A stretch of DNA of 64,000 bases from Thermoplasmata archaeon (GTDB lineage Archaea; Thermoplasmatota; Thermoplasmata; RBG-16-68-12; JAJISG01). Shown here piece after piece: positions 1 to 64,000 of the stretch (position 1 is its first letter; every line of letters begins with the position of its first letter). The position numbers and the translations under genes were made by a program. Location: contig JBHHZZ010000004.1 of assembly GCA_046758325.1 (NCBI GenBank), forward strand, positions 18,035 to 82,034, read 5' to 3'. The notes under the pieces were generated by a model. That model saw only the letters and a list, made by a program, of their open reading frames with translations, had not been told where the DNA came from and did not search any database.

Positions 1-147
1 TTCTCGGGCTTCACGCCAGGCGAGGCTGCCGGGTACCTCTTCTTCGAGCAGCCAGGTGGCGGCTTCGTCCCATACTTCGTGCTGCTCCTCATCCTGCTAA
101 TCCTTTCCCTAGCGGTATTCGTCCGCTCACGAAGGACCCCGACATAG
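1..147 (+). CDS. 3' end of a membrane-anchored protein (partial, C-terminal TM helix + basic tail)
   Basis: Frame 1 open from base 1: FSGFTPGEAAGYLFFEQPGGGFVPYFVLLLILLILSLAVFVRSRRTPT*, a hydrophobic stretch followed by RSRR. Confidence 0.7.
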   Translation, partial: FSGFTPGEAAGYLFFEQPGGGFVPYFVLLLILLILSLAVFVRSRRTPT

Positions 148-190
148 CCCCTCACAGAAGCCTTAAGACCGCGCCGCATCTCTACTCGGC

Positions 191-1399
191 GTGGATTCGA
201 GGGAGAGAACCCTGGTTGCCTATGCGACCGTTGCCCACTCCCTCAACCACGCCTACATTCTCCTGATACCCTTGTTCATCAGGATATGGATCGAGGAGTT
301 TCAGTCTGATGTCTATGTCATGGGCCTGGTGGCCTCCGCAGCATACGCTTTCTTCGGCGGAGGAAGCCTCCCCTTCGGTTACCTGGCTGACAGGATCGGC
401 TCGAGAGGCCTGCTGATGGTCTACCTCGGCGGCGCTGCGGCCTCTCTCCTCCTAATCTCCGTCTCCCAGGGGCTTCTCCAGCTGACCCTGGCCCTCTCCC
501 TCTTGGGCCTCTCTTCGAGCATCTACCACCCCTCGGCCATCGCCATGATATCTCGTGAGGTAAGGGAGCAGGGCAGAGGCCTCGGATACCACGGCATGGG
601 CGGCAGCCTTGGCATCGCTCTAGGACCATTCATCGCCAGTTTGCTCCTCCTCTCCATGGGCTGGAGGACGGCCCTTCTCCTCTTCTCCTCACCCGCCCTC
701 CTCCTTCTAGCCGTCCTCGCCATCAGAGGACCCGTGGAGCTGGCTCCCCGGAGGGCTCCAACCCTCTCCGAGATGTCCAGGAGCTTCGCCAACTACGGCT
801 TCCTCCTCGTGCTCCTAGTCTACGTCTTCGCGGGCGTCGCCTACTGGGGAGCCCTCACCTTCCTCCCCCTGTATCTCGACACCCTGCAGCTCCCCTCCTT
901 ATCCCTCGGGACGAGGCTCATGACTCCGGGGGCCTACCTCTTCTCCGCCCTCCTGGCTGTAGGGGCGGCCGGCCAGGTAGCCGGCGGTCATCTGGCGGAC
1001 AGATCCAGGGTGGAGTCCACCCTGGCGGTGAGCTCCGTCTTGGTGGCCATCCTCCTCATCCTCCTGGCCCTTCCCCCGAGCCTAGCGATTGCGGTGGTGG
1101 CCGTAGCCTTCGGCTTCCTCCTCTTCTCTTTGGAGCCGATGCAAAACGTCCTGGTCTCGACGAGGACGCCGGGAAACGTGAGGGGAGTTGCCTTTGGCAT
1201 GGTCTTTCTATCGGTTTTCGGCATCGGTGCCCTGGGCGCGGCCTTGGGCGGCTACGTCTCGGAGACGAAGGGGCTCAGCGCGATTTTCCCCATACTCTCA
1301 TCCTTCATGGTGGTCAGCGGGGCCTCGTCCCTACTCCTCCGCCGGCTTGCCGTGAGGAAGGCCGCTCAACTCACCATTTCCTCCAAGAGGGAGGAGTAG
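191..1399 (+). CDS. MFS transporter
   Basis: 402 aa, ~12 hydrophobic segments, motif A twice (GYLADRIGSR; GHLADRSR). Confidence 0.9.
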   Translation: MDSRERTLVAYATVAHSLNHAYILLIPLFIRIWIEEFQSDVYVMGLVASAAYAFFGGGSLPFGYLADRIGSRGLLMVYLGGAAASLLLISVSQGLLQLTLALSLLGLSSSIYHPSAIAMISREVREQGRGLGYHGMGGSLGIALGPFIASLLLLSMGWRTALLLFSSPALLLLAVLAIRGPVELAPRRAPTLSEMSRSFANYGFLLVLLVYVFAGVAYWGALTFLPLYLDTLQLPSLSLGTRLMTPGAYLFSALLAVGAAGQVAGGHLADRSRVESTLAVSSVLVAILLILLALPPSLAIAVVAVAFGFLLFSLEPMQNVLVSTRTPGNVRGVAFGMVFLSVFGIGALGAALGGYVSETKGLSAIFPILSSFMVVSGASSLLLRRLAVRKAAQLTISSKREE

Positions 1400-2103
1400 T
1401 CCTCATACGAGGCCTCGCAGGGCCTGCCAATGCTGTGGAGGAACAGGCTGGTTCTCGGAAATTCGTGAGAGACGGCGATGATGGTGCTGGAGACCGTCCC
1501 AGCGTGCTCCTTGTGAAGGCATATGGACTGTCCCTCGTAAACCTCATGGTCGGAGGCCACGCTCTTCAGAACCTCCAAGGCAGCCTCTACGGTCGACTTG
1601 TCCCTACCTTCGACGACTTCCATGGCCCTTCTGATACGCGGCCGGTCGGTGTCATCCACGTCCATGTTCGTAAGGAAGTGCACCTCTCGCCGCAGCTCCA
1701 CCGTCCTGGTTTCCGCCGCATGGTGGGTCACGAAGGCTCGACCCAGATCGCAGTAGAGGAGGTTGAACGGGTTGTACTCGACCTCCAGGAGCTCCCGCTC
1801 CACGAAGTCCTTCACATCCAAGGCCGAGGTGCGCTCCAGGGCCTCCAAGCAGAGGAGTCCGCGGGACCTCCGAGAGGAGTCGAAGGTTCCCTCATGCCTG
1901 TTGGAGATAGCCACCACGAGGCCCAGGTCGTTGACACCTATCCATGTGCCCCCGGCCTGAAGGTCCCTCGGAGCCACGATGGTCCTCCCATCCCGCGTCA
2001 AGCTGGGATCCTCCGATGGTCTTCTATAGGCCTCGTCCCTGTTCATCACCAAGAATATGGGATACCTCTCCACCAACTGCCTTAGAAGAAGAAGCGTGCA
2101 CAT
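1366..2103 (-). CDS. NRDE/TANGO2 family protein
   Basis: Starts MCTLLL at ATG 2103; NRDE, GGTWIG, RSRGLL, YNPFNL and GTVSST motifs. Confidence 0.9.
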   Translation of the reverse strand: MCTLLLLRQLVERYPIFLVMNRDEAYRRPSEDPSLTRDGRTIVAPRDLQAGGTWIGVNDLGLVVAISNRHEGTFDSSRRSRGLLCLEALERTSALDVKDFVERELLEVEYNPFNLLYCDLGRAFVTHHAAETRTVELRREVHFLTNMDVDDTDRPRIRRAMEVVEGRDKSTVEAALEVLKSVASDHEVYEGQSICLHKEHAGTVSSTIIAVSHEFPRTSLFLHSIGRPCEASYEDYSSLLEEMVS

Positions 2104-2198
2104 TCGGGTCTCGAAAAGAGCCTCATTGATAAAGCCTTCTGCATGATGGAACGCCTTCCAAACCGTTAATAGGCCAATCGACTCTTTCATCAACACCC

Positions 2199-3269
2199 AT
2201 GGATGTGGTCATCCTCGCAGCCGGAAGGGGAACGCGCCTATTGCCGTTGACAGCAACCAGACCTAAGCCCATGGTTCCCTTCCTCAACAAGCCCCTGATG
2301 GATTACGTCATGGCCCGCTTGGAGGAGGTCAGCGCCCGCCGCATCTTCATCCTGGTGGACTACCTAGGTCATCAGATCGTCTCTCGCTACAAGGACTGGA
2401 ACAGTTACGAAGTGGTCTTCACGGAGAGGAATGAGCCCTTGGGAACGGCGGGAGCGGTGGGAGTGGTGGCAGAGCGTCTGAGGGAAACCTTCATCGTCCT
2501 CAGCGGAGACGTCGTGTCGGGCCTCGACCTTCGTCGTCTGCTCGAGTTTCATGAGGGGATGGCCGCCGAGGCCACTATGGCCCTCTCCAGGGCGGATGAT
2601 CCGAGCCAATACGGAATCGCCGTTGTAAACGAGGAGGAGAGGGTAACCCATTTCATGGAGAAGCCCGCCAGGGATATGGCCTCCGGTGGTCTTGTGAACG
2701 CGGGCATCTATGTCTTCGAGCCCGAGGCCTTCCAGCTGCTCCCAGGTAAGCGGCCGGCGGACATATCTCGGGACCTCTTTCCGAAGATGCTGGAGGCAGG
2801 TTGTCGGCTCTACGGTTACACCTTTGACGAGTACTGGAATGACGTGGGTCGTCCGGGCAACTACCTGCTGGCCACGGAGGACTGCCTGCGAGGAAGGTAC
2901 AGAACCGAGGTTACGCGCTCGGTCACCCCCGTCCAGAATGGCGGCTTCCTGATGACGGGGAGGAACTGCACCATTGGGCGGGACGTCTCGATTGGGAACT
3001 TTGCGATTCTGGGAGATGATGTGGAGGTTAGAGAGGGGGCCACCCTCAACTCCTCCGTCCTCTTCTCTCATGCCGTTGTCGGTGAAAAGTGTAATATCCA
3101 GGAGTCCATAGTGGGGGAGAGGTGTGTCTTGGAGCGGGGGGTCATGGTGAGGGCCGGTAGCGTGGTGGGAGACGCATGCTACATCAAGGCTCGCAGCATC
3201 CTTGGCTACAACACCAGGCTCTGGCCTGGCTCCCGCCTGGGCGAGGGAACAGTGATGAACCCCGATTGA
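2199..3269 (+). CDS. NDP-sugar synthase (mannose-1-phosphate guanylyltransferase-like) with C-terminal hexapeptide repeats
   Basis: LAAGRGTRLLPLT..RPKPM, GTAGA, SGD, EKP, WNDVG motifs; left-handed beta-helix tail. Confidence 0.9.
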   Translation: MDVVILAAGRGTRLLPLTATRPKPMVPFLNKPLMDYVMARLEEVSARRIFILVDYLGHQIVSRYKDWNSYEVVFTERNEPLGTAGAVGVVAERLRETFIVLSGDVVSGLDLRRLLEFHEGMAAEATMALSRADDPSQYGIAVVNEEERVTHFMEKPARDMASGGLVNAGIYVFEPEAFQLLPGKRPADISRDLFPKMLEAGCRLYGYTFDEYWNDVGRPGNYLLATEDCLRGRYRTEVTRSVTPVQNGGFLMTGRNCTIGRDVSIGNFAILGDDVEVREGATLNSSVLFSHAVVGEKCNIQESIVGERCVLERGVMVRAGSVVGDACYIKARSILGYNTRLWPGSRLGEGTVMNPD

Positions 3270-3277
3270 GGGATTGG

Positions 3278-4003
3278 ATGAAACTGCACACTGCGGAAGA
3301 TCTGGACGTTTATGAGGTGGTGGATCTCGGCCAAGCCGTGGGCACCGCGTATGGCCCGGCCTCCCTCCTGCTGACGGGAAGGGACGGCCTCCACGTTTCC
3401 AGGATGGCCAAGAGGGGCCTCATCCTCGGCATCGCCTACACAGGGGCCTCGGTCCTGGACCTTAGGCTCACGCCGAAGCTCGTGCTGGACGATCATCTCG
3501 GCCGCCAGGGGGAGGGTGCCCTGTACGTGGATTATCGCCCATCCCGTATCCGCATCACTCTTGATGGCGAGGGCGCGGAGGAGAAACTCCAGGAGATCTA
3601 CAGGATCCTGGAGGCCAGGGACTTCGTGAGAGCTCCCCTCTCGGACCTGGGGGCCATCTCCCTCTATCCGAACGCCATCGACGATTACGTGAGCGGCATC
3701 CACAAGCGGGTAGACTTCCTGAAGAGCCACAGGACACTGGTGGACTGCCAGAACGGGCCCGTAACAGTCCTCGTGGGTCCCCTCTTCGAAAGCTATGGCA
3801 TGAGGGTGGACCTCTTCAACGATCGCGTCACACACTACCAGGAGCCAAGGGGCGAGGATGAGTTCCTGGACCGTCTCCAGAGAGGACGCTATGACCTGGG
3901 CATCCGGTGCTTAGAGGAGAAATTTGACCTGTATCGTGGGGGCGAAGATCGCTCCACATACCCGAGTCTGGAGGCGATCCTCCGGGCCATGGACCGCCTC
4001 TAG
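3278..4003 (+). CDS. Truncated, probably inactive phosphohexomutase (PMM/PGM)-like protein
   Basis: GRDG..SRMAKR, GASVLDL and VDCQNG resemble PMM domains I-II; no SHNP phosphoserine loop or DxDxD; ATG 9 nt after the NDP-sugar synthase stop. Confidence 0.7.
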   Translation: MKLHTAEDLDVYEVVDLGQAVGTAYGPASLLLTGRDGLHVSRMAKRGLILGIAYTGASVLDLRLTPKLVLDDHLGRQGEGALYVDYRPSRIRITLDGEGAEEKLQEIYRILEARDFVRAPLSDLGAISLYPNAIDDYVSGIHKRVDFLKSHRTLVDCQNGPVTVLVGPLFESYGMRVDLFNDRVTHYQEPRGEDEFLDRLQRGRYDLGIRCLEEKFDLYRGGEDRSTYPSLEAILRAMDRL

Positions 4004-4893
4004 CCCGATGGCTCGCTGCTCCTGGGGATGCCGATGCCCCGGGCGGTAATGTATATGCCCAGGAGTGCCAGGAGACCTCCGCCTAGATCCGTGGCGCTCG
4101 GGGTCTCCGCCAGGAGGAGAAAAGCCAGGAAAGTAGCCCCCACCGGCTCCCCGAGGAGACTTGTGGAGATCACAGGAGCTCTCACGTACTTCAGCGCCCA
4201 GTTGTAGAGGGTGTGACCCAGGATGGTGGAAACGATAGCCAGACCGAGAAACAGTAAGAGTTCGCGTCGCAGGTCCCCCGAGGGAAGGAGTTCTGTCCCC
4301 ATCGCCACGGTCATGGCCAGGAGGACGACGGTGGCGAAGGTGTAGACGAGGAACACGTAGGGCACCAGCGGGACTCTCTGGCGGACCCTGCGGCCCGCCA
4401 GGATGTAGATGGCCGCCATCACGCCGCCGACAAAGGCGAGGGCATCACCAAGCAGACCGCCGCCTTCTCGCACGTCCCCCACTGCTATGACCAGGACACC
4501 CGCGAAGCCCAGTACGACTCCCAAGGCAGCAACCTTTGGCACCCTCTCCTTCAGCAGGTAGTGGGAGAGGAGCGCCACTATGAGGGGATGGCTGTTAACG
4601 AGAATGACGGAACTGGCGACGGAGGTGTAGTCCAGGGAGGATATCCAGGTGGCAAAATGGATGGCCAGGGCGACACCGATCGCTGACATGACGAGGGCAT
4701 CTCGGCGACCCAGACCACGAGTTTCCCGCCGAAACCTCGCCAGCCCGATGGGGAGGAGGAAGAGGGAGGCGAAAGCCATCCTGTAGACGGCCTTAATCAG
4801 GGCCGGCGAATCGCTCCAGCGGATGAAGATGGATGCGAAGGAGACGCCTATGATGGCCAGGACGATGGCCACGTAGGCTCTACTCTGCCGCAT
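4000..4893 (-). CDS. DMT/EamA family transporter
   Basis: 297 aa, ~10 TMs in two repeats, HFATWISSL..TSVASS and GEPVGA motifs. Confidence 0.9.
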   Translation of the reverse strand: MRQSRAYVAIVLAIIGVSFASIFIRWSDSPALIKAVYRMAFASLFLLPIGLARFRRETRGLGRRDALVMSAIGVALAIHFATWISSLDYTSVASSVILVNSHPLIVALLSHYLLKERVPKVAALGVVLGFAGVLVIAVGDVREGGGLLGDALAFVGGVMAAIYILAGRRVRQRVPLVPYVFLVYTFATVVLLAMTVAMGTELLPSGDLRRELLLFLGLAIVSTILGHTLYNWALKYVRAPVISTSLLGEPVGATFLAFLLLAETPSATDLGGGLLALLGIYITARGIGIPRSSEPSG

Positions 4894-4987
4894 CCTGATG
4901 GATTACGAGGGATTATGTAAACCCTTTTCTGGAAGGTACGCTGCAGGTACACGTAGGCTTCTCATACGCAATAAGCGAGCCATAGCC

Positions 4988-5455
4988 ATGGCCAACCTCT
5001 TGGCCCACAGCCTGTTCGCGCTTGCCCTCTATAGCTTTCTGTGGTCTATCTTCCTACATGAACCGCTGACGGAGTACGCCTTCCTCGCCGCCATTGTCGC
5101 GCTGATGCCGGATATCGACGCCGGTGCCGGCGGAGAGAGATCACCCCTGTGTCATTCCCTCGGATATGCGGTCCTATGGAGCCTCCTGGCCCTCTGCGGC
5201 CTGGGCCTGGCCTCGTCCCTGCGTCTTATGCCCCTCGGCATCCTTCTTCCCATGGAACTTGCCGTAGTGATGGGGTTGGGTTCCCACCTTCTGCTCGACG
5301 CCCTCGTTGATCCTGGGGTGCTAACTCTTCCGAAAGGAGGAGGCGAGTGGGGGAGGTTCCCCCGGCTCTTCGGGGTCCGCGTAGCCTCTCGGCTCAACCT
5401 ACTCGTCTCCCTGGGGTCAACAGCAGCCCTCCTAACCCTTCTGGCCCTCTACTGA
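4988..5455 (+). CDS. Membrane metal-dependent hydrolase (YdjM-like)
   Basis: H near N-terminus, PDID, HSL, SHLLLD motifs among TM helices. Confidence 0.75.
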   Translation: MANLLAHSLFALALYSFLWSIFLHEPLTEYAFLAAIVALMPDIDAGAGGERSPLCHSLGYAVLWSLLALCGLGLASSLRLMPLGILLPMELAVVMGLGSHLLLDALVDPGVLTLPKGGGEWGRFPRLFGVRVASRLNLLVSLGSTAALLTLLALY

Positions 5456-5961
5456 TCAGAGATCGCCCTCACGCGTGCGACGCCGTCGATCTCCTCGATG
5501 AAGTCTGCCACGGGGGGAGGCACAAGCTCCTTCCAGTTACCGCCTTCAAGTATCCTCCTCCTGATCTCGGTCCCAGAGAACGTGCCCCTATCGAGGAGGG
5601 GCTTTTCCAGGACCGTGATGCCCGCCTCCTGGAAGAGCTGGCGCGTCAGCGGGTCGTGGGAGAACACCGCTTCGAAGGGAGGGACTAACGAGAGGACGTG
5701 ACTCACCCATTGGGAGTGGGCGCCCACATCCGGAATGGGTACGATGCGGCACCCCTCCAGACCCTCATCCTCCAGGGTTCTCTGGATCATCTCGTAACGT
5801 TCCGCCGAGGTAAAGGGGTTTTGAAGAGTGTGGGAAAACTGGCTGGAGCCAATGCCCAAAAAGACCTCACCGAAGTCCTCAAGGATTTGTCTCAGCATGT
5901 ACAGGTGTCCACGATGAAAGGGCTGAAAACGGCCAATGAAGAGTGCCCTGGTACCCGTCAA
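5449..5961 (-). CDS. nadM: Nicotinamide-nucleotide adenylyltransferase
   Basis: GRFQPFHRGH, GIGSSQ.SHT..NPFT..ER, SGTEIR; TTG start 4 nt after GGTGA. Confidence 0.95.
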   Translation of the reverse strand: MTGTRALFIGRFQPFHRGHLYMLRQILEDFGEVFLGIGSSQFSHTLQNPFTSAERYEMIQRTLEDEGLEGCRIVPIPDVGAHSQWVSHVLSLVPPFEAVFSHDPLTRQLFQEAGITVLEKPLLDRGTFSGTEIRRRILEGGNWKELVPPPVADFIEEIDGVARVRAISDQ

Positions 5962-6271
5962 ATCATCACCACCACCGTTCAGATTCTGATGTGATATAAC
6001 CTACCAGGTCCAATTCGTCAACGGGCTGTTCCCACATGAAAAGCCATCCCACAAAGCTATCTGCGTCTGTCACTGGTCCGCCCTCATGGACCCCTACCAT
6101 CTTCTGGCCCTACCTGGCTCGAACTATCTCAGACTACAAAAGGTCTTTCATCCTACAGTAGAGGGGAGAATGATCTCGTCACCCGGTGTCGGGCTCCTGA
6201 CAATCGAGGTGTCCGCGCGAGTCGAGGGACACCATCAGAAGCAGAGAATGCTAAATCGGACATGCCGTACT

Positions 6272-6445
6272 CTAGAGTACTTCGTCCTCCTCACCGATGA
6301 AGAGTTCCAGATGCTCGCAGTCCAGTGTCAGGAACTTTGCGCAGTGGGTGCAATGCCAATCATCGTACCCAGGTTCCAATGATGAGTTGAACTCGTAACA
6401 AGGAAAACCGTAGAGGTCGTAATACTCCTCCTCCGTAGGGACCAC
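6272..6445 (-). CDS. Cys-rich acidic microprotein (57 aa), putative metal-binding
   Basis: Manual translation MVPTEEEYYDLYGFPCYEFNSSLEPGYDDWHCTHCAKFLTLDCEHLELFIGEEDEVL*; GTG 2 nt after the lonB stop; below the ORF-track cut-off. Confidence 0.75.
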   Translation of the reverse strand: MVPTEEEYYDLYGFPCYEFNSSLEPGYDDWHCTHCAKFLTLDCEHLELFIGEEDEVL

Positions 6446-6447
6446 TC

Positions 6448-8424
6448 CTAATGAGGAACGGCCCTATCCCGAGTCACCACGGGCTTGGCCCTGGGAGATA
6501 CCATGTGTGTGAGCTTGCTGATCAGGTTGCTCTTCTTCGGCCCGACCAGGGCGTGATCGAGTACCTCCTTCAGGGTTTCCCCAGGCACGATCTCTATCTT
6601 CCCCACGTACTTGCTCTCGATGAGGACATCGTTCATGTTAGACTTGGGAATGATGACCTTCTTGAAGCCCATTTCCGCCGCGGCCTCCACCTTGGCAGTG
6701 ATGCCTCCCACCGGAAGTACCTGTCCCCTGATGCTGAGGGACCCCGTCATGGCGACGGTCTGGTCCACCTCTACCTCCTCGAGGGCGGAGATGACGGCGG
6801 TGGCCACGGATATGGAAGCACTATCCCCTTCAACCCCCTCATGGGTCCCGACAAACTGCACGTGAATGTCGTAGTTGCTTACGTCCTCGCCAGTGTACTT
6901 CTTGATGAGGGCGGATACGTTCTGCACGGCCTCCTTGGCTATGTCGCCCAGGCGGCCAGTGGCGATGATCTTTCCATCATTCCTGCTCTGGGCAGGGGTC
7001 ACCTCAGCCACGATGGGCAGCACGATGCCGGAGAACTCTGACATGCTGGGATCGGCGTTCAGGACGGCGAGGCCATTGACGATGCCCACCTGGGCTCCCT
7101 CGGTGACGAAGGTCTTGTAGTCCCGCCTGCGCTCGATGAACCTGTCCGCCACCTGTTGCTCCAGACTCCTCGCCATCTTCTTGGCCACCAAGACATGTTC
7201 ACCGACGGTGTAGGCCGCTCCCCGCTCCCGCGCTATGTCCCCAGCCACCCGGATCAGTCCACCCAGCTCCCGGATGCGGAGGGTGAGCTGACCTCTCCGA
7301 CCAGCCCTCCTCTGGGCCTCCCGAATGATCTCCAGGACGCCGCTCTTGTCGAAGTGGGGTATCTTCCCATCCTTGGCGACCTCCTGGGCAACGACTCTGA
7401 CAAGCTTCTCCCGGTTCTCCAAGGTGTCCGGCATGGAACTCTTTACGTACACCTCGTAGCCGTAGCCCCTGATTCTGGATCGCAGGGCGGGGTGCATGCC
7501 TGACAGTGCGTCCAGGTTTCCCGCTGCCACCAGGATGAAGTCACAGGGAACTGGCTCGGTCCTGACCATGGCCCCCGCGCTCCTCTCGCTCTGCCCCACG
7601 ATACTGAACTTCTTCTCCTGCAGGGCGGTGAGCAGGGCCTGCTGGCTCTCCAGCCGGAGGACGTTGATCTCGTCGATAAAGAGGATCCCCTTGTGGGCCT
7701 TGTGGATGGCTCCCGACTCGACCCTCTCGTGGGCAGGCGTCTCCAGGCCACCAGACTGGAAGGGATCATGCCTCACATCCCCTAGGAGGGCCCCGGCGTG
7801 AGATCCTGTGGCGTCCATGAAGGGAGGCATGTCGTCGGGGTCATGGCCTACGAGCAGCTTGGGTACAATGAGCATATCCTGCCTGTTGCCTGCGTACCTG
7901 GTGGCCATGAAGATGATGGCCGCCACGAGGATTCCAAAGAGAAGGACCATGGGCTGAGGCGGCTGGGAGAGGAATGCCAACAGGGCGGACATGAGGATGA
8001 TGACGACGATGATGGTGGTCATCATGGAGGCCCGCTGCTCCTTTCTCCTCATGGCCTCCGCTTTGTGGGCTTGGACTATCTCCTTCCCCTTGCCAGCGGG
8101 AACCACCCTTATCTTTGGCTCGTTGGTGTCCTCCGGGTTGTGGTATACGATGATGTCCTGAAGCTCCTCCCTGGGCAGAAGCTCCGCCATCGCCTGGGCC
8201 AGCATCGACTTGCCCGTTCCCGGGTCTCCTAATAGCATGACGTGCCGCTTCTGCTCTGCCGCCTTCTTGGCGACCTCAACTGCCTCTTCCTGCCCTATGA
8301 CTTGGTCGACCAGCCGTTCGGGGATTCTGATGTCGGCTGTCGTCTCGAAGGTCTGGGTCTTGATCCAATCCTGGAGAGGAGGGAGGGGCGATTCAGTAGT
8401 TGCCTGAGAATCACTTTCGGTCAT
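6448..8424 (-). CDS. lonB: Archaeal membrane ATP-dependent protease LonB
   Basis: GDPGTGKS Walker A, two TM insert, FIDEI Walker B, EGDSAS catalytic Ser, PVGGITAK catalytic Lys. Confidence 0.97.
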
Positions 8425-8681
8425 CTCTCGTCATCCTCTGATATAACCAGTGAGAAATAGGGCCTCCGTCTTATTAAAGTTATTCTCCCAGAATCGCTGC
8501 AGGTACCAAGTCCACTTGAGTACCTCTTCTGGGCCCCCGTCGCGCTGCTGAACAGTAGCCTGGTCAAGGTGTAAGGAGGACTGCGCTTAGACTCCCGGTC
8601 ACATGTCAGGAGACTATGCCACTGCCTCGACTTCCGTGCATGAAGGAGTGCGGAACAGGCCTTCCATAGCCGACCCAAAGG

Positions 8682-9227
8682 CTAAGGGGTCACCATCCTC
8701 TTGGCGATCATCTCCGCCAGCGTCTGAAAGGCATCCTGCACGTTCTCCCCGGTCTTGGCGCTGGTGTAGATATGGGGGGCTGCGTACTTCTTAGCGGTCT
8801 CTTTCAGTTGCTCCTCATCGAAGCTGATCTGGTCCTTGAGGTCTACCTTGTTAGCCAGAAAGTGGATGGGTATGTCTCCTGTCACCTTGTGGACCGCTTC
8901 CACCCAGTCATGCAGGTCATAGAGGGTGTCCTTCCTCGTGACATCGCAGACGGCGAGGACGCCCTGGGCACCGTGGAAGTAGGCCTCCTTCAGTAGCTCG
9001 CGGAAGCCCTTCTCCCCCATGATGTCCCAGACCGTCATGTCTACCTCCACTTGGCTGCCGTCCTCGGCTTCTACGAGGATCTCTTTCTTGGAAACCTTGG
9101 CTCCCAAAGTGGAGATGTAGCGGTCATCGAATTCGTCATGGATGAATCGCCTAATCAGGCAGGTTTTGCCAACGGCCCCCTCTCCGACGAGGCAGATCTT
9201 GACCTTCATCTTCTCCGTCTCTGGCAT
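8682..9227 (-). CDS. Rab/Ras-like small GTPase (paralog 3)
   Basis: GEGAVGKT, YISTLG, WDIMGE, NKVD, TSAKTG; AT-rich TATA-like box at ~9268-9277. Confidence 0.92.
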   Translation of the reverse strand: MPETEKMKVKICLVGEGAVGKTCLIRRFIHDEFDDRYISTLGAKVSKKEILVEAEDGSQVEVDMTVWDIMGEKGFRELLKEAYFHGAQGVLAVCDVTRKDTLYDLHDWVEAVHKVTGDIPIHFLANKVDLKDQISFDEEQLKETAKKYAAPHIYTSAKTGENVQDAFQTLAEMIAKRMVTP

Positions 9228-9375
9228 CTGGACACTCCCTAGAAGCAATCTGCTTACTCCGCCTCGATTATAAAATGCTATAGATGTCGTTATCACCGTC
9301 GATATCTGACGCGGGAGGGTCCTCGGAAAGGCGCATGCCGGTGATGGCGTAATACGGCCTTCCAAGACAGGGTGT

Positions 9376-9918
9376 TCAACGCCTTACGAACTGCTTGGCG
9401 ATATTCCTGAATGCCTGTCGCACGTTCTCACCAGTTTTCGCACTCGTGATCTTGTAGGGACAGGAATGGGTCTTGGCAAAGGCAGCCACATCCTGCTCTC
9501 GAACCTGCATTTGGTCCTGCAGATCGACCTTGTTTCCCACGATGACTACGGGAATTCGCCCCGTGATTCTGAGGACGGTGGAGAGCGAGGTGTGTAGGTC
9601 GTCAAGGGTGTCGGGCCGCGTCAGATCGCACACCGCCAGGACCCCCTGCGCCCCCTCGAAATAGGCCTCCTTCAGGAGCTCGCGGAAGCCCTTCTCCCCC
9701 ATGATGTCCCATATCGTCATGTCTAGCCGGGCCGGCTTCTTACCCTTAATCTCGACCTCCGTCTTGGTTATCTTCGCGCCTATGGTTGCGAAGTATCGGT
9801 CCTCGAAGGTGTTGTGGACGTAACGGTTGACCAGACTGGTCTTCCCCACCGCGGACTCCCCCACGAGGCAGACCTTCATTTTCAAAACCTTCGTTTGTGG
9901 AGGGCTGAGAACGGCCAT
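9376..9918 (-). CDS. Rab/Ras-like small GTPase (paralog 2)
   Basis: GESAVGKT, YFATIG, WDIMGE, NKVD, TSAKTG; ATG 9918. Confidence 0.92.
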   Translation of the reverse strand: MAVLSPPQTKVLKMKVCLVGESAVGKTSLVNRYVHNTFEDRYFATIGAKITKTEVEIKGKKPARLDMTIWDIMGEKGFRELLKEAYFEGAQGVLAVCDLTRPDTLDDLHTSLSTVLRITGRIPVVIVGNKVDLQDQMQVREQDVAAFAKTHSCPYKITSAKTGENVRQAFRNIAKQFVRR

Positions 9919-9985
9919 CGGACTCCACTTGAGGACTCTGGGAAATAACTCTTCCCACGACCGTATCACTAATGATTCTCTAGTT

Positions 9986-10549
9986 TTAGTCCTCCTCTGA
10001 AGTGACCTGGGTGAGCCGTTCGGCGACGATACGCCTGGCAAGGCTCGTGAAGGCGTCCTCCACGTTCTCCCCCGTCTTGGCGCTGGTAAAGTGCCAAGGC
10101 GAGTCGTAGGCTTTGGAGAACTGCTCCACCTCTCCTTCCCCAATATCCATCTTGTCCTTGAGGTCAACCTTGTTGGCAAAAATCTCTATGGGGATTCGAC
10201 CGGTGACGCTGTAGACGCCCTCGATCCAATCGTCTAGGTCGTCCAAGGTGTTCCTCCTGGTGACGTCGCACACTGCGATGATGCCCTTGGCACCGTAGAA
10301 GTAGGCCTCCTTCAGGAGCTCGCGAAAGCCCTTCTGACCCATGATGTCCCAGACGGTCATGTCGACCCTTATCCTCCCATCCTCAGGGGGCAAGTCGACG
10401 ACGGTCTCCTTCTTGGAGACCTTTGTCCCGAGGGTCTGAATGTACTTGTCATCGAAGTCGTCGTGGACAAACCGGCGGATGAGGCTCGTCTTTCCGACGG
10501 CCGCCTCCCCTACGAGGCACACCTTCATCTTCATTCTCTTGGCTTCCAT
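9986..10549 (-). CDS. Rab/Ras-like small GTPase (paralog 1)
   Basis: GEAAVGKT, YIQTLG, WDIMGQ, NKVD, TSAKTG; alternative start 10558. Confidence 0.92.
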   Translation of the reverse strand: MEAKRMKMKVCLVGEAAVGKTSLIRRFVHDDFDDKYIQTLGTKVSKKETVVDLPPEDGRIRVDMTVWDIMGQKGFRELLKEAYFYGAKGIIAVCDVTRRNTLDDLDDWIEGVYSVTGRIPIEIFANKVDLKDKMDIGEGEVEQFSKAYDSPWHFTSAKTGENVEDAFTSLARRIVAERLTQVTSEED

Positions 10550-10578
10550 GAGCCTCATTTTCCAACGTCGTCGAACCG

Positions 10579-10687
10579 CATATAAACGTTGGGCTTGTGT
10601 TATCAGAGGCGATAGCTGGGTTCCCTTTCAGGGGGAGGCAGGCCACCAAGTTATCCTGACGATTACTGAAAAGACAATGGTTATATA
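10579..10687. promoter_or_regulatory. Divergent archaeal promoters for the GTPase cluster (-) and r-protein operon (+)
   Basis: TTTATATG on - strand at 10579-10586; TTATATA on + strand at 10681-10687 with purine-rich BRE-like sequence upstream. Confidence 0.65.
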
Positions 10688-10710
10688 GGGCCGCTATCTT
10701 CAAAGCCAAC

Positions 10711-10830
10711 GGGCAGGGTCAGACGCCATGGGAAAGCTGGCCCCAGCAATGCGGCCCGAAACTTCTGGGCTGCGGGAAGCGTCACGACCTCGCCGTGGAA
10801 GGCCTGATCCTCTCACATCGGAGATGACAT
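10711..10830 (+). promoter_or_regulatory. Structured 5' leader of the rpl3 operon (candidate r-leader)
   Basis: Nested pairings 10715-22/10804-11, 10726-31/10793-98; hairpins 10736-47 and 10751-73. Confidence 0.5.
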
Positions 10831-11832
10831 ATGCCTAAGACACGCAAGCCCAGACATGGCTCCATGGCTTACTCGCCCCGCAAGAGGGCCAGGAAAGAGG
10901 TCCCTCACTTCACCTCCTGGCCCGAGATTAGCGACGGCCCTAAGCTCCAATCCTTCGCTGGATACAAGGCCGGGATGACCCATGTCCTCATGACGGACTT
11001 CAACCCCAACACCACCACTGCAGGCCAGGAGATTCAGGTGCCCGTAACCGTCGTGGAGGTCCCTCCCATGCGAGGGGCGGCTGTTCGTCTCTATCGGGAG
11101 AGCCCCGAGGGCCTGAAGGCGTATGGGGAGGTATGGGAGGCGCGCCTGGACAGGGAGCTGGCGGCCAGGTTGCCTCTTCCCAAGGGATACGATCCGGAAA
11201 AGGTCTGGCGTCGGTTTGACGCTGAGAAGGTCGACGAGGTAAGGGTCCTCACATACACCCAGCCGAAACTGGTGAAGGGCATTCCCAAGAAGGTGCCAGA
11301 CCTGATGGAGACGAGAATCGGTGGAGGGACCATCGAGGACAGGATCGAGTACGCCAAGGGTATCCTGGGTAAGGAGGTCACCGTGCGGAACTTTGCAGGG
11401 GAGGGTCAGCTGGTGGATGTGGCAGCCGTCACGAAGGGGAAGGGCTTTCAGGGCGCCGTCAAGCGGTGGGGCATAAAGATCCTGAGCCACAAGGACAGCA
11501 AGATCAGGCGCAGGGTCGGGACTCTAGGTACCTTCAAGCCCGGATACACGCGGCCCACCGTACCCCAGGCAGGTCAGATGGGGTACCACCAGAGGACGGA
11601 GTTCAACAAGCTCATCTTGAGGATAGGGGATGATGGGTCAGAGATAACGCCCCAGGGAGGTTTCCTGAGGTACGGGGAGGTGAGGAACACCTATCTCCTA
11701 ATCAAGGGCTCCATACCGGGGCCGTGCAAGCGGCTCGTGAGGTTCCGTGATCCCATGAGGGCGGATAGGGCGAAGATGGTAGAACAGCCAGATCTTACCT
11801 ACGTCTCCCTCACGTCGAGGCAAGGTGCGTAA
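10831..11832 (+). CDS. rpl3: 50S ribosomal protein uL3
   Basis: PRHGSMAYSPRKRA, GYKAGMTH, TKGKGFQGAVKRWG, GQMGYHQRTE. Confidence 0.98.
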   Translation: MPKTRKPRHGSMAYSPRKRARKEVPHFTSWPEISDGPKLQSFAGYKAGMTHVLMTDFNPNTTTAGQEIQVPVTVVEVPPMRGAAVRLYRESPEGLKAYGEVWEARLDRELAARLPLPKGYDPEKVWRRFDAEKVDEVRVLTYTQPKLVKGIPKKVPDLMETRIGGGTIEDRIEYAKGILGKEVTVRNFAGEGQLVDVAAVTKGKGFQGAVKRWGIKILSHKDSKIRRRVGTLGTFKPGYTRPTVPQAGQMGYHQRTEFNKLILRIGDDGSEITPQGGFLRYGEVRNTYLLIKGSIPGPCKRLVRFRDPMRADRAKMVEQPDLTYVSLTSRQGA

Positions 11833-11833
11833 C

Positions 11834-12817
11834 GTGGTAGAAAAGCCCGAGGACAAGGAGGAGATGCCTCAGATCAAGCCGAAGGACGTAAGGAGGGCTA
11901 GGAAAGCCCAGCTACAGGAGTGGTGCGAGGCCTTCGGCCTGGACTCCTCGGGCAAAGTGGATGACCTCAGGAAGCGGCTCATAGCCTTCCTGGAGTCGGA
12001 GGAGTACCTGCTCCTGGAAGAGGAGGAGGCCCCCGAGCTGCCAGAGCGGGAAGAGGGCCAGGCATACCTCTACTCCATGGAGGGCAAGATCCTCCACGTT
12101 CTCGACCTTCCTCGGGTCTTCAGGTCAGATGTGCGGACTGACCTCATCAAGCGAGCCGTGGATGCCTTTCGCGCCAACAGGAGGCAGCCCTATGGCCCCG
12201 GCCCCGCCGCGGGGTTGAGGCACTCGGTCTCCTGGTGGGGGAAGGGCCGGGGCGTCTCGAGGGTTCCGAGGCTCAAGGACAGCCGCCGGGCCGCCCAGGC
12301 TCCCGGGACTGTTGGCGGCAGGAGGGCCCATCCCCCCCGTCCGGAGCGTGACTGGAGCAAGAAGCTGAACAGGAAGGAGAGGAGGCTAGCTCGAGCCGCC
12401 GCCCTGGCGGCCACAGCGGATACCACTCTCGTCACGCAACGGGGTCACCGATTCCGGGGAGACCTCTCCCTCCCGGTGGTTCTGGAGGCCAAGGTGGAGG
12501 GGCTGGAGAGCACAAAGGAGGCGGTGGACGTATTGCAGAGGCTCGGCCTCAGCGAGGATGTGGAGAGGTCCGCCAGAAAGAAGGTCAGGGCCGGCAGGGG
12601 GAAGATGAGGGGTCGTCGGTATCGCAGGAAGAAGGGCCCTCTGGTGGTCCTCTCCAACGGCTGCCCAGGGGGCAGGGCCTTCGGGAACCTCCCAGGGGTG
12701 GATGTGGTGGACCCCTCGGGCCTCAATGCTGAGGTCCTCGCCCCCGGCGGAGTCCCTGGGAGGCTTACTATCATTAGCGAGAAGGCCCTTGAGGAGCTTA
12801 GGAGTTGGTCGTCATGA
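11834..12817 (+). CDS. rpl4: 50S ribosomal protein uL4 with N-terminal SAP-like extension
   Basis: WGKGRGVSRVPR, PGTVGGRRAHPP, LAPGGVPGRL; start GTG 11834 or ATG 11864. Confidence 0.96.
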   Translation: MVEKPEDKEEMPQIKPKDVRRARKAQLQEWCEAFGLDSSGKVDDLRKRLIAFLESEEYLLLEEEEAPELPEREEGQAYLYSMEGKILHVLDLPRVFRSDVRTDLIKRAVDAFRANRRQPYGPGPAAGLRHSVSWWGKGRGVSRVPRLKDSRRAAQAPGTVGGRRAHPPRPERDWSKKLNRKERRLARAAALAATADTTLVTQRGHRFRGDLSLPVVLEAKVEGLESTKEAVDVLQRLGLSEDVERSARKKVRAGRGKMRGRRYRRKKGPLVVLSNGCPGGRAFGNLPGVDVVDPSGLNAEVLAPGGVPGRLTIISEKALEELRSWSS

Positions 12818-13098
12818 TAGACCCCCACGAAATCCTCCTGTACCCGGTGGTGACAGAGAAGTCCCTCAACCTTCTCTCTGGCACCGCTGCCCAGAACTTC
12901 AGGGATGGCAACAAGCTAGAGTTCGTCGTGAAGAGGGATGCCACCGCGACAGACATAAGGGAAGCCTTCGAGAAGCTCTTCGAGGCCAAAGTAGAAAAGG
13001 TAAACACCCATATCAAGAGAGACGGAAAGCATGCGATCATCAAGCTCAAGGAGGACTACTCGGCCGAGGAAATCGGGATGCGGATAGGGATCTTCTAG
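12814..13098 (+). CDS. rpl23: 50S ribosomal protein uL23
   Basis: PVVTEKS, NKLEFVV, KVEKVNT, KHAIIKL. Confidence 0.96.
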   Translation: MIDPHEILLYPVVTEKSLNLLSGTAAQNFRDGNKLEFVVKRDATATDIREAFEKLFEAKVEKVNTHIKRDGKHAIIKLKEDYSAEEIGMRIGIF

Positions 13099-13106
13099 GC
13101 GATGCC

Positions 13107-13802
13107 ATGGGCAAGAACATCATATCTCAGAGGAGAGGAAAGGGGTCGTCGACCTTCAGATCCCCCAGCCACAGGCATCTGGGCCCTGTGACCTTCCCGC
13201 CCATCGAGCAGGCCAGGGGCGTGGTGCAAGAGATCCTTCACGCTCCTGGGAGGTCTGCACCCCTGGCCCGGGTCAGGTTCGAGGGGGGCGAGTTCCTCAT
13301 GATAGCTCCTGACGGGATGTACGTGGGCCAGGAGGTTTCCATCGGTCCCGGCAGTATAGAGAGGGGCAACGTGATGGAAATCGGGAAGATGCCTGAGGGA
13401 ACCCTCATCTATAACATCGAGGCGAAGCCAGGCGATGGAGGTAAACTCTGCAGGGCCGCCGGCTCCTCTGGAGTGATCATCACCCAGGGAGAGCGGACGG
13501 TGGTCCAGATACCCTCGGGGGAGTTCAAGCCCCTGAACCCCAAGTGCAGGGCCCAGATAGGGGTCGTGGCCGGCTCGGGGCACAAGGATAAGCCTTACGC
13601 CAAGGCCGGCAAGAAGATAATGGCGCTGGCCAGCAAGTCCAAGGAGCCCTTCAAGGTACGGGGCGTGGCCATGAACGCCGTCAGCCATCCCCACGGTGGT
13701 GGGGGCCACCAGCACGTGGGCAGGCCCAGCACAGTCTCCCGTAACGCTCCACCAGGCAGGAAAGTAGGTAGGCTTTCGCCCAAGAGAAAGAAGAGGAAGT
13801 GA
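13107..13802 (+). CDS. rpl2: 50S ribosomal protein uL2
   Basis: [37 protein letters not shown]. Confidence 0.98.
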
Positions 13803-14266
13803 TAGAGGTGCCTAAGAAGGGTGGATCGGCCAAGGCCGCGAGGCGGCGGGCGAGGAAGAGGGCGGGTGCAGCTGAGGCCCGGAGGAAGAGGGAGTTTGCA
13901 TATCGAGGATTCTCCTTGGAGGAGCTCCAAGCCATGAGCCTTGAGGAACTTCTACGCCTTATGCCCTCCCGGGTGAGGAGAACCTACTCCCGAGGGCTCT
14001 CCGAGGAGCATCGGATCGTCGTGGAGAAGCTTCGGAGGTCGGAGAGTAAGGTTGTGAGGACCCACCGGCGAGACATCCCAATATTGCCCTACTTCGTGGG
14101 CAAGAAAGTGTCGGTCCACAATGGAAGGGGGTTCGTGACCTTTGAGATCAAGCCGGAGATGATCGGCCACTACCTGGGAGAGTTCGCGTTGACCCGCAAG
14201 CCCGTGGAGCACTCGGGTCCTGGGGTCGGAGCGACGAGGTCCTCCAAGTTCCTACCCCTGAAGTAG
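13799..14266 (+). CDS. rps19: 30S ribosomal protein uS19
   Basis: [38 protein letters not shown]. Confidence 0.97.
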
Positions 14267-14275
14267 AGGTGAGAA

Positions 14276-14719
14276 ATGGGCTACTCCATGCAGGTGGACG
14301 AGGAGACGACGGCGAAGGCCTACGGCAAGGAGCTGCCGATCTCTCCCAAAAAGGCCCGGGAGGTGTGCCGGGCCATACGCAGGAAGCCCATTGCAGAGGC
14401 AAAGGAAATTCTTGAGGGCATCATCGAGGGGCGGAGGGCAATCCACTATGCGAGATACAGCAAGGAGGTGGCCCACAAGCCCGGCCTAGGTTCGGGAGGT
14501 TATCCCGTAAAAGTGGCCAAGTACATCCTGAGGTTGCTGGAGAACGCGGAGGAGAACGCAGAGTACAAGGGACTGGATTCCGAGAGTATGGTGGTCCACC
14601 ACATTTCCGCCTATAGGGGAAGCCCGACGAAGTCCTACAGGCCCAGGGCCTACGGGAGGAGTGCCCCCTGGGTGAAGGAAGCCACCAACGTGGAGGTCAT
14701 CCTCAGGGAGGTCGAGTAG
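14276..14719 (+). CDS. rpl22: 50S ribosomal protein uL22
   Basis: ISPKKAREVC, YPVK, NAEENAEYKGLD, PRAYGR. Confidence 0.97.
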   Translation: MGYSMQVDEETTAKAYGKELPISPKKAREVCRAIRRKPIAEAKEILEGIIEGRRAIHYARYSKEVAHKPGLGSGGYPVKVAKYILRLLENAEENAEYKGLDSESMVVHHISAYRGSPTKSYRPRAYGRSAPWVKEATNVEVILREVE

Positions 14720-15606
14720 TGGCGGGAGAGAGGAAGATAGTGGCCGACAATCTCAAGAGGGTCCTCCTGAAGGAGTACATGATGAAGGAGACGGAGAGGG
14801 CGGGCTTCGGCGGTCTGGATATCCAGAGGACTCCCATGGGCACGCGCATCACCCTCTTCGCCGAGAGGCCAGGCATCGTGATAGGAAGGCGAGGGGCGAG
14901 CATCAAGGAGTTGACGCTCGCCATCGACCGGAACTTCGAGCTGGACAACCCTCAGATAGAGGTGGAGGAGGTAGAGAATCCGGCCCTCAACGCCCAGATC
15001 ATGGCCGAGAAGCTCTCCAGCGCCCTGGAGAGGGGATGGCACTTCCGCCGGGCAGGCCATTCGACCCTACGGCGCATTATGGAGTCCGGGGCCAAGGGCG
15101 CTCTGATAAAGATTTCGGGAAAGCTGACGAGCCAGAGGCACCGCACGCAGAAGTTCAAGGCAGGCCACATAAAGTACTGCGGTGAACCGAAGAACCTGTT
15201 CGTCGGGGTGGGCTTCGCCACGGCCAAGCTGAAGCAGGGTGTCATAGGCGTCACGGTCTGGATCACGGATCCCAATGCCAAGCTGCCGGATGAGATCGAG
15301 GTCATGGCCCCCGTGAAGGTGGAGGAGGCCCCTGTCGCTGAGGCGAAGGCCGAGGCGGGGGAGGCCATGGTAGAAGCTGCCAAGGTCCTCAAGAGAGTGA
15401 AGAAGGTTACGGAACAGAAGCCCTTAGGCCCGGCGGAGAAGAAGCTCAAGAGGCTGAAGAGGGTCGTGGAGGAGCTGGGGGAAGAGGTAGAGCTGGTCCC
15501 CGACGAGGAGGCCGAGGTTGAGGAACCTGATGAGGATCTCGAGCCTGAAGAAGAGGAAGCATCCGATCAGGAGGAAGAGGAGGCATCTGATCAGGAGGAG
15601 AAGTAG
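14719..15606 (+). CDS. rps3: 30S ribosomal protein uS3 with long acidic C-terminal tail
   Basis: RPGIVIGRRG KH motif, ERGWHFRRAG, GKL..QR, GVIGV. Confidence 0.97.
   Translation: MAGERKIVADNLKRVLLKEYMMKETERAGFGGLDIQRTPMGTRITLFAERPGIVIGRRGASIKELTLAIDRNFELDNPQIEVEEVENPALNAQIMAEKLSSALERGWHFRRAGHSTLRRIMESGAKGALIKISGKLTSQRHRTQKFKAGHIKYCGEPKNLFVGVGFATAKLKQGVIGVTVWITDPNAKLPDEIEVMAPVKVEEAPVAEAKAEAGEAMVEAAKVLKRVKKVTEQKPLGPAEKKLKRLKRVVEELGEEVELVPDEEAEVEEPDEDLEPEEEEASDQEEEEASDQEEK
15547..15594 (+). repeat. Two imperfect 24-nt tandem units encoding EEEEASDQ in the uS3 tail
   Basis: gaagaagaggaagcatccgatcag / gaggaagaggaggcatctgatcag. Confidence 0.8.
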
Positions 15607-15607
15607 G

Positions 15608-15859
15608 ATGGCCTTGCTGAAGGTACAGGAGATCAAGGAGATGAATCCCGAAGAGAGGCTGTCCAAGTTGAAGGAGCTCCGGGATGAGCTGATGTACGAG
15701 CGGGGTGTGGCAGCCATGGGTGGCGCCCCTCCCAGCCCGGGCAAGATGAGGGCCCTCAGAAAGAACATCTCGAGGATACTCACGGTCCTCTCTGAAGAGA
15801 GAAAACTGGAAGGAGTGAAGGACGCCGTGAAGCAAGGCATCCAGGAGGAAACGGGCTAG
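15608..15859 (+). CDS. rpl29: 50S ribosomal protein uL29
   Basis: EIKEMNPEER..KLKELRDEL, GGAPPSPGKMRALRKNISRILT. Confidence 0.95.
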   Translation: MALLKVQEIKEMNPEERLSKLKELRDELMYERGVAAMGGAPPSPGKMRALRKNISRILTVLSEERKLEGVKDAVKQGIQEETG

Positions 15860-16156
15860 ATGGCGATCTGCTCAACCTGCGGGCTTCCCGAGGAGCTCTG
15901 CATCTGCGAGGAGATCGCCAAGGAGACACAGCGGATAAGAATAACGAGTGACAGGCGACGGTACGGGAAGGTGGTGACTATTGTCGAGGGTCTCGACGCC
16001 AGCGATGTCGATCTGGAGGAACTGGCCAGGACCCTCAAGACAAAGGTCGCCGCTGGAGGGACCGTCAAGAACGGCAGAATCGAACTGCAGGGAGAGCACA
16101 GGAAGAAGGTTGAACAGACCCTTAGGGAGCTGGGCTACAACGTTGAGGTCAGGTGA
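15860..16156 (+). CDS. Translation initiation factor aIF1 (SUI1 homolog)
   Basis: [14 protein letters not shown] Zn knuckle, [20 protein letters not shown]. Confidence 0.96.
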
Positions 16157-16157
16157 T

Positions 16158-16427
16158 GTAACTAGGAGTCGCAGGAAGTACTTGGCAAAGCACGAGCTGA
16201 TAGGCTTGGAGGTTCAAGTGGCGGACGCCACGGATCCAAGCCACCGCGGCATTCAAGGCCGCGTGGTGGACGAGACCCGCAACACCCTGGTCCTAGAGGG
16301 TTCCGGCGGGGAAATTATCCTTCCAAAGAAGGGGTCAGTGTTCCTCTTCCGCCTAGACGAGGATGTGCTTATCGAGGGAAACCGGCTGCTCCACAGGCCC
16401 ATGGACAGGGTGAAGAAAGCGAGGTGA
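16158..16427 (+). CDS. rnp1: Ribonuclease P protein component 1 (Rpp29/Pop4)
   Basis: HELIGLEV, G.QGRVVDETRNT, PKKGSVF, G..L.HRP.DR; start uncertain (first canonical codon is TTG 16182). Confidence 0.9.
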   Translation, partial: VTRSRRKYLAKHELIGLEVQVADATDPSHRGIQGRVVDETRNTLVLEGSGGEIILPKKGSVFLFRLDEDVLIEGNRLLHRPMDRVKKAR

Positions 16428-16431
16428 TGAA

Positions 16432-16764
16432 ACGGTTCGAAAGGCGAGGGACATAGGGCTTGGCGTGCCCCCACCGTCCAAGGAGTGTGACGATCAGAAA
16501 TGTCCCTTTCACGGCCATCTCAGGGTTCGCGGCCAGCTTCTGGAGGGCAAGATTGTGTCCGACAGGATGCAGCGGACCGTGACCGTCCAGAGGAACTATC
16601 AGAGGCTCATCCCGAAGTACGAGAGGTTCGAGAAGAGGAGATCGAAGTACAAGGCCCACGTCCCTCCATGCATGAATGTAAAGCTCGGGGACCAGGTTCT
16701 CATCGGAGAGTGCAGGCCCCTGGGCAAGACGGTCTCCTTCGTGGTGGTCGCTAAGAGGGGGTGA
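16432..16764 (+). CDS. rps17: 30S ribosomal protein uS17 (probable ACG start)
   Basis: [37 protein letters not shown]; conserved RDIGL lies upstream of the first canonical codon (GTG 16465). Confidence 0.95.
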
Positions 16765-16768
16765 TGGG

Positions 16769-17167
16769 TTGAAGGGACTCCCGGGAAGACAGACAAGGGG
16801 CCTCCCCACGGGGGCGAGACTCGTATGCATCGACAACACTGGGGCCAAGCAGGTAGAGATCATAGCGGTTCTAGGATACAAAGGCGTCAGGAGGAGGTAT
16901 CCGAGCGCCGCCCTGGGGGATATCGTCGTGGGGAGTGTGAAGAAGGGTAGCCCCGAGATGAGAAAACAGATCGTGAACGCCGTCATAGTGAGGCAGAGGA
17001 GACCCTTCCGGCGACCTGACGGCCTCGTCGTCCAGTTCGAGGACAACGCCTGCGTAATAACCACGGAGACGGGGGAGGCCAAGGGGTCGGACATCAAGGG
17101 ACCCGTAGCGCGAGAGGCAGCCGAGCGGTGGCCCAGAATAGCCGCGACGGCCTCCATGATCGTCTAG
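16769..17167 (+). CDS. rpl14: 50S ribosomal protein uL14
   Basis: [33 protein letters not shown]. Confidence 0.98.
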
Positions 17168-17175
17168 GTGATGGA

Positions 17176-17553
17176 ATGGCGAAGAGCAGGAAGCCGCGAA
17201 AGCAGAGGAAGCGGGCATACGAGAGCCCCCACCATAGGCGGGGTAGGCTTCTATCGGCCCACCTGAGCCCCAAGTACCTGGAGGACACCAAGGTCCGCTA
17301 TCCCAGGTCCCTCCCCATACGGGAGGGGGATACCGTGGTCGTGATGAGAGGCTCCCAAAAGGGGCACGAGGGTAAGGTCGCCCGGGTGGACCACAGGGGG
17401 ATTCGGGTATACGTCGAGGGTGTGACCACCACAAAGGCCGACGGGACCGAGGTTGGCAAGCCCATCCACCCCTCCAACCTGATGATAACCAAGCTCGACA
17501 TGACGGACCCTTGGAGGAGGAAACTCATCGAAAGGGCCGGGGGTGAATCATGA
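17176..17553 (+). CDS. rpl24: 50S ribosomal protein uL24
   Basis: PRKQRK, GDTVVVMRG KOW motif, IHPSNLMITKL. Confidence 0.97.
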   Translation: MAKSRKPRKQRKRAYESPHHRRGRLLSAHLSPKYLEDTKVRYPRSLPIREGDTVVVMRGSQKGHEGKVARVDHRGIRVYVEGVTTTKADGTEVGKPIHPSNLMITKLDMTDPWRRKLIERAGGES

Positions 17554-18266
17554 CGAGGTTGAAGAGGCTGGCCGCACCGAGGGCCTGGAGCATACCGAGG
17601 AAGGGACTCAAATGGGTCGTCAGGCCATCCCCAGGACCCCATCCCCTGCATCGCTGCATTCCCCTCCTGATAGTCCTCCGGGACATGCTTCGCTACTGTG
17701 ACAACGCCAGGGAGGCCAAGGGGGTCATCCGCTCCAAGAAGGTCTTGGTGGATAACCGCCCCGTGAGGGACCCAGGCTTTGCCGTGGGCCTTATGGACAC
17801 TGTCTCCCTCCCAGATGCGGGGGAGCACTACCGGGTCCTCCTGGACACCCGGGGCAGGTTCCGCCTGGTTCCCCTCACAGAGAAGGATGCCCAGTGGAAG
17901 CTGGCCAGGATAGAGAACAAGACCGTCGTCAGGGGGGGCCGAATACAGCTGAACCTCTCCGACGGGAGGAACATGCTTGTGGAGGAGGCCCACAGTACGA
18001 AGGATACGCTGAAGGTGGCCCTCCCGAATCAAGAGATCATGGATGTCCTCACCCTCAAGAAGGGCAGCGTGGCCCTCCTGACGGGGGGCAAACACGTGGG
18101 CCAGCTGGGTCGTGTGGAGGAGGTGGTGTTGGAGCGAAGTTCCAGGCCAAATGTGGTAAAGTTTAAGGAGGGTTTCTCCACTGTTTTGGATTACGTATTC
18201 ATCGTGGGGAAGCAGAAGCCCCTGATTGCGCTCCCTGAGAGCGTGGCTACGCGAGTGGTCCCATGA
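17550..18266 (+). CDS. rps4e: 30S ribosomal protein eS4
   Basis: LKRLAAPRAW, PSPGPH, GLMD, QLNLSDGRN, GGKHVG. Confidence 0.97.
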   Translation: MTRLKRLAAPRAWSIPRKGLKWVVRPSPGPHPLHRCIPLLIVLRDMLRYCDNAREAKGVIRSKKVLVDNRPVRDPGFAVGLMDTVSLPDAGEHYRVLLDTRGRFRLVPLTEKDAQWKLARIENKTVVRGGRIQLNLSDGRNMLVEEAHSTKDTLKVALPNQEIMDVLTLKKGSVALLTGGKHVGQLGRVEEVVLERSSRPNVVKFKEGFSTVLDYVFIVGKQKPLIALPESVATRVVP

Positions 18267-18769
18267 ATTCAATGCGGCAGATCAGAATCGAAAAGGTGGT
18301 CGTCAATATCGGCGTAGGCGAGGCAGGAGACAAGCTGCTGAAGGCCCAGAAGGTACTGGAAATGCTCGCTGGCCAGCGTGCCATTCAGACCCTTTCCAAG
18401 AAGACCAACAGGGACTGGGGCATCAGGAAGGGCATGCCCATCGGCACCAAGGTCACGCTGAGGGGTGAGAGCGCGGAGAAGTTCCTCCGAGAGGCTCTGT
18501 GGGCTAGGAACAACGTGCTGAATGGCTACAACTTCGACCCCGAGGGCAACTTCTCCTTCGGGATTGTGGACTATACGGATTTCAAGGGGATGAAGTACGA
18601 CCCCGAGATAGGCCTCTTCGGCATGGACGTGAACGTCGTCCTCCAGAGGGCCGGGTACAGAATCGCCAGGAGGCGCATCAAGAGAAACAGGGTGCCCCGG
18701 AGACATCGGGTGAACAAGGAAGAGGCGATCAGCTTCGTGAAGGACAGATTCCAGGTCGAGGTGCGGTGA
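18263..18769 (+). CDS. rpl5: 50S ribosomal protein uL5
   Basis: [39 protein letters not shown]. Confidence 0.97.
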
Positions 18770-18924
18770 CGGCTGTGGTGAGTACCCGGAAGCAGTTCGG
18801 CAGAAAGAGGGGATGCCAGCGGTGCGGCAGGAGGCGGGGGATCGTCCGCCGGTACGGCCTTCACCTCTGTCGCCAGTGCTTCCGCGAAATGGCCTTCGAA
18901 CTCGGCTTCAGGAAGTACTCCTAG
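18766..18924 (+). CDS. rps14: 30S ribosomal protein uS14 (Zn-binding type)
   Basis: Manual translation ..[45 protein letters not shown]; absent from the ORF track (<60 aa); start GTG 18766 or 18775. Confidence 0.96.
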
Positions 18925-18932
18925 GTGGTTTT

Positions 18933-19322
18933 GTGAGACACGATCCCCTTAACGATGCCCTCGGCACGGTGAAAAACGCGGAGGCAAGCGGCAAGGCCGC
19001 TTGCATGATAAAACCCGCGTCCAAGCTGATAGGCCGCGTCTTGAAGGTGATGCAGGACTACGACTACATCGGCGGCTTTGAGTTCAAGGAGGATGGGAGG
19101 GGAGGCTACTTTGAGGTTAGGCTGAAGGGAAACGTGAACGACTGCGGGGTAATCAAGCCCCGGCTCTCTGTCAGGAGGATGGATCTGGAGAAGTACGAAT
19201 CTAGATACCTGCCGGCCCAGGACTTCGGCGTCCTGATCCTGACGACCACCAACGGAGTCCTCTCCCACTCTCAGGCCAAGGAGCAGGGGGTCGGGGGCCG
19301 CCTCTTGGCATACGTGTACTGA
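18933..19322 (+). CDS. rps8: 30S ribosomal protein uS8
   Basis: [40 protein letters not shown]. Confidence 0.97.
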
Positions 19323-19331
19323 GGTGATGAT

Positions 19332-19874
19332 ATGGTGGTCACCGGCATTGCTGAAGAGGCGGTGGAGATTCCGGAGGGCGTGGAGATTCAGCTCGTGGGT
19401 GACGATGTCATCGTTCGACGAGGGGACACGGTCCTCTCCAAGAGGCTCTCCCACCCGCGGGTGCAGTTAAGGCTGGAGGGGTCCACAGTGCGCGTGGAGT
19501 GCCCGCTGCCCAGGAAGAGGGAGAAGGCCCTAGTGGGCACCTATGCCTCCCACATCAGGAACATGATCAAAGGGGTCACAGAGGGCTTCACCTACACGAT
19601 GAAGGTGGTTTATGCCCACTTCCCCGTGAAGGTGACTGTAAGGGGCGATGAGGTGGTCGTCGAGAACTTCTTGGGGGAGAGACATCCGAGAACAGCAAGG
19701 ATAAGAGGAAGCACGAAGGTCGAGGTCAAGGGAGACACCCTACGCATAAGCGGTCCTGGCCTGGAGGAAGTGAGCCAGACCGCCGCCAACATCGAACAGG
19801 CTACGCGTATCAAGAACAAGGATCCCAGGGTCTTCCAGGACGGCATATACGTAGTGAGCAAGGGTGGGGCATAG
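19332..19874 (+). CDS. rpl6: 50S ribosomal protein uL6
   Basis: HIRNMIKGVTEGF, YAHFP, NFLGE, KDPRVFQDGIY. Confidence 0.97.
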   Translation: MVVTGIAEEAVEIPEGVEIQLVGDDVIVRRGDTVLSKRLSHPRVQLRLEGSTVRVECPLPRKREKALVGTYASHIRNMIKGVTEGFTYTMKVVYAHFPVKVTVRGDEVVVENFLGERHPRTARIRGSTKVEVKGDTLRISGPGLEEVSQTAANIEQATRIKNKDPRVFQDGIYVVSKGGA

Positions 19875-20501
19875 ATGCCAGAGGAAGGAGACGCTTTCCC
19901 GACGAGGACGGAGGTCAGACGGGCCAGGAAGACAGAGCTCCAAGAGTGGTGCCGGGAGTTCGACCTGGACGACTCAGGCATCGTGGTGGAGTTGAGGGAG
20001 AGACTCCTCGACTTCCTGGAGTCCCTGGAAGAGGAAGAGGCGGAGCTTGAGGAGGAGATAGAGGTCGTAGAGGAGGCCGAGGAAGAGGTCTACATGGTCA
20101 GACAGAAGCCGGTCCTCGCGCCCGAGGCGACCCAGCTCCTCGCCCTCAGGGCGCGGCTACAGAAGAGGAGGCCCAACTTCCGCCGCCAGGAGTGGTTTCG
20201 GTACCACAAGCTGGGGGAGAAGTGGAGGAGGCCAAGAGGGAGACACTCGAAGCTTCGGCGGCACCTTAAGTACAGGAGCTCCTTGCCTTCCGTGGGTTAC
20301 CGGGGGCCTAGAGAGACGCGAGGCCTGCACCCGTCGGGCTTCAGGGAGGTTCTGGTCCACAAGCCAGAAGACCTGGAGGGTCTGGACTCGAAGACCCAGG
20401 CCGCCCGCATAGGCCATGCCGTGGGTACGAGGAAGCGCATCTCCATCCAAGATAGGGCCGATGAGCTTGGGATAAGAATCCTCAACAGGGTGGTGGAGTG
20501 A
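19875..20501 (+). CDS. rpl32e: 50S ribosomal protein eL32 with N-terminal SAP-like extension
   Basis: FRRQEW, WRRPRG.HSK, GYRGP, RGLHPSGF, IGHAVG. Confidence 0.96.
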   Translation: MPEEGDAFPTRTEVRRARKTELQEWCREFDLDDSGIVVELRERLLDFLESLEEEEAELEEEIEVVEEAEEEVYMVRQKPVLAPEATQLLALRARLQKRRPNFRRQEWFRYHKLGEKWRRPRGRHSKLRRHLKYRSSLPSVGYRGPRETRGLHPSGFREVLVHKPEDLEGLDSKTQAARIGHAVGTRKRISIQDRADELGIRILNRVVE

Positions 20502-20953
20502 ACCTTAAGAACCAGAGGAGAATGGCCGCCGAGATCCTCAAATGTGGCGAGAACAGGGTCTGGATAGACCCCAACAGGATGGAGGAGGTAGAGGATGCCA
20601 TCACCCGGGATGACGTCCGGGCAGCCATCCAGGCGGGGACCGTTAGAAAGCTACCCGTTCTAGGGCAGTCCCGAGGCCGGATTCGCTACAGGGCCGCCCA
20701 GAAGAAAAAGGGCAGGCGACGGGGACCCGGGAGCCGCAAGGGGGCTGAGGGGGCCCGAAGCCCGAGGAAGGCCCGCTGGATGAAGACTATCAGAGCCTTG
20801 AGGAGGGTTCTCAAGGGACTCAGAGATGACGGTAAGCTGGAGCGCAGTGCCTACAGAAAGCTCGTCCTGAAAGCCAAGGGAGGCATGTACCGGAGCAAGG
20901 CCCATCTGCTGCAGCACCTGAAGACCGAGGGCTACATCAAGGAGGAGGAGTGA
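20498..20953 (+). CDS. rpl19e: 50S ribosomal protein eL19
   Basis: QRRMAAEILKCGENRVWIDP, GRRRGPGSRKG, WMKTIR. Confidence 0.97.
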   Translation: MNLKNQRRMAAEILKCGENRVWIDPNRMEEVEDAITRDDVRAAIQAGTVRKLPVLGQSRGRIRYRAAQKKKGRRRGPGSRKGAEGARSPRKARWMKTIRALRRVLKGLRDDGKLERSAYRKLVLKAKGGMYRSKAHLLQHLKTEGYIKEEE

Positions 20954-21453
20954 TGTCCAAAGGTCCTCGATACCGGGCGCCCTTCCGGAGACGCCGGGAA
21001 GGAAGAACCGACTACAGGAAGAGGCTGGGCCTCCTGAGGAGTGGCAGGCCCAGGGCTGTCGTTAGGAAGACCCTCTCCAACACCATCGTGCAGTTTGTCA
21101 TCTACACCCCCGAGGGAGATCGGATCGTGACCTCAGCCGTCTCCAAGGAGCTGGAGCGCTATGCCTGGAAAGTTCCGAGGGGAAGCGTGCCCGCTGCCTA
21201 TCTCACGGGATACCTAGCGGGCAAGCGGGCCCTGGAGGCGGGGCTGAAGGAGGCCGTCCTGGATATAGGCCTGCACCCTCCCACACGCGGAGGCCGTGTG
21301 TTTGCCGCCCTGAAGGGAGTCCTCGACGCGGGAATTCAGGTACCCCATGATGACGACATCCTCCCGGAGGAAGCGAGGATAAGGGGCGACCACATCTCCA
21401 AGGACGTGGTGAAACTCTTCGGTGAGGTCAAGGCGAAGTTGGAGGCCCTCTGA
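20953..21453 (+). CDS. rpl18: 50S ribosomal protein uL18
   Basis: GPRYRAPFRRRREGRTDY, PAAYLTG, VLDIGL. Confidence 0.97.
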   Translation: MSKGPRYRAPFRRRREGRTDYRKRLGLLRSGRPRAVVRKTLSNTIVQFVIYTPEGDRIVTSAVSKELERYAWKVPRGSVPAAYLTGYLAGKRALEAGLKEAVLDIGLHPPTRGGRVFAALKGVLDAGIQVPHDDDILPEEARIRGDHISKDVVKLFGEVKAKLEAL

Positions 21454-22298
21454 TGAAGGTCGTTGAGGAATGGATTCCAAAGACAGCCCTGGGCAAGTTG
21501 GTCGTGAGGGGCGAGGTGAGGACCATGGCTCAGGCCCTCAGGACGGGCCTACCCATTCGTGAACCCGAGATCGTGGACATACTGCTCCCAGAGCTGGATG
21601 ACGAGGTTCTGGACGTGAACATGGTTCAGAGAATGACAGACTCTGGCAGGAGAATCAACTTCGTCATCACAGTTGTAGTGGGCAATGGTGATGGCTACGT
21701 CGGCCTTGGAATGGTCCGCGGAAAGGAGGTGGGACCCGCCATCAGGAAAGCCATCGACAACGCCAAACTCAACATCATCGAGATCAAGAGGGGCTGCGGT
21801 TCATGGGAATGCGGTTGCTTCAGCCCCCACACGCTGCCCTTCAAGGTGTTGGGCAAGAGTGGTTCCGTGGAGGTCACCCTCAAGCCGGCACCCAGGGGCG
21901 TTGGTCTGGCGGTGGCCGACGTGGCAAAGAGTGTGATCAGGCTTTCCGGGGTCGAGGATGTCTGGGGTTTCGCCAAGGGTCACACGAAGACCACTGTAAA
22001 CTATGCCTATGCGACCTTCGATGCCCTAAGGAGAACGATGGAGTTCAAGATCACTGAGGAGCAGGCAGAGAACCTCCACATATTCTATGGCCCGGCGGAG
22101 CCTTACGAGGTTGACTTCTCGGCCTTGACTGAGCCAGAGCCCTCCGTGGAAGCGACTGTCGAGGCCGAGGAACGAGAAGAGGCACCGGAGGAAGGCAAGG
22201 CAGAGGCAGGCGAGGGCGAAGAGGCGGTGGAGAAGAGCAAGGAAGGGGCAAGCAAGGGTGAGGAGGCAGCGGAGAAGAAGAAAGGGGAGGAGGAATGA
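21453..22298 (+). CDS. rps5: 30S ribosomal protein uS5 with acidic C-terminal tail
   Basis: WIPKTALG, VQRMTDSGRR, RGCGSWECGC, PAPRGVGL. Confidence 0.97.
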   Translation: MKVVEEWIPKTALGKLVVRGEVRTMAQALRTGLPIREPEIVDILLPELDDEVLDVNMVQRMTDSGRRINFVITVVVGNGDGYVGLGMVRGKEVGPAIRKAIDNAKLNIIEIKRGCGSWECGCFSPHTLPFKVLGKSGSVEVTLKPAPRGVGLAVADVAKSVIRLSGVEDVWGFAKGHTKTTVNYAYATFDALRRTMEFKITEEQAENLHIFYGPAEPYEVDFSALTEPEPSVEATVEAEEREEAPEEGKAEAGEGEEAVEKSKEGASKGEEAAEKKKGEEE

Positions 22299-22762
22299 GC
22301 CTAGCGGTCGTCAGAGTCAGGGGAACGGTCAATGTTCGAGGGGAGGTCAAGGACACCCTGAGGATGCTCCGTCTCAACAGACCGAACCACTGCGTGGTGT
22401 TGTCGCCTCGAGAGACCTACAGGGGTATGCTGCAGAAGGCCAAGGACTACATTACGTGGGGGGAGGTGAGCCCGGAAGTGCTCTCCCAGCTTCTGGCCAC
22501 CAGGGGTCGCCTGTCGGGAAACAAGCCCCTGACGGAGGACTACGTGAAGACGGTCCTCGGTTTCCCCTCCTTCGATGCGCTGGCGAGGGCCATCGTCAAG
22601 GGTGAGGTGGAGCTGGACGATCTGGAGGACGTCAAACCTGTCTTTCGCCTGGGGCCGCCGCGGAAGGGATACGAGGGGACAAAGAGGTCCTACGCTGACC
22701 GCGGGGCCCTCGGCTACAGGGGAGAGGCCATCAACGGCTTGATAGTGAGGATGCTGGGGTAG
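22295..22762 (+). CDS. rpl30: 50S ribosomal protein uL30
   Basis: AVVRVRG, LRLNRPNH, KDYITWGE, FRLGPPRKG. Confidence 0.97.
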   Translation: MSLAVVRVRGTVNVRGEVKDTLRMLRLNRPNHCVVLSPRETYRGMLQKAKDYITWGEVSPEVLSQLLATRGRLSGNKPLTEDYVKTVLGFPSFDALARAIVKGEVELDDLEDVKPVFRLGPPRKGYEGTKRSYADRGALGYRGEAINGLIVRMLG

Positions 22763-22766
22763 GACC

Positions 22767-23201
22767 ATGGGCAGGACGAAGAGGCTCCGGGGATACAGGA
22801 CCCACGGCAGGGGCCAGAAGGCCGGAAGGGGCAAGGGTAAGCGAGGTGGCCGCGGCATGGCAGGTCTCCTCAAGCACAAGTTCAAGTGGATGATCAAGTA
22901 CGATCCTGATCACTTCGGAAGTAGAGGCTTCAAGAGGCCCAAGGGTCTCAAGAGGCCCGTAAGGACGCTGAACCTGGGGGAGCTACAGGAGTCGATGGAG
23001 GGTTTTGTACAGAAGGGGTTCGCGCAGCGGCGGGACGGAGGATATGAGGTAAACCTGACGGCCGCAGGCATTCAAAAGCTCCTCGGAAGGGGAAACGTTA
23101 ATGTCCCGCTAAGGATAATTGTCCCATCGGCGACTGCCAAGGCCACGGAGAAGGTGGAAAAGGCTGGTGGCGAACTGGTCTTGGGGCCAACAGAGGGGTA
23201 G
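22767..23201 (+). CDS. rpl15: 50S ribosomal protein uL15
   Basis: RGYRTHGRG, GGRGMAG..KHK, KLLGRG, AGG. Confidence 0.97.
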   Translation: MGRTKRLRGYRTHGRGQKAGRGKGKRGGRGMAGLLKHKFKWMIKYDPDHFGSRGFKRPKGLKRPVRTLNLGELQESMEGFVQKGFAQRRDGGYEVNLTAAGIQKLLGRGNVNVPLRIIVPSATAKATEKVEKAGGELVLGPTEG

Positions 23202-23204
23202 TCC

Positions 23205-24791
23205 TTGATCCCAACTCCTGAGGGAAGAAGCCTCCTTTACAAGCTGAGGCCGATTACAGACAGGCTTCCTGCGGTGACGAGGCCAGAGGGCCACGTCCAC
23301 TTTAGGACCAAGATGATCTGGGTCCTCGTCGTCCTCGTACTCTACTTCGCCCTCACGAATGTTTACATCTATGGCCTGGACCGAGGCCAGGTCGTGGACT
23401 TCTTCCGCAGCCTGAGAGCCATCCTAGCAGGGGCCCAGGGCTCCATCCTCCACCTGGGAATCGGCCCCATCGTGACCGCCTCTATCATCCTACAGCTCTT
23501 CGCCGGAGCAAAGATCATCCGCCTAGACCTGACGAAGGAGGAGGACAAGGCGATCTATCAGGGCACTCAGAAGTTCCTGGTCATCGTCATGATAGTCGTC
23601 GAGTCCATCCCCCAGGTCTTCGGGTTCCTCCGGCCTTCCCAGGCCTTTGTGGAGATGCTTGACGTCTCCGTTGCGGGGTACGGGGATATGCTTGCCAAGG
23701 CCATCATCGTCATCCAGCTGTGCATCGGCAGCTACCTGATCTTCCTGATGGATGAGGTGGTATCCAAGTGGGGCATAGGGAGCGGTATCTCCCTATTCAT
23801 AGCCGCTGGCGTGTCTCAGGCCATCTTCACGGGTACCTTCAACTGGATGCCAGCGAACCCAGGGGATCCGACACCCGCTGGCACCATACCCAAGACGCTC
23901 TACTACCTGCAGACCATGAGCGCCCAGGAGATATCCTCCGGAGGATACGAGGTCATCCTCTTGAGGGAGCCCAACCCCCTCATCGCCCTGGTGAGCACGG
24001 TGATCATCTTCCTCCTCGTGGCCTATGCCGAGTCGACCCGAATTGAGCTGCCCCTTGCTCATGGGATGGCCAGGGGGGCCAGGGGGAGGTATCCCTTCAA
24101 GCTGATCTACGCCTCAGTCCTTCCCGTCATCCTAGTGACCGCGGTCCTGGCCAACGTAAGCATGTTCACGCTTCTCTTCTGGCAGAACCCGGATTGGCCC
24201 CTGGTGGGCAGACAGTACTGGATGGGTGCCTACGCCGATCCGGCTGGAGACCTAGTGAGAAACAACATCATCCGGCCCACTACCCCCATAGGCGGCGTGG
24301 CCTACTATATGTCCACCATCAACGGTTTGAGGGACTGGCTTCTTCCCCTGGTGGCTCCAGACAGGTACGGGGCCATTTACGCAGCCTTTGACAAGACGCC
24401 TCTTCAGATCCTCATTCATGTCATCGTCTACGTTAGTGTCTTCGTCGTCGGCTCCATAATATTCGCCAGGTTCTGGATTGAGACTACAGGAATGGGCCCG
24501 GAAGGGGTCGCCAAACAGATACAGTCCAGTGGCCTGCAGATTCCAGGGTTCCGGAGGGATCCCAGGGTGCTGAAGAGGATCCTGGAGCGCTACATACCCG
24601 TGGTGACCGTCATCAGTGGGGCTGCCGTTGGAGTCCTGGCGGTGGGCGCTGACCTTTTCGGAACTGTTGGCAACGCCAGTGGGACCGGTGTCCTGCTAGC
24701 CGTTGGCATTCTGATCCAGTTCTACGAGGCCATCGGGAAGGAGCAGATGATGGAGATGCATCCTCTGCTGAGGAACTTCTTCGGCTCATAG
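23205..24791 (+). CDS. secY: Preprotein translocase subunit SecY
   Basis: LGIGPIVTASIILQL, DEVVSKWGIGSGISLFI, YPFKLIYAS, QIPGFR, GTGVLL. Confidence 0.98.
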   Translation: MIPTPEGRSLLYKLRPITDRLPAVTRPEGHVHFRTKMIWVLVVLVLYFALTNVYIYGLDRGQVVDFFRSLRAILAGAQGSILHLGIGPIVTASIILQLFAGAKIIRLDLTKEEDKAIYQGTQKFLVIVMIVVESIPQVFGFLRPSQAFVEMLDVSVAGYGDMLAKAIIVIQLCIGSYLIFLMDEVVSKWGIGSGISLFIAAGVSQAIFTGTFNWMPANPGDPTPAGTIPKTLYYLQTMSAQEISSGGYEVILLREPNPLIALVSTVIIFLLVAYAESTRIELPLAHGMARGARGRYPFKLIYASVLPVILVTAVLANVSMFTLLFWQNPDWPLVGRQYWMGAYADPAGDLVRNNIIRPTTPIGGVAYYMSTINGLRDWLLPLVAPDRYGAIYAAFDKTPLQILIHVIVYVSVFVVGSIIFARFWIETTGMGPEGVAKQIQSSGLQIPGFRRDPRVLKRILERYIPVVTVISGAAVGVLAVGADLFGTVGNASGTGVLLAVGILIQFYEAIGKEQMMEMHPLLRNFFGS

Positions 24792-24891
24792 ACGAGAATG
24801 AGGCCTTCCCTCCTCCATCAACTCGTGGGGCCCGGAAGGGATTGGACGATTCAGATCGATTCTCCCGTTTCCTCCTCGCATTTCGGACCGG

Positions 24892-26286
24892 CTATCTCGA
24901 TGCACCAGTAGCCGCCCCGCGGGACATCGCGTCCACAGGATGGTTCCCGAACCAGAAGTACCAGAGCACAGCATGGCCCACGTAGAGGGCGCCACCGAAG
25001 AGGAAAGCCGACCAGAAACCCCCGAACTCCAACAGCAGGCCTGCGAAAAAGATCGAGCCTCCGTAGAACAGGTCGAAGGCCGCATGCGTAAAGCCGGCCG
25101 TGGTGGCTCGCTCCTGCTCTTCCACGACCTCCATGCTGAAGGCACCGCTCACCGGAAAGGCCATGCTGGACAGGGCGCCGCGCATGACGAAGAAGAGCAC
25201 GACGAGGAGGAGGCTGGGGGTAAGGGCGAGGGCGGCAAGGAAGGGGACCGCGAGGAGTCGCGTAAATACGATTGTGCGCACCTTCCCCCACCGGCGCACG
25301 AGGAGGGGTACCGCCAGGATGGCTGAAGCGATGGCCACGTTGTTCATGGCGACGATGGGACCGAAACCCGTGGCATCGATGCCGTAGGAGTGCTCGAAAT
25401 GTAGGTTGAGGAGGGGGAAGTAGAGTCCGAGTCCCGCAGCGTAACCGAGGGCGATGGTGGAGAGCCTCCCGACGGTTCCCTTGTTCTCCACGTGACGCAG
25501 CAGGAAAACGTCTCGCAGGGGAACGAGGACGGGCGCGTAGGACTCGCGCATGAAGGCGAGGGGAATGAGTTCAACCAGGCCGAAGGGGACCGCCATGAAG
25601 AGCGTGAGTCTTAGGGCAATAGCCCGGTCCGTCCCAAAGGCAAAGGAGCCCAACAGGGTGCCGTCGAGGCCTCCCACCCATGTCTGGAAGATGAGAGGCA
25701 GAAGTCCCCCCAGCAGAGCGCCGACGACGGTGGATACGGTGGTTAGGACGCCGCTAAGAGAGAAGAGGTGTATCCGCTCCTCCTCGCGGCTGTTCTCCAT
25801 CATAAAGGGACCTCCGACCACCCCGTGGAAGGCTTCCCCGATCCCGACTATGACAGCAAGGGTCAGAAGGAAAAGGGGATCGGCGGTGACCAGTATGGCG
25901 GCTCCCGAAAAAACGGCCACCAGGCTCGCGGCGATGAAGCTTCTCTTACGGCCGAACTTATCTCCCAGGAATCCCGATGGCAGGGAGTTGGCGCCATGGG
26001 CCATGGCCTGGGCGGACAGGGTCAAGCCGATAAAGGCGAACACGCCGAAGCTCACGCCTAGGATCTTGACCCGAGGACTGAATATCTCCTCCAGATAGAA
26101 GGCGAAGGCGACCAGAAAGATGCTGGAATTGACGCCTGAGAGAGTCGCATAGACGAGATAAAGCTTCGCGTTCTTGCTGAATCGACGTATAGCCGCCCGG
26201 TATGTCAGGTTACCATGCGAAGAGTCCTCCAAGTCGTCGGGTCCCCTGCTGCTGGCCAAGAGCTCTCCGCGGGGCCTAGGCTGCAA
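24892..26286 (-). CDS. MFS transporter
   Basis: GFLGDKFGRKR motif A, ~12 TMs; true start uncertain. Confidence 0.88.
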   Translation of the reverse strand: MQPRPRGELLASSRGPDDLEDSSHGNLTYRAAIRRFSKNAKLYLVYATLSGVNSSIFLVAFAFYLEEIFSPRVKILGVSFGVFAFIGLTLSAQAMAHGANSLPSGFLGDKFGRKRSFIAASLVAVFSGAAILVTADPLFLLTLAVIVGIGEAFHGVVGGPFMMENSREEERIHLFSLSGVLTTVSTVVGALLGGLLPLIFQTWVGGLDGTLLGSFAFGTDRAIALRLTLFMAVPFGLVELIPLAFMRESYAPVLVPLRDVFLLRHVENKGTVGRLSTIALGYAAGLGLYFPLLNLHFEHSYGIDATGFGPIVAMNNVAIASAILAVPLLVRRWGKVRTIVFTRLLAVPFLAALALTPSLLLVVLFFVMRGALSSMAFPVSGAFSMEVVEEQERATTAGFTHAAFDLFYGGSIFFAGLLLEFGGFWSAFLFGGALYVGHAVLWYFWFGNHPVDAMSRGAATGASR

Positions 26287-26397
26287 AGCGGGTTAAAGTT
26301 TCTGAGCTCCATTATCATACACAATCAGGAGCTCCAAGACAGGCGATTGTGGCGTCGTCTGGCAGACCGCCAGAGCGCTCAGGGATGACTGATGCAG

Positions 26398-27327
26398 TCA
26401 GCGGCCGGCTGCAATGAGTCGGATCAGGAGGGCTTTCTGAACGTGAAGCCTGTTTTCCGCTTGATCCCAGACCAAGGAGGTATCGCTATCGATGACCTCG
26501 TCCGTGATTTCCTGACCTCTGTGCGCCGGGAGACAGTGCATCACTAGGACATTCTCGTCGGCGGCTTCCAGCAGCTCGCGATTCACCTGGTAGGGGTGAA
26601 ACGACCTTTCCCGCTCTCCTCGCTCCTCCTCCATTCCCATGGATACCCAGACATCCGTGTAAACTATGTCCGCTCCCCTGACAGCCTCCCGGGGGTCTGT
26701 GGTGATCTCAACCCTACCACCGTGCTCGGATGCGATCCTCTTGGCCTGCTTCAGTATTTGCCCGTCAGGCTCGTATCCTTGAGGACAGGCGGCGCTCATG
26801 TCCATGCCTACCAGCGCGCAGCCCAAGAGTAGGGAGTTACACACGTTGTTTCCGTCTCCCACGTAGGCCAGTTTGAGCCCCTGCAACCTGTCCCTGGCCT
26901 CCCTGATGGTGAAGAGGTCGGATATGATCTGACAGGGGTGTTCGAGGTCGTCCAACCCGTTTATGACCGGCACGGAGGCTGCCTCTGCCAGTCTTACCAT
27001 GTTTTCGTGACTGTAGGCTCGATAGAGAATAGCGTCCACATACCTGCTCAAGACGCGGGCGGTGTCTTCGATGGTCTCACCACGGCCGAGCTGAAGGTCC
27101 TGGGGATTGAGGTAGACGGCCAACCCACCCAGCTGGCCCATCCCAACCTCGAAGGATATCCTGGTCCTCGTGCTGGGCTTTTCAAAGATCATTGCCAGGG
27201 TCTTCGACCGCAGGGGATGGTGAATCTCCTCTTTCTTCAGAAGGCCTTTGAGTCTCTGAGCCTCGTCGAGGATGACGGTCAAGTCCTCCGCGGCATCGAG
27301 AACGGAGACCAGATTCCTTTTAGCCAC
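26398..27327 (-). CDS. argF: Ornithine carbamoyltransferase
   Basis: FEKPSTRTR, HPCQ, GDGNNV, TDVWVSMG, HCLP, QAENR. Confidence 0.97.
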   Translation of the reverse strand: MAKRNLVSVLDAAEDLTVILDEAQRLKGLLKKEEIHHPLRSKTLAMIFEKPSTRTRISFEVGMGQLGGLAVYLNPQDLQLGRGETIEDTARVLSRYVDAILYRAYSHENMVRLAEAASVPVINGLDDLEHPCQIISDLFTIREARDRLQGLKLAYVGDGNNVCNSLLLGCALVGMDMSAACPQGYEPDGQILKQAKRIASEHGGRVEITTDPREAVRGADIVYTDVWVSMGMEEERGERERSFHPYQVNRELLEAADENVLVMHCLPAHRGQEITDEVIDSDTSLVWDQAENRLHVQKALLIRLIAAGR

Positions 27328-27446
27328 AAGGGGGTCTCAACTCAGGAGGCCACTTAAACCTTGTTGGCTAGCGGTGGGCGTCTCCTTCTGGAACCATGAG
27401 GATCGTCATCATCAAGAGTTAAATAGGTTCCGTTCATCGGCTCTCC

Positions 27447-27650
27447 GTGGACTTCCTCGAAGGGCCCGAGGATCCCTCGAAGGCCAGAAAGAAGAAGGTG
27501 GGCAAGGTTCTGGGCGTTTTCGGTCTCCTCCTCCTCTTTGGCTCCGCCCTCTCCACCCTCTTCGTTCCCCCAGGCTGGGAGACTTTCACTGTAGCCCTAA
27601 TAGCCAGCGGCGCGGGCATCATAATGGTCAGCTACTTCCTCGTCAGGTAG
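27447..27650 (+). CDS. Small two-TM membrane protein
   Basis: Basic patch followed by two hydrophobic helices; TTAAATA box ~25 nt upstream. Confidence 0.65.
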   Translation: MDFLEGPEDPSKARKKKVGKVLGVFGLLLLFGSALSTLFVPPGWETFTVALIASGAGIIMVSYFLVR

Positions 27651-27698
27651 TGTTCTCGCCAAAAGACCTTTATCGACGCGACGGATGTATATGACAGC

Positions 27699-27800
27699 GG
27701 CCGGGATGGGGTAGAGGATATCCTGGGGGACTGTGGATCCCCTGACCCGAGTTCAATAGGCCGTGACGTTCGGTCTGGCCTGAAGGTCTCGGTCCCGGCC
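27699..27800 (+). tRNA. tRNA-His (GUG) with genome-encoded G-1 and a 29-nt intron at position 59/60 (27758-27786)
   Basis: Acceptor GCCGGGA/TCCCGGC, anticodon loop CTGTGGA, T-stem CCGAG/CTCGG; strict BHB (TTCA/TGAA helix, ATA and GGT bulges); splicing restores T-loop TTCAATT. Confidence 0.93.
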
Positions 27801-28025
27801 CTCTACACCAGGAGTCCATATGTTCTTTCGGGAGAGGACGTGTCAACAGCCGGCATCACGAGTTATGCGGCCGTCTATCCTCGACCATGATTAGGAAGAA
27901 GGAAGCGTCATCGGGCAGCCTATCATTCAGCTGCATCCGAACGGCGAGAGAAGGCTTTTATACGTGCAATCGCTTGATTCACCCGTTCGGGAGAAGATAA
28001 ATCCTGAGCAGCGCGAGGCGGTGCG

Positions 28026-31000
28026 ATGATAAAGCAGGCCGAGGAGAGTTATGCGGCGCCACAGCTTGAAGAGAGAATCCAATCGCTCTGGAGCGAGAGC
28101 CAGGCCTACGAGCGAACGAAGGAGCATCGAAAGAGAGGAGAGAGGTTCCCCTTCATCGACGGCCCTCCCTACACCACAGGTAGCGTCCATGTGGGGACCG
28201 CCCGGAACAAGATCATCAAGGACACTGTGCTGCGCTGGCTTCGCATGCACGGTTATCACGTCAGGGACCAGCCTGGGTACGACATGCACGGCCTCCCCAT
28301 CGAGGTCCAGGTCGAACGGGCGCTGGGCATAAGGAACAAGAGGCAGATCGAGGAGGAGGTCGGTGTCTCAGAGTTCGTCAAGACCTGCAGGGACTACGCC
28401 CTAGAGAGGCTCCAGAGGATGACGGAGGAGTTCAGGGCCATGGGCATCTGGATGGACTGGGATCGGCCATACATGACCATCACCAACGACTACGTTGAGG
28501 CGGCCTGGTGGACCCTCCGTAGAGCCCATGAGAGAGGTCTCCTCGTGAGGGCAAAGAGGTCTCTCGAGTGGTGTCCCCGTTGCGAGACCCCCGTAGCCGG
28601 AAACGAGATCGAGTTCTGGGATGTGCGAGACCCGTCCATCTACGTGGAGTTCCCGTTGGAGGACTCCAGCGGAAGCCTCCTCATCTGGACGACGACTCCG
28701 TGGACCCTACCGTCCAACCTCGCCGTGGCGGTAAACCCGGAGTTCACGTACGCGAAGGTTCGGTATGGCTCGCAGGAGGGAGAGAATCGGATCTGGCTGG
28801 TGGACGAGAACGTGGACAGGGTGATGGAGTCGGCGGGGATTACCGACTACGAGGTGGTGGAGAAGGCGAAAGGGTCCCAGATGGTGGGCCTACGGTACAG
28901 GCACCCCCTCCTGGACCAGGTTCCCATACAGCAGGACTTCGAGGGTGAGTGGGTCCACCGAGTGTTGTCATCGGAGACGGTCACTCCAGAGTTCACGGGT
29001 CTGGTCCACATCGCTCCTGGTCACGGTCCGGAGGACTTCGAGATCGGTCTACAGAATGGCTTGGATCCCTTTAGCCCCATCGATAGCGCCGGCCGGTTCA
29101 CCAGCGAAGGAGGCAAGTACGCTGGCCTCCCGACGAAGGAGGCTAACGAGAGGATCATGACGGACCTGGATGGGGAGGGACTTCTCTTCCATCGGGAGGA
29201 GATGATCCACCGCTACGGCCACTGCTGGCGTTGCGACACACCGATCCTATATCGAGCCACCGACCAGTGGTTCATAAGAGTCACCCAAGTCAAGGACAAG
29301 ATGCTTTCAGAAGTGGCCCGGGTGGGATGGACCCCGGAGTGGGCCGGAAGCGCTCGGCAGTACGACTGGGTACTGAATGCCAAGGATTGGACCATATCGA
29401 GGCAGCGCTATTGGGGAATCCCCATGCCCATATGGGAGTGTCCCCGGGGTCACCAGAGGGTGGTGGGCTCCGCCGACGAACTGAAGGAAGGGGAGGGATA
29501 CGAGGAGGGAACGGACCTTCATAGGCCCCGGATTGACGGCGTCAGGCTGAGATGCGAGGAATGCGGACAGTGGATGAGCCGCGTCCCGGATGTCCTAGAT
29601 GTCTGGTTCGACTCCGCCGTGGCGTCATGGGCCAGCCTAGGTTATCCGAAGAGGAAGGAGGAGTTCGAGCAGTGGTGGCCCTGTCGGTGGATCGTGGAGG
29701 CCCATGACCAGACGCGGGGATGGTTCTATTCTCAGCTGGGAGCAGGAGTGGTCGCCTTCGATCGTTGCCCCTACGACAGCGTTCTCATGCACGGCTGGGT
29801 GTGGTCCCCCGAAGGCGAGGCCTTCTCCAAGAGTCGTGGCGAGGCCCTCACCCCCCAGGAGGTGGCAGACCAGTTTGGTATGGACGCCTTCCGACTCTAC
29901 GAGCTGAAGGCAGCCCCTCCCTGGGACGACTTCGCCTTCCACTGGGAGGAGGCCAAGAACGCCCACAGGACCCTCAACATCCTCTGGAACGTCCATCGCT
30001 TCGCCACGCTCTACATGTCCCTGGACGCCTTCGATCCATCGCGGCATTCCTTAGGTGAGCTGCAAAGTCAGATGCTTCCCGAGGATCGTTGGATCCTGAG
30101 CCGGCTCCAGGCCGTGATATGCGATGTCAGTCAAACCTTCTCATCCTACGATCTCCACAGGGCTACCCGGATCGTGGAGGATTTCATCGTCAAGGACCTG
30201 TCCCGTTGGTACGTGAGGCTTGTGAGGGACAGGACCTGGGTGGAGGGAGAGAGCCCGCTCAAACTCTGTGCCTACCGAGTCCTTTACGATGTCCTCATCG
30301 ACATCGCAAAACTCATAGCGCCTGCATGCCCCTTCATCGCCGAGGCCATCTACCAAGATCTAGGAGGTCCCCTGCCAACTATCCATATGGAGGACTGGCC
30401 CTCCCCGCATCCCGAGCTCAGGGACGAGGATCTAGAGGGGATGATGTCGAGGGTGAGGACCTTCGTCGAGAAGGTCGGCAGGCTGAGGCAATCGCGAAAC
30501 TACAAGCTGCGGTGGCCCGTCGCCAAGGTCGTCATCGCCCCCAACGATGAGGCGACGAAGGCGGCTCTCAACAACCTGAGGGACATCTTCGTGGGTCAGG
30601 CGAATGCAAAGGAGGTTGAGATTCTCAGCCCCGGGGAGGTGTGGGAAGAGCTGGTTCTCACCCTCACCCCTCAGGAGCCTACCATTGGAAAGAAGTACAA
30701 GTCGTGGCTCCCGTCCATAATCGAGGCGCTGTCCAAAGCTGACCCTGAGGAGGTGAAGCGGGCTGTGGAGAAGGGGTCCTACGAAGTCCACATCCAGCCC
30801 GGGCCGTTGCAGATTACGGCCGACATGGTGAGCTTCGAACATCGGGTCCCAGACGGCTTCGTCGCATGCCAGACCAGCGATGGCCTAGTGTACGTGGACT
30901 TCAGGAGGACTCCGGAGATTGAGGCAGAGGGCTACGCCCGGGAACTGGTTCGGCGCATTCAGCAGATGCGGAAGGAGATGGACCTCTCCGTCGAGGACTA

Positions 31001-31187
31001 CGTGAAGGCCGAGATTCAGTGCAGTCATCGTCTCGAAAAATTCTTCGATGGCTGGAGAGACTACATCTGCCGGGAGACGAGGTCGAGGGATGTCTCCATC
31101 AAGGCCCGGCCCCGGGGCACCCATGTCAAAGAGTGGGATCTGGAAGGGAACAAGGTCGTCATAGGCCTCACGAGGACCTCTCCCTGA
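28026..31187 (+). CDS. ileS: Isoleucine--tRNA ligase
   Basis: DGPPY..G.VHVGT, GYDMHGLPIE, WTTTPWT, HIAPGHG, ISRQRYWG, DQTRGWF, AFSKS (KMSKS variant). Confidence 0.97.
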   Translation: MIKQAEESYAAPQLEERIQSLWSESQAYERTKEHRKRGERFPFIDGPPYTTGSVHVGTARNKIIKDTVLRWLRMHGYHVRDQPGYDMHGLPIEVQVERALGIRNKRQIEEEVGVSEFVKTCRDYALERLQRMTEEFRAMGIWMDWDRPYMTITNDYVEAAWWTLRRAHERGLLVRAKRSLEWCPRCETPVAGNEIEFWDVRDPSIYVEFPLEDSSGSLLIWTTTPWTLPSNLAVAVNPEFTYAKVRYGSQEGENRIWLVDENVDRVMESAGITDYEVVEKAKGSQMVGLRYRHPLLDQVPIQQDFEGEWVHRVLSSETVTPEFTGLVHIAPGHGPEDFEIGLQNGLDPFSPIDSAGRFTSEGGKYAGLPTKEANERIMTDLDGEGLLFHREEMIHRYGHCWRCDTPILYRATDQWFIRVTQVKDKMLSEVARVGWTPEWAGSARQYDWVLNAKDWTISRQRYWGIPMPIWECPRGHQRVVGSADELKEGEGYEEGTDLHRPRIDGVRLRCEECGQWMSRVPDVLDVWFDSAVASWASLGYPKRKEEFEQWWPCRWIVEAHDQTRGWFYSQLGAGVVAFDRCPYDSVLMHGWVWSPEGEAFSKSRGEALTPQEVADQFGMDAFRLYELKAAPPWDDFAFHWEEAKNAHRTLNILWNVHRFATLYMSLDAFDPSRHSLGELQSQMLPEDRWILSRLQAVICDVSQTFSSYDLHRATRIVEDFIVKDLSRWYVRLVRDRTWVEGESPLKLCAYRVLYDVLIDIAKLIAPACPFIAEAIYQDLGGPLPTIHMEDWPSPHPELRDEDLEGMMSRVRTFVEKVGRLRQSRNYKLRWPVAKVVIAPNDEATKAALNNLRDIFVGQANAKEVEILSPGEVWEELVLTLTPQEPTIGKKYKSWLPSIIEALSKADPEEVKRAVEKGSYEVHIQPGPLQITADMVSFEHRVPDGFVACQTSDGLVYVDFRRTPEIEAEGYARELVRRIQQMRKEMDLSVEDYVKAEIQCSHRLEKFFDGWRDYICRETRSRDVSIKARPRGTHVKEWDLEGNKVVIGLTRTSP

Positions 31188-31977
31188 GGCCGGCCAGGGC
31201 GCTCTCCATAGCTTCCCTGAGTTTGGGAACCGTGGTGTAGTTCCCCAGCTCCTCAGGCCTTATCCACCTGTACTCCACATGCTCCCAGTCGAGGGTAACA
31301 TCTCCCCCTCGGACCTCGAAGATGAAGGGGTGAACGGCCCAGACTGTGTTGCTTTCCCTCCCCCTGGCTAAGACCACTTTGCCCTCGCTCATGAGCTTCA
31401 CATCCATGAACCCCGTCTCTTCCGCGATCTCCGTCCTAGCCCTATGAGTCGCTTCCTCCTCTTCCTCGATGTATCCTGACACTCCAGCCCAGTGTCCAGC
31501 GAAGCTGCCCACCGCCTCGCTCCTCCTCAGGAGGAGGATTCGATCATCAAACCAGAGGAAGGAGGTCACGACGTGCTTCACATCCACTCCCTCAATCTCC
31601 ACAAACCCCTCCCCCGCGTCCACCCGCACCATATCGCCGGTGCGAAAGAGGTCTGTCTGCACCTGGTCCACCATGGGTATCTCGCTGATGATGGCCCCAG
31701 TGGCTATCACCGCCTCGGCCTTGTCGCTCACCAAAGCAGCGGGCGCCCTACCTCTTGCTTTGAGGGAGTAGAGGACATAGGAGCCCGCGGTACTGCCCTT
31801 CCCACCGGGGAACACCAGGACTCTGCCAGTCACAGTCGTACCCTGAAAACCACTGCTCTCATCCAGGACTTCCCCAGTTTCCTTATCGATTCCCCCCAGA
31901 AGGGAGAGAGGATGGGGAAAGACGAGAGCCTCGCCTCTGGCCTTCTCGCTGTATATCCTCCTCGCCTTCAGTCTCAT
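31168..31977 (-). CDS. AcnX type II small subunit (DUF126; phosphomevalonate dehydratase small subunit) fused to a NUDIX hydrolase
   Basis: N-half SLLGGID..TG, GKGST.GSYVL, G.APAA; C-half Nudix box GYIEEEEEATHRARTEIAEETG and LDWEH..Y.W. Confidence 0.88.
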   Translation of the reverse strand: MRLKARRIYSEKARGEALVFPHPLSLLGGIDKETGEVLDESSGFQGTTVTGRVLVFPGGKGSTAGSYVLYSLKARGRAPAALVSDKAEAVIATGAIISEIPMVDQVQTDLFRTGDMVRVDAGEGFVEIEGVDVKHVVTSFLWFDDRILLLRRSEAVGSFAGHWAGVSGYIEEEEEATHRARTEIAEETGFMDVKLMSEGKVVLARGRESNTVWAVHPFIFEVRGGDVTLDWEHVEYRWIRPEELGNYTTVPKLREAMESALAGLRERSS

Positions 31978-33137
31978 CCTTTCCTCCTCATCAGCTCCTC
32001 AGAGTCATCGATAAGGACTCGCTGGCCTGAGAGGCTAGGCAGGTATACGGCAGCCTTGGCGGAGGGGCTGCCCACCTCCCTGGCCACCAGGTTTAGCGGC
32101 ATGACCTCAGGACACGTATCCAGGACAACACGACCCCCGCTCTCGCGAATGCGCCCTATTACCTCTGCGGCCCGCGCGGCAATGGCTCGGCTGGTGAAGG
32201 CCCAAACCGGCACCTTCGGACGGTAGGTCTCCATCAGGTCAGCCACCTCTTCCAGCTCTATCTCTGACAGCTGAGGACACCCAAAGGCAATCATCTCGTA
32301 GTCGTCTGCTGAAAGGAGCTGCTCCTTGGCCTCCTTGAACTCGGCCTCGGAGATTCTTATCTCCTCCAACCCTGAAGCGTCTGCCGCATCCCACTCTGGC
32401 GTTACCCCCCTGACGTGGAACATGTTGATCTCGCTACTCGTCGCCATGGCGGCTCCTAGTGCCTTCAGCTCATCCTCCGTTCCTCGAAGGCCCTCAATGA
32501 GAGGGACGCCCGATCCAAGAATCTTTCCCAGACAGTGGCCGAGGAGCGAGTACTCATAACCCCTGATGGACGGGCTCACGCGCACGCGGGTCGTAGCTCT
32601 CCGATTCTCGTCCAGGTGGAGCCCATAGTCGGGCGTCCATCCAGTTATCCCTGCCGCCAGGGCCGACGGGCCCCCCTCTCGGTTCGTCCTCGCTCCCAGG
32701 ATGGAGTTCGCGAAGATGGCTGCAGAGGACTCGGCCCAGGCCACGTGCTCTCCCGGGCCAGGCCTGTTGCCTATCTGGTATGGGATGCAGCTCCAAGTCT
32801 CCTCCACTCCCATCCTCCTATATGCCTCAACAATGCTAGCCTGTTTGGAGGCGAAGTCCTCCGGTATCCCCAGCTCTCTCCAGGCCCTCAGGTCCATCCC
32901 CACCGGATTGACCGTGGTTCTGACCTTCACCCTAGCTGTCTTGGAAAACTCCTGCAGGAACTCGAGCCCGGCGTCGCCGATGATTTTGTAGCTCGCGCCA
33001 GAGACATGGACGGACGTGACCTCGATAAGCCTCTCCGCTCCGTAGATCTCCCCCAGCGCCACTAGGAGTTCCATGGCTTTCCTCTCCGCCGGGGTGCCAT
33101 CCCGCAATAGTCTCTCCTGTTCCCTCGTAAGGTGCGT
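31974..33137 (-). CDS. Aconitase X large subunit (phosphomevalonate dehydratase large subunit), probable ACG start
   Basis: HVSGASY, SCIPY, WAESSA..FANS.LGARTNREGG, GCPQ, DTC, SAKAA.Y. Confidence 0.92.
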   Translation of the reverse strand, partial: THLTREQERLLRDGTPAERKAMELLVALGEIYGAERLIEVTSVHVSGASYKIIGDAGLEFLQEFSKTARVKVRTTVNPVGMDLRAWRELGIPEDFASKQASIVEAYRRMGVEETWSCIPYQIGNRPGPGEHVAWAESSAAIFANSILGARTNREGGPSALAAGITGWTPDYGLHLDENRRATTRVRVSPSIRGYEYSLLGHCLGKILGSGVPLIEGLRGTEDELKALGAAMATSSEINMFHVRGVTPEWDAADASGLEEIRISEAEFKEAKEQLLSADDYEMIAFGCPQLSEIELEEVADLMETYRPKVPVWAFTSRAIAARAAEVIGRIRESGGRVVLDTCPEVMPLNLVAREVGSPSAKAAVYLPSLSGQRVLIDDSEELMRRKG

Positions 33138-33141
33138 GACC

Positions 33142-33561
33142 TCAGTCCTCCCGAAAGTATTCAATGACGGCTTGGACCGCCTTATCCCTGCGTGCGGGAT
33201 ACGCAGCCACTTTGGCCTTCATGGAGATTATGTCGTCATGCCTCACTACCTTGAGCCGGCCCTGATAGGCCTCCTGCTTGTCGAATCTCAGGTGGAGCTG
33301 ACAGTCCTCGTCCACCCTCCTGTCCAGGTCCTTGAGGACAGCCTCCAGCTCGCCGGCCTCCCTCACCCTTTCCCAGAAGGCCCTTATGCTCTTCGAGTCC
33401 TCCAATGAAGCCGTGAATATGGCTATGGGGTTGCCGTGATAGCCCTCGGCCCTCGTGATGGTCGGCTTCTCGATACCGGTTACGAAGGCGAAAGCCTTGA
33501 GAACCCTTTCATTGTTCTCCGTAGCGTGGCCGTGAGCTCTAAACTCCAAGCGGTGGAACAT
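33142..33561 (-). CDS. DUF54-type predicted RNA-binding protein
   Basis: HATE...VLKA, EGYHGNPI, LRFDKQ.AY.G. Confidence 0.85.
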   Translation of the reverse strand: MFHRLEFRAHGHATENNERVLKAFAFVTGIEKPTITRAEGYHGNPIAIFTASLEDSKSIRAFWERVREAGELEAVLKDLDRRVDEDCQLHLRFDKQEAYQGRLKVVRHDDIISMKAKVAAYPARRDKAVQAVIEYFRED

Positions 33562-33565
33562 CCGA

Positions 33566-34111
33566 CTACCCGAAGATCTTTCTGAGGACCTCCTGCGTCT
33601 CCCCTATGAAATCGTCGAGGGAACCCTCGTTGACTATCATGTAGTCGGCAAGGGCGATGACCTTTCCCAGGCCCCACCTGAGCTCTCTCTGGTCCCTGAG
33701 CCGGAGCTGCTCCTCGGTCACGACATCATCCTTCCTCCCCCTTCTGGATATCCGGCGATACCTTGTCCCGGGAGAGGCGTGGACGGCGACTATGCAGAGA
33801 TGATCTGCAAAGGCTTCGCGGAAAGCATTCACCTCATCCGGACTCCTTACTCCGTCGATGACAACCCTGTCGGTGGAGACTCGCTCCAGGGTCCTCCTGG
33901 CCCAGATATCAGGGCCGTGGACCTGTCTCTCCTCGTGGGCCATGCCACCGACTCCTTCGTCTGTCAGGGATATTCCCCTCCTGGAGGCCTCCTCCCTCAC
34001 GACATCTCCCATCCTGATTACCGGCAGCCCCATTCGAGACGCTATCTTCAAGAACTCCTCCTTTCCACATCCCGGCATCCCAGTGACGCAGAGGGCAGTC
34101 TTGGAGGGCAT
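33566..34111 (-). CDS. P-loop NMP-kinase-fold protein (UPF0200 / dephospho-CoA kinase-like)
   Basis: TGMPGCGK, MGDVVREE, IDGVRS..EV, R.R.DD, RD.REL..G, ADY.I.N. Confidence 0.88.
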   Translation of the reverse strand: MPSKTALCVTGMPGCGKEEFLKIASRMGLPVIRMGDVVREEASRRGISLTDEGVGGMAHEERQVHGPDIWARRTLERVSTDRVVIDGVRSPDEVNAFREAFADHLCIVAVHASPGTRYRRISRRGRKDDVVTEEQLRLRDQRELRWGLGKVIALADYMIVNEGSLDDFIGETQEVLRKIFG

Positions 34112-34282
34112 CGGGCTTGCTAGCGGGGTGGCATAGATAACCGTTTTGGTGAAGGAGGGACCACGCCAGGGTGAGGTTCACTCCATGTCCCCGAGGAGTC
34201 CCACGAGGGCAGCGACTAACTGATAATTGAATGGAAAGACAAAAAGGAGCCTTCCCTGGTTTAGTGTGCACGGGAGGACTCC

Positions 34283-35086
34283 ATGGCAAGGGGGCCTAGG
34301 AAACTCACTGAAGGGATCCCAAGGGGCGTGGGTCGAGAACGTCAGTCCATCAGCGGATTAGTCCTTACGAGACCCGCCACATTCCTAGCAGTCATCCTTA
34401 CAGTCACCGCAGCGATGGCGCTTCCGGCCGTCATCACCAAGTCAGGTTTTCTGTCGAGTGAGGCTGCGGATTCTCCCTTCATCTTCAAGAGACAGGAGAT
34501 GGTACGGGACAACGAGATATACGTCAAGTCCGAGTACAGATGGGGGGACGTAGAGAGCTTCGAGGAGGAAACGGAAATCTGGGTAAAGGCCTGGAATGAC
34601 CTGGAGATGGAGCTCGAGTACGAGAGGGTGGTCAAGACCCCGGACCACGTGAGCATGCTCAAGTGGAAGGTAGAGATCCTCCTGGAGGCGGTTGTCTTCC
34701 TGTTCGTCGACGCCGATGGTGACGGCCTCTTCGAGATGGGTGACAGCCAGGTATCGATGAGGAAGCTCATCTTCAACGACATCCAATGGATCATCGACCC
34801 AGAGAATGAGAAGAACACCTTCGTGGTGACCGATGAGAACGAGTTCCTGGAGGCTACGATAACCATCTTCGGAGGTCTCACGGAGCCCGACGGCACCATG
34901 GATAATGAGCCCGAGGGCCACTTTACCTTCGGTCTCATCTCCTTGTGCAGCGAGGAGTCAACCCACATGGCGATCAAGGTGAAGGCGAACTTCCAGTACC
35001 CTGATCTCGACTCCCAGATGGTGGGCTACCTCGTCTCAGACTGCTCTGAGGGCATCACCGAAAACTGGTCATTCCCAGATGTCTGA
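34283..35086 (+). CDS. Hypothetical exported/membrane-anchored acidic protein
   Basis: N-terminal hydrophobic segment; DADGDGLFEMGD Dx[DN]xDG-like loop; host-like codon usage. Confidence 0.65.
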   Translation: MARGPRKLTEGIPRGVGRERQSISGLVLTRPATFLAVILTVTAAMALPAVITKSGFLSSEAADSPFIFKRQEMVRDNEIYVKSEYRWGDVESFEEETEIWVKAWNDLEMELEYERVVKTPDHVSMLKWKVEILLEAVVFLFVDADGDGLFEMGDSQVSMRKLIFNDIQWIIDPENEKNTFVVTDENEFLEATITIFGGLTEPDGTMDNEPEGHFTFGLISLCSEESTHMAIKVKANFQYPDLDSQMVGYLVSDCSEGITENWSFPDV

Positions 35087-35158
35087 TGGGTGTTCAGGGT
35101 TATCGAAAAGTAGAAATAAGCATCAGCCGTAGATTAGGCATTAGCGCGAGGGATTTCT

Positions 35159-36178
35159 ATGCCCCTGGAATTGAAACTTGAGGAGTTGAGATTTGGAACC
35201 GACCTGCTTAAGAGGGGCTTTGCGAAGATGCAGAAAGGCGGCGTCATCATGGACGTCACCAACGCCGAGCAGGCGGCGATTGCAGAGGAGGCTGGGGCCG
35301 TTGCTGTAATGGCCCTGGAGAGGGTGCCTGCGGATATCCGCTCGGCAGGCGGCGTGGCCCGCATGGCTGATCCGAAGAGGGTTCAGGAAATCATCGATGC
35401 TGTCACCATCCCCGTAATGGCCAAGACCAGGATCGGCCACGTCCTTGAGGCGAGGATCCTGGAGTCCATGGGAGTGGACATGATCGACGAGTCGGAGGTT
35501 CTCACGCCTGCCGATCCTTTCTTCCACATTTACAAGAGGGAGTTCACGGTGCCCTTCGTCTGTGGTGCCCGCTCCTTGGACGAAGCCCTGAGAAGGGTCT
35601 CAGAGGGTGCGGCCATGATTCGGACCAAAGGGGAGGCTGGCACTGGCAACGTGGTCGAGGCCGTAAGGCACATGCATCTCATGAATAGGGCCATCGCCGA
35701 GCTCAAGGAGATGGACACCGAGGAGTTCCGGAAGGTGGCATGCCACCATGCAAAGAGCTATCTCAGGTTGCTGGAGGAGGTCAGGAGGTCCCAGGGAAGG
35801 TATGATCCAGTGTCGGACGATGACGTCCTCTTCGCCAATGTTACACTGAAGGATGCCCAAGAGGGTCTCTTTGAGGTCCTAGTGGAGACCAGGGACATGC
35901 AGAGGCTCCCTGTGGTGAATTTCGCTGCGGGTGGTCTCGCAACACCGGCCGATGCGGCCCTGATGATGCACATGGGTTGCGACGGCGTCTTCGTCGGCTC
36001 TGGCATATTCAAGTCAGAGAACCCTGAGGACAGGGGAAGGGCCATCGTGGAGGCCGTCACCCACTTCGACGATCCCAAGATCGTGGCGGAGGTCTCCAAG
36101 GACCTGGGCGAGCCCATGAAGGGGCTGGATATCACTGAGCTTCCCGTGGAGGCTCGTCTGCAGGAGCGGGGCTGGTAA
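35159..36178 (+). CDS. pdxS: Pyridoxal 5'-phosphate synthase lyase subunit
   Basis: [50 protein letters not shown]. Confidence 0.97.
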
Positions 36179-37124
36179 GCAGACCCAGCGCCTCCTGCCT
36201 CATCTCTTCAACTCCATGCCCCGTCAGTGCTGAGATCTGCAGCCGTCTTCCCGTCCCGGGCCCCAAGTCCGCCTTGTTCTCCACCTCCAGCAATGGGATC
36301 TCGGGGAACACCTCCTTCAGCTCCTTGAGCAAGCCCTCTTGCTGGTTCACTGGGTACCCACACGTACCCGTTGGGTCGAACAGGAAGATGATCAGATCCG
36401 CCAGGTGTCGGAGGGCCACCAGGGCCTTCCTCTCAACCTCGTTCCTCTCGTCAAGGGGACGGTCCAGAAGACCAGGGGTATCCATCACTTGGAATCGAGT
36501 GAAGTCCACCTCGAAGTGGCCCAGTGAGAGGTCCAGGGTCGTGAACGGATATTGGGCAACCTGAGGGCGACCAGTGCTCATTGCCCTGACGAGCTGACTC
36601 TTGCCAACGTTGGGAGACCCGGCCACGACGATTGTGGGAATGTTGGGGTCCACGGATGGAAGCCTCTTAAACGTCCTCTTGAGGTCGTTGAGAAACCTGA
36701 GATCGGAGTCTACCTCATGGATGATCGAGGAGACCCTGCCATAGCACGCCTTGCGTGCCCGCTCCACACCTTCCCTGTCGTCGCTCCTCCTGATGGCCCC
36801 CTTTGCCTGCCGCGAAACCTCTCCCACCTTGAGGTAAGCCCAACGGAGGGAGGCCAGGCTCCCCTTGATCTCATCCATGCCTGCCAGGATATCTATCAGC
36901 TCCCTGTAGAACACCGGGAGGTTATCCATCGTGGGGAAGGAGTCGTAGACCTTTTGTAGGGAAGACCTGATGGTTTCGCAGAAGGCATCCACCCTGGATT
37001 TGGAGCTCTCTCTGTACCTATCCAGGCCTCTACGGCCTTTGCCCCTGACCTTCTTCGTCCGCCTGAAGGCCTTGTCCAGCACCTCCTGAGCCGTCGGGAC
37101 GGTGGGAATCCTTAACACGACCAT
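36132..37124 (-). CDS. Nog1-family ribosome biogenesis GTPase
   Basis: [32 protein letters not shown]. Confidence 0.93.
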
Positions 37125-37158
37125 CCAAAAGGAGGCCGGGGGAATAACCCTATCGCGG

Positions 37159-38295
37159 CTAGATCCCTTTCCTGACCCTCAGGAGGTCCACGGACTTCAC
37201 CAGGTCGCTCCGGGTGATGATGCCGATGATCTGCCCCTCCTGGGTGACGACGAGGCGGCCAATCTTGTGGCGAGACATCAACCTCAGGGCGTCCATCGCC
37301 TCCGCTCTCGGGCCTACGGTTACCACGTTCCCGCTCATGATCTGCCCCACCCTTACATGTTCGCGGCGCTCCCGCGGGACCTTGGAGGAATCCGCAAATG
37401 TCACCACCCCCTCCAGGTCGCCGTCCACCACGGGATAGCCCATGTGTTTCTCAGCCACCATCTTGTCGAGGAGTTCCGCTACCGTCATCTCCTTCGTGAC
37501 GGTGGAGACCTCCCGGGTCATAATTTCGCCGACCTTCACTCCCTCCAGGGTGAGGGTGATCTTTGTGAGCCTCTCCTCCTCTGTGGCTCCCAGGTAGACG
37601 AACAGGGCTATGAGAATGAGCCAGGCATTGTAGAACAGTCCGAAGATGCCGAAGGCAAAGGCGAAGGCCTTGCCCACAGAGGCGGCGGTCTCCGTGGCGT
37701 TCAGATAGCTCATCCGCCTCGCCAGGAAGGATCGAAGCACCCTACCCCCGTCCATGGGGAAGGCCGGTATGAGATTGAAGAGGGCCAGGACAAGGTTGTA
37801 GAAGGTGACTATGCCAAGGAGAGCCGCCAGCAGCTCCAGGGGCTTCGAAGCCGTCCAAAGGGGGACCTGGAGGAGACCGAAGCCCATTGCAGCGATGCCG
37901 AAGTTGACAGAGGGACCCGCCAGGGCGATGTCCAGCTCAGGTTTAGGCCGCCTCGGCATGTCTTCCACCTGGGCTATGCCCCCGAAGATGATGAGGACGA
38001 TGCCTCGAATCTTGGATTTGTATCGAAGGGCAACATAGGAGTGGCCGAGTTCATGGAGGAGGATGCACGCGAAGAAGATGATTGCAGCCAAAGCTCCCAT
38101 GAGGAACTTCACGATTGCGGCGGCCAGGGTTCCCATGAATGCAAGGTCCACCACACCGAAGCCCACGGGTAGGCCCAGCACCGTTTGGCTCTGAACGGAA
38201 AAGACCCAGGCGAAGACCGGGAGGATGATGAGGAAGGTGAGGTGAATGTAGATGGGGATGCCCATGATGGTGGCTACCCTAAAGGACCACTTCAT
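37159..38295 (-). CDS. M50 site-2 metalloprotease with CBS pair
   Basis: LLHELGH, AGP, FNLIPAFPMDGGR, two C-terminal CBS repeats. Confidence 0.95.
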   Translation of the reverse strand: MKWSFRVATIMGIPIYIHLTFLIILPVFAWVFSVQSQTVLGLPVGFGVVDLAFMGTLAAAIVKFLMGALAAIIFFACILLHELGHSYVALRYKSKIRGIVLIIFGGIAQVEDMPRRPKPELDIALAGPSVNFGIAAMGFGLLQVPLWTASKPLELLAALLGIVTFYNLVLALFNLIPAFPMDGGRVLRSFLARRMSYLNATETAASVGKAFAFAFGIFGLFYNAWLILIALFVYLGATEEERLTKITLTLEGVKVGEIMTREVSTVTKEMTVAELLDKMVAEKHMGYPVVDGDLEGVVTFADSSKVPRERREHVRVGQIMSGNVVTVGPRAEAMDALRLMSRHKIGRLVVTQEGQIIGIITRSDLVKSVDLLRVRKGI

Positions 38296-38476
38296 GTCGA
38301 TACTCAAGCGGCTAGCTCTCTATAACCCTTTTCTGCAAGGTCTGGTGAACCTTTCGAAAGTCTTTATCGGCAGCGGGAGGACGGGACACAAGCCCTCCTC
38401 CGACCCTTCAAAACCTCACCTCGTATATATTGTAGGAAGAAAAGGGACAAGACGGACCGACGTCAATCCGCGCTCG

Positions 38477-38626
38477 ATGCCCTGCGACAGGAGTTGCACA
38501 GGGCTAGTGTACCATCCTTCTGGCGAGGAGTGTTGCCATTCCTGTGCCTACTACGACGGAGAGCGCTGTGCCATGCCCGGCATGCACTACTTTCCCAAGC
38601 ACTTCTCCCGATACCTGTGGGGGTAG
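38477..38626 (+). CDS. Cys/His-rich microprotein (49 aa)
   Basis: MPCDRSCTGLVYHPSGEECCHSCAYYDGERCAMPGMHYFPKHFSRYLWG*; TATATATT box at ~38424-38431. Confidence 0.55.
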   Translation: MPCDRSCTGLVYHPSGEECCHSCAYYDGERCAMPGMHYFPKHFSRYLWG

Positions 38627-38707
38627 CGATCCAGGGCTCCCCCGAGTATCTGCCCGGTTTGGTCTCCTGAAGGCCCCTTGACGCTGCAATCTCTCGTGCT
38701 GTGGGCT

Positions 38708-39265
38708 TCACAGGAGAAGGTTGAGGCCAAGGGCGAACAGCACTATCAGAAGGATGAGGGCCCTGTTCACGCCTGCCAGGAAGTTCGTGAAGATGAAGTA
38801 TCGAGCGGTGAGAATCTCTCCCTCATGGTTGAAGAGGGAGTATACATAGAGGGGGACCGTGTCGGACATGAAGGGAAGGGTCAGGAGGATGAAGAGTCCG
38901 ACATAGCTTGTTTTGGAGACGAACCAGACGCAGAAGTCCGTCAACTTCCTTATGGGGAAAAACCTGGACGAAGTCTTCTCTATGATCTTGTCGACCTTGA
39001 CGCCAAGCAGGAATATGATCCAGCTCCCTGTAGCCTTCCCCGCGCCCAATGTGAGGGCGGCCACTCCGTAGAACGCGGGCTGCGCCATGAGAGGGATAAG
39101 GGCGACCTCCACGGGCGTCGGAAGGACGACAGCGACCAGCAGGCTGTAGATGAAAAGCAGAGGGAAGAATATGTAGGGATCTCTCAGGGCCTGCAGGAGC
39201 GGCAGAAGGACTTCCACGTTCTTACCTGAGCTGCTCTCGGGGCGTATGTATAAAAACTCCGCCAA
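38708..39265 (-). CDS. DedA/VTT-like membrane protein
   Basis: Hydrophobic, LPTPVE, GKATGS..IF.LG, LPFM.DT. Confidence 0.65.
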   Translation of the reverse strand: MAEFLYIRPESSSGKNVEVLLPLLQALRDPYIFFPLLFIYSLLVAVVLPTPVEVALIPLMAQPAFYGVAALTLGAGKATGSWIIFLLGVKVDKIIEKTSSRFFPIRKLTDFCVWFVSKTSYVGLFILLTLPFMSDTVPLYVYSLFNHEGEILTARYFIFTNFLAGVNRALILLIVLFALGLNLLL

Positions 39266-39300
39266 GCAACTTTCGATTTTGATTATCGCGGCAGGTAATC

Positions 39301-40233
39301 TTAGACGGGCAGTTTGGGATCCACGCCGGGTTTGGTGAGGAGAACGACCCGGCTGTCCTTAACCTCCTCTTTGAAATCATAGCGGACGGCCTGGGCCAGT
39401 CTGGAGGCAAACTCCCTTACCTTGCGGTGGGAAGGCATATTGCCTAGGGTGAGGCGGTCCCTTGACTGGCCGATCCAGACGTAGCCCTTGCACTCTATGA
39501 ACTCAGCTTCAGTCCTCCCGTCCAGTCGGGCGTACTCCTCCTCCCATCCCAGGTTGTAGCCGTCCACTAGCGTATGTCTGATGACCCTTCTCGTGTTGAG
39601 GGAGGGCAAGAGCTCCAGGGTCCTCATGAGGTTCTCCCATTCGTGTCTAGACCGGGGAAGGCACAGTTCGTTATACACCTCCTTGTTGGGAGCCGCCACG
39701 GTCACGTAGAGCTGGGTGGGCAATGGGTCAAGCATCTCGAGGACCTTGGGGTTGGTACCGTTGGTGACGAGAAACGTGGTCAGCCCCTTCTCATGGCAGG
39801 AGGTGATGAACTCACCCAGCCTGGGGTACATGGTCGGCTCCCCGGTCAGGGAAATGGCCACGTGCTTCACCTCGTTGGCCTCTATCCACTTCTCCAGCTC
39901 CACCTTGGGGTTCCCCTTGTACCCCGATAGAAGGGCTCTCTGAGCGGCGAGGGACTCCGACAGGATGAAGTCCGGGGCATCCACGTTACCCAATCCGTCG
40001 CCCCAGTAGCTCTGGTCCCTCCAACAGAAGAGGCAGCCAAGGTTGCAGTTGTTCACCGTCGGAGTCATCTGCATGCACCGGTGGCTCTCAATGCCGTAGA
40101 AGTGATGCTTGTAGCACCCCCTGCCATGCTTCAGGGTTTGCTTCGTCCAGTGGCATAGTTTGACGCCGCTGTGAGACCCGACAAGCTTGTAGCCTTGCCT
40201 CTGCAAAAGTTCCTCTGTCTGAAGGTCCAGCAT
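39301..40233 (-). CDS. taw1: 4-demethylwyosine synthase (radical SAM, Taw1/TYW1)
   Basis: HSGVKLCHW, CYK..FYGI.SHRC, CNLGCLFCWR, AISLTGEP, VTNG. Confidence 0.96.
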   Translation of the reverse strand: MLDLQTEELLQRQGYKLVGSHSGVKLCHWTKQTLKHGRGCYKHHFYGIESHRCMQMTPTVNNCNLGCLFCWRDQSYWGDGLGNVDAPDFILSESLAAQRALLSGYKGNPKVELEKWIEANEVKHVAISLTGEPTMYPRLGEFITSCHEKGLTTFLVTNGTNPKVLEMLDPLPTQLYVTVAAPNKEVYNELCLPRSRHEWENLMRTLELLPSLNTRRVIRHTLVDGYNLGWEEEYARLDGRTEAEFIECKGYVWIGQSRDRLTLGNMPSHRKVREFASRLAQAVRYDFKEEVKDSRVVLLTKPGVDPKLPV

Positions 40234-40468
40234 TCATGTATTCATAGCCCTGCCTCATTAAATCCCTTTTCGTCTCACGATTCTGGGTCTTCCCTGGGGG
40301 ATCAACCATCGTGGTCGCCCGCGGCGCGTGATATAGTATGGGGCTAGTATTTCCTCGTTTATATCGATAACTAGTCCCAAAGTCAACCCGAACAGACGAA
40401 TGGCCGCCTGTTCGCATCTATCTGGGTGTGCGTCTCCAAAGCCTTATGTTTCCTCCGTCATTTCCGTG

Positions 40469-41818
40469 ATGATGCTGGATTGGGCAGAAAAATACAGGCC
40501 CCAGTCCCTCAAAGCGGTGACCGGGAACCCGTCTGCTGTTGGCCAGTTGGAGGCATGGGCTCTGAGCTGGGAAGAGGGGAGGCCCAAGAAGAAGGCCGTC
40601 ATCCTTGTGGGTGATCCTGGGATTGGGAAGACGAGCGCTGCCCATGCCCTCGCCCAGGACTTCGGGTGGGGAGTGATTGAGATGAACGCGTCGGATAAGA
40701 GGAACGCCGATGCTGTCAGACGCATTGCCACGAGGGGCGCTCTATACGAGACCTTCACAGATGAGGGGGAGTTCATCCGGCACCAGGAGGGTGGTCTGAA
40801 GCTGATCATCCTGGATGAAGCGGACAACCTCTTCGGTAGGGAGGACTTTGGAGGAATCGGAGCCATCGTGGACACCATAAGGAAGACTCAGCAGCCCATC
40901 GCTCTCATCGTCAATGAGTACTACGAGCTCACGAGGCGTTCGTCCTCCATCAAGAGACTTTGCTTGACGATACGATTCCGAAAGCCTAGGGCAGCGACCG
41001 TGGTCAAGATTCTGAGGAGCATTGCCAAGTCCGAAGGGGTAGAGGCGGAAGGAGAGGTGCTGGAATATCTGGGTGCCAATTGTCGGGGTGACATCAGATC
41101 AGCGATCAACGATTTCCAGGCCTTGGCGCAGGGGAGGGAGAAGGTGAAGGAGGAGGACTTGCTCACGCTGGGCTACAGGGACGAGAGAAGGGAAGTCTTC
41201 CAGGCCTTGTCGGATATCTTCAGATCCGGCGGTCTCGAAGTTGCTAGAACGAGCGTGAGGACCATAGACGAGGACCCGGAGCGGCTGATTCTTTGGATTG
41301 ATGAGAACTTACCCTACGAGTACCGGGACCGCGAGGATCTCGACAGGGGTCTGAGGATACTGGCCAAGGCTGATGAATACCTTGGCAGGGTGAGGCGCAA
41401 GAAGCAGTATGGCCTCTGGAAGTATGCCAGTGACCTTATGAGCGGTGGCCTTGCGGTGGCGAGGCGAGAGAGCTACGCGGGGGCTCAGTACCGCTTTCCT
41501 CTGTGGCTTGCGAAGATGTCGAGGACCAGGTACCAACGGGCCACCGCGGATTCGATCCTCGCAAAACTGGGCCGAATGTGTCACGCCTCGAAGCGAGCGG
41601 CCCGGAAGTTTCTCCTGCCAGCGTTCAAGTACCTGTTCAAACAGGATGAAGAGTTCAGATTGGCCCAGACCTTAGAGCTAGACCTGAACGCGAGGGAGAT
41701 TGCCTTCATCCTAGGCGAGAAGGAGGATAGCAAGACCGTCAAGAGAGTGCTACAGGGAGCTGAGGGCATGCGGGTCAAGAGAAGGACTATGGCTCCCTTC
41801 TCAAGGTTTGAATCCTGA
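40469..41818 (+). CDS. rfcL: Replication factor C large subunit
   Basis: WAEKYRP, GDPGIGKT, EMNASD.R, LDEADN, GDIRSAIND, WIDEN. Confidence 0.96.
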   Translation: MMLDWAEKYRPQSLKAVTGNPSAVGQLEAWALSWEEGRPKKKAVILVGDPGIGKTSAAHALAQDFGWGVIEMNASDKRNADAVRRIATRGALYETFTDEGEFIRHQEGGLKLIILDEADNLFGREDFGGIGAIVDTIRKTQQPIALIVNEYYELTRRSSSIKRLCLTIRFRKPRAATVVKILRSIAKSEGVEAEGEVLEYLGANCRGDIRSAINDFQALAQGREKVKEEDLLTLGYRDERREVFQALSDIFRSGGLEVARTSVRTIDEDPERLILWIDENLPYEYRDREDLDRGLRILAKADEYLGRVRRKKQYGLWKYASDLMSGGLAVARRESYAGAQYRFPLWLAKMSRTRYQRATADSILAKLGRMCHASKRAARKFLLPAFKYLFKQDEEFRLAQTLELDLNAREIAFILGEKEDSKTVKRVLQGAEGMRVKRRTMAPFSRFES

Positions 41819-41959
41819 CTCCCCTCCCTTGATCTCTTCGAAGAGGTCCATCAGCTCGTTTAGAAACTGATCATAGGTCTTTCTGAACTTCAACCAGTAG
41901 AGTCTGTCCCTTGTCCTCGTGGTTATCTGTATGCTCGTCATCTTGATTTCCTCTTCCAT
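41801..41959 (-). CDS. Small ribbon-helix-helix/antitoxin-like DNA-binding protein
   Basis: MEEEIKMTSIQITTRTRDRLYWLKFRKTYDQFLNELMDLFEE matches the archaeal TTI.I...T...L..LK...TYD..I..L pattern. Confidence 0.65.
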   Translation of the reverse strand: MEEEIKMTSIQITTRTRDRLYWLKFRKTYDQFLNELMDLFEEIKGGESGFKP

Positions 41960-42005
41960 TAGTGACACCCCGCATTCGTCGGAGGCCGGTAGAACATGGC
42001 TATAC

Positions 42006-42127
42006 ATAACTCTATGGTTCTCAATTGATAACATGAACCAACGTGAATCAGTGGTACAGTAGAGACACTGGGTATCATATTCACAATCGATAGGCTTGGA
42101 CTCGATGAATACTATAGCTCTATGGTT
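42006..42127. repeat. Pair of 14-bp direct repeats (13/14 identical) in an AT-rich intergenic region
   Basis: ATAACTCTATGGTT 42006-42019 and ATAGCTCTATGGTT 42114-42127. Confidence 0.6.
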
Positions 42128-42177
42128 TGTACAAAGCTTTTTTAATATTCGGTAGACCGAACCTCAAAGATGCAGGC

Positions 42178-42915
42178 TCACTTACCCTCGATCACCATTG
42201 GCGAAGCCTTGTCTCCAGGCCTACGGCATCTCCGCGTCAGCAGCTTCTGCACTCGCTCGAACAGGTGTAGGTCAATGAGAGGAGGACCCTTTGAAGGGCG
42301 CAAAGACCCCTTCCGCCTGGCATATCCGATGTAGAGGGGATTCCGAAGGATGTATCGGACGGTGGACCGATGCCACTTGGCCCCTGTCTTCGTCGGGATC
42401 TGCTGATTGTTGAGGGCTTGCGCTATGGTTTGCAGGGTCATGCCCCGGTTGTACATCTTGAAGATGCTGGTGACAACGATAGCCTCATCGAGTAGAGGTT
42501 TGAGACCTGACGTTCCCTGTGAGTAGCCGTAAGGAGCTCGGCAGGACGACGGCAGGAAACCGTCCTCCAGGTTGGTTAGCAGGCCCAACTCCCGCAGCTC
42601 AACAGAATACAGTCTGAAAGCTTCGTCCGCTTTCAGCCCAACCTCCTCGCACCATGAGGCAATGGCTTGGACCTCGTCGACGGTGTCGAAGTGTTGTAGG
42701 AACTCCTTCTTGGACGCAAACCGGAGGAAGAGTTCCCTGAAAAGGAGGGGATCATGCGGAGCCGATGCCCTGCAAGAACGGCAGAGAGCTGCCTTGAATA
42801 CGTCGGTCTCGGCTGCATCCGACCCCCCTCGAGCCAGTTCGAAATCTCCCACATCCTCGACGGACCAGCAGCGGTCGCATCTGGCGCCATAGGATACCGA
42901 GGAGCCTTCCATCAT
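42178..42915 (-). CDS. Zn-finger + recombinase DNA-binding-domain protein (no catalytic domain)
   Basis: CDRC...CRSC N-terminus; C-terminal APYGY, EA.VV..IF, IA..LN, W..STVRYILRNP.Y.G, LID..LFERVQ. Confidence 0.8.
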   Translation of the reverse strand: MMEGSSVSYGARCDRCWSVEDVGDFELARGGSDAAETDVFKAALCRSCRASAPHDPLLFRELFLRFASKKEFLQHFDTVDEVQAIASWCEEVGLKADEAFRLYSVELRELGLLTNLEDGFLPSSCRAPYGYSQGTSGLKPLLDEAIVVTSIFKMYNRGMTLQTIAQALNNQQIPTKTGAKWHRSTVRYILRNPLYIGYARRKGSLRPSKGPPLIDLHLFERVQKLLTRRCRRPGDKASPMVIEGK

Positions 42916-42928
42916 TGTGGAATCCCCG

Positions 42929-43762
42929 TTACGACCTCTTGATCTGGCTGAGCAACCCCATCAGCCTGCTCCTTTCGTCATGGCTACGGACCCGACCGAG
43001 AAACGACTTCAGCGACTTGATGAGTTCTCCCCTCTCAATGAGGGACTCATGCTCTCCCTTCTGGAGAATCCCATCCCAATACAGGTATCCGGCGTACACG
43101 GGGTTCTGCAGGAGGTAGCGTATCGACCATACGGACCAGTCTGCGCTCTTCCTTGTGGTGAAGCCTCGGACGTTGAGGTCATCAGCAATCCAGGTCATGG
43201 GCTCCCCTTGGAGGTGCCTCGTGAAAACATTCCTAACAATCTCAGCCTCCCCATCCTCAATCTGCAACGCCCCCTCCACATACCTGTAACCGAAGGGAGC
43301 CGGGGATCCGAGGCTACCCTGTCCGGACTTGGCCTTCTGGCTCATGCCTGTGTACACCCTTTCAGCTATCTGCTCGCTCTCCAGTTGCGCTATCCTCTGG
43401 ATGATGTCCATAACAAAGCGGCCCATGGCGGTAGCGGTGTCGAGAGACTCCTGCATGCTGGTGAACTCCTTCCCCCAGGCCCTCAACCTTTCCATCATCT
43501 CCATGAAGTTCCTGCTGTTGCGGTGTATGCGGTCCATCCTCATGACGAGGACGTTGTCCCACCTATCCCGCTCCTCCATCATACGGCGATAGGCAGGCCT
43601 CCTCTCATCCCTGCCGGAATACCCGTCATCCACGTACTCCCCCGCAACTCCCCACCCTCTGGCATTGCAGTAAGCTCTCAACTTCTCCAGCTGAGCCTCG
43701 AGGGAGAACCCCTCTTTTGCCTGGTCTTCAGTGGATACGCGAGCGTATATCGCGGATCTCAC
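42929..43762 (-). CDS. Serine recombinase (resolvase catalytic domain + recombinase domain)
   Basis: IYARVST.DQ catalytic Ser, DDGYSG..ERRP, DRIHRN, GRF, ESEQIAER, PFGY, NPVYAG; GTG 43762. Confidence 0.93.
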   Translation of the reverse strand: MRSAIYARVSTEDQAKEGFSLEAQLEKLRAYCNARGWGVAGEYVDDGYSGRDERRPAYRRMMEERDRWDNVLVMRMDRIHRNSRNFMEMMERLRAWGKEFTSMQESLDTATAMGRFVMDIIQRIAQLESEQIAERVYTGMSQKAKSGQGSLGSPAPFGYRYVEGALQIEDGEAEIVRNVFTRHLQGEPMTWIADDLNVRGFTTRKSADWSVWSIRYLLQNPVYAGYLYWDGILQKGEHESLIERGELIKSLKSFLGRVRSHDERSRLMGLLSQIKRS

Positions 43763-43932
43763 GAGTCCATCCCATCCTGGGGCCCAATGGCCCGGTGGTC
43801 TTAATAAGCCTTTCTTCGGCTCGACCTTAAGCATCTGTGTATAAAAGTCGCATCATTCACATATACAGCATCAAGAGTAATGCTGACATCAATACCAAGC
43901 GCTCACTAGTGGAGGGCGACCATGTGCACGTC

Positions 43933-44736
43933 TCAGGAACCCAGCCAGCTCAGCAGCTCCTCTACACCTTCTACCCCGTCAACGGAGAAATCGCCCGCAT
44001 CGAAGAGTTCAATGGGAGTGTCGGCATGATAGACCGCAACTTTGGCCCCTTCGAGGACCCCCTCTCTCACCAGCTTGGATATGGACCTGAAGGCGTCTAA
44101 GTCAGTGGTATCATCTCCGACATATAAGAGTCGTTTCACCCCCTTCTCCCTGGCGAGGATCTCCAGGGCCCCACCCTTGTCAAGGGGGTGTCGGGGCCGG
44201 ACCTGAACCAGCATCTTCCCCTCGGTGATTCTCGTTCCTCTGAGATCCAGTTCGCGGAGAGCCCCAAGGATGGCCTCCCTCGCTTTCTCGGGGTCAGGGG
44301 ACCCCCGGTAGTGAATGGCATGGCTAAGCTCTTTGAGCTCCAGGAGGACGCCCTCACCGGTGATGGCGGAGCTGAGGACCCCCTCCAGGCTCCTCATCTT
44401 CCGTGCGAGTTCCTCTGGCAGCAGCACTCTCCTCCTTCCAGCCTCAAGTACCTCCAGACCGTGATTGCCCACGTATGTAACTGAGGGGACTCCCACAATC
44501 CTCTCGAGGGCCGATGCCGCCCTTCCAGAGATGACAACTACCGCACCGTACTTCCCAGCGAGGTTCTCTAGATGGCGGCGGTTGGTTTCGGGGAGACGAG
44601 CCTTCGCCGGTGAGTCCACGATATGAGACAGTGTCCCGTCGAAATCCAAGAAGATCCCAGCCTCCTGCGGATGCTCCTTGATTGACTGAAGCCGCTCCAG
44701 ATTCTCTAGGAGATCTGGCGGTCTCGTAGGTGTCAC
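43933..44736 (-). CDS. otsB: Trehalose-6-phosphate phosphatase
   Basis: FLDFDGTL, ISGR, GNHGLE, HYR, DKG, GDDTTD.DAF. Confidence 0.92.
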   Translation of the reverse strand: MTPTRPPDLLENLERLQSIKEHPQEAGIFLDFDGTLSHIVDSPAKARLPETNRRHLENLAGKYGAVVVISGRAASALERIVGVPSVTYVGNHGLEVLEAGRRRVLLPEELARKMRSLEGVLSSAITGEGVLLELKELSHAIHYRGSPDPEKAREAILGALRELDLRGTRITEGKMLVQVRPRHPLDKGGALEILAREKGVKRLLYVGDDTTDLDAFRSISKLVREGVLEGAKVAVYHADTPIELFDAGDFSVDGVEGVEELLSWLGS

Positions 44737-44776
44737 GGAGGCAGCATCACGCTCTCTCCATTAACATTTGTGGGGG

Positions 44777-45718
44777 CTACGGAGCTTCCCTCAGCTCCCT
44801 GGCCTTATCCTCGGGATGGGAGTCGTTGATGAACACACCAGCACCCAGCTCGCTGCCTGCGAGGTACTTCAGCTCCGTGGAGCTCCTCTTCATGGGGTAC
44901 ACCTCCACGTGAAAGTGGTAGAAGGGGTATGGTCGACCATCAGTGGGCCTCTGGTGAAGAACGACCACATACGGCATGGAGCTTCCCATGAGGCTGTCGT
45001 ACTTGCGCAGGATGCGAGGGAGGATCGAGGCCAGGGCTCTCATCTCCTCCTCGTCCATCTCGGTCAATGCGGAAAGATGCCTGTCTGGGAGGATGTGGAC
45101 CTCGTAGGGCCAGCGCCCCCAGAAGGGCACGTAGGCAATCAGACCTGTCTCTCGGGTAACGATACGGCGGCCATCGGCCCCTTCCGCTTCCATGGCATCG
45201 CACAGCAGACAGGTTCCGTTTCTTTCCGAGTAAGTCTTCATGGAAACCAGTTCCCGCTGGATGATTGAGGGGATCATGGGAAAGGCATACAGCTGCCCGT
45301 GGGGATGGGAGAGGGTCACACCCACGGCGGCTCCTCGGTTCTCGAAGATTAGCACGTACTGCACGTGGGGCTGCCTCTCTAGCTCGGAGAACCTTTCCCG
45401 CCAGAGCCTAATCACCTTCAGGACATCCTCTAAAGGAAGATAGGGCAGCTCAGTCTCGTGGTCCGCCGTATAGACGAGGACCTCGCACTGGCCATCTGAA
45501 GGCATGACCTGAAAGAGTCCCCTGGAGTCTAGGGAGGGCGGAGGAGGGGGATGAGAAAGGGCTGGATAACGGTTCGGCACCGAGACGGTCTCGACCTCAC
45601 CTGACACACCCGCGCCTGCGCAAAAGGGACACTCCTGCTGGAGAACAGGCCTAGCCTGGCGGTGGACGGCAGTAACCACCCATTCCTGTAACACAGGATT
45701 CCATCGAATCTCAGACAT
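44777..45718 (-). CDS. galT: Galactose-1-phosphate uridylyltransferase (GalT family)
   Basis: E.RWNP, CPFC, FENRG..VG.TL.HPHGQ, HFH.E, AGSELG. Confidence 0.92.
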   Translation of the reverse strand: MSEIRWNPVLQEWVVTAVHRQARPVLQQECPFCAGAGVSGEVETVSVPNRYPALSHPPPPPSLDSRGLFQVMPSDGQCEVLVYTADHETELPYLPLEDVLKVIRLWRERFSELERQPHVQYVLIFENRGAAVGVTLSHPHGQLYAFPMIPSIIQRELVSMKTYSERNGTCLLCDAMEAEGADGRRIVTRETGLIAYVPFWGRWPYEVHILPDRHLSALTEMDEEEMRALASILPRILRKYDSLMGSSMPYVVVLHQRPTDGRPYPFYHFHVEVYPMKRSSTELKYLAGSELGAGVFINDSHPEDKARELREAP

Positions 45719-45867
45719 CGAGGAGGGAAGGGGCCCCCAGAGTAAAAGGTTCCCTGCAGGGCTCCGGGCCTGGCGATACCCCTAGAATCGACAGCCCATC
45801 AAAACGCTTTAAAGGGAGTCTTCCGATACAGGCCTCAAATAACAGGGACTGGGTAGGGGCGCTTACG

Positions 45868-47178
45868 ATGAGGTCCGTCCTGCTGCAGGAACGTTTTTTG
45901 GATGATTACAGGGGCATCGTGACCGAGGAAACCGTGACCGCCCTGAGGGAAGCTGCGGCGCCCTTGGAGGGAAGGCGAGTCCTCCACATAAACTCCACCT
46001 CCTACGGAGGCGGTGTGGCCGAGATCCTCTCCTCCATGGTACCCCTGATGAGAGACCTGGGCATGGACGCCCACTGGAAGGTTATTGAAGGGGATGAGGA
46101 GTTCTTCAGGATCACCAAGACGATTCACAACGGCCTTCAGGGAGGGCAGGTCACCCTCTCGGAGAAGATGCAGAACCACTACCTGGAGGTCAACCGGAGG
46201 AACGCGGAGGATCTGGAGGACGGGTGGGACTTCGTCATTGTACACGATCCTCAGCCCGCGGCCCTCCTCATCCATCGGGAGGTGAAACTGGGGAAGAGGG
46301 AGGGGAAGTGGATATGGAGGTGTCACATAGACATGTCCACTCCCTATCCTGACTGCCTGGCGTTCCTCTCCAAGTTCATCCCGTCCTACGATTCCTCCAT
46401 CTTCAGTCTGGAGGGCTACATACCACCGGGAATCGGTTTGAGGAGACCGGTCGTTATCCATCCAAGCATAGACCCCCTGACGGGCAAGAACCGCCCCATG
46501 AGCCCCCAGGAGGTGGAGCTCATTGCTCGGCGTTACGGCGTCGACCCGTCCAAGCCCACGGTGTGCGCGGTGGCCCGTTTCGATCCTTGGAAGGACCCGC
46601 TCGGGATCATTGACCTGTACAAGTTCATCAAGGGGCAGCGTCCGGGACCGAGCAACAGATTGCCGAGGTTGCTGCGACTCTACAAGGCCGTCAAGGGAGA
46701 GGTTCGGGACTTTCAGTTGCTCTTGGTGGCCTCCATGGCCCACGACGACCCTGAGGGGTGGGAGTACTATGAGAGGGCCCTTAGGAGGGCAGGGGAGGAC
46801 CCGGATATCTTCTTCCTAACCAACCTAAGGGGCGTGGGAGGGGAGGAGGTGAACGCCTTTCAGAGATGCTCCGACGTGGCCGTCATGAGGTCAATCCGGG
46901 AGGGTTTCGGCCTGACCGTGTCGGAGGCCCTCTGGAAGAGGGTACCGGTGGTGGGCTCCCGTGTCGGCGGGATTCCGCTGCAGGTCCTCGATGGGGAAAC
47001 GGGCTTCCTGACGGAGGATGCCCAGACGGCGGCAGAGAGGATAGTCCGGCTGATCAAGGATGAAGGTCTCAGGAGACGACTGGGGGAGGCTGGCAGGGCC
47101 CATGTCAGGAGGCGGTTCCTCATAACGAGACACCTGAGGGACTACGTCGACCTGATGGCAGGCCTCTCTCAGAAGTAA
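45868..47178 (+). CDS. treT: Trehalose glycosyltransferring synthase (GT4)
   Basis: HINSTSYGGGVAE, HDPQP, WRCHID, PSIDP, RFDPWKD, EGFGLTVSEALWK. Confidence 0.92.
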   Translation: MRSVLLQERFLDDYRGIVTEETVTALREAAAPLEGRRVLHINSTSYGGGVAEILSSMVPLMRDLGMDAHWKVIEGDEEFFRITKTIHNGLQGGQVTLSEKMQNHYLEVNRRNAEDLEDGWDFVIVHDPQPAALLIHREVKLGKREGKWIWRCHIDMSTPYPDCLAFLSKFIPSYDSSIFSLEGYIPPGIGLRRPVVIHPSIDPLTGKNRPMSPQEVELIARRYGVDPSKPTVCAVARFDPWKDPLGIIDLYKFIKGQRPGPSNRLPRLLRLYKAVKGEVRDFQLLLVASMAHDDPEGWEYYERALRRAGEDPDIFFLTNLRGVGGEEVNAFQRCSDVAVMRSIREGFGLTVSEALWKRVPVVGSRVGGIPLQVLDGETGFLTEDAQTAAERIVRLIKDEGLRRRLGEAGRAHVRRRFLITRHLRDYVDLMAGLSQK

Positions 47179-47244
47179 GGCCCCTCCGAGTAACCTATTT
47201 ACGTCCGGCCCGCATGCTCTGGCAGAGAAGGTGGAGGTGTTCTG

Positions 47245-47883
47245 TTGAGATTCATCGATGTGAGCATGGCCCTCGGGCCCGATACTCCCATCTACCCCGG
47301 TGACAGCCCGTTCTCGAAGCTGGACGTGCGGAGGATGGAGGGAGGAGACAGGCTCAACCTCTCTGAGATACGGATGGGGGCCCATACAGGTACCCACGTG
47401 GACGCTCCCCGTCACTTCATACGCGGGGGGAAGGGGATTGATGACCTGCCAGCGGACGCCTTTTCTGGGCCTGCGACTGTCCTCGACCTGAGCCAGGTTG
47501 TCGACTCGATCACCAGGGAAGATATCGCTGGCTCCGACATTCGAGAGGGGGATGTTGTACTGCTCAGGACGAGGAACTCAGATAGGCTGGGGCCCGTCTT
47601 CCACGAGGACTACGTGTACTTGTCGGAGGCTGGCGCTCAGCACTTCGTGGGACTAGGCGTCAAAGCCGTTGGGATAGACTACCTCTCCATCGAGGGCTTC
47701 GGCGTCCGGGGCTTTCCCGTACACCGCCTCCTGCTCGAAGAGGACATAGGAATAATCGAGGGTCTGGACCTCTCCAGGGTGGAGGCTGGAAGATACTGGC
47801 TCCTCTGTCTGCCGATGAAGGTGGGGGGAGGAGATGGAGCCCCGGCTAGGGCCGTACTGGTCGAGGGCTGGCCAGAGATGTAG
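47245..47883 (+). CDS. Cyclase / kynurenine formamidase family metal hydrolase
   Basis: HTGTHVDAP.H, GIDYLS, IIEGL, GDGAPARA. Confidence 0.9.
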   Translation: MRFIDVSMALGPDTPIYPGDSPFSKLDVRRMEGGDRLNLSEIRMGAHTGTHVDAPRHFIRGGKGIDDLPADAFSGPATVLDLSQVVDSITREDIAGSDIREGDVVLLRTRNSDRLGPVFHEDYVYLSEAGAQHFVGLGVKAVGIDYLSIEGFGVRGFPVHRLLLEEDIGIIEGLDLSRVEAGRYWLLCLPMKVGGGDGAPARAVLVEGWPEM

Positions 47884-47925
47884 AGTTTATGTACCTGGTG
47901 ACCGGTAGTACCCCGGGGAGGGAGA

Positions 47926-48144
47926 ATCGTACACCCGGATGAGTGCCTCGGCAAGAATGTGTTCACATCCAAAGGGGAGTGCCTCGGTCATGTCCTAGAC
48001 GTCACCCTCTACAGCTTTTCACGAGTCAAACAGCTGGTGGTGGAGACGGACGAGGGCATGAGGAACATCAACGAAGACCTAGTCGACAGGATTGAGCCCG
48101 ACAGGATCCTCCTGAAACATGTCGTGGCTCTTAACGAGCTCTGA
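47926..48144 (+). CDS. PRC-barrel domain protein (probable near-cognate start)
   Basis: ECLGKNVFTSKGECLGHVLDV PRC pattern begins upstream of GTG 47959; GGAGGGAG SD at 47917; TTTATGTA box at 47886. Confidence 0.7.
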   Translation: MVHPDECLGKNVFTSKGECLGHVLDVTLYSFSRVKQLVVETDEGMRNINEDLVDRIEPDRILLKHVVALNEL

Positions 48145-49990
48145 CCCCCGCGCCTTTCGATAAGGAGACCACGGCATCAACGTAGGTGGCATGGCTCCAG
48201 ACGAGGGGGATGACCGAGACCGGTCGTCCGGTGTCTGCCTTGACCTGCTCCGGAAGCAGCAGAGTCGGTGTGGTCCTTTCTGCACACCACTCCACGAGAT
48301 CCTTGGCCTTCCCCCACTCACCCATCCTCATGTAGACATCCGCCAGCCATAGGGTGCAGATGATCCACGGGTTCTGGTGTCCGTAGTAGTCGTCTCCCTC
48401 ATATCTAGCCATACCGCCGACGTCGGACGACCACAGCTCTTTCTTCAGTTTCTCCACCATCACCCGTGCCCTCGGGTCCTCTACTGGGAGGATTCCACAT
48501 CTGATGGTGAGGAGCGTGCTGGAATCCGGAACCTCGTCCTCCGGCTTGATGCTCTTCAGAAAGAGACCTCTCTCATCGTCCCAGAAGTGCTCCAGGATGG
48601 CCTGTCTCATCCTCTCCGCCATGTCGCCCCAACCGCCGAGGCTCTTGCCAAGTTGTTCGGAAATCGATTCTGCATTCTGCAGACCCTGGGCAACGGCGGC
48701 AGCGGAATAGCAGTTGACCGATTTCACCTCCTCCCACAGGTCGAAGGAGGGGAGGGGCAACGCGGTCGCCTTATCCTGGAAGGACACCAGGAAATCGGCA
48801 GCTTCCCTCACCATCGGCCAGATGTTCAGGAGAAACTCCATATCCTTGTTCACGACGAAGTGATGCCAGGCGGCCGTGATGACAGATGCCGTCTGGTCTA
48901 TCTGCAGAAAAGGGGGAGGATGCCACGTTGCTCCAGGGGTGCCATCGGGAAAGTGTCTGTGGAAGAAGTAGCCTTCCTCCTCCTGGGACTCTCGAGCAAA
49001 GACCAGAAACTTGTGCGCGCTCTCATAGAGCCCGGCTCTGTCCATGGCCATGGATATGTAGGCTCCATCTCTCCACCAGTTGTAGTTGTAGGTGTCCCCC
49101 GTGGGCATGAGGCTGCTCACATCGGGGGAGGCGATGATGCTTCCGTTGGCGTTCCAGCAGTTCCGAAGGACGAAGAGGGACCTGTTGTAGAGCGCCTTCG
49201 CCCTAGGGCTCAGGTCCGCAGGCAACTCGATCCTCTTCCCGTCGAACCAGGACTTCCAGAAGTTGACCGTCTCCCGCTCCCTGTAGTCCACCGCCTCCTT
49301 CTGAAGTCGTCTGTAGGCCTCGTTGATCCTCCTCCTGGACTCGGCCAGCAGTAGGAGGAGCCACACACTGGCCGACCCCTCTGCCGGGACATCCAAGTTC
49401 CACTGGACTACCGAGTCGGTGGCTCCGTGGGAGATGGTATTCCCCTCCAGGTTGCCATCTTCGGCGTCCACATGGCTTCCCTGCAGTCCCTTCAGCGTGT
49501 GCTCGCCACACGTGAATCCGTTGAACCTGGGCTCCCCCCAGAGCTGGAGGTAGTAATCCCTCTTGTAGTGGACGATGGCACCCTGAGACTGGTCCCAGTA
49601 GCAGGTGTCCTGATACAGGGACTCCGCGATGCTCATGCTCTGGTAGTGGAAGAGCCTCAGCTCCCTTCGCTTGGACTCCAGATTCCTGACCTCGTATGCA
49701 CGAAGAACGAGGTTGCGGTCCGGGTGCACCATGTCCTTGGTGTGCACCTCTAGCCCGTTGCCCTGAGCCAGAGTCCAGCCCACGTTGGTCTCCTTCTCGT
49801 AGCCCTGGTCAATCTCCCATCCCTCACCGCCGACCCACGTGTAGCTACCGTCTTCCACGTCGTATATCCCTCGCCGGCTCTCCAGCAAGTGCTGGAACTG
49901 GCCTGCATAAGGGTAGTACAGGTACAGCCAGTCGCCGTTCTCATCGACGGCCAGCAGGACCCTGGAATTCCCCGTCAACAAGGAGATCAT
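48131..49990 (-). CDS. Glycoside hydrolase family 15 (glucoamylase/trehalase-like)
   Basis: IIASP, Y.Y.W.RDG, DLWEE, RYEGD.Y, PW..CTLW, LPEQ, PL.WSHA. Confidence 0.92.
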   Translation of the reverse strand: MISLLTGNSRVLLAVDENGDWLYLYYPYAGQFQHLLESRRGIYDVEDGSYTWVGGEGWEIDQGYEKETNVGWTLAQGNGLEVHTKDMVHPDRNLVLRAYEVRNLESKRRELRLFHYQSMSIAESLYQDTCYWDQSQGAIVHYKRDYYLQLWGEPRFNGFTCGEHTLKGLQGSHVDAEDGNLEGNTISHGATDSVVQWNLDVPAEGSASVWLLLLLAESRRRINEAYRRLQKEAVDYRERETVNFWKSWFDGKRIELPADLSPRAKALYNRSLFVLRNCWNANGSIIASPDVSSLMPTGDTYNYNWWRDGAYISMAMDRAGLYESAHKFLVFARESQEEEGYFFHRHFPDGTPGATWHPPPFLQIDQTASVITAAWHHFVVNKDMEFLLNIWPMVREAADFLVSFQDKATALPLPSFDLWEEVKSVNCYSAAAVAQGLQNAESISEQLGKSLGGWGDMAERMRQAILEHFWDDERGLFLKSIKPEDEVPDSSTLLTIRCGILPVEDPRARVMVEKLKKELWSSDVGGMARYEGDDYYGHQNPWIICTLWLADVYMRMGEWGKAKDLVEWCAERTTPTLLLPEQVKADTGRPVSVIPLVWSHATYVDAVVSLSKGAGVRAR

Positions 49991-50000
49991 GTTCCGTCCC

Positions 50001-51098
50001 TCAGTCGTCTTCCCAGACCAGCACTTTTTTGGTCACGTCCTCCTTCTTTTCACGGAAGGCCCGCTCGAACTCCCGCCAGGGATACCGGTGGCTGATGACT
50101 CCCTTCGTCTCTTGCGGGTACCGCTCCAGAAAGCCCCTCAGGTACTTGTGGGCTTTCCTAAAGTGGGTCGCGTTGGAGTTCACGCAGCCGAAGATCACCT
50201 GGTTCTCCAGAACCATGTCCTTCACAATCTCCGTGGCCTCCACCTCCACCGTCACCCGCTTACCGGGTACGCCCAGGAGGACCATGATGCCGTTTGTGGC
50301 GAGGGCGGGGGTCAGATGAAATGGGACCCGGGCTGCCCCAGTGGCCTCAACGATGATGTCGAAGCCGTCGAAGTCATTAGCCAGCACCAAGGGGTCCACC
50401 TCCTTCGAGTTGAGGTGATGGGCACCTATCCCCTCTATGAGTTTTGACCTCCTGGACTCATCGGAGGACCTGTCCATGGTGATCACCTCGGCGCGCAGGA
50501 ATCGGAGGAGGAAGGTGGCCATGAGGCCCAGGGAGCCGGAACCCGCCACCAAGGCCTTCTTCTCCTCCAGGCTCTTCTCCTCCCGCCAGGGCATCCTCTC
50601 CTGGATTTTCAATACCTGGTCTATGGCCTTCACGGCAATGCTCGTCGGCTCCGCAACGACGGCTACCTCGCGGATGTCCGGAGGAACCCTGACCAGGTAC
50701 TCCTCCGTCTCCACGAACAGAGGGGACATGAAGCCGTTCAACCCCTTGATCCCCCTCTCCTTGAAGAGCCCCGTGAAGCAGAAGTCGCTCTGGCCGGTCT
50801 TGCAGGGGGCGCAGAGCCCGCATCCCCTCCGCACCGTGGGATTCACCAAGTCCCCTGGCTTGAGCCCGCCTTTCCCGGGGACCTCCAGGACCTGACCCAG
50901 GGCCTCGTGTCCCAGGGTTAGATACCTCTCCCCCGAGGGCAGTATGCCATACTCGCCCCGGGCAATCTCAAGGTCGGTCCCGTCGATCCCCACCTCCAGG
51001 GTCTTCAGGAGGAACTCATCGCGTCCTCGTTGCGGCTCCGGCCCCTCGACCAGCTTGACTCCTACCTTCGGGGGCTCTACCACGATGCGGTCCATCAT
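50001..51098 (-). CDS. gdh: Glucose 1-dehydrogenase (archaeal Zn-MDR type)
   Basis: GIDGTD, LGHEALG, VRRGCG.C..C....DFC, ERGI.G, EP.S, VNS. Confidence 0.9.
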   Translation of the reverse strand: MMDRIVVEPPKVGVKLVEGPEPQRGRDEFLLKTLEVGIDGTDLEIARGEYGILPSGERYLTLGHEALGQVLEVPGKGGLKPGDLVNPTVRRGCGLCAPCKTGQSDFCFTGLFKERGIKGLNGFMSPLFVETEEYLVRVPPDIREVAVVAEPTSIAVKAIDQVLKIQERMPWREEKSLEEKKALVAGSGSLGLMATFLLRFLRAEVITMDRSSDESRRSKLIEGIGAHHLNSKEVDPLVLANDFDGFDIIVEATGAARVPFHLTPALATNGIMVLLGVPGKRVTVEVEATEIVKDMVLENQVIFGCVNSNATHFRKAHKYLRGFLERYPQETKGVISHRYPWREFERAFREKKEDVTKKVLVWEDD

Positions 51099-51216
51099 TT
51101 CATATGCACCGTTGTGACGGGATTAACCTTTCCCCCTCGTTCCCAGGGAGGCCACCTTCGAAGGAGGCTCCGAGTCAAGGATAAATAGGTAGGCGTCGCT
51201 TGGTACCCGGATTCCT

Positions 51217-52692
51217 ATGACGCAAAGGGTGTTCATCGATGGTGAATGGGTGGAGAGCGGCTCCGGCGAGTATCTGGATGTCCTGAACCCCGCGACGGAG
51301 GAGGTGGTTGACGGTGTGCCCCAGTGCACCCGGGAAGACGCGAAGCGGGCGTTGGAGGCCGCCGATGAGGCTCAGAAGCGCTGGGAGGGTGTCCCGGCAT
51401 CAGAGAGGGCGAAGCTGGCCTGGAAGCTGGCTGATCTCATTGAGAAGGAGAAGGAAAGGCTGGCGCGCCTAGTTACGGCGGAGGAAGGAAAGCCACTGAA
51501 GGAGGCCCGGGACGATGTCCAAGGGGCCGCCGAGTTCTGTCGCTACTACGCCAGCATGGCAAGGCAGGTCGAGGGGAGCGTACTACCCGGAGAGGGGCGA
51601 GACAGGACCATCATGATCCTGAAGGTGCCTGTGGGGGTCGTCGTGGGAATCACCCCCTGGAACTTCCCTGCGGCCATGGTCGCCAGGAAGATGGCCCCCG
51701 CCGTAGTGGCAGGGGACGGCATCGTCCTTAAACCGTCCTCCTACACGCCCCTGACGGCCATCGAGATAGTGAAACTCGCGGAGCGGGCGGGAGCCCCCAG
51801 GGGCCTGGTCAACCTCGTAACTGGTCCGGGTAGCACGGTTGGGGAGGAGCTCGTCAAGAACGACCTCACGCAGATGGTGACCATGACGGGTTCCGTGGAG
51901 ACAGGAACGAGGATCATGCAGGCAGCCAGCGAGAACCTGACCCATGTAGTCCTCGAACTCGGTGGAAAGGCCCCTTTCATTGTGTGGAAGGATGCCGACC
52001 TGGAGTGGGCCGTGAGGAGCGCCTTGTGGGCCAGGTACTGGAATGCAGGCCAGACCTGCATATGTAACGAGAGGACCTACGTCCAAGAGGAGGTCTATGA
52101 GAGCTTCAGGAAGAAGTACGTGGCGGCGGTTCAGGGCCTTAGGATAGGGGATCCCATGAAACCCGAGGTGGACATGGGACCTCTCGTCGCCCGGGAGCAG
52201 CTTGAGAGGGTGGAGAGTTCCGTTAGACGAGCGGTGGAGGACGGTGCCAAGCTGCTGGTCGGCGGAACGAGGCCAACCGGGCCGGGTTTTGAGCAAGGCT
52301 ACTGGTACGCCCCCACGGTTCTGGAGGATGTGGACCAGGGCATGGAGATCATTCAGAAGGAGATCTTCGGGCCCGTGACGCCCCTGAAGAGCTTTGAGAA
52401 CCTGGACGAGGTCATCGACTACGCCAACGACTCGGATTATGGCCTGGCCAGCTACATGTTCACGCGAGATGTAGGTGCGGCCATGAAGGCAGCCCACAAA
52501 CTCAGGTTCGGGGAGACCTACATCAACCAGGTGGGCCCTGAGACTGTCCATGGCTATCACGCTGGTCTGAGGAAATCTGGGATAGGCGGTGATGGCTCGA
52601 AGTACGGATTCGACCACTACTTCCACATCAAGACGGTGTACCTGGACTACAGCGAGAGGCCGGAAGCGGCCCACATCTTCCCCTACAGCTAG
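51217..52692 (+). CDS. NAD(P)-dependent aldehyde dehydrogenase (likely glyceraldehyde dehydrogenase)
   Basis: PWNFP, KPS, TGS, ELGGKAP, NAGQTCIC, EIFGP; context in the ED cluster. Confidence 0.9.
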   Translation: MTQRVFIDGEWVESGSGEYLDVLNPATEEVVDGVPQCTREDAKRALEAADEAQKRWEGVPASERAKLAWKLADLIEKEKERLARLVTAEEGKPLKEARDDVQGAAEFCRYYASMARQVEGSVLPGEGRDRTIMILKVPVGVVVGITPWNFPAAMVARKMAPAVVAGDGIVLKPSSYTPLTAIEIVKLAERAGAPRGLVNLVTGPGSTVGEELVKNDLTQMVTMTGSVETGTRIMQAASENLTHVVLELGGKAPFIVWKDADLEWAVRSALWARYWNAGQTCICNERTYVQEEVYESFRKKYVAAVQGLRIGDPMKPEVDMGPLVAREQLERVESSVRRAVEDGAKLLVGGTRPTGPGFEQGYWYAPTVLEDVDQGMEIIQKEIFGPVTPLKSFENLDEVIDYANDSDYGLASYMFTRDVGAAMKAAHKLRFGETYINQVGPETVHGYHAGLRKSGIGGDGSKYGFDHYFHIKTVYLDYSERPEAAHIFPYS

Positions 52693-54410
52693 TTCCGCCC
52701 AGTGGTGAAGGAGCCCTCGTAGTCCATCCTCGCCCCCTTATCAGCGGAGAGGGCCAGACGTGTGTAGACGGCTAGAAGCCCTCTGTCGAACCTCATAGGT
52801 TGCCTCTCCCATCCTTCCAGCCTCTTGCGAAGTTCGTCCTCCTTGACGAGCAGCTCGAGCCGCCTCTCCGGTATGTCTACCCTTATCTCGTCTCCGTCCT
52901 GAACGACGGCGATGGGTCCTCCGGCCATGGCCTCAGGGCTGACGTGTCCGATGGCCGGCCCCCTGGTGGCACCCGAGAACCTTCCGTCCGTTATCAGGAC
53001 CACCCCCTCAGCCAGTTCCTTCCGAGTGGCGATTGCCTCGGTGACGTAGTACTGTTCGGGCATCCCGTTGGCGGCGGGCCCCTCGTAGCGGATCACGATA
53101 GCCTGGCCTGGCTTCACGCGGTCATCGAAGATGGCCTCGATGGCCTCTTCGGAGGACTCGAAGACGACGGCCTCGCCTGTGAAGGTCCGAAACTCCTTCG
53201 GCAAGGCCCCCACCTTGACTACTGCACCGTCCGGGGCCAGGGAGCCGTAGAGGACGGCCAAGGCGCCTTTGCTGATGGGATTCGACTCAGGCACGATCAC
53301 ATCCTCAGGCGCGATGCCATAGTTTGTGAGGTAGAGCCTATTCCTCTCGAAGAACCCGGACGCTTGCACGTCTCGAAGGTTGTCCTCCAGAGTTGAGCCC
53401 GTTACGGTCAGGGCGTCCATGTTGAGGTAATCTCGCAGTTCCTTGATGAGCCACTGGGTGCCTCCCGCGTACCACAGGTAGTTCACGGGGTGAAGGCCGG
53501 AGGGCCTACAGTTCACCAGAAAGGGTATCTCGCGGTTGAGGTCATCGAAGGACCTCAGGGGGAGGTCGATGCCCGCCTCGTAGGCGAGGGCCACGAGATG
53601 CATGATGGTGTTGGTACTCCCGCCGATGGCCGCGTGGATTACTATTGCGTTCTCGAAAGCGTCTTTCGTTAGGATCCGGGAGGGCCGCAGGTCCTCCTCC
53701 ACCATCTTGACTATGCGTCTGCCTGCCCTCTCAGCCAGCCTGCCCAGCTCAAAGCTGGTTGCAGGGACCAGGGCGCTGGTTGGGAGAGCCAGGCCCAGGG
53801 CCTCGGCCACCACCGCGTTGGTGTTGGCGGTGCCCAGGAAGGCGCAGGTACCTGTGGTGGGGCACGCGTGGAGGGCCAGGCTCTCATACTCCTCCTTGGA
53901 TATCTCTCCACGTCTGAGCTGTGCGTAGAGGGCACCCACCTGTTCCAGGGTGACTCCCTTCGGGCCCACCTCCATGACCCCGCCTGGAATGAATATGGAT
54001 GGTATGTTCACCCGAGCAGCCGCGAGGAGCACTCCGGGGGTGCCTTTGTCAGACCCGGAGACGATGCACATCCCGTCGAAGTGGCCTCCACGAACGTGCA
54101 TCTCCACGGCGAAGGCGATGACCTCCCGGCTGGCTAGGGAAAAGCGCATGCCAGGGGTTCCCTGGTCTATTCCGTCACAGATGTCGGTGCAGTCATATCT
54201 AGCCGATGCGCCTCCTGTCCCCCTGACCCCCCGGACCACCCACTCGTCCGCCAGGGCAGGGAGGTGATAGCTGCAGGGCATGCTTTCTCCGCCGGTCGTC
54301 TCCACCAGAATCCATGGTCTGGCCAGGTCCTGGCGGGTCCAGCCGCAGGCCAAGCGCAGGGGGTCGGCCTCGGGAGCAATCTTCCTCATCTCTTGGCTGT
54401 GAAGGGGCAT
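52689..54410 (-). CDS. IlvD/EDD family dehydratase (candidate gluconate dehydratase)
   Basis: CDG, SLASRE, DK, GTANT, GGSTN, YEGP, ITDGRFSG, GHVSPE. Confidence 0.88.
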   Translation of the reverse strand: MPLHSQEMRKIAPEADPLRLACGWTRQDLARPWILVETTGGESMPCSYHLPALADEWVVRGVRGTGGASARYDCTDICDGIDQGTPGMRFSLASREVIAFAVEMHVRGGHFDGMCIVSGSDKGTPGVLLAAARVNIPSIFIPGGVMEVGPKGVTLEQVGALYAQLRRGEISKEEYESLALHACPTTGTCAFLGTANTNAVVAEALGLALPTSALVPATSFELGRLAERAGRRIVKMVEEDLRPSRILTKDAFENAIVIHAAIGGSTNTIMHLVALAYEAGIDLPLRSFDDLNREIPFLVNCRPSGLHPVNYLWYAGGTQWLIKELRDYLNMDALTVTGSTLEDNLRDVQASGFFERNRLYLTNYGIAPEDVIVPESNPISKGALAVLYGSLAPDGAVVKVGALPKEFRTFTGEAVVFESSEEAIEAIFDDRVKPGQAIVIRYEGPAANGMPEQYYVTEAIATRKELAEGVVLITDGRFSGATRGPAIGHVSPEAMAGGPIAVVQDGDEIRVDIPERRLELLVKEDELRKRLEGWERQPMRFDRGLLAVYTRLALSADKGARMDYEGSFTTGRN

Positions 54411-54557
54411 GACCTTCGCACCTCGCCCTCTCACCCACGAGATACGTTATGTAGTTTTGTTTGGTGCTCCTCTGCTGCGGAGGTTACACCTGGCCGGCAT
54501 CTGGTCTGTCCTCCGGGAGGGGCATTGATAGAGGTGGCTTTCTTCCCGGGTAGTTCC

Positions 54558-55436
54558 CTAAGGCAGGAGAGGCTTTACGATATTCAGAACGCTACGCTTC
54601 TCCTCCGCTGTCAGTTCCATCACCGGTGGTCTAGAATAGGCCTTGAGTCCCCAGACCTTCTCCACCAGGAACTTGGCTGCAGCCGGGAAAGTGCCGACTC
54701 CTAAGGCTTGCGTGAAACGTGCGAGCAGCAGTTGCAGTTTGACGGCTTCCTCGATCCTCCCCTTCTGTATGAGGTTGAAGATATCGACGGTCTCCGACGG
54801 GAAGACGTTGCTGGAGCCTATCACCCCGCCCTGCCCTCCGTGAAGCACCATGGAGGCGAAAAGAGGGTCGAACCCAGTCATGAAGGAGAAGTCCTGCGGC
54901 ATTTCGGTGATGATCTGGATCGCCTTGGCCATGTTGCCAGAGCTGTCCTTTAGTCCCTGAATGGTCCCCTGCCGAGCCATCTTCAGAACAAGTTCAGCAG
55001 GCAGGTCGAACCCCGTGAAGGACGGTAGGTTATAGGCCATGACTGGGATCTCGATCTCCTTCCGTATGGCCTCGTAGTGGCTCTCCAACCCGACAAGCCC
55101 GGGCTTGATGTAGAAGGGTGTAACGACCATGACACCATCGGCCCCGGCGGCCTCAGCATCCTTGGAGAGTTCAACGGCCTCTCGGGTAGAGGCAGCCCCG
55201 GCTCCAACGACCACCTTAGCCTTGTCGGAGGCCTCTCCGATGACCGCCTCGGCCACCCTACGCCTCTCCTCCTTGTCCATCGACGTGAACTCACCCATGC
55301 TGGCCATGGGGACCAGGCCGTGCACCCCTGCTTTGACCAAGTTCGCCACATGCCTCTGTTGGGCAGAAATATCCAGACTGCCCTCTGCATCGAAGAACGT
55401 TATCAGCGGCGTGTATACCCCTTCGAACGGCCTCAT
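54558..55436 (-). CDS. DHDPS/NAL family aldolase (candidate KDG aldolase)
   Basis: SMGEF, PFY, YNLP, GLKDSSG (Schiff-base Lys); ATG 55436. Confidence 0.85.
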   Translation of the reverse strand: MRPFEGVYTPLITFFDAEGSLDISAQQRHVANLVKAGVHGLVPMASMGEFTSMDKEERRRVAEAVIGEASDKAKVVVGAGAASTREAVELSKDAEAAGADGVMVVTPFYIKPGLVGLESHYEAIRKEIEIPVMAYNLPSFTGFDLPAELVLKMARQGTIQGLKDSSGNMAKAIQIITEMPQDFSFMTGFDPLFASMVLHGGQGGVIGSSNVFPSETVDIFNLIQKGRIEEAVKLQLLLARFTQALGVGTFPAAAKFLVEKVWGLKAYSRPPVMELTAEEKRSVLNIVKPLLP

Positions 55437-55530
55437 GGAGCTTCCCGGGGGGATAGAGCCATTCTGTATAAAGAGATGCAGGGCCATCCATCTGCGCGTT
55501 CGGGGGCAGTAGTTTTTAGGCCCATGTGCC

Positions 55531-56901
55531 ATGCCAGGAAGGTTGATACGGAACTCGGAGGAACTCATCGCGCGCCCGACCTCCCCCAGGCTCCAAGCCA
55601 TGCGTAGAGATGCATTGGCGATCTTCGAAGCGGGTCTGAAGGCAGTGGATCCGCGGAACGCCATTGCGGCGCATCTGAGGCGGCAGGGTGAGGTACTGCA
55701 TGTCGATGGCTTAGAGCTGGATCTAGGCCGATACGAGTGCGTGCGGCTGATAGCATTTGGCAAGGCGAGCGTGGCTATGACCAAGGCGCTGCTGGAAAGA
55801 GTTCAGGTGGACGAGGGCCTCGTGGTCTCGGATCAGGAGGAGGGGTTCGAAGCACCCGGGATGGTGGTCGTCCAAGCGGGTCATCCCCACCCTAATGAGG
55901 GAAGCTTTCAAGGCGGCGAGAAAGCCCTCAAAATCGTCCGGAAATGTGGGCCTAGGGACCTGCTGCTGGTCCTTTTGTCCGGGGGAGGCTCCGCCATGTT
56001 AGAGTACACCGACATGCCCTTGGAAGACTTGAGAGAGGTCTCGGATCTCCTTCTGAAGAGCGGCATGGACATCGGGAAGTTGAACACCGTGAGGAAACAC
56101 CTCTCGGATATCAAGGGAGGTCGGCTGGGCAAGGAAGCTGCGGCTCGAGGCGCGGAGGTGGTCACCATCGCCATTAGCGACGTCGTAGGCGATCAGACCT
56201 CCTTCATAGCTTCAGGCCCTACGGTTCCCGACGAGACCACCTTCCTCGATGCCAAGAAAGTGCTCCAGGATTTCGGCCTATGGGACCTGGTTCCGGATGC
56301 CGTCAGACGCAGAATCGAGGCTGGAGCAGGAGGGATGATTCCAGAAACGCCCAAGCCAGGGGACTCGGCCTTCGCTAGGTCTCGGTACTTCATCGTGGCT
56401 AGTAATGGAATGGCCTGCAGAGCTGCTGCTGAGGAGGCGAGGAAGAGGGGGTACGAACCCATCATACTGACGACCAGACTCCAGGGAGAGGCCAGGGAAG
56501 TCGCCCACGTTCTCGCAGCCATCGCTAGGTCGGTAGATGAAGGATTATCTCTGCCGAAGCCGGGAGCCATCATTGTCGGGGGAGAGACCACCGTAACCGT
56601 CAGAGGTGGAGGGACAGGGGGTCGAAATCAGGAACTCGTTCTGGCGGCGGTGCCGTATCTGGAGGATCAGGAGATCGTCATGATGTCATGCGGGACCGAC
56701 GGGCTGGATGGTTCGACGGATGCAGCGGGAGCCATAGCCGATGCCGAAACCCTGCAGAGGGCCTTGAAGCTGGGGATGAACCCTGCGGACTACCTCGCCG
56801 ATAACGATTCCCATCGCTTCTTTCAGAAGCTCGGGGACGCCATCATAACAGGTCCAACGGGAACCAACGTGATGGACCTCCAGGTCATCCTGATAGGATG
56901 A
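55531..56901 (+). CDS. Glycerate 2-kinase (MOFRL family)
   Basis: GKAS..M, HP.P, SGGGSA, RKHLS.IKGG, SDV.GD, GGETTV, GGRNQE, GTDG.DG, TG.NV.D. Confidence 0.93.
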   Translation: MPGRLIRNSEELIARPTSPRLQAMRRDALAIFEAGLKAVDPRNAIAAHLRRQGEVLHVDGLELDLGRYECVRLIAFGKASVAMTKALLERVQVDEGLVVSDQEEGFEAPGMVVVQAGHPHPNEGSFQGGEKALKIVRKCGPRDLLLVLLSGGGSAMLEYTDMPLEDLREVSDLLLKSGMDIGKLNTVRKHLSDIKGGRLGKEAAARGAEVVTIAISDVVGDQTSFIASGPTVPDETTFLDAKKVLQDFGLWDLVPDAVRRRIEAGAGGMIPETPKPGDSAFARSRYFIVASNGMACRAAAEEARKRGYEPIILTTRLQGEAREVAHVLAAIARSVDEGLSLPKPGAIIVGGETTVTVRGGGTGGRNQELVLAAVPYLEDQEIVMMSCGTDGLDGSTDAAGAIADAETLQRALKLGMNPADYLADNDSHRFFQKLGDAIITGPTGTNVMDLQVILIG

Positions 56902-57316
56902 TCGGAGAGACAGGCTAGCCCTCGTTGGTTGGACAGCGTTGACCCTTCCTGTCCGCTCCTCATGTTTCAACCCGTGGGTTTCATCACTAGCACGACGGTT
57001 CTGGATCTGTCTACACTCCAAGGTTTCCTGTCTAGGCTGCCGTATGTCTCCAGGTAATCCGGCCCAGCCTTCCCGGGCAGCTCCCCAGGCTCCATCGAGG
57101 GGAAGATGCTGAGGGAATGGAAGTAGTCCGTCCGCTCCCTAATCTTCATGTAGGATGCCCTGGGTAGATGAAAGGCAGAGATTCTTGTGTGATTAACTAA
57201 TGGTCAGGTTTGTGCACACTGAATAGAGATTTCCTAACAGAAAGCTAAGCTTCCTGTAACAATGCTTAAGTAGACCCGCGCTGTTATGTCAAAGGCCTAA
57301 CGAGAAGGAGCTCTCG

Positions 57317-58288
57317 ATGACTCTAGAATGGGTCCAGCGATGGTACAGGAAAAGCGGTGATCCCGAGCTGAGGACGGTACTAGAGGTTCAATCTGCCGTC
57401 TGTACCTTCATCCGAGACTACCTCGCCTCCCATCGTTTCCTTGAGATGCTCCCTCCGATCATAGGCCCAGTGACCGACCCTGGGATCAGAGGTGCCAGAC
57501 AGGCCACGATAGATTTCTACGGAAGGGACTACAAGGTGATGAGCAGCGCCATTCTCTACAAGCAGATGATGGCGAACTCCTTGGGCAAGGTCTTCTTCTT
57601 CTCTCCCAACGTCAGGCTTGAACCTCTCGAGACCGTGCGGACGAAGAGGCATCTGGTGGAGTTCTTTCAAGTAGACATAGAGCAAGCTTCTGCCTCCTAT
57701 GAGGATGCAATGAGGCTGGCAGAGGGCCTGGTGGTCCACGTCTTGAAGGCCATCAAGAGGGAGAAGGCAGAGGAGATTGATGCCCTCGGAAGGCCTCTGC
57801 GCGTTCCGTCCAGACCATTCAAGAAACTGACGCATCGAGAGGCGGTCGACATCCTACGATCCGATGGCAGGGAGGCTGACCCCTCTCAGGAGATTTCCTG
57901 GGAGGACGAGGAATTTCTCTCACAGATGTTTGAGGAACCCTTCTTCATCCATGACTATCCGATGGGCTCCCGAGGCTTCTACGACAGGGAAGACGCAGCC
58001 CGTCCTGGAATCCTGAGAGACTTCGACCTCCTCTACCCCGAGGGCTATGGGGAGGCGGTCTCGGGGGCGGAGAGGGAGCATGATTATGAGCGAGTCCGAG
58101 TTCGGATGCTCGCCATCGGTGAGGACCCATCGGCCTATGGGTGGTACATGGATATGCTGAAGGATGGCATCTCGCCATCCGCTGGTTTCGGAATTGGTGT
58201 TGAGAGGCTCACGAGGTTTATTTGCGGCCTGGATGCTGTGTGGGAGGCAAGACCCTATCCCAAGGTTGCAGGCGTGGTGTCTCCCTGA
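57317..58288 (+). CDS. Archaeal asparagine synthetase A (AsnRS catalytic-domain paralog)
   Basis: Class II aaRS motifs without anticodon domain: TDPG, SPNVRLE, RHL.EF, GE.VSGAERE, SAGFGIGVERL. Confidence 0.88.
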   Translation: MTLEWVQRWYRKSGDPELRTVLEVQSAVCTFIRDYLASHRFLEMLPPIIGPVTDPGIRGARQATIDFYGRDYKVMSSAILYKQMMANSLGKVFFFSPNVRLEPLETVRTKRHLVEFFQVDIEQASASYEDAMRLAEGLVVHVLKAIKREKAEEIDALGRPLRVPSRPFKKLTHREAVDILRSDGREADPSQEISWEDEEFLSQMFEEPFFIHDYPMGSRGFYDREDAARPGILRDFDLLYPEGYGEAVSGAEREHDYERVRVRMLAIGEDPSAYGWYMDMLKDGISPSAGFGIGVERLTRFICGLDAVWEARPYPKVAGVVSP

Positions 58289-58453
58289 ACGGTTTCGGCG
58301 TGGTGACTTGCCTTTCAGGGTGAAGACGGGGATGCCTCCCGCTTCCGCTTTCTGTCTCTAATAAGGGCGCTCGTCGTGTACCGGGAAGTTTGATATACGA
58401 CACGGCCGAATATCTCCCGAGCGGAGGGCATCGAGGAGAGAGGAGGTGAGCGA

Positions 58454-58921
58454 TTGGTTTACACACAACCGCCTTATCTGACAGATGAAGAGATGGAATC
58501 TTTCCTTAAAGAGGCCAACACCGCAAGGTTTTGCAGTCTCAACCCGGACGGGACCATCCATGCTGTTCCCGTCAGCTACAAATACGAAAAAGGGCGCATC
58601 CTCATCGTAACGCCTGCAGCTAGCCGCAAGGCGAGAAACGTGAAACGCAACAGGAACGTTACCGTCCTGGTCGACGTCAGCGGAAAGAGGATATCTGATT
58701 TCAAGGGCGCCATCATCTATGGCAAGGCGGATGTGAAGGAGGGGACGTTATCGGAAATGATGTCAGTGGGCGAGGTGTGGATGCCGGGCGACAAGGTGGA
58801 AGCCTGGAGTAAGGGCCTGATGGCGCTAACCAAATGGGTGACGATAAGCGTCGAACCAGAACGTAGAGCCTCGTTCGACTACGCGAAAGACAAGGAGTTC
58901 GTAGCCGCTCTCCAAGGATAG
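58454..58921 (+). CDS. Pyridoxamine 5'-phosphate oxidase-like (split barrel flavin-binding) protein
   Basis: NPDG.IH.VPV, SRKARN..RN..V.V.VD; GGAGGTGA SD before TTG. Confidence 0.85.
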   Translation: MVYTQPPYLTDEEMESFLKEANTARFCSLNPDGTIHAVPVSYKYEKGRILIVTPAASRKARNVKRNRNVTVLVDVSGKRISDFKGAIIYGKADVKEGTLSEMMSVGEVWMPGDKVEAWSKGLMALTKWVTISVEPERRASFDYAKDKEFVAALQG

Positions 58922-59439
58922 TACGTCCCGCGACATATTACCTCTGCATCGAGATTAGTCACTGCAGGTTCGTTTAGTACCTCCGCTGCGTTAGGATTCG
59001 TGTAGAGTGGGTGAGGCCGCAAGGCAGCTGGCCAGATATGCCGATGTAGAAATTGGCGGTCGGGATATGACCGTCCTGATTGCCATAAGAGGACTTGGAC
59101 GAATCGTCCCGCAACCCACTACGAAGGTCTCAGGCCTGTGAAGTGTCGGGTGGAGGATCCGCCATAGAATCCAAGAACGGTAGCGGCCAGGTGACGGCCG
59201 TAAGCCTCCTTCCGTGCTCCACAGGCCGCCCTCACCGAAGGTCCCGATGAACCTCACTTCTTCGCGTTCGCTTCGGATGCTCCTTCCTCGAGCTTCTCCT
59301 TGATACCCTCTTCCACGGCGGGGCCGACGCACTCAGTCTACTTCTGGCGTAACGGTTCAGGGCACTGCCAAGGGCGGCGTCAGCGTTCGACGAGGGTCTC
59401 AGCCTCCACCCGGTCTTGTCTTCGGCTAGATCCGACGTC

Positions 59440-60375
59440 TCACACCGTGATGACGACCTTTCCTTGGGCGTGTCCTTCTTCGAGATACCGGAGCGCTTCA
59501 GCGACCTCACTCAATGGGTAACGTCTATCGATGACAGGGGTTACTTTGCCGGTCTCCAGAAGCTCTTTCAAGAAACCCAGGTCCTCTCGGTTTGATTTCG
59601 TGAGCATCGAAACCATCCTCTTCCTCCCGGTCATCGCAATCCACAGTGCACGACCCAGCGACCCTGCGACTGCGACATAAATCCCGTTGGCGTGCAATGC
59701 GCGCCTGCAATCTGACAACGAATGATTCCCCACGGCGTCCAGAATCAGGTCATAACGCCCGCCAGTTTGAGTGAAATCCTCTTCGCTGTAATCAATGACG
59801 CGGTCTGCGCCAATCGAACGCACCATGTCCAGATTCCTCGTGCTGCACACGCCGGTCACTTCGGCCTCGAACGATTTGGCGATCTGGACGGCAAACGTCC
59901 CCACACCGCCGGACGCACCGTTAATCAAGACCTTGTGGCCTGGCTGAATCTGTCCCTTGTCGCGAAGACCCTGCAGGGCGGTGAGCGCCGCCACGGGCAC
60001 GGCCGCCGCCTCCTCGTAAGTCAGGTTGGCCGGTTTCAGAACTACTCCATCTTCGGGGACACACAGATACTCGGCAAAGGCCCCCGATTTCATCCCGAAT
60101 ATCTCATCACTTGGTTGAAACTGCGTGACCTTTCCGCCGACCGCTTCAACCCTCCCCGCCACGTCAACTCCCAGTATCTTGCGTTTTGGTTTGACCAACC
60201 CCGCCCATATCCGCACCACCAACGGTGTGCCTCTCAGGAAATGCCAGTCTAACGGATTTGCGGAAGCCGCGTGAACTCGTACCAGCACTTCACCATCCGT
60301 GACGGTCGGCTTGTCTACCTCTTGGAGTTCGAGAACATCGGGAGATCCATATTTCTGGTAGACCATTGCCTTCAT
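59440..60375 (-). CDS. NAD(P)-dependent quinone oxidoreductase-like MDR protein
   Basis: YGSPDVL, NPLDW, GAFAEY, NGASGGVG.FAVQ, GHAQGKVV. Confidence 0.92.
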   Translation of the reverse strand: MKAMVYQKYGSPDVLELQEVDKPTVTDGEVLVRVHAASANPLDWHFLRGTPLVVRIWAGLVKPKRKILGVDVAGRVEAVGGKVTQFQPSDEIFGMKSGAFAEYLCVPEDGVVLKPANLTYEEAAAVPVAALTALQGLRDKGQIQPGHKVLINGASGGVGTFAVQIAKSFEAEVTGVCSTRNLDMVRSIGADRVIDYSEEDFTQTGGRYDLILDAVGNHSLSDCRRALHANGIYVAVAGSLGRALWIAMTGRKRMVSMLTKSNREDLGFLKELLETGKVTPVIDRRYPLSEVAEALRYLEEGHAQGKVVITV

Positions 60376-60643
60376 CGTGACCTCCTGGTCAGTGAGGTCG
60401 GTGGCGCCATCTGATCCATGTCTCGTTGGCCCAGAAGGCCGACGAACAATAAGAGGATTATGTGCCAGGTGACGGCCGCGAGCCCCCCTACTTCTCCTAA
60501 GCTCTTCCCTAGCCTGCTTCTGATGAACCCCGCTTGTCGGTGGAATGATGGGACCAGACGGGCGGTGTCAAGACGCATATGAAACCTACGGAAGGCCGCC
60601 TCACGTTGACAACCGTGCGCTATTGCTTCCGCTCACTTCTCCC

Positions 60644-61054
60644 TCATTTCAGCCCCAGCTGTTTGAAGAGGGAACCCGTGTCGAAGTACCGGTGTTCCTC
60701 AACGATGAGGCCTTCGGGGTTGATCCGGAGGAAACTGGCACCGCGCAGCCTGAAGGAGCGATCTGTCGGCGGAATCGTTCCCTCTGCCCCCACGAGCTCG
60801 CCCGTGTGCTTCCCGCTGTATTCCCACTCCACTGCGCCGGTATCCCCGCTGGTAACAACTGAGAGTGTCTTCAGGGAGACCCCCGAAAATGCGGTGAACA
60901 GAGCTCCCTCGTACTGCTTGACCGCTTGCCGTCCCTCCACCCTCGCCAGGGCAGTCTGCAACACCGCGTCGGGCGCGTACATGGCAGCGAATGCGTCCAG
61001 CTCTTCTTCGTTTACTGCGTCCTTCCACTTCCTGATTAAGTCGTTCACGTCCAC
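60644..61054 (-). CDS. SnoaL/ester cyclase (NTF2-like) protein
   Basis: YAPDA, EW...GKHTG, IPPT.R, I.EE..YFD..LFKQLG. Confidence 0.88.
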   Translation of the reverse strand: MDVNDLIRKWKDAVNEEELDAFAAMYAPDAVLQTALARVEGRQAVKQYEGALFTAFSGVSLKTLSVVTSGDTGAVEWEYSGKHTGELVGAEGTIPPTDRSFRLRGASFLRINPEGLIVEEHRYFDTGSLFKQLGLK

Positions 61055-61120
61055 GTTTCTCCCTCCGGGTCAGAGGAATCGTTCAGGACGACATAAGCCT
61101 TTCGAGCGAATCCTACCACC

Positions 61121-63907
61121 TTAGGCTGCGTGTATGCTCTCGAGAAAGCTAGAGCATCCCCGCTTCGAGGGGCCAAGAGGCCCTCTGCCCAGCTTCTCTG
61201 ACTCCTGGCGAGCCTTGAGGAAGAGCTGTTCCGCTTCCTCCGTTTTCCCCATCGTCGCAAGGAAACGACCGTAGTCGAGGAGGAAGTCTCCGTTTATCAT
61301 CCCTGACCGTGAGGCAGGGAGGCGATCGAAGGCGCGGCCGTAGCTGGCCTCGGCCTCGGAAGTCTTGCCCAGGTAAGTTTGAAGGGCTGCCTTGGCCCAC
61401 TCAATGACGTGCCCCTGCTCGATCAAGGGGGACGCTTGAGATAGGTCTTCAGCTTCCTGCAGATACCTCTCGGCAGAAGTCGCGTCGCCGCAGACGACGC
61501 ACAGGCGCACCATCCATCCGAGGTTGTGGATTCTCTCGGGGACGCTGTACTCTATGGTTGCCTTCATGTTGAGAAAGCGTTCCAGTGCCTCCCTGGCCTC
61601 CTCGTAGCGGGATTGATGCCAGTAGAGGTCGGCGAAATGGGCATGAAAGTCGACGAGCAGTAACCGATCGTGGGTCTTCTCGGCCAGTCGGTAGGCCTCT
61701 TGATAGAGCGCCTCCGCTGTGCTGTAGTCGACGAGGCTCTCCAGAGTATACCATGCCTTCTCCCGGAGAAGGTAGGAATGAGCGGAGATCTCTCCCACCT
61801 CTTCCGCGAGAGCTATGGCCTTGTCGATATGTTTCAACGCTTCCCGAGTCTTGCCAGTCTCGAAGGCAATGCGCGCGAGTCCCAGGAGCGCTCCCGCCAG
61901 GAGGTTCGTGTCGCCGAGGCTCTCAGCCACTTTGAGGGCCCGCTGGTACTCGACCCTAGCGAGCGCTAGGTCCAACCGTCCTGGATGTCTTCGATGCAGC
62001 CCCGCTCTTAAGAATGCCAGGTGTCCCTGCAACCTAAGATTGGGCGGCAGGTTGGCCATCCACTCCGTCACGCAATCCACATCTCCAGCCATGCCGTCGA
62101 AGTCGCCCCTGTTCCATGCGATGATGGCCCGTCGCCGCAACAACCAGGCCCCCTCGATGGAAGGATTGGGAGGAAGAAGTGCAAGCCCTCGCTCGATCTC
62201 GCACTCCGCTTCTCGCAAGCGTCCCTGCAGCTGGAGGGCTTCCGCCACCTTCTCTTGGAGTCGCGCCCTCTTCGCGGGCTCCGTGGCCGCCCCTGATGCC
62301 TCACGGTAGGCATTGGCCGCCCGGACCCAGTCCCCCGCGCTCTCTGCGAGCTCTCCCAATCGCTGGAGGGTTGGGACGGTCCGCGATGGGTCGATTTCAA
62401 TCAGTATCGCGTTTTCGAGGAGCGGGATGGCATCGCCGGGATTCCCATCTCGGACTGCTTTCTCAGCCTCTTTCCGGAGCCAGTGAACCGCCTTGCTGAC
62501 CAAGGCGATTCGTCGTTCAGACGCCATGGCCTTCTGAAAGTAGGCCCTCAGGAGGTCATGAGCCACCCAGTTCCCTGTCTCTAACTGCTCGAGAAGCCCC
62601 TTTCTCCTGAGCGAAAAGAGGGTATGGGTTCCTCCTCTCTCCTCCAGCAGCAGACCACGACTCGGGACTGGGACCTCGTACAGGGAGGCTGCCTGTAGGC
62701 ACCTTCTCTCCTCCTCATTTAGGGAAGACTCAATCTCCTCGGTGATGTAGGCCTCCAGAAGGCCCAGCCGCCCTTCTGAGGGTTGTCCTGACCCGGCCCT
62801 CGCAAGAATCTTGAGGAAGAGCGGGCTTCCCCCGGAAGCCCTTGCGAACTCACTAGCCTGAGGCTCGGCTATGCCCTCGTCGGTCAGTAATGCTCGGCTG
62901 CTCTCTTCGTCCAGTCCACCAAGAGAGAACTCGACCACCTTTCCTTCCAGTTCTACGTCCCGGCGGCTGTAGAAGCCAGGAATCGTTCGAGACAAAAGCA
63001 GGACCGAAGTCTCCTGGTGTTGTCTTAGCACGCTGAGGAGAATCGACAGGAAGGCCTGGCACTCCTCAGAGGCTGTGTGGACGTCATCAAGGACCAGGAG
63101 TGCTTTGGCGTCCGGGAGATCTGACGCCAGGATTTCCTCCACCCGGCTCAGGTCCTTCCTGCCTGAGCTGCCGAGATAGCCGCGGAGTCCTGGGCGCCCG
63201 AGAACCCTCAGGAATTCGGCCAGCCGAAACGCGAGACCGAAGGCCGTATCCCAGCGACGAACCCTTCGCCAGTGGAGGGAGCGCTTTCCTCGGAACTCTT
63301 CGCAAATCTTCGAGCCCAGAGTCGTCTTTCCAATGCCGGCGATCCCCGTTACCACCACCAGTGGATGCTGCTCCAAGGCCCTCGTGACCAGCTGCAACTC
63401 CTCCTCCCGGCCATAGAACTGCTCTACTGGTGGAGCTTCCTGTGAGAAGTCAACCAGGCCTAAGGGCGCGGGTTCGACCACTTCGGAGATGTGGCCTGCA
63501 GACTCCAGCTCCGCGAGCAGATCCAGCAGGCTCGTTCCCCGGCGTTCTTCTCTATGGACCCTGAAGAGGGTCGTCTGCAGGACCTTCCCATCGCGTCTCC
63601 AAAAGGGAATCTCCTCGTTCATAAGCGAGCTTCGTAAGGGTCGGATGGTCGATCTCCCTCGGGATGTCAGGAAGTATACTTTGCACCGCTGCTGGCTTCC
63701 CGGGACGTGCGCCTTGCTGACGGCCACTAGTTCCTGTGATATTAACGGGCACACGTACTGGCTCACATGCTTAAGGTGAATACCCACGGCGCGGGCGATG
63801 CCCTTCTGCGTGATGGCAGGGGATGCCACGTAGTCTTCGGGGGTCCCGCGATGCTCGTAGAGATGGAGGAGGATCCTTTCCTTCACTGTAAGTGCTCTCG
63901 TCCTCAC
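61121..63907 (-). CDS. wHTH - STAND ATPase - TPR protein (MalT-like signal-transducing regulator)
   Basis: N-terminal wHTH (TQKGIA..VG, Y.LT..G), FYGREEEL, GIAGIGKT, LLVLDDVH, GSPL, HDLLR, TPR array; TTATAAAT box at 63943-63950 supports GTG 63907. Confidence 0.88.
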   Translation of the reverse strand: MRTRALTVKERILLHLYEHRGTPEDYVASPAITQKGIARAVGIHLKHVSQYVCPLISQELVAVSKAHVPGSQQRCKVYFLTSRGRSTIRPLRSSLMNEEIPFWRRDGKVLQTTLFRVHREERRGTSLLDLLAELESAGHISEVVEPAPLGLVDFSQEAPPVEQFYGREEELQLVTRALEQHPLVVVTGIAGIGKTTLGSKICEEFRGKRSLHWRRVRRWDTAFGLAFRLAEFLRVLGRPGLRGYLGSSGRKDLSRVEEILASDLPDAKALLVLDDVHTASEECQAFLSILLSVLRQHQETSVLLLSRTIPGFYSRRDVELEGKVVEFSLGGLDEESSRALLTDEGIAEPQASEFARASGGSPLFLKILARAGSGQPSEGRLGLLEAYITEEIESSLNEEERRCLQAASLYEVPVPSRGLLLEERGGTHTLFSLRRKGLLEQLETGNWVAHDLLRAYFQKAMASERRIALVSKAVHWLRKEAEKAVRDGNPGDAIPLLENAILIEIDPSRTVPTLQRLGELAESAGDWVRAANAYREASGAATEPAKRARLQEKVAEALQLQGRLREAECEIERGLALLPPNPSIEGAWLLRRRAIIAWNRGDFDGMAGDVDCVTEWMANLPPNLRLQGHLAFLRAGLHRRHPGRLDLALARVEYQRALKVAESLGDTNLLAGALLGLARIAFETGKTREALKHIDKAIALAEEVGEISAHSYLLREKAWYTLESLVDYSTAEALYQEAYRLAEKTHDRLLLVDFHAHFADLYWHQSRYEEAREALERFLNMKATIEYSVPERIHNLGWMVRLCVVCGDATSAERYLQEAEDLSQASPLIEQGHVIEWAKAALQTYLGKTSEAEASYGRAFDRLPASRSGMINGDFLLDYGRFLATMGKTEEAEQLFLKARQESEKLGRGPLGPSKRGCSSFLESIHAA

Positions 63908-64000
63908 CCCGATGCGGCCCCCCTCTCGTGAGTTCGTCGTAGATTTATAACCATTTCCATGATTCTTAAGGCGGGGCATCACGAGGGCCCGTGCCTCCAT

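Follow-up and report, generated by a model that had tools for sequence, protein, structure and literature searches.

Expanded sets of Ras-superfamily GTPases, and pairs of such GTPases with longin-fold proteins, are usually taken as hallmarks of eukaryotes and Asgard archaea. What, then, is the role of three tandem small GTPase genes in a Thermoplasmata archaeon, placed between a membrane protease gene and a ribosomal protein operon? The window (the whole 64,000-nucleotide stretch of DNA that was analysed) carries such a trio, named here RabL-A, RabL-B and RabL-C. A first-pass annotation had described three standalone paralogs of ~180-190 aa with complete G1-G5 motifs, located between lonB and rpl3 with a divergent promoter region; open reading frames, translations and Pfam matches (PF00071) agree with it on each of these points. 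The features of the locus are collected in Table 1.

Table 1. Genes and operator-like sites at the RabL locus (positions in the window).
Feature	Position	Strand	Description
RabL-A	9986..10558	-	Rab-like small GTPase, Gln at switch II catalytic position (WDIMGQ)
RabL-B	9376..9918	-	180 aa; Glu replaces catalytic Gln (WDIMGE)
RabL-C	8682..9227	-	181 aa; Glu replaces catalytic Gln (WDIMGE)
Operator-like site of A	10599..10616	-	GCTATCGCCTCTGATAAC; then TATA box TTTATAT 10580-10586; PWM 18.7
Operator-like site of B	9962..9979	-	AGAATCATTAGTGATACG; 10 nt after A stop; then weak TATA-like TTATTT 9943-9948; PWM 13.3
Operator-like site of C	9289..9306	-	GATATCGACGGTGATAAC; then TATA box TTTTATAA 9268-9275; PWM 19.3
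LonB membrane protease	6448..8424	-	Pfam Lon_C + LonB_AAA-LID; downstream neighbour; own TATA-like box TTTAATAA 8471-8478, no operator
uL3	10831..11832	+	Pfam Ribosomal_L3 E 2.6e-86; first gene of divergent ribosomal protein operon; context only

Each of the three proteins consists of a single ~170 aa G domain of the Ras superfamily, matched by Pfam Ras (PF00071) with E-values of 5.1e-35 (A), 5.2e-39 (B) and 4e-37 (C) and with 121-134 bits (cut-off 21.6), compared to 47-57 bits for Arf; matches to ribosome-associated GTPase families were weak and secondary. All five G motifs (G1 GxxxxGKT, G2 Thr, G3 DxxG, G4 NKxD, G5 SAK) are present in A, B and C and are invariant in the nine paralogs of this genome. 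The switch I sequences (YIQTLG, YFATIG and YISTLG) and the shared switch II (WDIMGQ/E KGFRELLKEAYF) read exactly as first quoted. RabL-A has three candidate ATG starts in its ORF and translation (10558, 10549 and 10534), and that at 10549 gives a 187-aa form with a database record at 100% identity. RabL-B is the most divergent paralog of the trio, with 51-69% identity among its orthologs. The C-termini (SEED in A, FVRR in B, MVTP in C) contain no Cys, and a C-terminal Cys prenylation motif, reported as lacking from the outset, is equally absent from the orthologs, with Cys in the last six residues of 0/135. The trio does not have the hypervariable tail with prenylatable Cys of a eukaryotic Rab, and the translations of A, B and C have no long N-terminal extension.

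In a PDB sequence search, the best solved relative of A was a Thorarchaeota Rab (7ezb, E 1.6e-29), followed by Rab8A, Rab6 and Ypt1; the 60 matches listed were of Rab type (Rab/Ypt/Sec4) except for one Ran (GSP1, E 1.3e-21). An AlphaFold2 (AF2) model of A (pLDDT 89.7, pTM 0.87) was compared with known structures using Foldseek, and the matches listed (to rank 50) were all Rabs, with TM scores of 0.73-0.85 and E-values down to 1.1e-18 against Rab8a, Rab1b and Rab27. Among the matches listed, Rabs are nearer to the trio than are the Ras, Rho, Ran or Arf families, in support of the Rab-like nature first assigned to it, and trio-type proteins are on record at NCBI as 'Rab family GTPase'. The five motifs RabF1-RabF5, attributed to Pereira-Leal and Seabra (2000), are reportedly IGVDF, KLQIW, RFRSIT, YYRGA and LVYDIT. 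In the alignment to Rab8A, IGIDF corresponds to LGTKV, KLQIW to DMTVW, RFRTIT to GFRELL, YYRGA to YFYGA and LVYDIT to AVCDVT, so that by these motif definitions RabF3 to RabF5 are only partly kept, RabF1 and RabF2 are not conserved, and the full set of a Rab in the eukaryotic sense is not present. RabL is a family with Rab-like fold and sequence, without the full Rab motifs and without a lipid anchor.

The arrangement was followed across 63 A-bearing loci from other species-level genomes. Three or four copies are held by 55 of them (49 three-gene and 6 four-gene arrays), and with such recurrence the array is not due to chance. The switch II residue is Gln, Glu and Glu in A, B and C, respectively, in 45/45 three-gene arrays, each gene being constant in all 45. 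LonB lies downstream in 52/63 loci and uL3 upstream of A in 48/63, and the synteny that was initially proposed for checking is accordingly conserved. The six four-gene arrays all retain LonB and all lack an upstream uL3, in five cases over an upstream stretch of 5.7-6 kb.

Each trio gene has a palindrome, GTTATC-N6-GATAAC, about 13-15 nt upstream of its own TATA box. ATC-N6-GAT occurs upstream of A in 28/45 loci, of B in 42/45 and of C in 41/45, against a background of 0.06 per 172 nt; at most of the A loci without the full ATC-N6-GAT, the GATAAC half-site is kept. The composite 'ATC-N6-GATAA plus TATA' occurs nine times in this genome, compared to 0-2 times for 23 control palindromes, and a PWM scan gave 21 matches in the genome and 0 in the genome read backwards. 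Five relatives gave 8, 5, 5, 7 and 11 matches, compared to 2, 0, 0, 0 and 0 for the reversed pattern. The trio is thus apparently co-regulated, as judged from these sites, and the palindrome is a predicted binding site of one transcription factor, whose position upstream of BRE/TATA suggests an activator.

The site also precedes KaiC-like ATPase genes, an MglA-like/Roadblock operon, a gene for a DUF835 protein (classed as inactivated KaiC in Table 2 of PMC5847659, in the available text of that source) and a 2311-aa scaffold gene on contig C32. The Roadblock protein of this set is encoded on contig C48. The genes that recur after it across genomes are RabL, KaiC-like ATPases, KaiC+TPR proteins, the giant scaffold with RLD (a longin-fold domain described below), a 1492-aa coiled-coil protein, a protease-less LonB-like ATPase (Lon2), DUF835 and a wHTH. 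The predicted factor would therefore co-regulate the trio with the KaiC-like ATPases, the inactive-KaiC (DUF835) protein and the MglA-like/Roadblock operon, and would also control the LonB-like ATPase and the giant scaffold proteins. Some matches precede unrelated genes, for example aIF-1A-like and LOG-like genes, so that this candidate 'regulon' may be noise in part. The six other RabL paralogs of this genome are preceded by no more than half-sites or wrongly spaced sites, and the single-copy RabL of lineage f12 lacks the operator and has a different palindrome. As a lead only, the regulator could be a small wHTH (HTH_20/TrmB-like): such genes carry the site in genomes G059 and G078 and in this genome, where one paralog has a site with N7 spacing and another has it at an atypical position. 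Candidate wHTH/TrmB-like genes of this genome lie in the C17:18017 region and at C6:21070 and C17:20476.

These data bear on a possible link to LonB, in which the trio would regulate the downstream protease or be regulated by it, such as by gating substrate delivery with GTP or by controlling proteolysis at the membrane. The gene order favours such a link, since LonB follows even the four-gene arrays that lack uL3, and the operator of the trio also precedes Lon2, both in this genome and in two relatives. We nevertheless consider it unlikely. The palindrome is found at LonB in 0/45 loci, which makes a LonB-GTPase operon unlikely, and LonB, which begins 257 nt after C, has a TATA-like box of its own. 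The spacer between C and LonB ranges from about 130 to about 900 nt across loci, LonB is missing in two loci with 4.2 kb of downstream sequence, and neither the six other RabL paralogs nor the single-copy lineages are beside Lon genes. LonB is probably context and outside the trio unit.

The first-pass annotation had remarked that no roadblock or longin partner is nearby. This is true for the window, where no RLD or Roadblock gene lies beside the trio, but it misleads as to the genome, which has 11 Roadblock matches (about ten proteins), all on contigs other than that of the window (C4), and four copies of RLD, an unannotated longin-fold domain. Partners of the trio were therefore inferred from its paralogs and the common operator, which precedes one of the four RLD genes. 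An AF2 model of RLD from a 30-sequence alignment (pLDDT 84.8) has the longin topology, beta-beta-alpha-beta-beta-beta-alpha(-alpha): two strands (11-20, 25-30) are followed by a helix (39-58), three further strands (67-70, 73-79, 83-91) and a second helix (97-117). The top Foldseek matches were the AP1/AP2 sigma-adaptins, zeta-COP and Mon1-Ccz1, followed by Roadblock/MglB, at E-values of 6.9e-6 to 4e-4 and modest TM scores of 0.47-0.63. No Pfam family scores above threshold on RLD-bearing proteins, and there is only a Robl_LC7 match below threshold (E 0.097).

RLD is found in the cytoplasmic tails of giant surface proteins, in polytopic membrane proteins and in the 2311-aa cytoplasmic scaffold, which has two longin-fold domains. 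In this genome, two membrane proteins with RLD tails are encoded at C6:29565-30698 and C3:6503-7729. RabL and RLD occur together in 125 of the 201 genomes sampled from the class, RabL without RLD in 6, RLD without RabL in none, and neither in 70; shared ancestry, genome size and completeness are confounders both of this co-occurrence and of the correlation of copy numbers (Spearman 0.57, n=79). One RabL goes with one RLD in 8/8 genomes of lineage f12 and 4/4 of lineage f27. In the two f12 loci read as ORFs, 18-75 nt separate the single RabL from the single RLD protein gene downstream of it, and the coordinates of a third locus fit the same order; the encoded protein (1352-1358 aa) combines a signal peptide and a large ectodomain rich in NxS/T with one TM helix and an RLD on the cytoplasmic side. 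In lineage f5 of the order studied here, two genomes of one genus have two successive RabL genes followed by that of a surface protein with an RLD tail, and in f27 the single RabL and single RLD are on separate contigs.

Fusions were also found. The metagenomic protein P0131 joins DUF835, RLD and an A-type RabL, its GTPase domain falling within the A group in the tree, and P0180 joins RabL to DUF835. A Roadblock identity for the middle domain of P0131 found no support at the sequence level: Pfam gave nothing at E-values up to 5 and hhalign against an alignment of the nine Roadblock proteins of the genome gave a probability of 0.36%; the domain was therefore assigned by structure (AF2, Foldseek). 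The link of RLD to RabL as a partner thus rests on phyletic pattern, gene order and one domain fusion.

The resemblance to coat subunits raises the possibility that RabL drives membrane remodelling or vesicle formation, as do eukaryotic Rab/Arf proteins or haloarchaeal ArvA. The closest solved structures of the trio, among the matches listed, are trafficking Rabs, the structures most similar to RLD are longin subunits of AP and COPI coats, and a small GTPase drives vesicle formation in Haloferax according to the available text of PMC10927574. On balance such a role appears improbable for RabL, which lacks any membrane anchor at either terminus and whose putatively co-regulated genes encode KaiC-type signalling ATPases and are not coat-like. 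ArvA is described in the same text as Arf-like and encoded in an operon with ArvB (DUF2073) and ArvC (DUF2072), while the trio is of Ras type by Pfam bits and has LonB and uL3 as neighbours.

RabL is present in 131/201 sampled genomes of the class and in 79/79 genomes of the order, at 2-20 copies each, and nine paralogs occur in the genome studied here. In a tree, RabL formed a group of its own (SH-aLRT 91) relative to the references used, four eukaryotic Rab domains cut from two mis-merged gene models and a pair of MglA-like outgroups; this was a quick search with SH-aLRT support only. The Thermoplasmata expansion that had been called independent is borne out as a group of its own with high copy numbers, but 'independent' goes beyond a tree without Asgard sequences. 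The accompanying premise, that Ras-superfamily expansions are a eukaryote/Asgard signature, fails here. The A orthologs form one group (SH-aLRT 85) and the C orthologs another (SH-aLRT 94), whereas B is split into two subclades (SH-aLRT 99) whose union is not supported (18), and the branching orders within A, B and C mirror one another. These features point to duplication before the order diversified: A, B and C are old paralogs in fixed order. The neighbours of the six other paralogs, called with a GC3 filter in this GC-rich genome (longest-ORF calling picks antisense frames), are heterogeneous transporters and enzymes, with no common partner beside them; the exceptions are a single Roadblock gene at a distance of 3.6 kb and a single DUF835 protein of the membrane.

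The ease with which RabL duplicates, with frequent tandem pairs elsewhere and a four-gene variant of the array itself, would be expected if the trio were tandem duplicates of overlapping function, kept together by inertia and without distinct roles. We find this quite doubtful, given the fixed order with its strict Gln/Glu/Glu pattern, the separate A and C groups with the two supported B subclades and mirrored branching, and the retention of an operator by each copy. A growth or translation module co-controlled with the ribosomal protein operon, hinted at from the rpl3 neighbourhood and suggested by the divergent uL3 with its 272-296 nt spacer (depending on the start of A) and TATA-like boxes in both directions, is very improbable, since the four-gene arrays do without uL3, each GTPase gene has its own promoter-like TATA box and palindrome, uL3 has a separate TATA-like box in the sequence, the other genes under the operator are those of signalling ATPases and scaffolds and not of translation, and the ribosome-associated GTPase families are weak Pfam matches.

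We instead favour, at about an even chance, the reading that the trio are switches of a lineage-expanded Thermoplasmata GTPase/longin signalling network. The three proteins would be nucleotide-dependent switches of a Thermoplasmata-wide branch of the Ras superfamily, with RLD as the cognate platform, GEF or GAP of RabL, a pairing that would parallel that of Rab with longin GEFs or of MglA with MglB. Given the location of RLD on surface-protein tails, membrane proteins and the scaffold, it is most likely that the network passes signals from the envelope or surface on to ATPase hubs in the cytoplasm. The Gln/Glu/Glu trio would comprise three non-redundant switches with differing hydrolysis properties.

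A broader and more speculative extension of this network hypothesis, which we put forward tentatively, is that an archaeal class outside Asgard has evolved a GTPase/longin system of its own in the eukaryotic style, run by the operator and wired to KaiC, with 9-20 switches and 4-17 longin domains per genome and the trio as its core; Rab/longin pairing would then not have been invented by Asgard archaea or eukaryotes, and may be an older or a convergent design of archaea. The longin tails of surface glycoproteins and membrane proteins would then be GEF or GAP platforms for the Rab-like switches, and the trio would be made up of one hydrolysis-competent and two putatively hydrolysis-altered switches.

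A Thermoplasmata clade common in soil, sediment and vents thus encodes as many as 20 Rab-like switches in a ~2 Mb genome and, on receptor-like surface proteins, a family of longin-fold domains to match. Should the pairing prove real, it would offer an independent and simpler system for the function and evolution of the GTPase/longin module, advise caution in using these proteins as markers of eukaryote ancestry, and give a first point of entry to the signal transduction of an uncultured group of archaea. The strict Gln/Glu/Glu trio further amounts to a natural experiment on the small-GTPase catalytic residue. The arrangement is not reported in the available text of PMC4915359 and PMC4316618 or in the results of a full-text search.

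The trio shares its fold and G1-G5 motifs with eukaryotic Rabs (Rab8A, Rab1, Rab6, Rab27, Ypt1), at 27-35% identity and TM scores of 0.73-0.85, and the catalytic Gln of A aligns with the Gln of DTAGQ in Rab8A. The switch II of RabL is WDIMG(Q/E)KGF where that of eukaryotic Rabs is WDTAGQERF, and, unlike these, RabL has neither the hypervariable tail nor the prenylation Cys, with Glu at the catalytic position in two of the three proteins.

Parallels are also found in archaea. Single Rab-like genes were already given for a Thermoplasmatales archaeon and Aciduliprofundum (Surkont & Pereira-Leal 2016, PMC4915359, available text), and these, like the Thorarchaeota Rab (7ezb/7ezd/7eze), are standalone archaeal proteins of ~180 aa. 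In that text they resemble eukaryotic Rabs more than other families, as RabL does, and their C-terminus is short and lacks a prenylatable Cys. RabL differs from them in having nine copies in this genome (2-20 in the order) instead of one, and in its conserved Gln/Glu/Glu tandem trio with a common operator; links to longin-fold receptor tails and KaiC-type ATPases are not described in the available part of that source.

Rup are Ras superfamily GTPases of unknown function in prokaryotes (Wuichet & Sogaard-Andersen 2015, PMC4316618). As far as the available text of that paper goes, they resemble RabL in being prokaryotic and uncharacterised, with eukaryote-like G motifs and no MglB beside them, and the trio fits the definition of Rup (outside the MglA clade, G3 Asp kept, no MglB coupling) by description, not by tree placement. 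Duplication is likewise described there for archaeal Rup, Group 2 reaching up to six copies, but Group 2 is crenarchaeal only and Group 1 is without the G3 Gln. The archaeal Rup group has no conserved neighbours in the same text, whereas RabL has a longin-fold candidate partner that recurs, occurs fused to DUF835 and to TPR, and has a common operator.

MglA-MglB (6h5b) and Mon1-Ccz1-Ypt7 (5ldd) are systems in which a small GTPase works with, or is acted on by, a regulator of Roadblock/longin fold; RLD matches these folds, and the gene order RabL then RLD recalls mglA-mglB. Unlike MglB, the putative RabL partner RLD is a new sequence family without a Pfam match above threshold, and is part of giant surface, membrane or scaffold proteins and no small standalone dimer. 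The trio itself lacks the marks of the MglA family, an adjacent MglB/Roadblock gene and a divergent G3: there is no Roadblock gene on the window's contig, and switch II has the canonical DxxG. This genome does have MglA-like GTPases beside Roadblock genes, but as a set apart from RabL on contig C18, where two MglA/Arf-like GTPases form a distant outgroup to RabL in the tree. Archaeal hubs of KaiC-like and inactivated-KaiC (DUF835) proteins with small GTPases, Roadblock, TPR and zinc-ribbon proteins were reportedly described by Makarova, Galperin and Koonin in mBio in 2017. The operator-linked gene set described here is made up of the same kinds of proteins as these signalling hubs.

A first-pass annotation had read A, B and C as a triad of paralogous small GTPases, and the three minus-strand open reading frames with Pfam Ras matches (E 5e-35 to 5e-39) bear this out: the quoted switch I and II strings are exact, the G1-G5 motifs, described as complete, are intact and are invariant over the family (RabL) in this genome, and none of the three proteins ends in Cys, as had been stated. 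NCBIfam returned only the generic small_GTP domain, and orthologs carry the NCBI product name 'Rab family GTPase'. Among the PDB sequence matches listed, the closest was 7ezb, a Rab of Thorarchaeota (E 1.6e-29); next came Rab8A, Rab6, Ypt1, Rab18 and Rab21, and one Ran stood at E 1.3e-21. When an AF2 model of A (pLDDT 89.7) was searched with Foldseek, all matches listed (to rank 50) were Rabs (TM 0.73-0.85, 27-35% identity). Alignment with Rab8A revealed only partial retention of the Rab family motifs, with IGIDF, KLQIW and YYRGA reading LGTKV, DMTVW and YFYGA here; a prenylation tail is absent, with Cys among the last six residues in 0/135 orthologs. Because of these partial motifs and the missing tail, the trio is predicted to be Rab-like only in fold and nucleotide switch, departing from Rabs in two defining features. 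An MglA-type identity was ruled out (the contig has no Roadblock gene, and G3 is canonical), as was an ArvA-type identity by comparison with the described ArvA features. The trio fits the loose classes 'archaeal Rab-like' (PMC4915359) and 'Rup' (PMC4316618); the former reports one such gene each in a Thermoplasmatales archaeon and Aciduliprofundum.

Features of the trio locus, genes behind predicted operator sites and other loci discussed (positions without a contig or locus are those of the window, G000:C4:18035-82034; L, extracted locus)
Feature	Position	Strand	Remark
GTPase A	9986-10534	minus	ORF; further ATGs at 10549 and 10558
GTPase B	9376-9918	minus	ORF
GTPase C	8682-9227	minus	ORF
Palindrome of A	10599-10616		
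Palindrome of B	9962-9979		
Palindrome of C	9289-9306		
LonB	6448-8424	minus	downstream of trio, same strand
Nicotinamide-nucleotide adenylyltransferase-like gene	5449-5961	minus	past LonB, same strand as trio
uL3-uL4 operon	start 10831		divergent from trio
uL4	11825-12817	plus	
RabL trio	C4		operator site
KaiC-like ATPases	C9, C13, C18		operator site
KaiC+TPR+zinc-ribbon protein	C12		operator site
C18 operon	C18:15114-21638 (L103)		operator site; KaiC-like (239 aa), KaiC-Arf/MglA-like GTPase fusion (398), two Roadblock, MglA-like GTPase (188), KaiC (258), TPR-KaiC (803)
DUF835 protein	C17		operator site
Operon of unknown, Roadblock and V4R genes	C48		operator site
Protease-less LonB-like ATPase	C93:90-1620		operator site
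Its counterpart in genome G017	G017:C17:5027-6680 (L209:669-2180)		503 aa
1492-aa coiled-coil protein	C11		operator site
2311-aa scaffold	C32:3247-10182 (L104:448-7383)		operator site
Small HTH_20 protein	C17		operator site
Membrane RLD gene	C6:29565-30698		
tRNA-like sequence	C6:29365-29590		directly upstream of membrane RLD gene
A-type ATPase subunit A	C2 (L140:781-4032)		
Archaeosortase/exosortase-like gene	L212:5635-6504, L213:5696-6565	minus	f5 cluster
Inverted repeat	L206:6626-6716, L207:6799-6889		f12

To survey the locus, one genome per species was taken, giving 78 loci, 63 of which start with an A ortholog. These hold three GTPase genes in 49 cases, four in 6 and one or two in 8, the short arrays being mostly cut by contig ends (L031 has A and C only, then LonB). 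The lonB-GTPases-rpl3 synteny is kept, with LonB after the array at 52/63 loci, uL3 before it at 48/63 and three or four GTPases at 55/63. LonB is absent at two three-gene loci despite 4.2 kb of downstream sequence; its adjacency is conserved, with no sign of co-transcription or common control with the trio. The array can do without the ribosomal operon as a neighbour, uL3 being absent before 6/6 four-gene arrays, and the growth-linked role hinted at from the rpl3 position is not supported. In the operon itself, uL4 bears an N-terminal extension of ~90 aa with an SAP domain (PF02037, residues 26-57, E 2e-5, 24.5 bits vs a cut-off of 23.9), a DNA- or RNA-tethering motif that is unusual on a ribosomal protein.

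At the catalytic-Gln position of switch II, A has Gln and both B and C have Glu in 45/45 three-gene arrays. A quick maximum-likelihood tree (67 rows, SH-aLRT support only) included four Rab domains of eukaryotes and two MglA-like outgroups, from which 61/61 Thermoplasmata sequences were separated with support of 91. Orthologs of A grouped at 85 and those of C at 94, B formed two subclades at 99 whose union is unsupported (18), and the internal branching orders of A, B and C mirror one another. These groups and the mirrored branching therefore indicate that A, B and C are old paralogs, whose duplication would predate the diversification of the order. The expansion claimed at first as independent stands as to its many copies and its separation from these six sequences, in a tree that leaves Asgard sequences out. 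Two top 'representatives' of the protein search, P0125 (Solemya velum) and P0127 (Tulasnella), are eukaryotic gene models with three or four Rab domains in series; tandem Rab genes have probably been merged in them, and summed scores inflate their rank.

The genome (G000; 1.84 Mb, 115 contigs, 96% complete) encodes nine RabL paralogs (40-62% identity), with Q, E, E, E, R, V, E, S and D at the catalytic position, and two distant Arf/MglA-like GTPases, both on contig C18 with KaiC and Roadblock genes around them. RabL occurs in 79/79 genomes of the order, at 2-20 copies each, and in 131/201 genomes of the class sample; three large families mostly lack it (0/23, 1/25 and 2/22 genomes). One paralog lies convergent, just past atpD, on contig C2, where an intein bearing a LAGLIDADG domain sits within the catalytic subunit A (1083 aa) of the A-type ATPase.

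Within the best 150 of 353 strong RabL representatives, fusions were found to DUF835 (P0131, P0180), TPR (P0132, P0207, P0224, P0233) and a coiled coil (P0204). P0131 (698 aa) comprises DUF835, a middle domain and an A-type GTPase that falls inside the A group of the tree. The middle domain (RLD) matches residues 1336-1445 (E 3e-14) and 1850-1969 (E 2e-7) of the C32 scaffold and is present in 78/79 genomes of the order (0-17 matches per genome); Pfam scans of RLD-bearing proteins gave no above-threshold match to this domain. Its model, built from a 30-sequence alignment (pLDDT 84.8), has the topology beta-beta-alpha-beta-beta-beta-alpha-alpha, and its top PDB matches are the longin subunits AP1/AP2 sigma, zeta-COP and Mon1-Ccz1, then Roadblock and MglB (E 6.9e-6 to 1e-3, TM 0.47-0.63). 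Of the four RLDs in G000, two are C-termini of polytopic membrane proteins (the tRNA-like sequence beside one was noted by eye) and two lie in the scaffold, which has no TM segments, an N-terminal zinc ribbon, a DUF5915 tail and an interior of ~1200 aa of helical hairpin repeats and two CARDB-like plus longin-fold modules.

Across the same 201 genomes of the class sample, RabL and RLD occur together in 125, RabL alone in 6 (all with weak RabL scores), RLD alone in 0 and neither in 70. Two lineages, f12 (8/8 genomes) and f27 (4/4), have a single copy of each; copy numbers within the order correlate (Spearman 0.57, n=79), with genomes non-independent and genome size a confounder. Gene order in f12 was examined in three genomes of two genera, by listed ORFs in two and match coordinates in the third. 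In the former, 18 or 75 nt separate the lone RabL gene (Gln type) from the lone RLD protein gene downstream of it; the third fits the same order, and the flanking genes differ between genera. In that RLD protein (1352-1358 aa), an N-terminal signal/TM segment is followed by ~1150 NxS/T-rich residues, a single TM helix and, at the cytoplasmic C-terminus, the RLD. In family f5, which belongs to the order of the window itself, two genomes of one genus have two RabL genes followed by a single-pass surface protein of 1133-1159 aa with an RLD tail; an archaeosortase/exosortase-like membrane gene adjoins convergently (PF09721, E 2.6e-8 in L212, the locus scanned). P0131, with RLD and A-type RabL in one protein, was counted as a further link. 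Against the link, the single RabL and RLD of f27 are on different contigs, the trio has no RLD neighbour, and the operator is on only 1/4 RLD genes of G000. The co-occurrence, gene orders and fusion make RLD a candidate RabL partner. The initial remark that no roadblock or longin partner is nearby holds for the contig, which lacks Roadblock, and for the neighbours of the trio; Roadblock genes and this candidate lie elsewhere in the genome.

Each of A, B and C has a TATA-like box 20-40 nt ahead of its start and, ~13-15 nt further upstream, a palindrome with the consensus GTTATC-N6-GATAAC. The core ATC-N6-GAT precedes A at 28/45 loci, B at 42/45 and C at 41/45 (background 0.06 per 172 nt), and LonB at 0/45. 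G000 has 9 instances of ATC-N6-GATAA followed after 8-18 nt by a TATA-like box vs 0-2 for each of 23 composition-matched control palindromes; a PWM scan gave 21 matches vs 0 with the genome read backwards, and five relatives from four families gave 8, 5, 5, 7 and 11, as against 2, 0, 0, 0 and 0 with the pattern reversed. The predicted operator also precedes orthologs of several of the tabulated genes in relatives, and some matches precede seemingly unrelated genes, e.g. aIF-1A-like and LOG-like. The C18 operon is a second small-GTPase system in G000, separate from RabL. DUF835 is classed as an inactivated KaiC in Table 2 of PMC5847659. The LonB-like AAA+ ATPase genes without a Lon_C protease domain share the palindrome in three genomes.

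We hypothesize that the trio most likely constitutes three non-redundant switches in a GTPase/longin/KaiC signalling network, with membrane or surface proteins bearing longin tails as its probable inputs; judged from their upstream sequences, A, B and C appear to be transcribed separately under one common putative regulator. The gene family is already annotated and single members are published. In the full texts searched and consulted, we found no account of how large the expansion is, of the Q/E/E trio, of the gene set linked by the operator or of the pairing of RabL with longin receptors. The arrangement is clearly of interest to archaeal cell biology, as well as to work that takes GTPase/longin proteins as signatures of eukaryotes.

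In f12 a different inverted repeat, TCAT(C/T)A, 9-10 nt, T(A/G)ATGA, conserved in both loci, lies upstream of the single RabL directly before the ATATATTTA box, which suggests another operator in that lineage. Small wHTH genes bear the operator site in three genomes, and their products are candidate regulators, as a lead only. The operator lies upstream of BRE/TATA, the position from which TrmB-type regulators activate (PMC4158304). Although its AC/GT positions are weak, the symmetrised operator consensus TATCAC-N2-GTGATA has its half-sites in common with the Thermococcales glycolytic motif TATCAC-N5-GTGATA.

Follow-up and report, generated by a model that had tools for sequence, protein, structure and literature searches.

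Whole folded domains are rarely gained by ribosomal proteins. The SAP domains of eukaryotic proteins (SAF-A, PIAS, Ku70, DEK, SARNP/Hcc-1/Tho1 and ERI1/3'hExo) have a helix–extended loop–helix fold, are of a kind that binds DNA or RNA, and are small, terminal and carried on a flexible linker. On the archaeal ribosome itself, the Haloarcula 50S subunit offers the nearest counterpart: its eL32 chains in the PDB run to 234–241 aa, against 125–130 aa in other archaea, while other entries of the same ribosome have eL32 chains of only 142–143 aa, so eL32 there has an extension of ~95 residues at the N-terminal position discussed below that is absent from some models. We take this extension to contain helix-hairpin-helix (HhH) motifs, not SAP, and we know of no uL4 or uS5 counterpart in halophilic archaea. 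Our search of the literature found no description of SAP fusions to uL4, eL32 or uS5.

The window analysed here, a 64,000-nucleotide stretch of DNA from a Thermoplasmata archaeon, carries two such fusions, to the N termini of the large-subunit proteins uL4 and eL32. Their modules belong to the same Pfam family as the eukaryotic SAP domains and share with them the pattern L..L...GL..sG....L..RL; unlike in eukaryotes, they are borne by core proteins of the ribosome, a poly-Glu linker lies beside the module and the eL32 copy is net acidic. The relevant features are as follows.

11825..12817, + strand: uL4 gene with N-terminal extension (ORF, 330 aa from a GTG at 11825)
11888..11998, + strand: uL4 SAP module, residues 22–58 (Pfam SAP, AlphaFold, conservation)
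11999..12076, + strand: uL4 acidic linker, residues 59–84 (charge count, conserved columns)
12077..12814, + strand: uL4 canonical core, residues 85–330 (Pfam Ribosomal_L4 over residues 95–326)
19875..20501, + strand: eL32 gene with N-terminal extension, 208 aa (ORF, Ribosomal_L32e match)
19914..20024, + strand: eL32 SAP module, residues 14–50 (match to an order-specific HMM; below the Pfam SAP cut-off)
20025..20156, + strand: eL32 Glu-rich linker, residues 51–94 (charge count)
20157..20498, + strand: eL32 canonical core, residues 95–208 (Pfam Ribosomal_L32e over residues 100–204)
21453..22298, + strand: uS5 gene, no SAP (Pfam S5 domains only; acidic C-terminal tail from about 22098)

Behind their extensions, both proteins are ordinary. 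uL4 was identified by a full-length match to Ribosomal_L4 (PF00573; 135.3 bits, profile positions 3–188 of 190) and eL32 by a full-length match to Ribosomal_L32e (PF01655; 140.4 bits, positions 2–108 of 108). Both genes lie in the conserved ribosomal gene cluster, and searching the genome with each whole protein gave one core match apiece and no second copy lacking SAP. The 125–130-aa archaeal eL32 chains of the PDB align to the matching core of a relative's eL32. For uL4, the protein database entry (P0003) has 327 aa and starts at an alternative GTG at 11834, which lies one base past the stop of an ORF taken from gene order as uL3; the eL32 ATG abuts the stop of an ORF (19332–19874) taken as uL6, again from gene order rather than from a profile scan.

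The first-pass annotation had reported that the two modules are highly similar, each joined to its normal core by a Glu-rich linker. Translation of 11888–11998 and 19914–20024 returned exactly the two 37-residue strings it gave, and a recount by columns again found 25 of 37 residues identical; when the N-terminal 80 residues of uL4 and eL32 were compared by BLASTP, 25/48 positions were identical (E = 3e-14 for this single comparison). The linkers are as it described, with Pfam core matches behind them: that of uL4 is Glu-rich, with ten acidic (D+E) residues to one basic (K+R), a net charge of −9 and the conserved stretches EEYL..EEE and LP.R..GQ.YLY, and that of eL32 has 15 acidic to four basic residues (net −11). 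The modules themselves have net charges of +2 in uL4 and −3 in eL32.

Against the Pfam SAP model (PF02037; gathering cut-off 23.9 bits), uL4 scored 24.5 bits as a whole protein, 27.5 as an isolated segment and 25.7 as a 59-residue segment, all above the cut-off, while eL32 fell below it (21.4 bits whole, 21.1 as a segment) and below that of SAP_new25 (21.5–24.5 bits; cut-off 26.3). The proposal that both segments fit a SAP profile thus held at Pfam's cut-off for uL4 and not for eL32; the eL32 module scores 80.7 bits against an HMM built from modules of this order. Among 42 modules scanned, 34 matched Pfam SAP at E <= 0.01, and seven columns are invariant (A11, K13, L16, L25, G29, L34 and R37). 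A profile of the 42 found the SAP domains of Hcc-1 (E 1.1e-4) and DEK (E 7.4e-4) in the PDB. AlphaFold predicted helices at residues 5–10, 13–22 and 31–53 of the modelled uL4 segment (pLDDT 82–92 over the first 40 residues), with a loop at 23–30 (pLDDT ~90) between the last two, giving a helix-loop-helix as in SAP; over the uL4 module itself pLDDT is about 85–92. In a Foldseek search of this model, ranks 1–10 and 12 were all SAP-containing chains (TM 0.57–0.81, rmsd 0.8–1.6), the best neighbours being ERI1/3'hExo (TM 0.81), DEK, Hcc-1, E1B-AP5, PIAS1, Tho1 and Ku70; none reached E <= 0.001 because the SAP domain is short. Pfam, the PDB profile search and the model's neighbours concur on a SAP/HeH-type module. 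Rho N-terminal and LEM/HeH domains share the helix-extended-helix superfold; Rho chains stood low in the Foldseek list, and the Pfam scan reported no Rho_N match for uL4 or eL32. The HeH/LEM model (PF12949) was tried and rejected, with 12.3 bits (E 0.15) for the uL4 segment against a cut-off of 28.9 and no match for eL32; of the 42 modules, a single one gave an HeH match at E <= 0.01. SAP fits better than HeH.

Comparison with orthologues indicates that the extensions are maintained as protein. The uL4 SAP is 57–97% identical to those of 18 orthologues, against 60–85% for the core, and SAP residues that are identical between orthologues often differ in codon (between G000 and G001, 26 of 39 have the same codon); by this measure, purifying selection acts on the extensions, whose conservation equals that of the cores. 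The methionine at the core start is not conserved among orthologues, in which we found no conserved internal start. Conservation of this kind demonstrates that SAP-uL4 and SAP-eL32 are real, translated fusions, each with an acidic linker and an ordinary core.

We counted the fusions in 41 genomes of this order of uncultured Thermoplasmata, 14 in the family of the window (f1) and 27 in six other families. SAP-uL4 occurs in all 14 f1 genomes, one of them with the gene cut by a contig end, and in none of the other 27, where uL4 aligns to the uL4 of the window only from about residue 42–99 onward; the statement that canonical uL4 has no such domain accordingly stands for the rest of the order. Two uL4-specific peptide patterns, run against 185,579 species, found 14 loci, all titled as Thermoplasmata, Thermoplasmatota, Methanobacteriota or 'Methanomassiliicoccales' MAGs. 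SAP-eL32 is far broader (14/14 f1 genomes and 25/27 others, or 39/41 of the order), and our own HMM confirmed it in 16 of the non-f1 genomes. Three relatives (G002, P0010 and P0012) carry a third SAP copy, on the C terminus of uS5, a protein of the small subunit. Within one gene cluster, a single small module has thus spread by copying to three ribosomal proteins of both subunits.

The first pass had missed that SAP-eL32 is order-wide and only one of several alternative appendages at the eL32 N terminus. Other Thermoplasmata families have at the same position an HhH domain or tails rich in Lys/Ala/Pro or Lys/Glu, each with an acidic stretch between module and core. HHH_5 matched eL32 of another family at 41 bits (cut-off 27), the only one of the four sequences scanned to reach the cut-off, and the other appendage labels are our reading of the sequences by eye. 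The HhH-eL32 and the Lys/Ala/Pro-tailed eL32 and uL4 of these families share with the SAP forms the site and the order of module, acidic stretch and core, and differ in the module placed there. The HhH extension of one Thermoplasmata eL32, searched alone, did not match the long Haloarcula chains. That neighbouring lineages have three unrelated types of module at one eL32 attachment point, all of kinds linked to nucleic-acid binding, points to a function under selection at the surface of archaeal ribosomes, one that lacks a described role.

What might this function be? Outside the ribosomal proteins, SAPs related to this subfamily occur in fusions with nucleases (Mrr, HhH-GPD and Exo_endo_phos) and with RsfS, the ribosome silencing factor; these fusions and the alternative eL32 modules are hints of nucleic-acid binding. 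In the AlphaFold model of uL4, a confident SAP and a confident core appear as separate beads joined by a linker whose residues 60–68 have pLDDT <50, which upholds the flexible tethering proposed in the first-pass annotation. The modules are probably nucleic-acid hooks tethered on the ribosome: at its surface they would bind structured nucleic acid (duplex DNA or RNA) with low specificity, and may anchor either the ribosome or the protein before assembly to DNA, mRNA or nascent rRNA, with the acidic linker keeping the module away from the ribosome's own rRNA. That the fusions, their copying history and such a low-specificity tether belong to one explanation is, in our judgement, an evenly balanced proposition. 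Should DNA or nascent RNA prove to be the ligand, the modules would bear on the spatial coupling of transcription, ribosome assembly and translation in archaea, and the eL32 extension at the same position may make a counterpart testable in genetically tractable halophiles.

The acidic character of the appendages argues against simple electrostatic binding of nucleic acid and would suit charge shielding equally well. The extension might then be a built-in chaperone that folds onto the very basic core before assembly, so that the free protein stays in solution and does not bind the wrong RNA, a task that falls to dedicated chaperones for eukaryotic uL4; it would have little role in the finished ribosome. 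The net charges are right for this (about −17 for the whole eL32 extension against +18 for its core, and about −8 against +27 for uL4), an acidic stretch lies next to the core in every eL32 appendage type seen, and eukaryotic uL4 requires the chaperone Acl4 (PMC4598080). A shield has no need, however, of a folded SAP conserved as well as the core, the Lys/Ala/Pro tails that sister lineages carry there are strongly basic, and AlphaFold gave no sign of the extension docking on the core, a weak point as the model came without a pairwise error map. We consider shielding unlikely.

A broader version of the tether, which we hold to be improbable, would make the eL32 N terminus, and in this family also uL4 and uS5, a euryarchaeal dock for interchangeable DNA-binding modules (SAP, HhH and histone-H1-like Lys/Ala/Pro tails) that tether ribosomes to the nucleoid or the transcribing template. 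If true, this would be a lineage-wide, protein-encoded coupling of ribosome and DNA, overlooked owing to disorder of the appendage in the structures solved.

The modules could instead bind protein, recruiting a partner to the ribosome surface or binding each other. Candidate partners would be an assembly or hibernation factor, or a membrane-anchored protein with the same SAP subtype; the genome has just one further protein of this SAP subfamily, a zinc-ribbon protein of 365 aa with a C terminus that, hydrophobic by eye, is probably membrane-spanning. The net acidic charge of the eL32 SAP, the fusion of one relative to RsfS and a SAP structure of PIAS1 (1v66) titled p53-binding domain are in keeping with such an adaptor. 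The alternative modules at the eL32 site (HhH, basic tails) nevertheless favour nucleic acid over one common protein partner, leaving an adaptor role decidedly doubtful. Very unlikely is autoregulation, in which SAP would promote binding of uL4 or eL32 to the mRNA of its own operon, repressing translation when there is excess free protein: uL4 is an autoregulator in E. coli, and the structure of the ERI1/3'hExo SAP, ranked first among the neighbours, is of a complex with an RNA stem-loop, but a module found on three proteins and at either end, and replaced by non-specific modules in sister lineages, is a poor fit to recognition of one specific leader. That the extensions are annotation artefacts, frames open by chance in GC-rich DNA upstream of a true start at the canonical core, is scarcely credible: these genomes are rich in long frames open by chance (in other families uL4 is surrounded by ones of 400–600 aa, stop to stop) and a Met stands at each core start in the window, but this reading is already contradicted by the conservation data, with SAP kept as protein despite many synonymous changes and the internal Met not kept in orthologues, and also by the match to an independent family model and by start codons that abut the upstream stop.

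Returning to the copies that would form the tether, the first-pass annotation had offered duplication or concerted maintenance as the source of their likeness. In a tree of SAP modules (50 columns; 21 of 46 inner branches unresolved), the uL4 copies fall within the order's eL32-type SAPs, which bears out duplication, and group with those of families f4, f5 and f7, not of their own family; an origin of the uL4 copy among eL32 SAPs is in this tree weakly resolved. From distribution and likeness we infer that SAP-eL32 is the older form, present throughout the order; in f1 the eL32-type SAP would have been copied onto uL4, and in some f1 members the uL4 copy copied again onto the C terminus of uS5, and this stepwise copying would therefore leave one, two or three SAP modules per ribosome, depending on lineage. 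A divergent SAP-uL4 (P0048), from beyond the 79 genomes sampled in the order, may have arisen as a separate fusion.

Our comparisons did not support concerted maintenance between uL4 and eL32. Within one genome the two SAPs have 17–26 of 46 residues in common, the same codon is used at only about half of the identical residues (for example 14/26), and the uL4 SAP is no closer to the eL32 SAP of its own genome than to that of another. These codon and cross-genome comparisons revealed no recent gene conversion between the copies, which, to judge from them, diverged long ago; what preserves their likeness would therefore be selection at the protein level rather than recent conversion. It is the uL4 and uS5 copies of the relatives that show concerted evolution. 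Pairing these by contig (P0018 with P0010, both on contigs of length 66225; P0009 with P0012, both on contigs of length 64141), we found each uS5 copy nearly identical to the uL4 copy of its own genome, with substitutions particular to that uL4 common to both copies in two genomes, and the copies of one genome pair in the tree with support of 98/82 and 82/83. The newest copy, on uS5, apparently continues to evolve together with the copy from which it was made.

The large archaeal ribosomal-protein gene cluster lies on the plus strand of the window, and two of its products, uL4 and eL32, each carry a short leader, a 37-residue module and a Glu-rich linker ahead of the core. The two genes and their parts are as follows.

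Parts and net charges of the two fusion proteins encoded in the window
11825-12817, plus strand: uL4 ORF; leader, residues 1-21; module, +2; linker, -9; core, +27 (Pfam Ribosomal_L4, 135.3 bits, residues 95-326)
19875-20501, plus strand: eL32 ORF; leader, residues 1-13; module, -3; linker, -11; core, +18 (Pfam Ribosomal_L32e, 140.4 bits, residues 100-204)

Translation of the window gives exactly the two 37-residue strings quoted in the first-pass annotation, and its figures held on recount: the modules are identical at 25/37 residues (BLASTP of the N-termini, E = 3e-14), with a Glu-rich linker between module and core in both proteins. The uL4 frame starts at a GTG at 11825 or 11834, straddling or directly 3' of the stop codon of the preceding ORF, taken by gene order to be uL3; eL32 starts at an ATG directly 3' of the stop of an ORF taken to be uL6.

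Comparison with orthologues indicates that both N-terminal extensions are translated. The uL4 SAP module is 57-97% identical to the window's copy across 18 orthologues, with the core at 60-85%; between the window's own genome and a related one (G001), 39/46 SAP residues are identical, the same codon being used in 26 of those 39, and identity of residues despite differing codons points to selection on the protein. Orthologues do not keep the Met present at the window's canonical core starts: at that site uL4 has Thr, Leu or Val, and eL32 has Glu, Gln or Arg, making a conserved internal start unlikely. When the window's genome, which is 95.9% complete, was searched with the whole proteins, a single core turned up for each of uL4 and eL32.

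The proposed match to the SAP profile stood for one copy and fell short for the other: the uL4 module scores 24.5 to 27.5 bits against Pfam SAP, over the cut-off of 23.9, and the eL32 module 21.1 to 21.4, under it. Among 42 modules gathered from the window's genome and its relatives, 34 match Pfam SAP at E <= 0.01, and among solved structures a profile of all 42 matches the SAP domains of Hcc-1 (1.1e-4) and DEK (7.4e-4). From the same alignment AlphaFold confidently predicted a helix, an extended loop and a long helix (pLDDT 82-92 over the first 40 residues). The top-ranked Foldseek matches of the predicted structure are all SAP-containing chains (ERI1/3'hExo, DEK, Hcc-1 and E1B-AP5, with PIAS1, Tho1 and Ku70 lower), though none reaches E <= 0.001, the E values being weak because the model is so short. 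With uL4 modelled whole, pLDDT is about 85 over the SAP (residues 19-59) and drops under 50 at residues 60-68, and the core is predicted with confidence except for the long internal loop that uL4 cores possess; this prediction fits a SAP that forms a bead of its own, tethered flexibly and at short range.

Surveying the N-termini of uL4 and eL32 in Thermoplasmata placed SAP-uL4 in the window's family, SAP-eL32 throughout the order and different eL32 add-ons elsewhere. Within the order we sampled 41 genomes, 14 of the window's family and 27 of six other families; metagenome-assembled genomes with matching loci are titled Thermoplasmata, Thermoplasmatota, Methanobacteriota or 'uncultured Methanomassiliicoccales'. 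The uL4 alignment starts at the SAP throughout the window's family (14/14 genomes, with one truncated by a contig end), and a SAP on uL4 was found in none of the 27 others, bearing out within the order the premise that uL4 ordinarily lacks this domain. SAP-eL32 is present in all 14 family genomes and in 25/27 others, as a single alignment in 18 of those 25 and as two alignments in one frame in 7, where the match is split because the linker is longer; our own HMM bears this out for 16 non-family genomes, picking up the SAP within their eL32 frames. The two exceptions are G033, whose sole frame found is of 105 aa, and G031, where a long Lys/Ala/Pro-rich extension (L036) replaces the SAP. N-terminal Lys/Ala/Pro-rich tails without SAP, 25-90 residues long, also occur on uL4 in families f5 and f7 (L033, L035, L036, L093, L094). 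Long alignments that had suggested SAP-uL4 in f5 (G203, G196) proved to be such tails, in which our HMM finds no SAP.

Class-wide, eL32 was matched in 148 of 151 genomes (including the unpublished G129, used for no specific claim), and we read 20 eL32 loci from other orders. One carries the SAP, in an interrupted frame; the other 19 have different extensions, of HhH type or Lys/Glu-rich, acidic-repeat or Lys/Ala/Pro-rich, and an acidic run before the core closes every extension. The HhH type occurs in four families, with one of four scanned sequences reaching Pfam HHH_5 (41 bits, cut-off 27), and the other labels follow a reading by eye. Plain eL32 frames of 134-153 aa are found in several families.

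Searching 1.84 billion representative proteins with the SAP profile returned 625 at E <= 0.001. Among the best 150, the 103 of 450 aa or shorter were scanned with Pfam and the 47 longer ones left out; the 103 comprise 8 eL32, one divergent SAP-uL4, one artefactual uS8 chimera, one eukaryote-like RsfS protein and, for the rest, multi-SAP proteins, zinc-ribbon proteins and nucleases. The divergent SAP-uL4 (P0048) is close to no genome of the order, its best match among 79 genomes being 56% identical. An apparent uS8-SAP fusion (P0036) is a gene-call artefact, a uS8 start followed by an out-of-frame stretch and then an eL32 N-terminus. In P0148 (332 aa) a SAP of the ribosomal-protein subtype (residues 99-145) is combined with poly-Glu and with a ribosome-silencing RsfS domain (190-282); the protein looks eukaryotic and organelle-targeted, and it is, beside the ribosomal fusions, another ribosome-binding protein bearing a SAP with an acidic linker.

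Judged by their sequences, the uL4 and eL32 modules are paralogues of long standing that show no trace of conversion. Concerted maintenance of the two copies, raised in the first-pass annotation, and recent gene conversion between them are contradicted by same-genome pairs, which are identical at 17-26/46 residues, with about half of the identical residues sharing a codon; in a 10 x 10 identity matrix the same-genome cells are no higher than the others. The uL4 modules, and further copies on uS5, nest within the radiation of eL32-type SAPs in a 50-column tree whose resolution does not extend to the donor.

These uS5 copies are C-terminal, 3' of the protein's acidic tail, and were found in three genomes, the congener G002 and two from NCBI (P0010, P0012); the window's uS5 has the acidic tail and no SAP. 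In the two NCBI genomes the module on uS5 hardly differs from the one on uL4 of the same genome (P0010 to P0018, P0012 to P0009; paired into genomes by contigs of 66225 and 64141 bases, respectively) and groups with it in the tree (support 98/82 and 82/83), and the two genomes differ from one another at the same positions in both proteins. Directly 3' of the module, the two uS5 proteins share residues that are unlike uL4. The simplest reading would be that the module entered uS5 once and was then converted by the uL4 copy, which lies about 10 kb upstream; two separate copying events, both very recent, could conceivably account for the same pattern. Conversion is argued from the protein sequences, because the sole metagenome contig found when looking for DNA with both modules stops before uL4.

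A conserved SAP fold is carried on an acidic linker at ribosomal-protein termini, giving each ribosome between one and three copies. By analogy, the module probably binds nucleic acid with low specificity, since the PDB entry titles of solved SAPs name S/MAR DNA, the nucleosome and a histone mRNA stem-loop, since HhH and basic tails replace the SAP at the same eL32 site in neighbouring lineages, and since related SAPs are fused to DNA enzymes. The acidic net charge of the appendages, which about offsets that of the eL32 core, counts against such binding and fits an intramolecular charge shield as well. An rRNA expansion segment as a ligand in cis was rejected, as the excess length of the 23S rRNA (3645 nt) is one 717-nt insertion with a LAGLIDADG-type ORF, and 23S length among relatives (2911 to 3645 nt) is independent of SAP-uL4, which G009 carries alongside a 23S of only 2924 nt.

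The nearest known counterparts are the SAP domains of eukaryotes, which share the family and differ in carrier protein, and the N-terminal extension of halophile eL32, which we take to be HhH. Halophile eL32 chains in the PDB are 234-241 aa long, and only 142-143 aa in some entries; a relative's HhH eL32 extension, searched alone against the PDB, did not match them. The literature retrieved by our search contains no description of SAP-ribosomal protein fusions, and passages of PMC9932298 and PMC4598080 offered nothing on the position of eL32 or on appendages to it. Automatic Pfam labels already read SAP plus L4 or SAP plus L32e on some of these proteins. SAP-uL4 and SAP-eL32 are domain accretion on ribosomal proteins by a module itself already known; the interest lies in the hopping of the SAP among three ribosomal proteins and in the interchangeable modules at eL32.

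Other SAP proteins occur in the window's genome and its relatives. On contig C5 (L005:904-2001, minus strand), a protein of 365 aa combines several zinc ribbons with an internal SAP of the ribosomal subtype (65 bits to our profile) and ends, past an acidic stretch and one more zinc ribbon, in a hydrophobic C-terminus; congener matches are frames of 341-372 aa. On contig C28 (L001:1438-2919, plus strand), a 493-aa protein has an N-terminal SAP (24.0 bits, barely over the Pfam cut-off), a long helical-looking region and a CxxC...CxxC zinc-ribbon-like C-terminal end. Two SAPs, likewise of the ribosomal subtype, flank a long acidic region in P0020 (359 aa) and P0026 (400 aa) from relatives, neither of which has a Pfam family besides SAP at E <= 1e-5, and in the frame G007:C58:4282-5133.

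Elsewhere in the window, uS3 (14719-15606) is extended at the C-terminus by about 90 residues, the last of them a strongly acidic repeat, and uS5 has its acidic tail of about 65 residues at 22098-22295; such tails seem general among this organism's ribosomal proteins. Just upstream of the cluster, two adjoining minus-strand ORFs (9376-10179 and 9986-10558) with a GxxxVGKTS P-loop resemble, by eye, small Ras/Rab-like GTPases. The 23S rRNA gene of the window's genome lies at C35:9743-13387 on the minus strand; its insertion (L096:2455-3171), absent from a relative's 2924-nt gene, looks like an rRNA intron, and the 197-aa ORF within it, on the rRNA strand and with a GFVDGEG motif, is read as a putative LAGLIDADG homing endonuclease.
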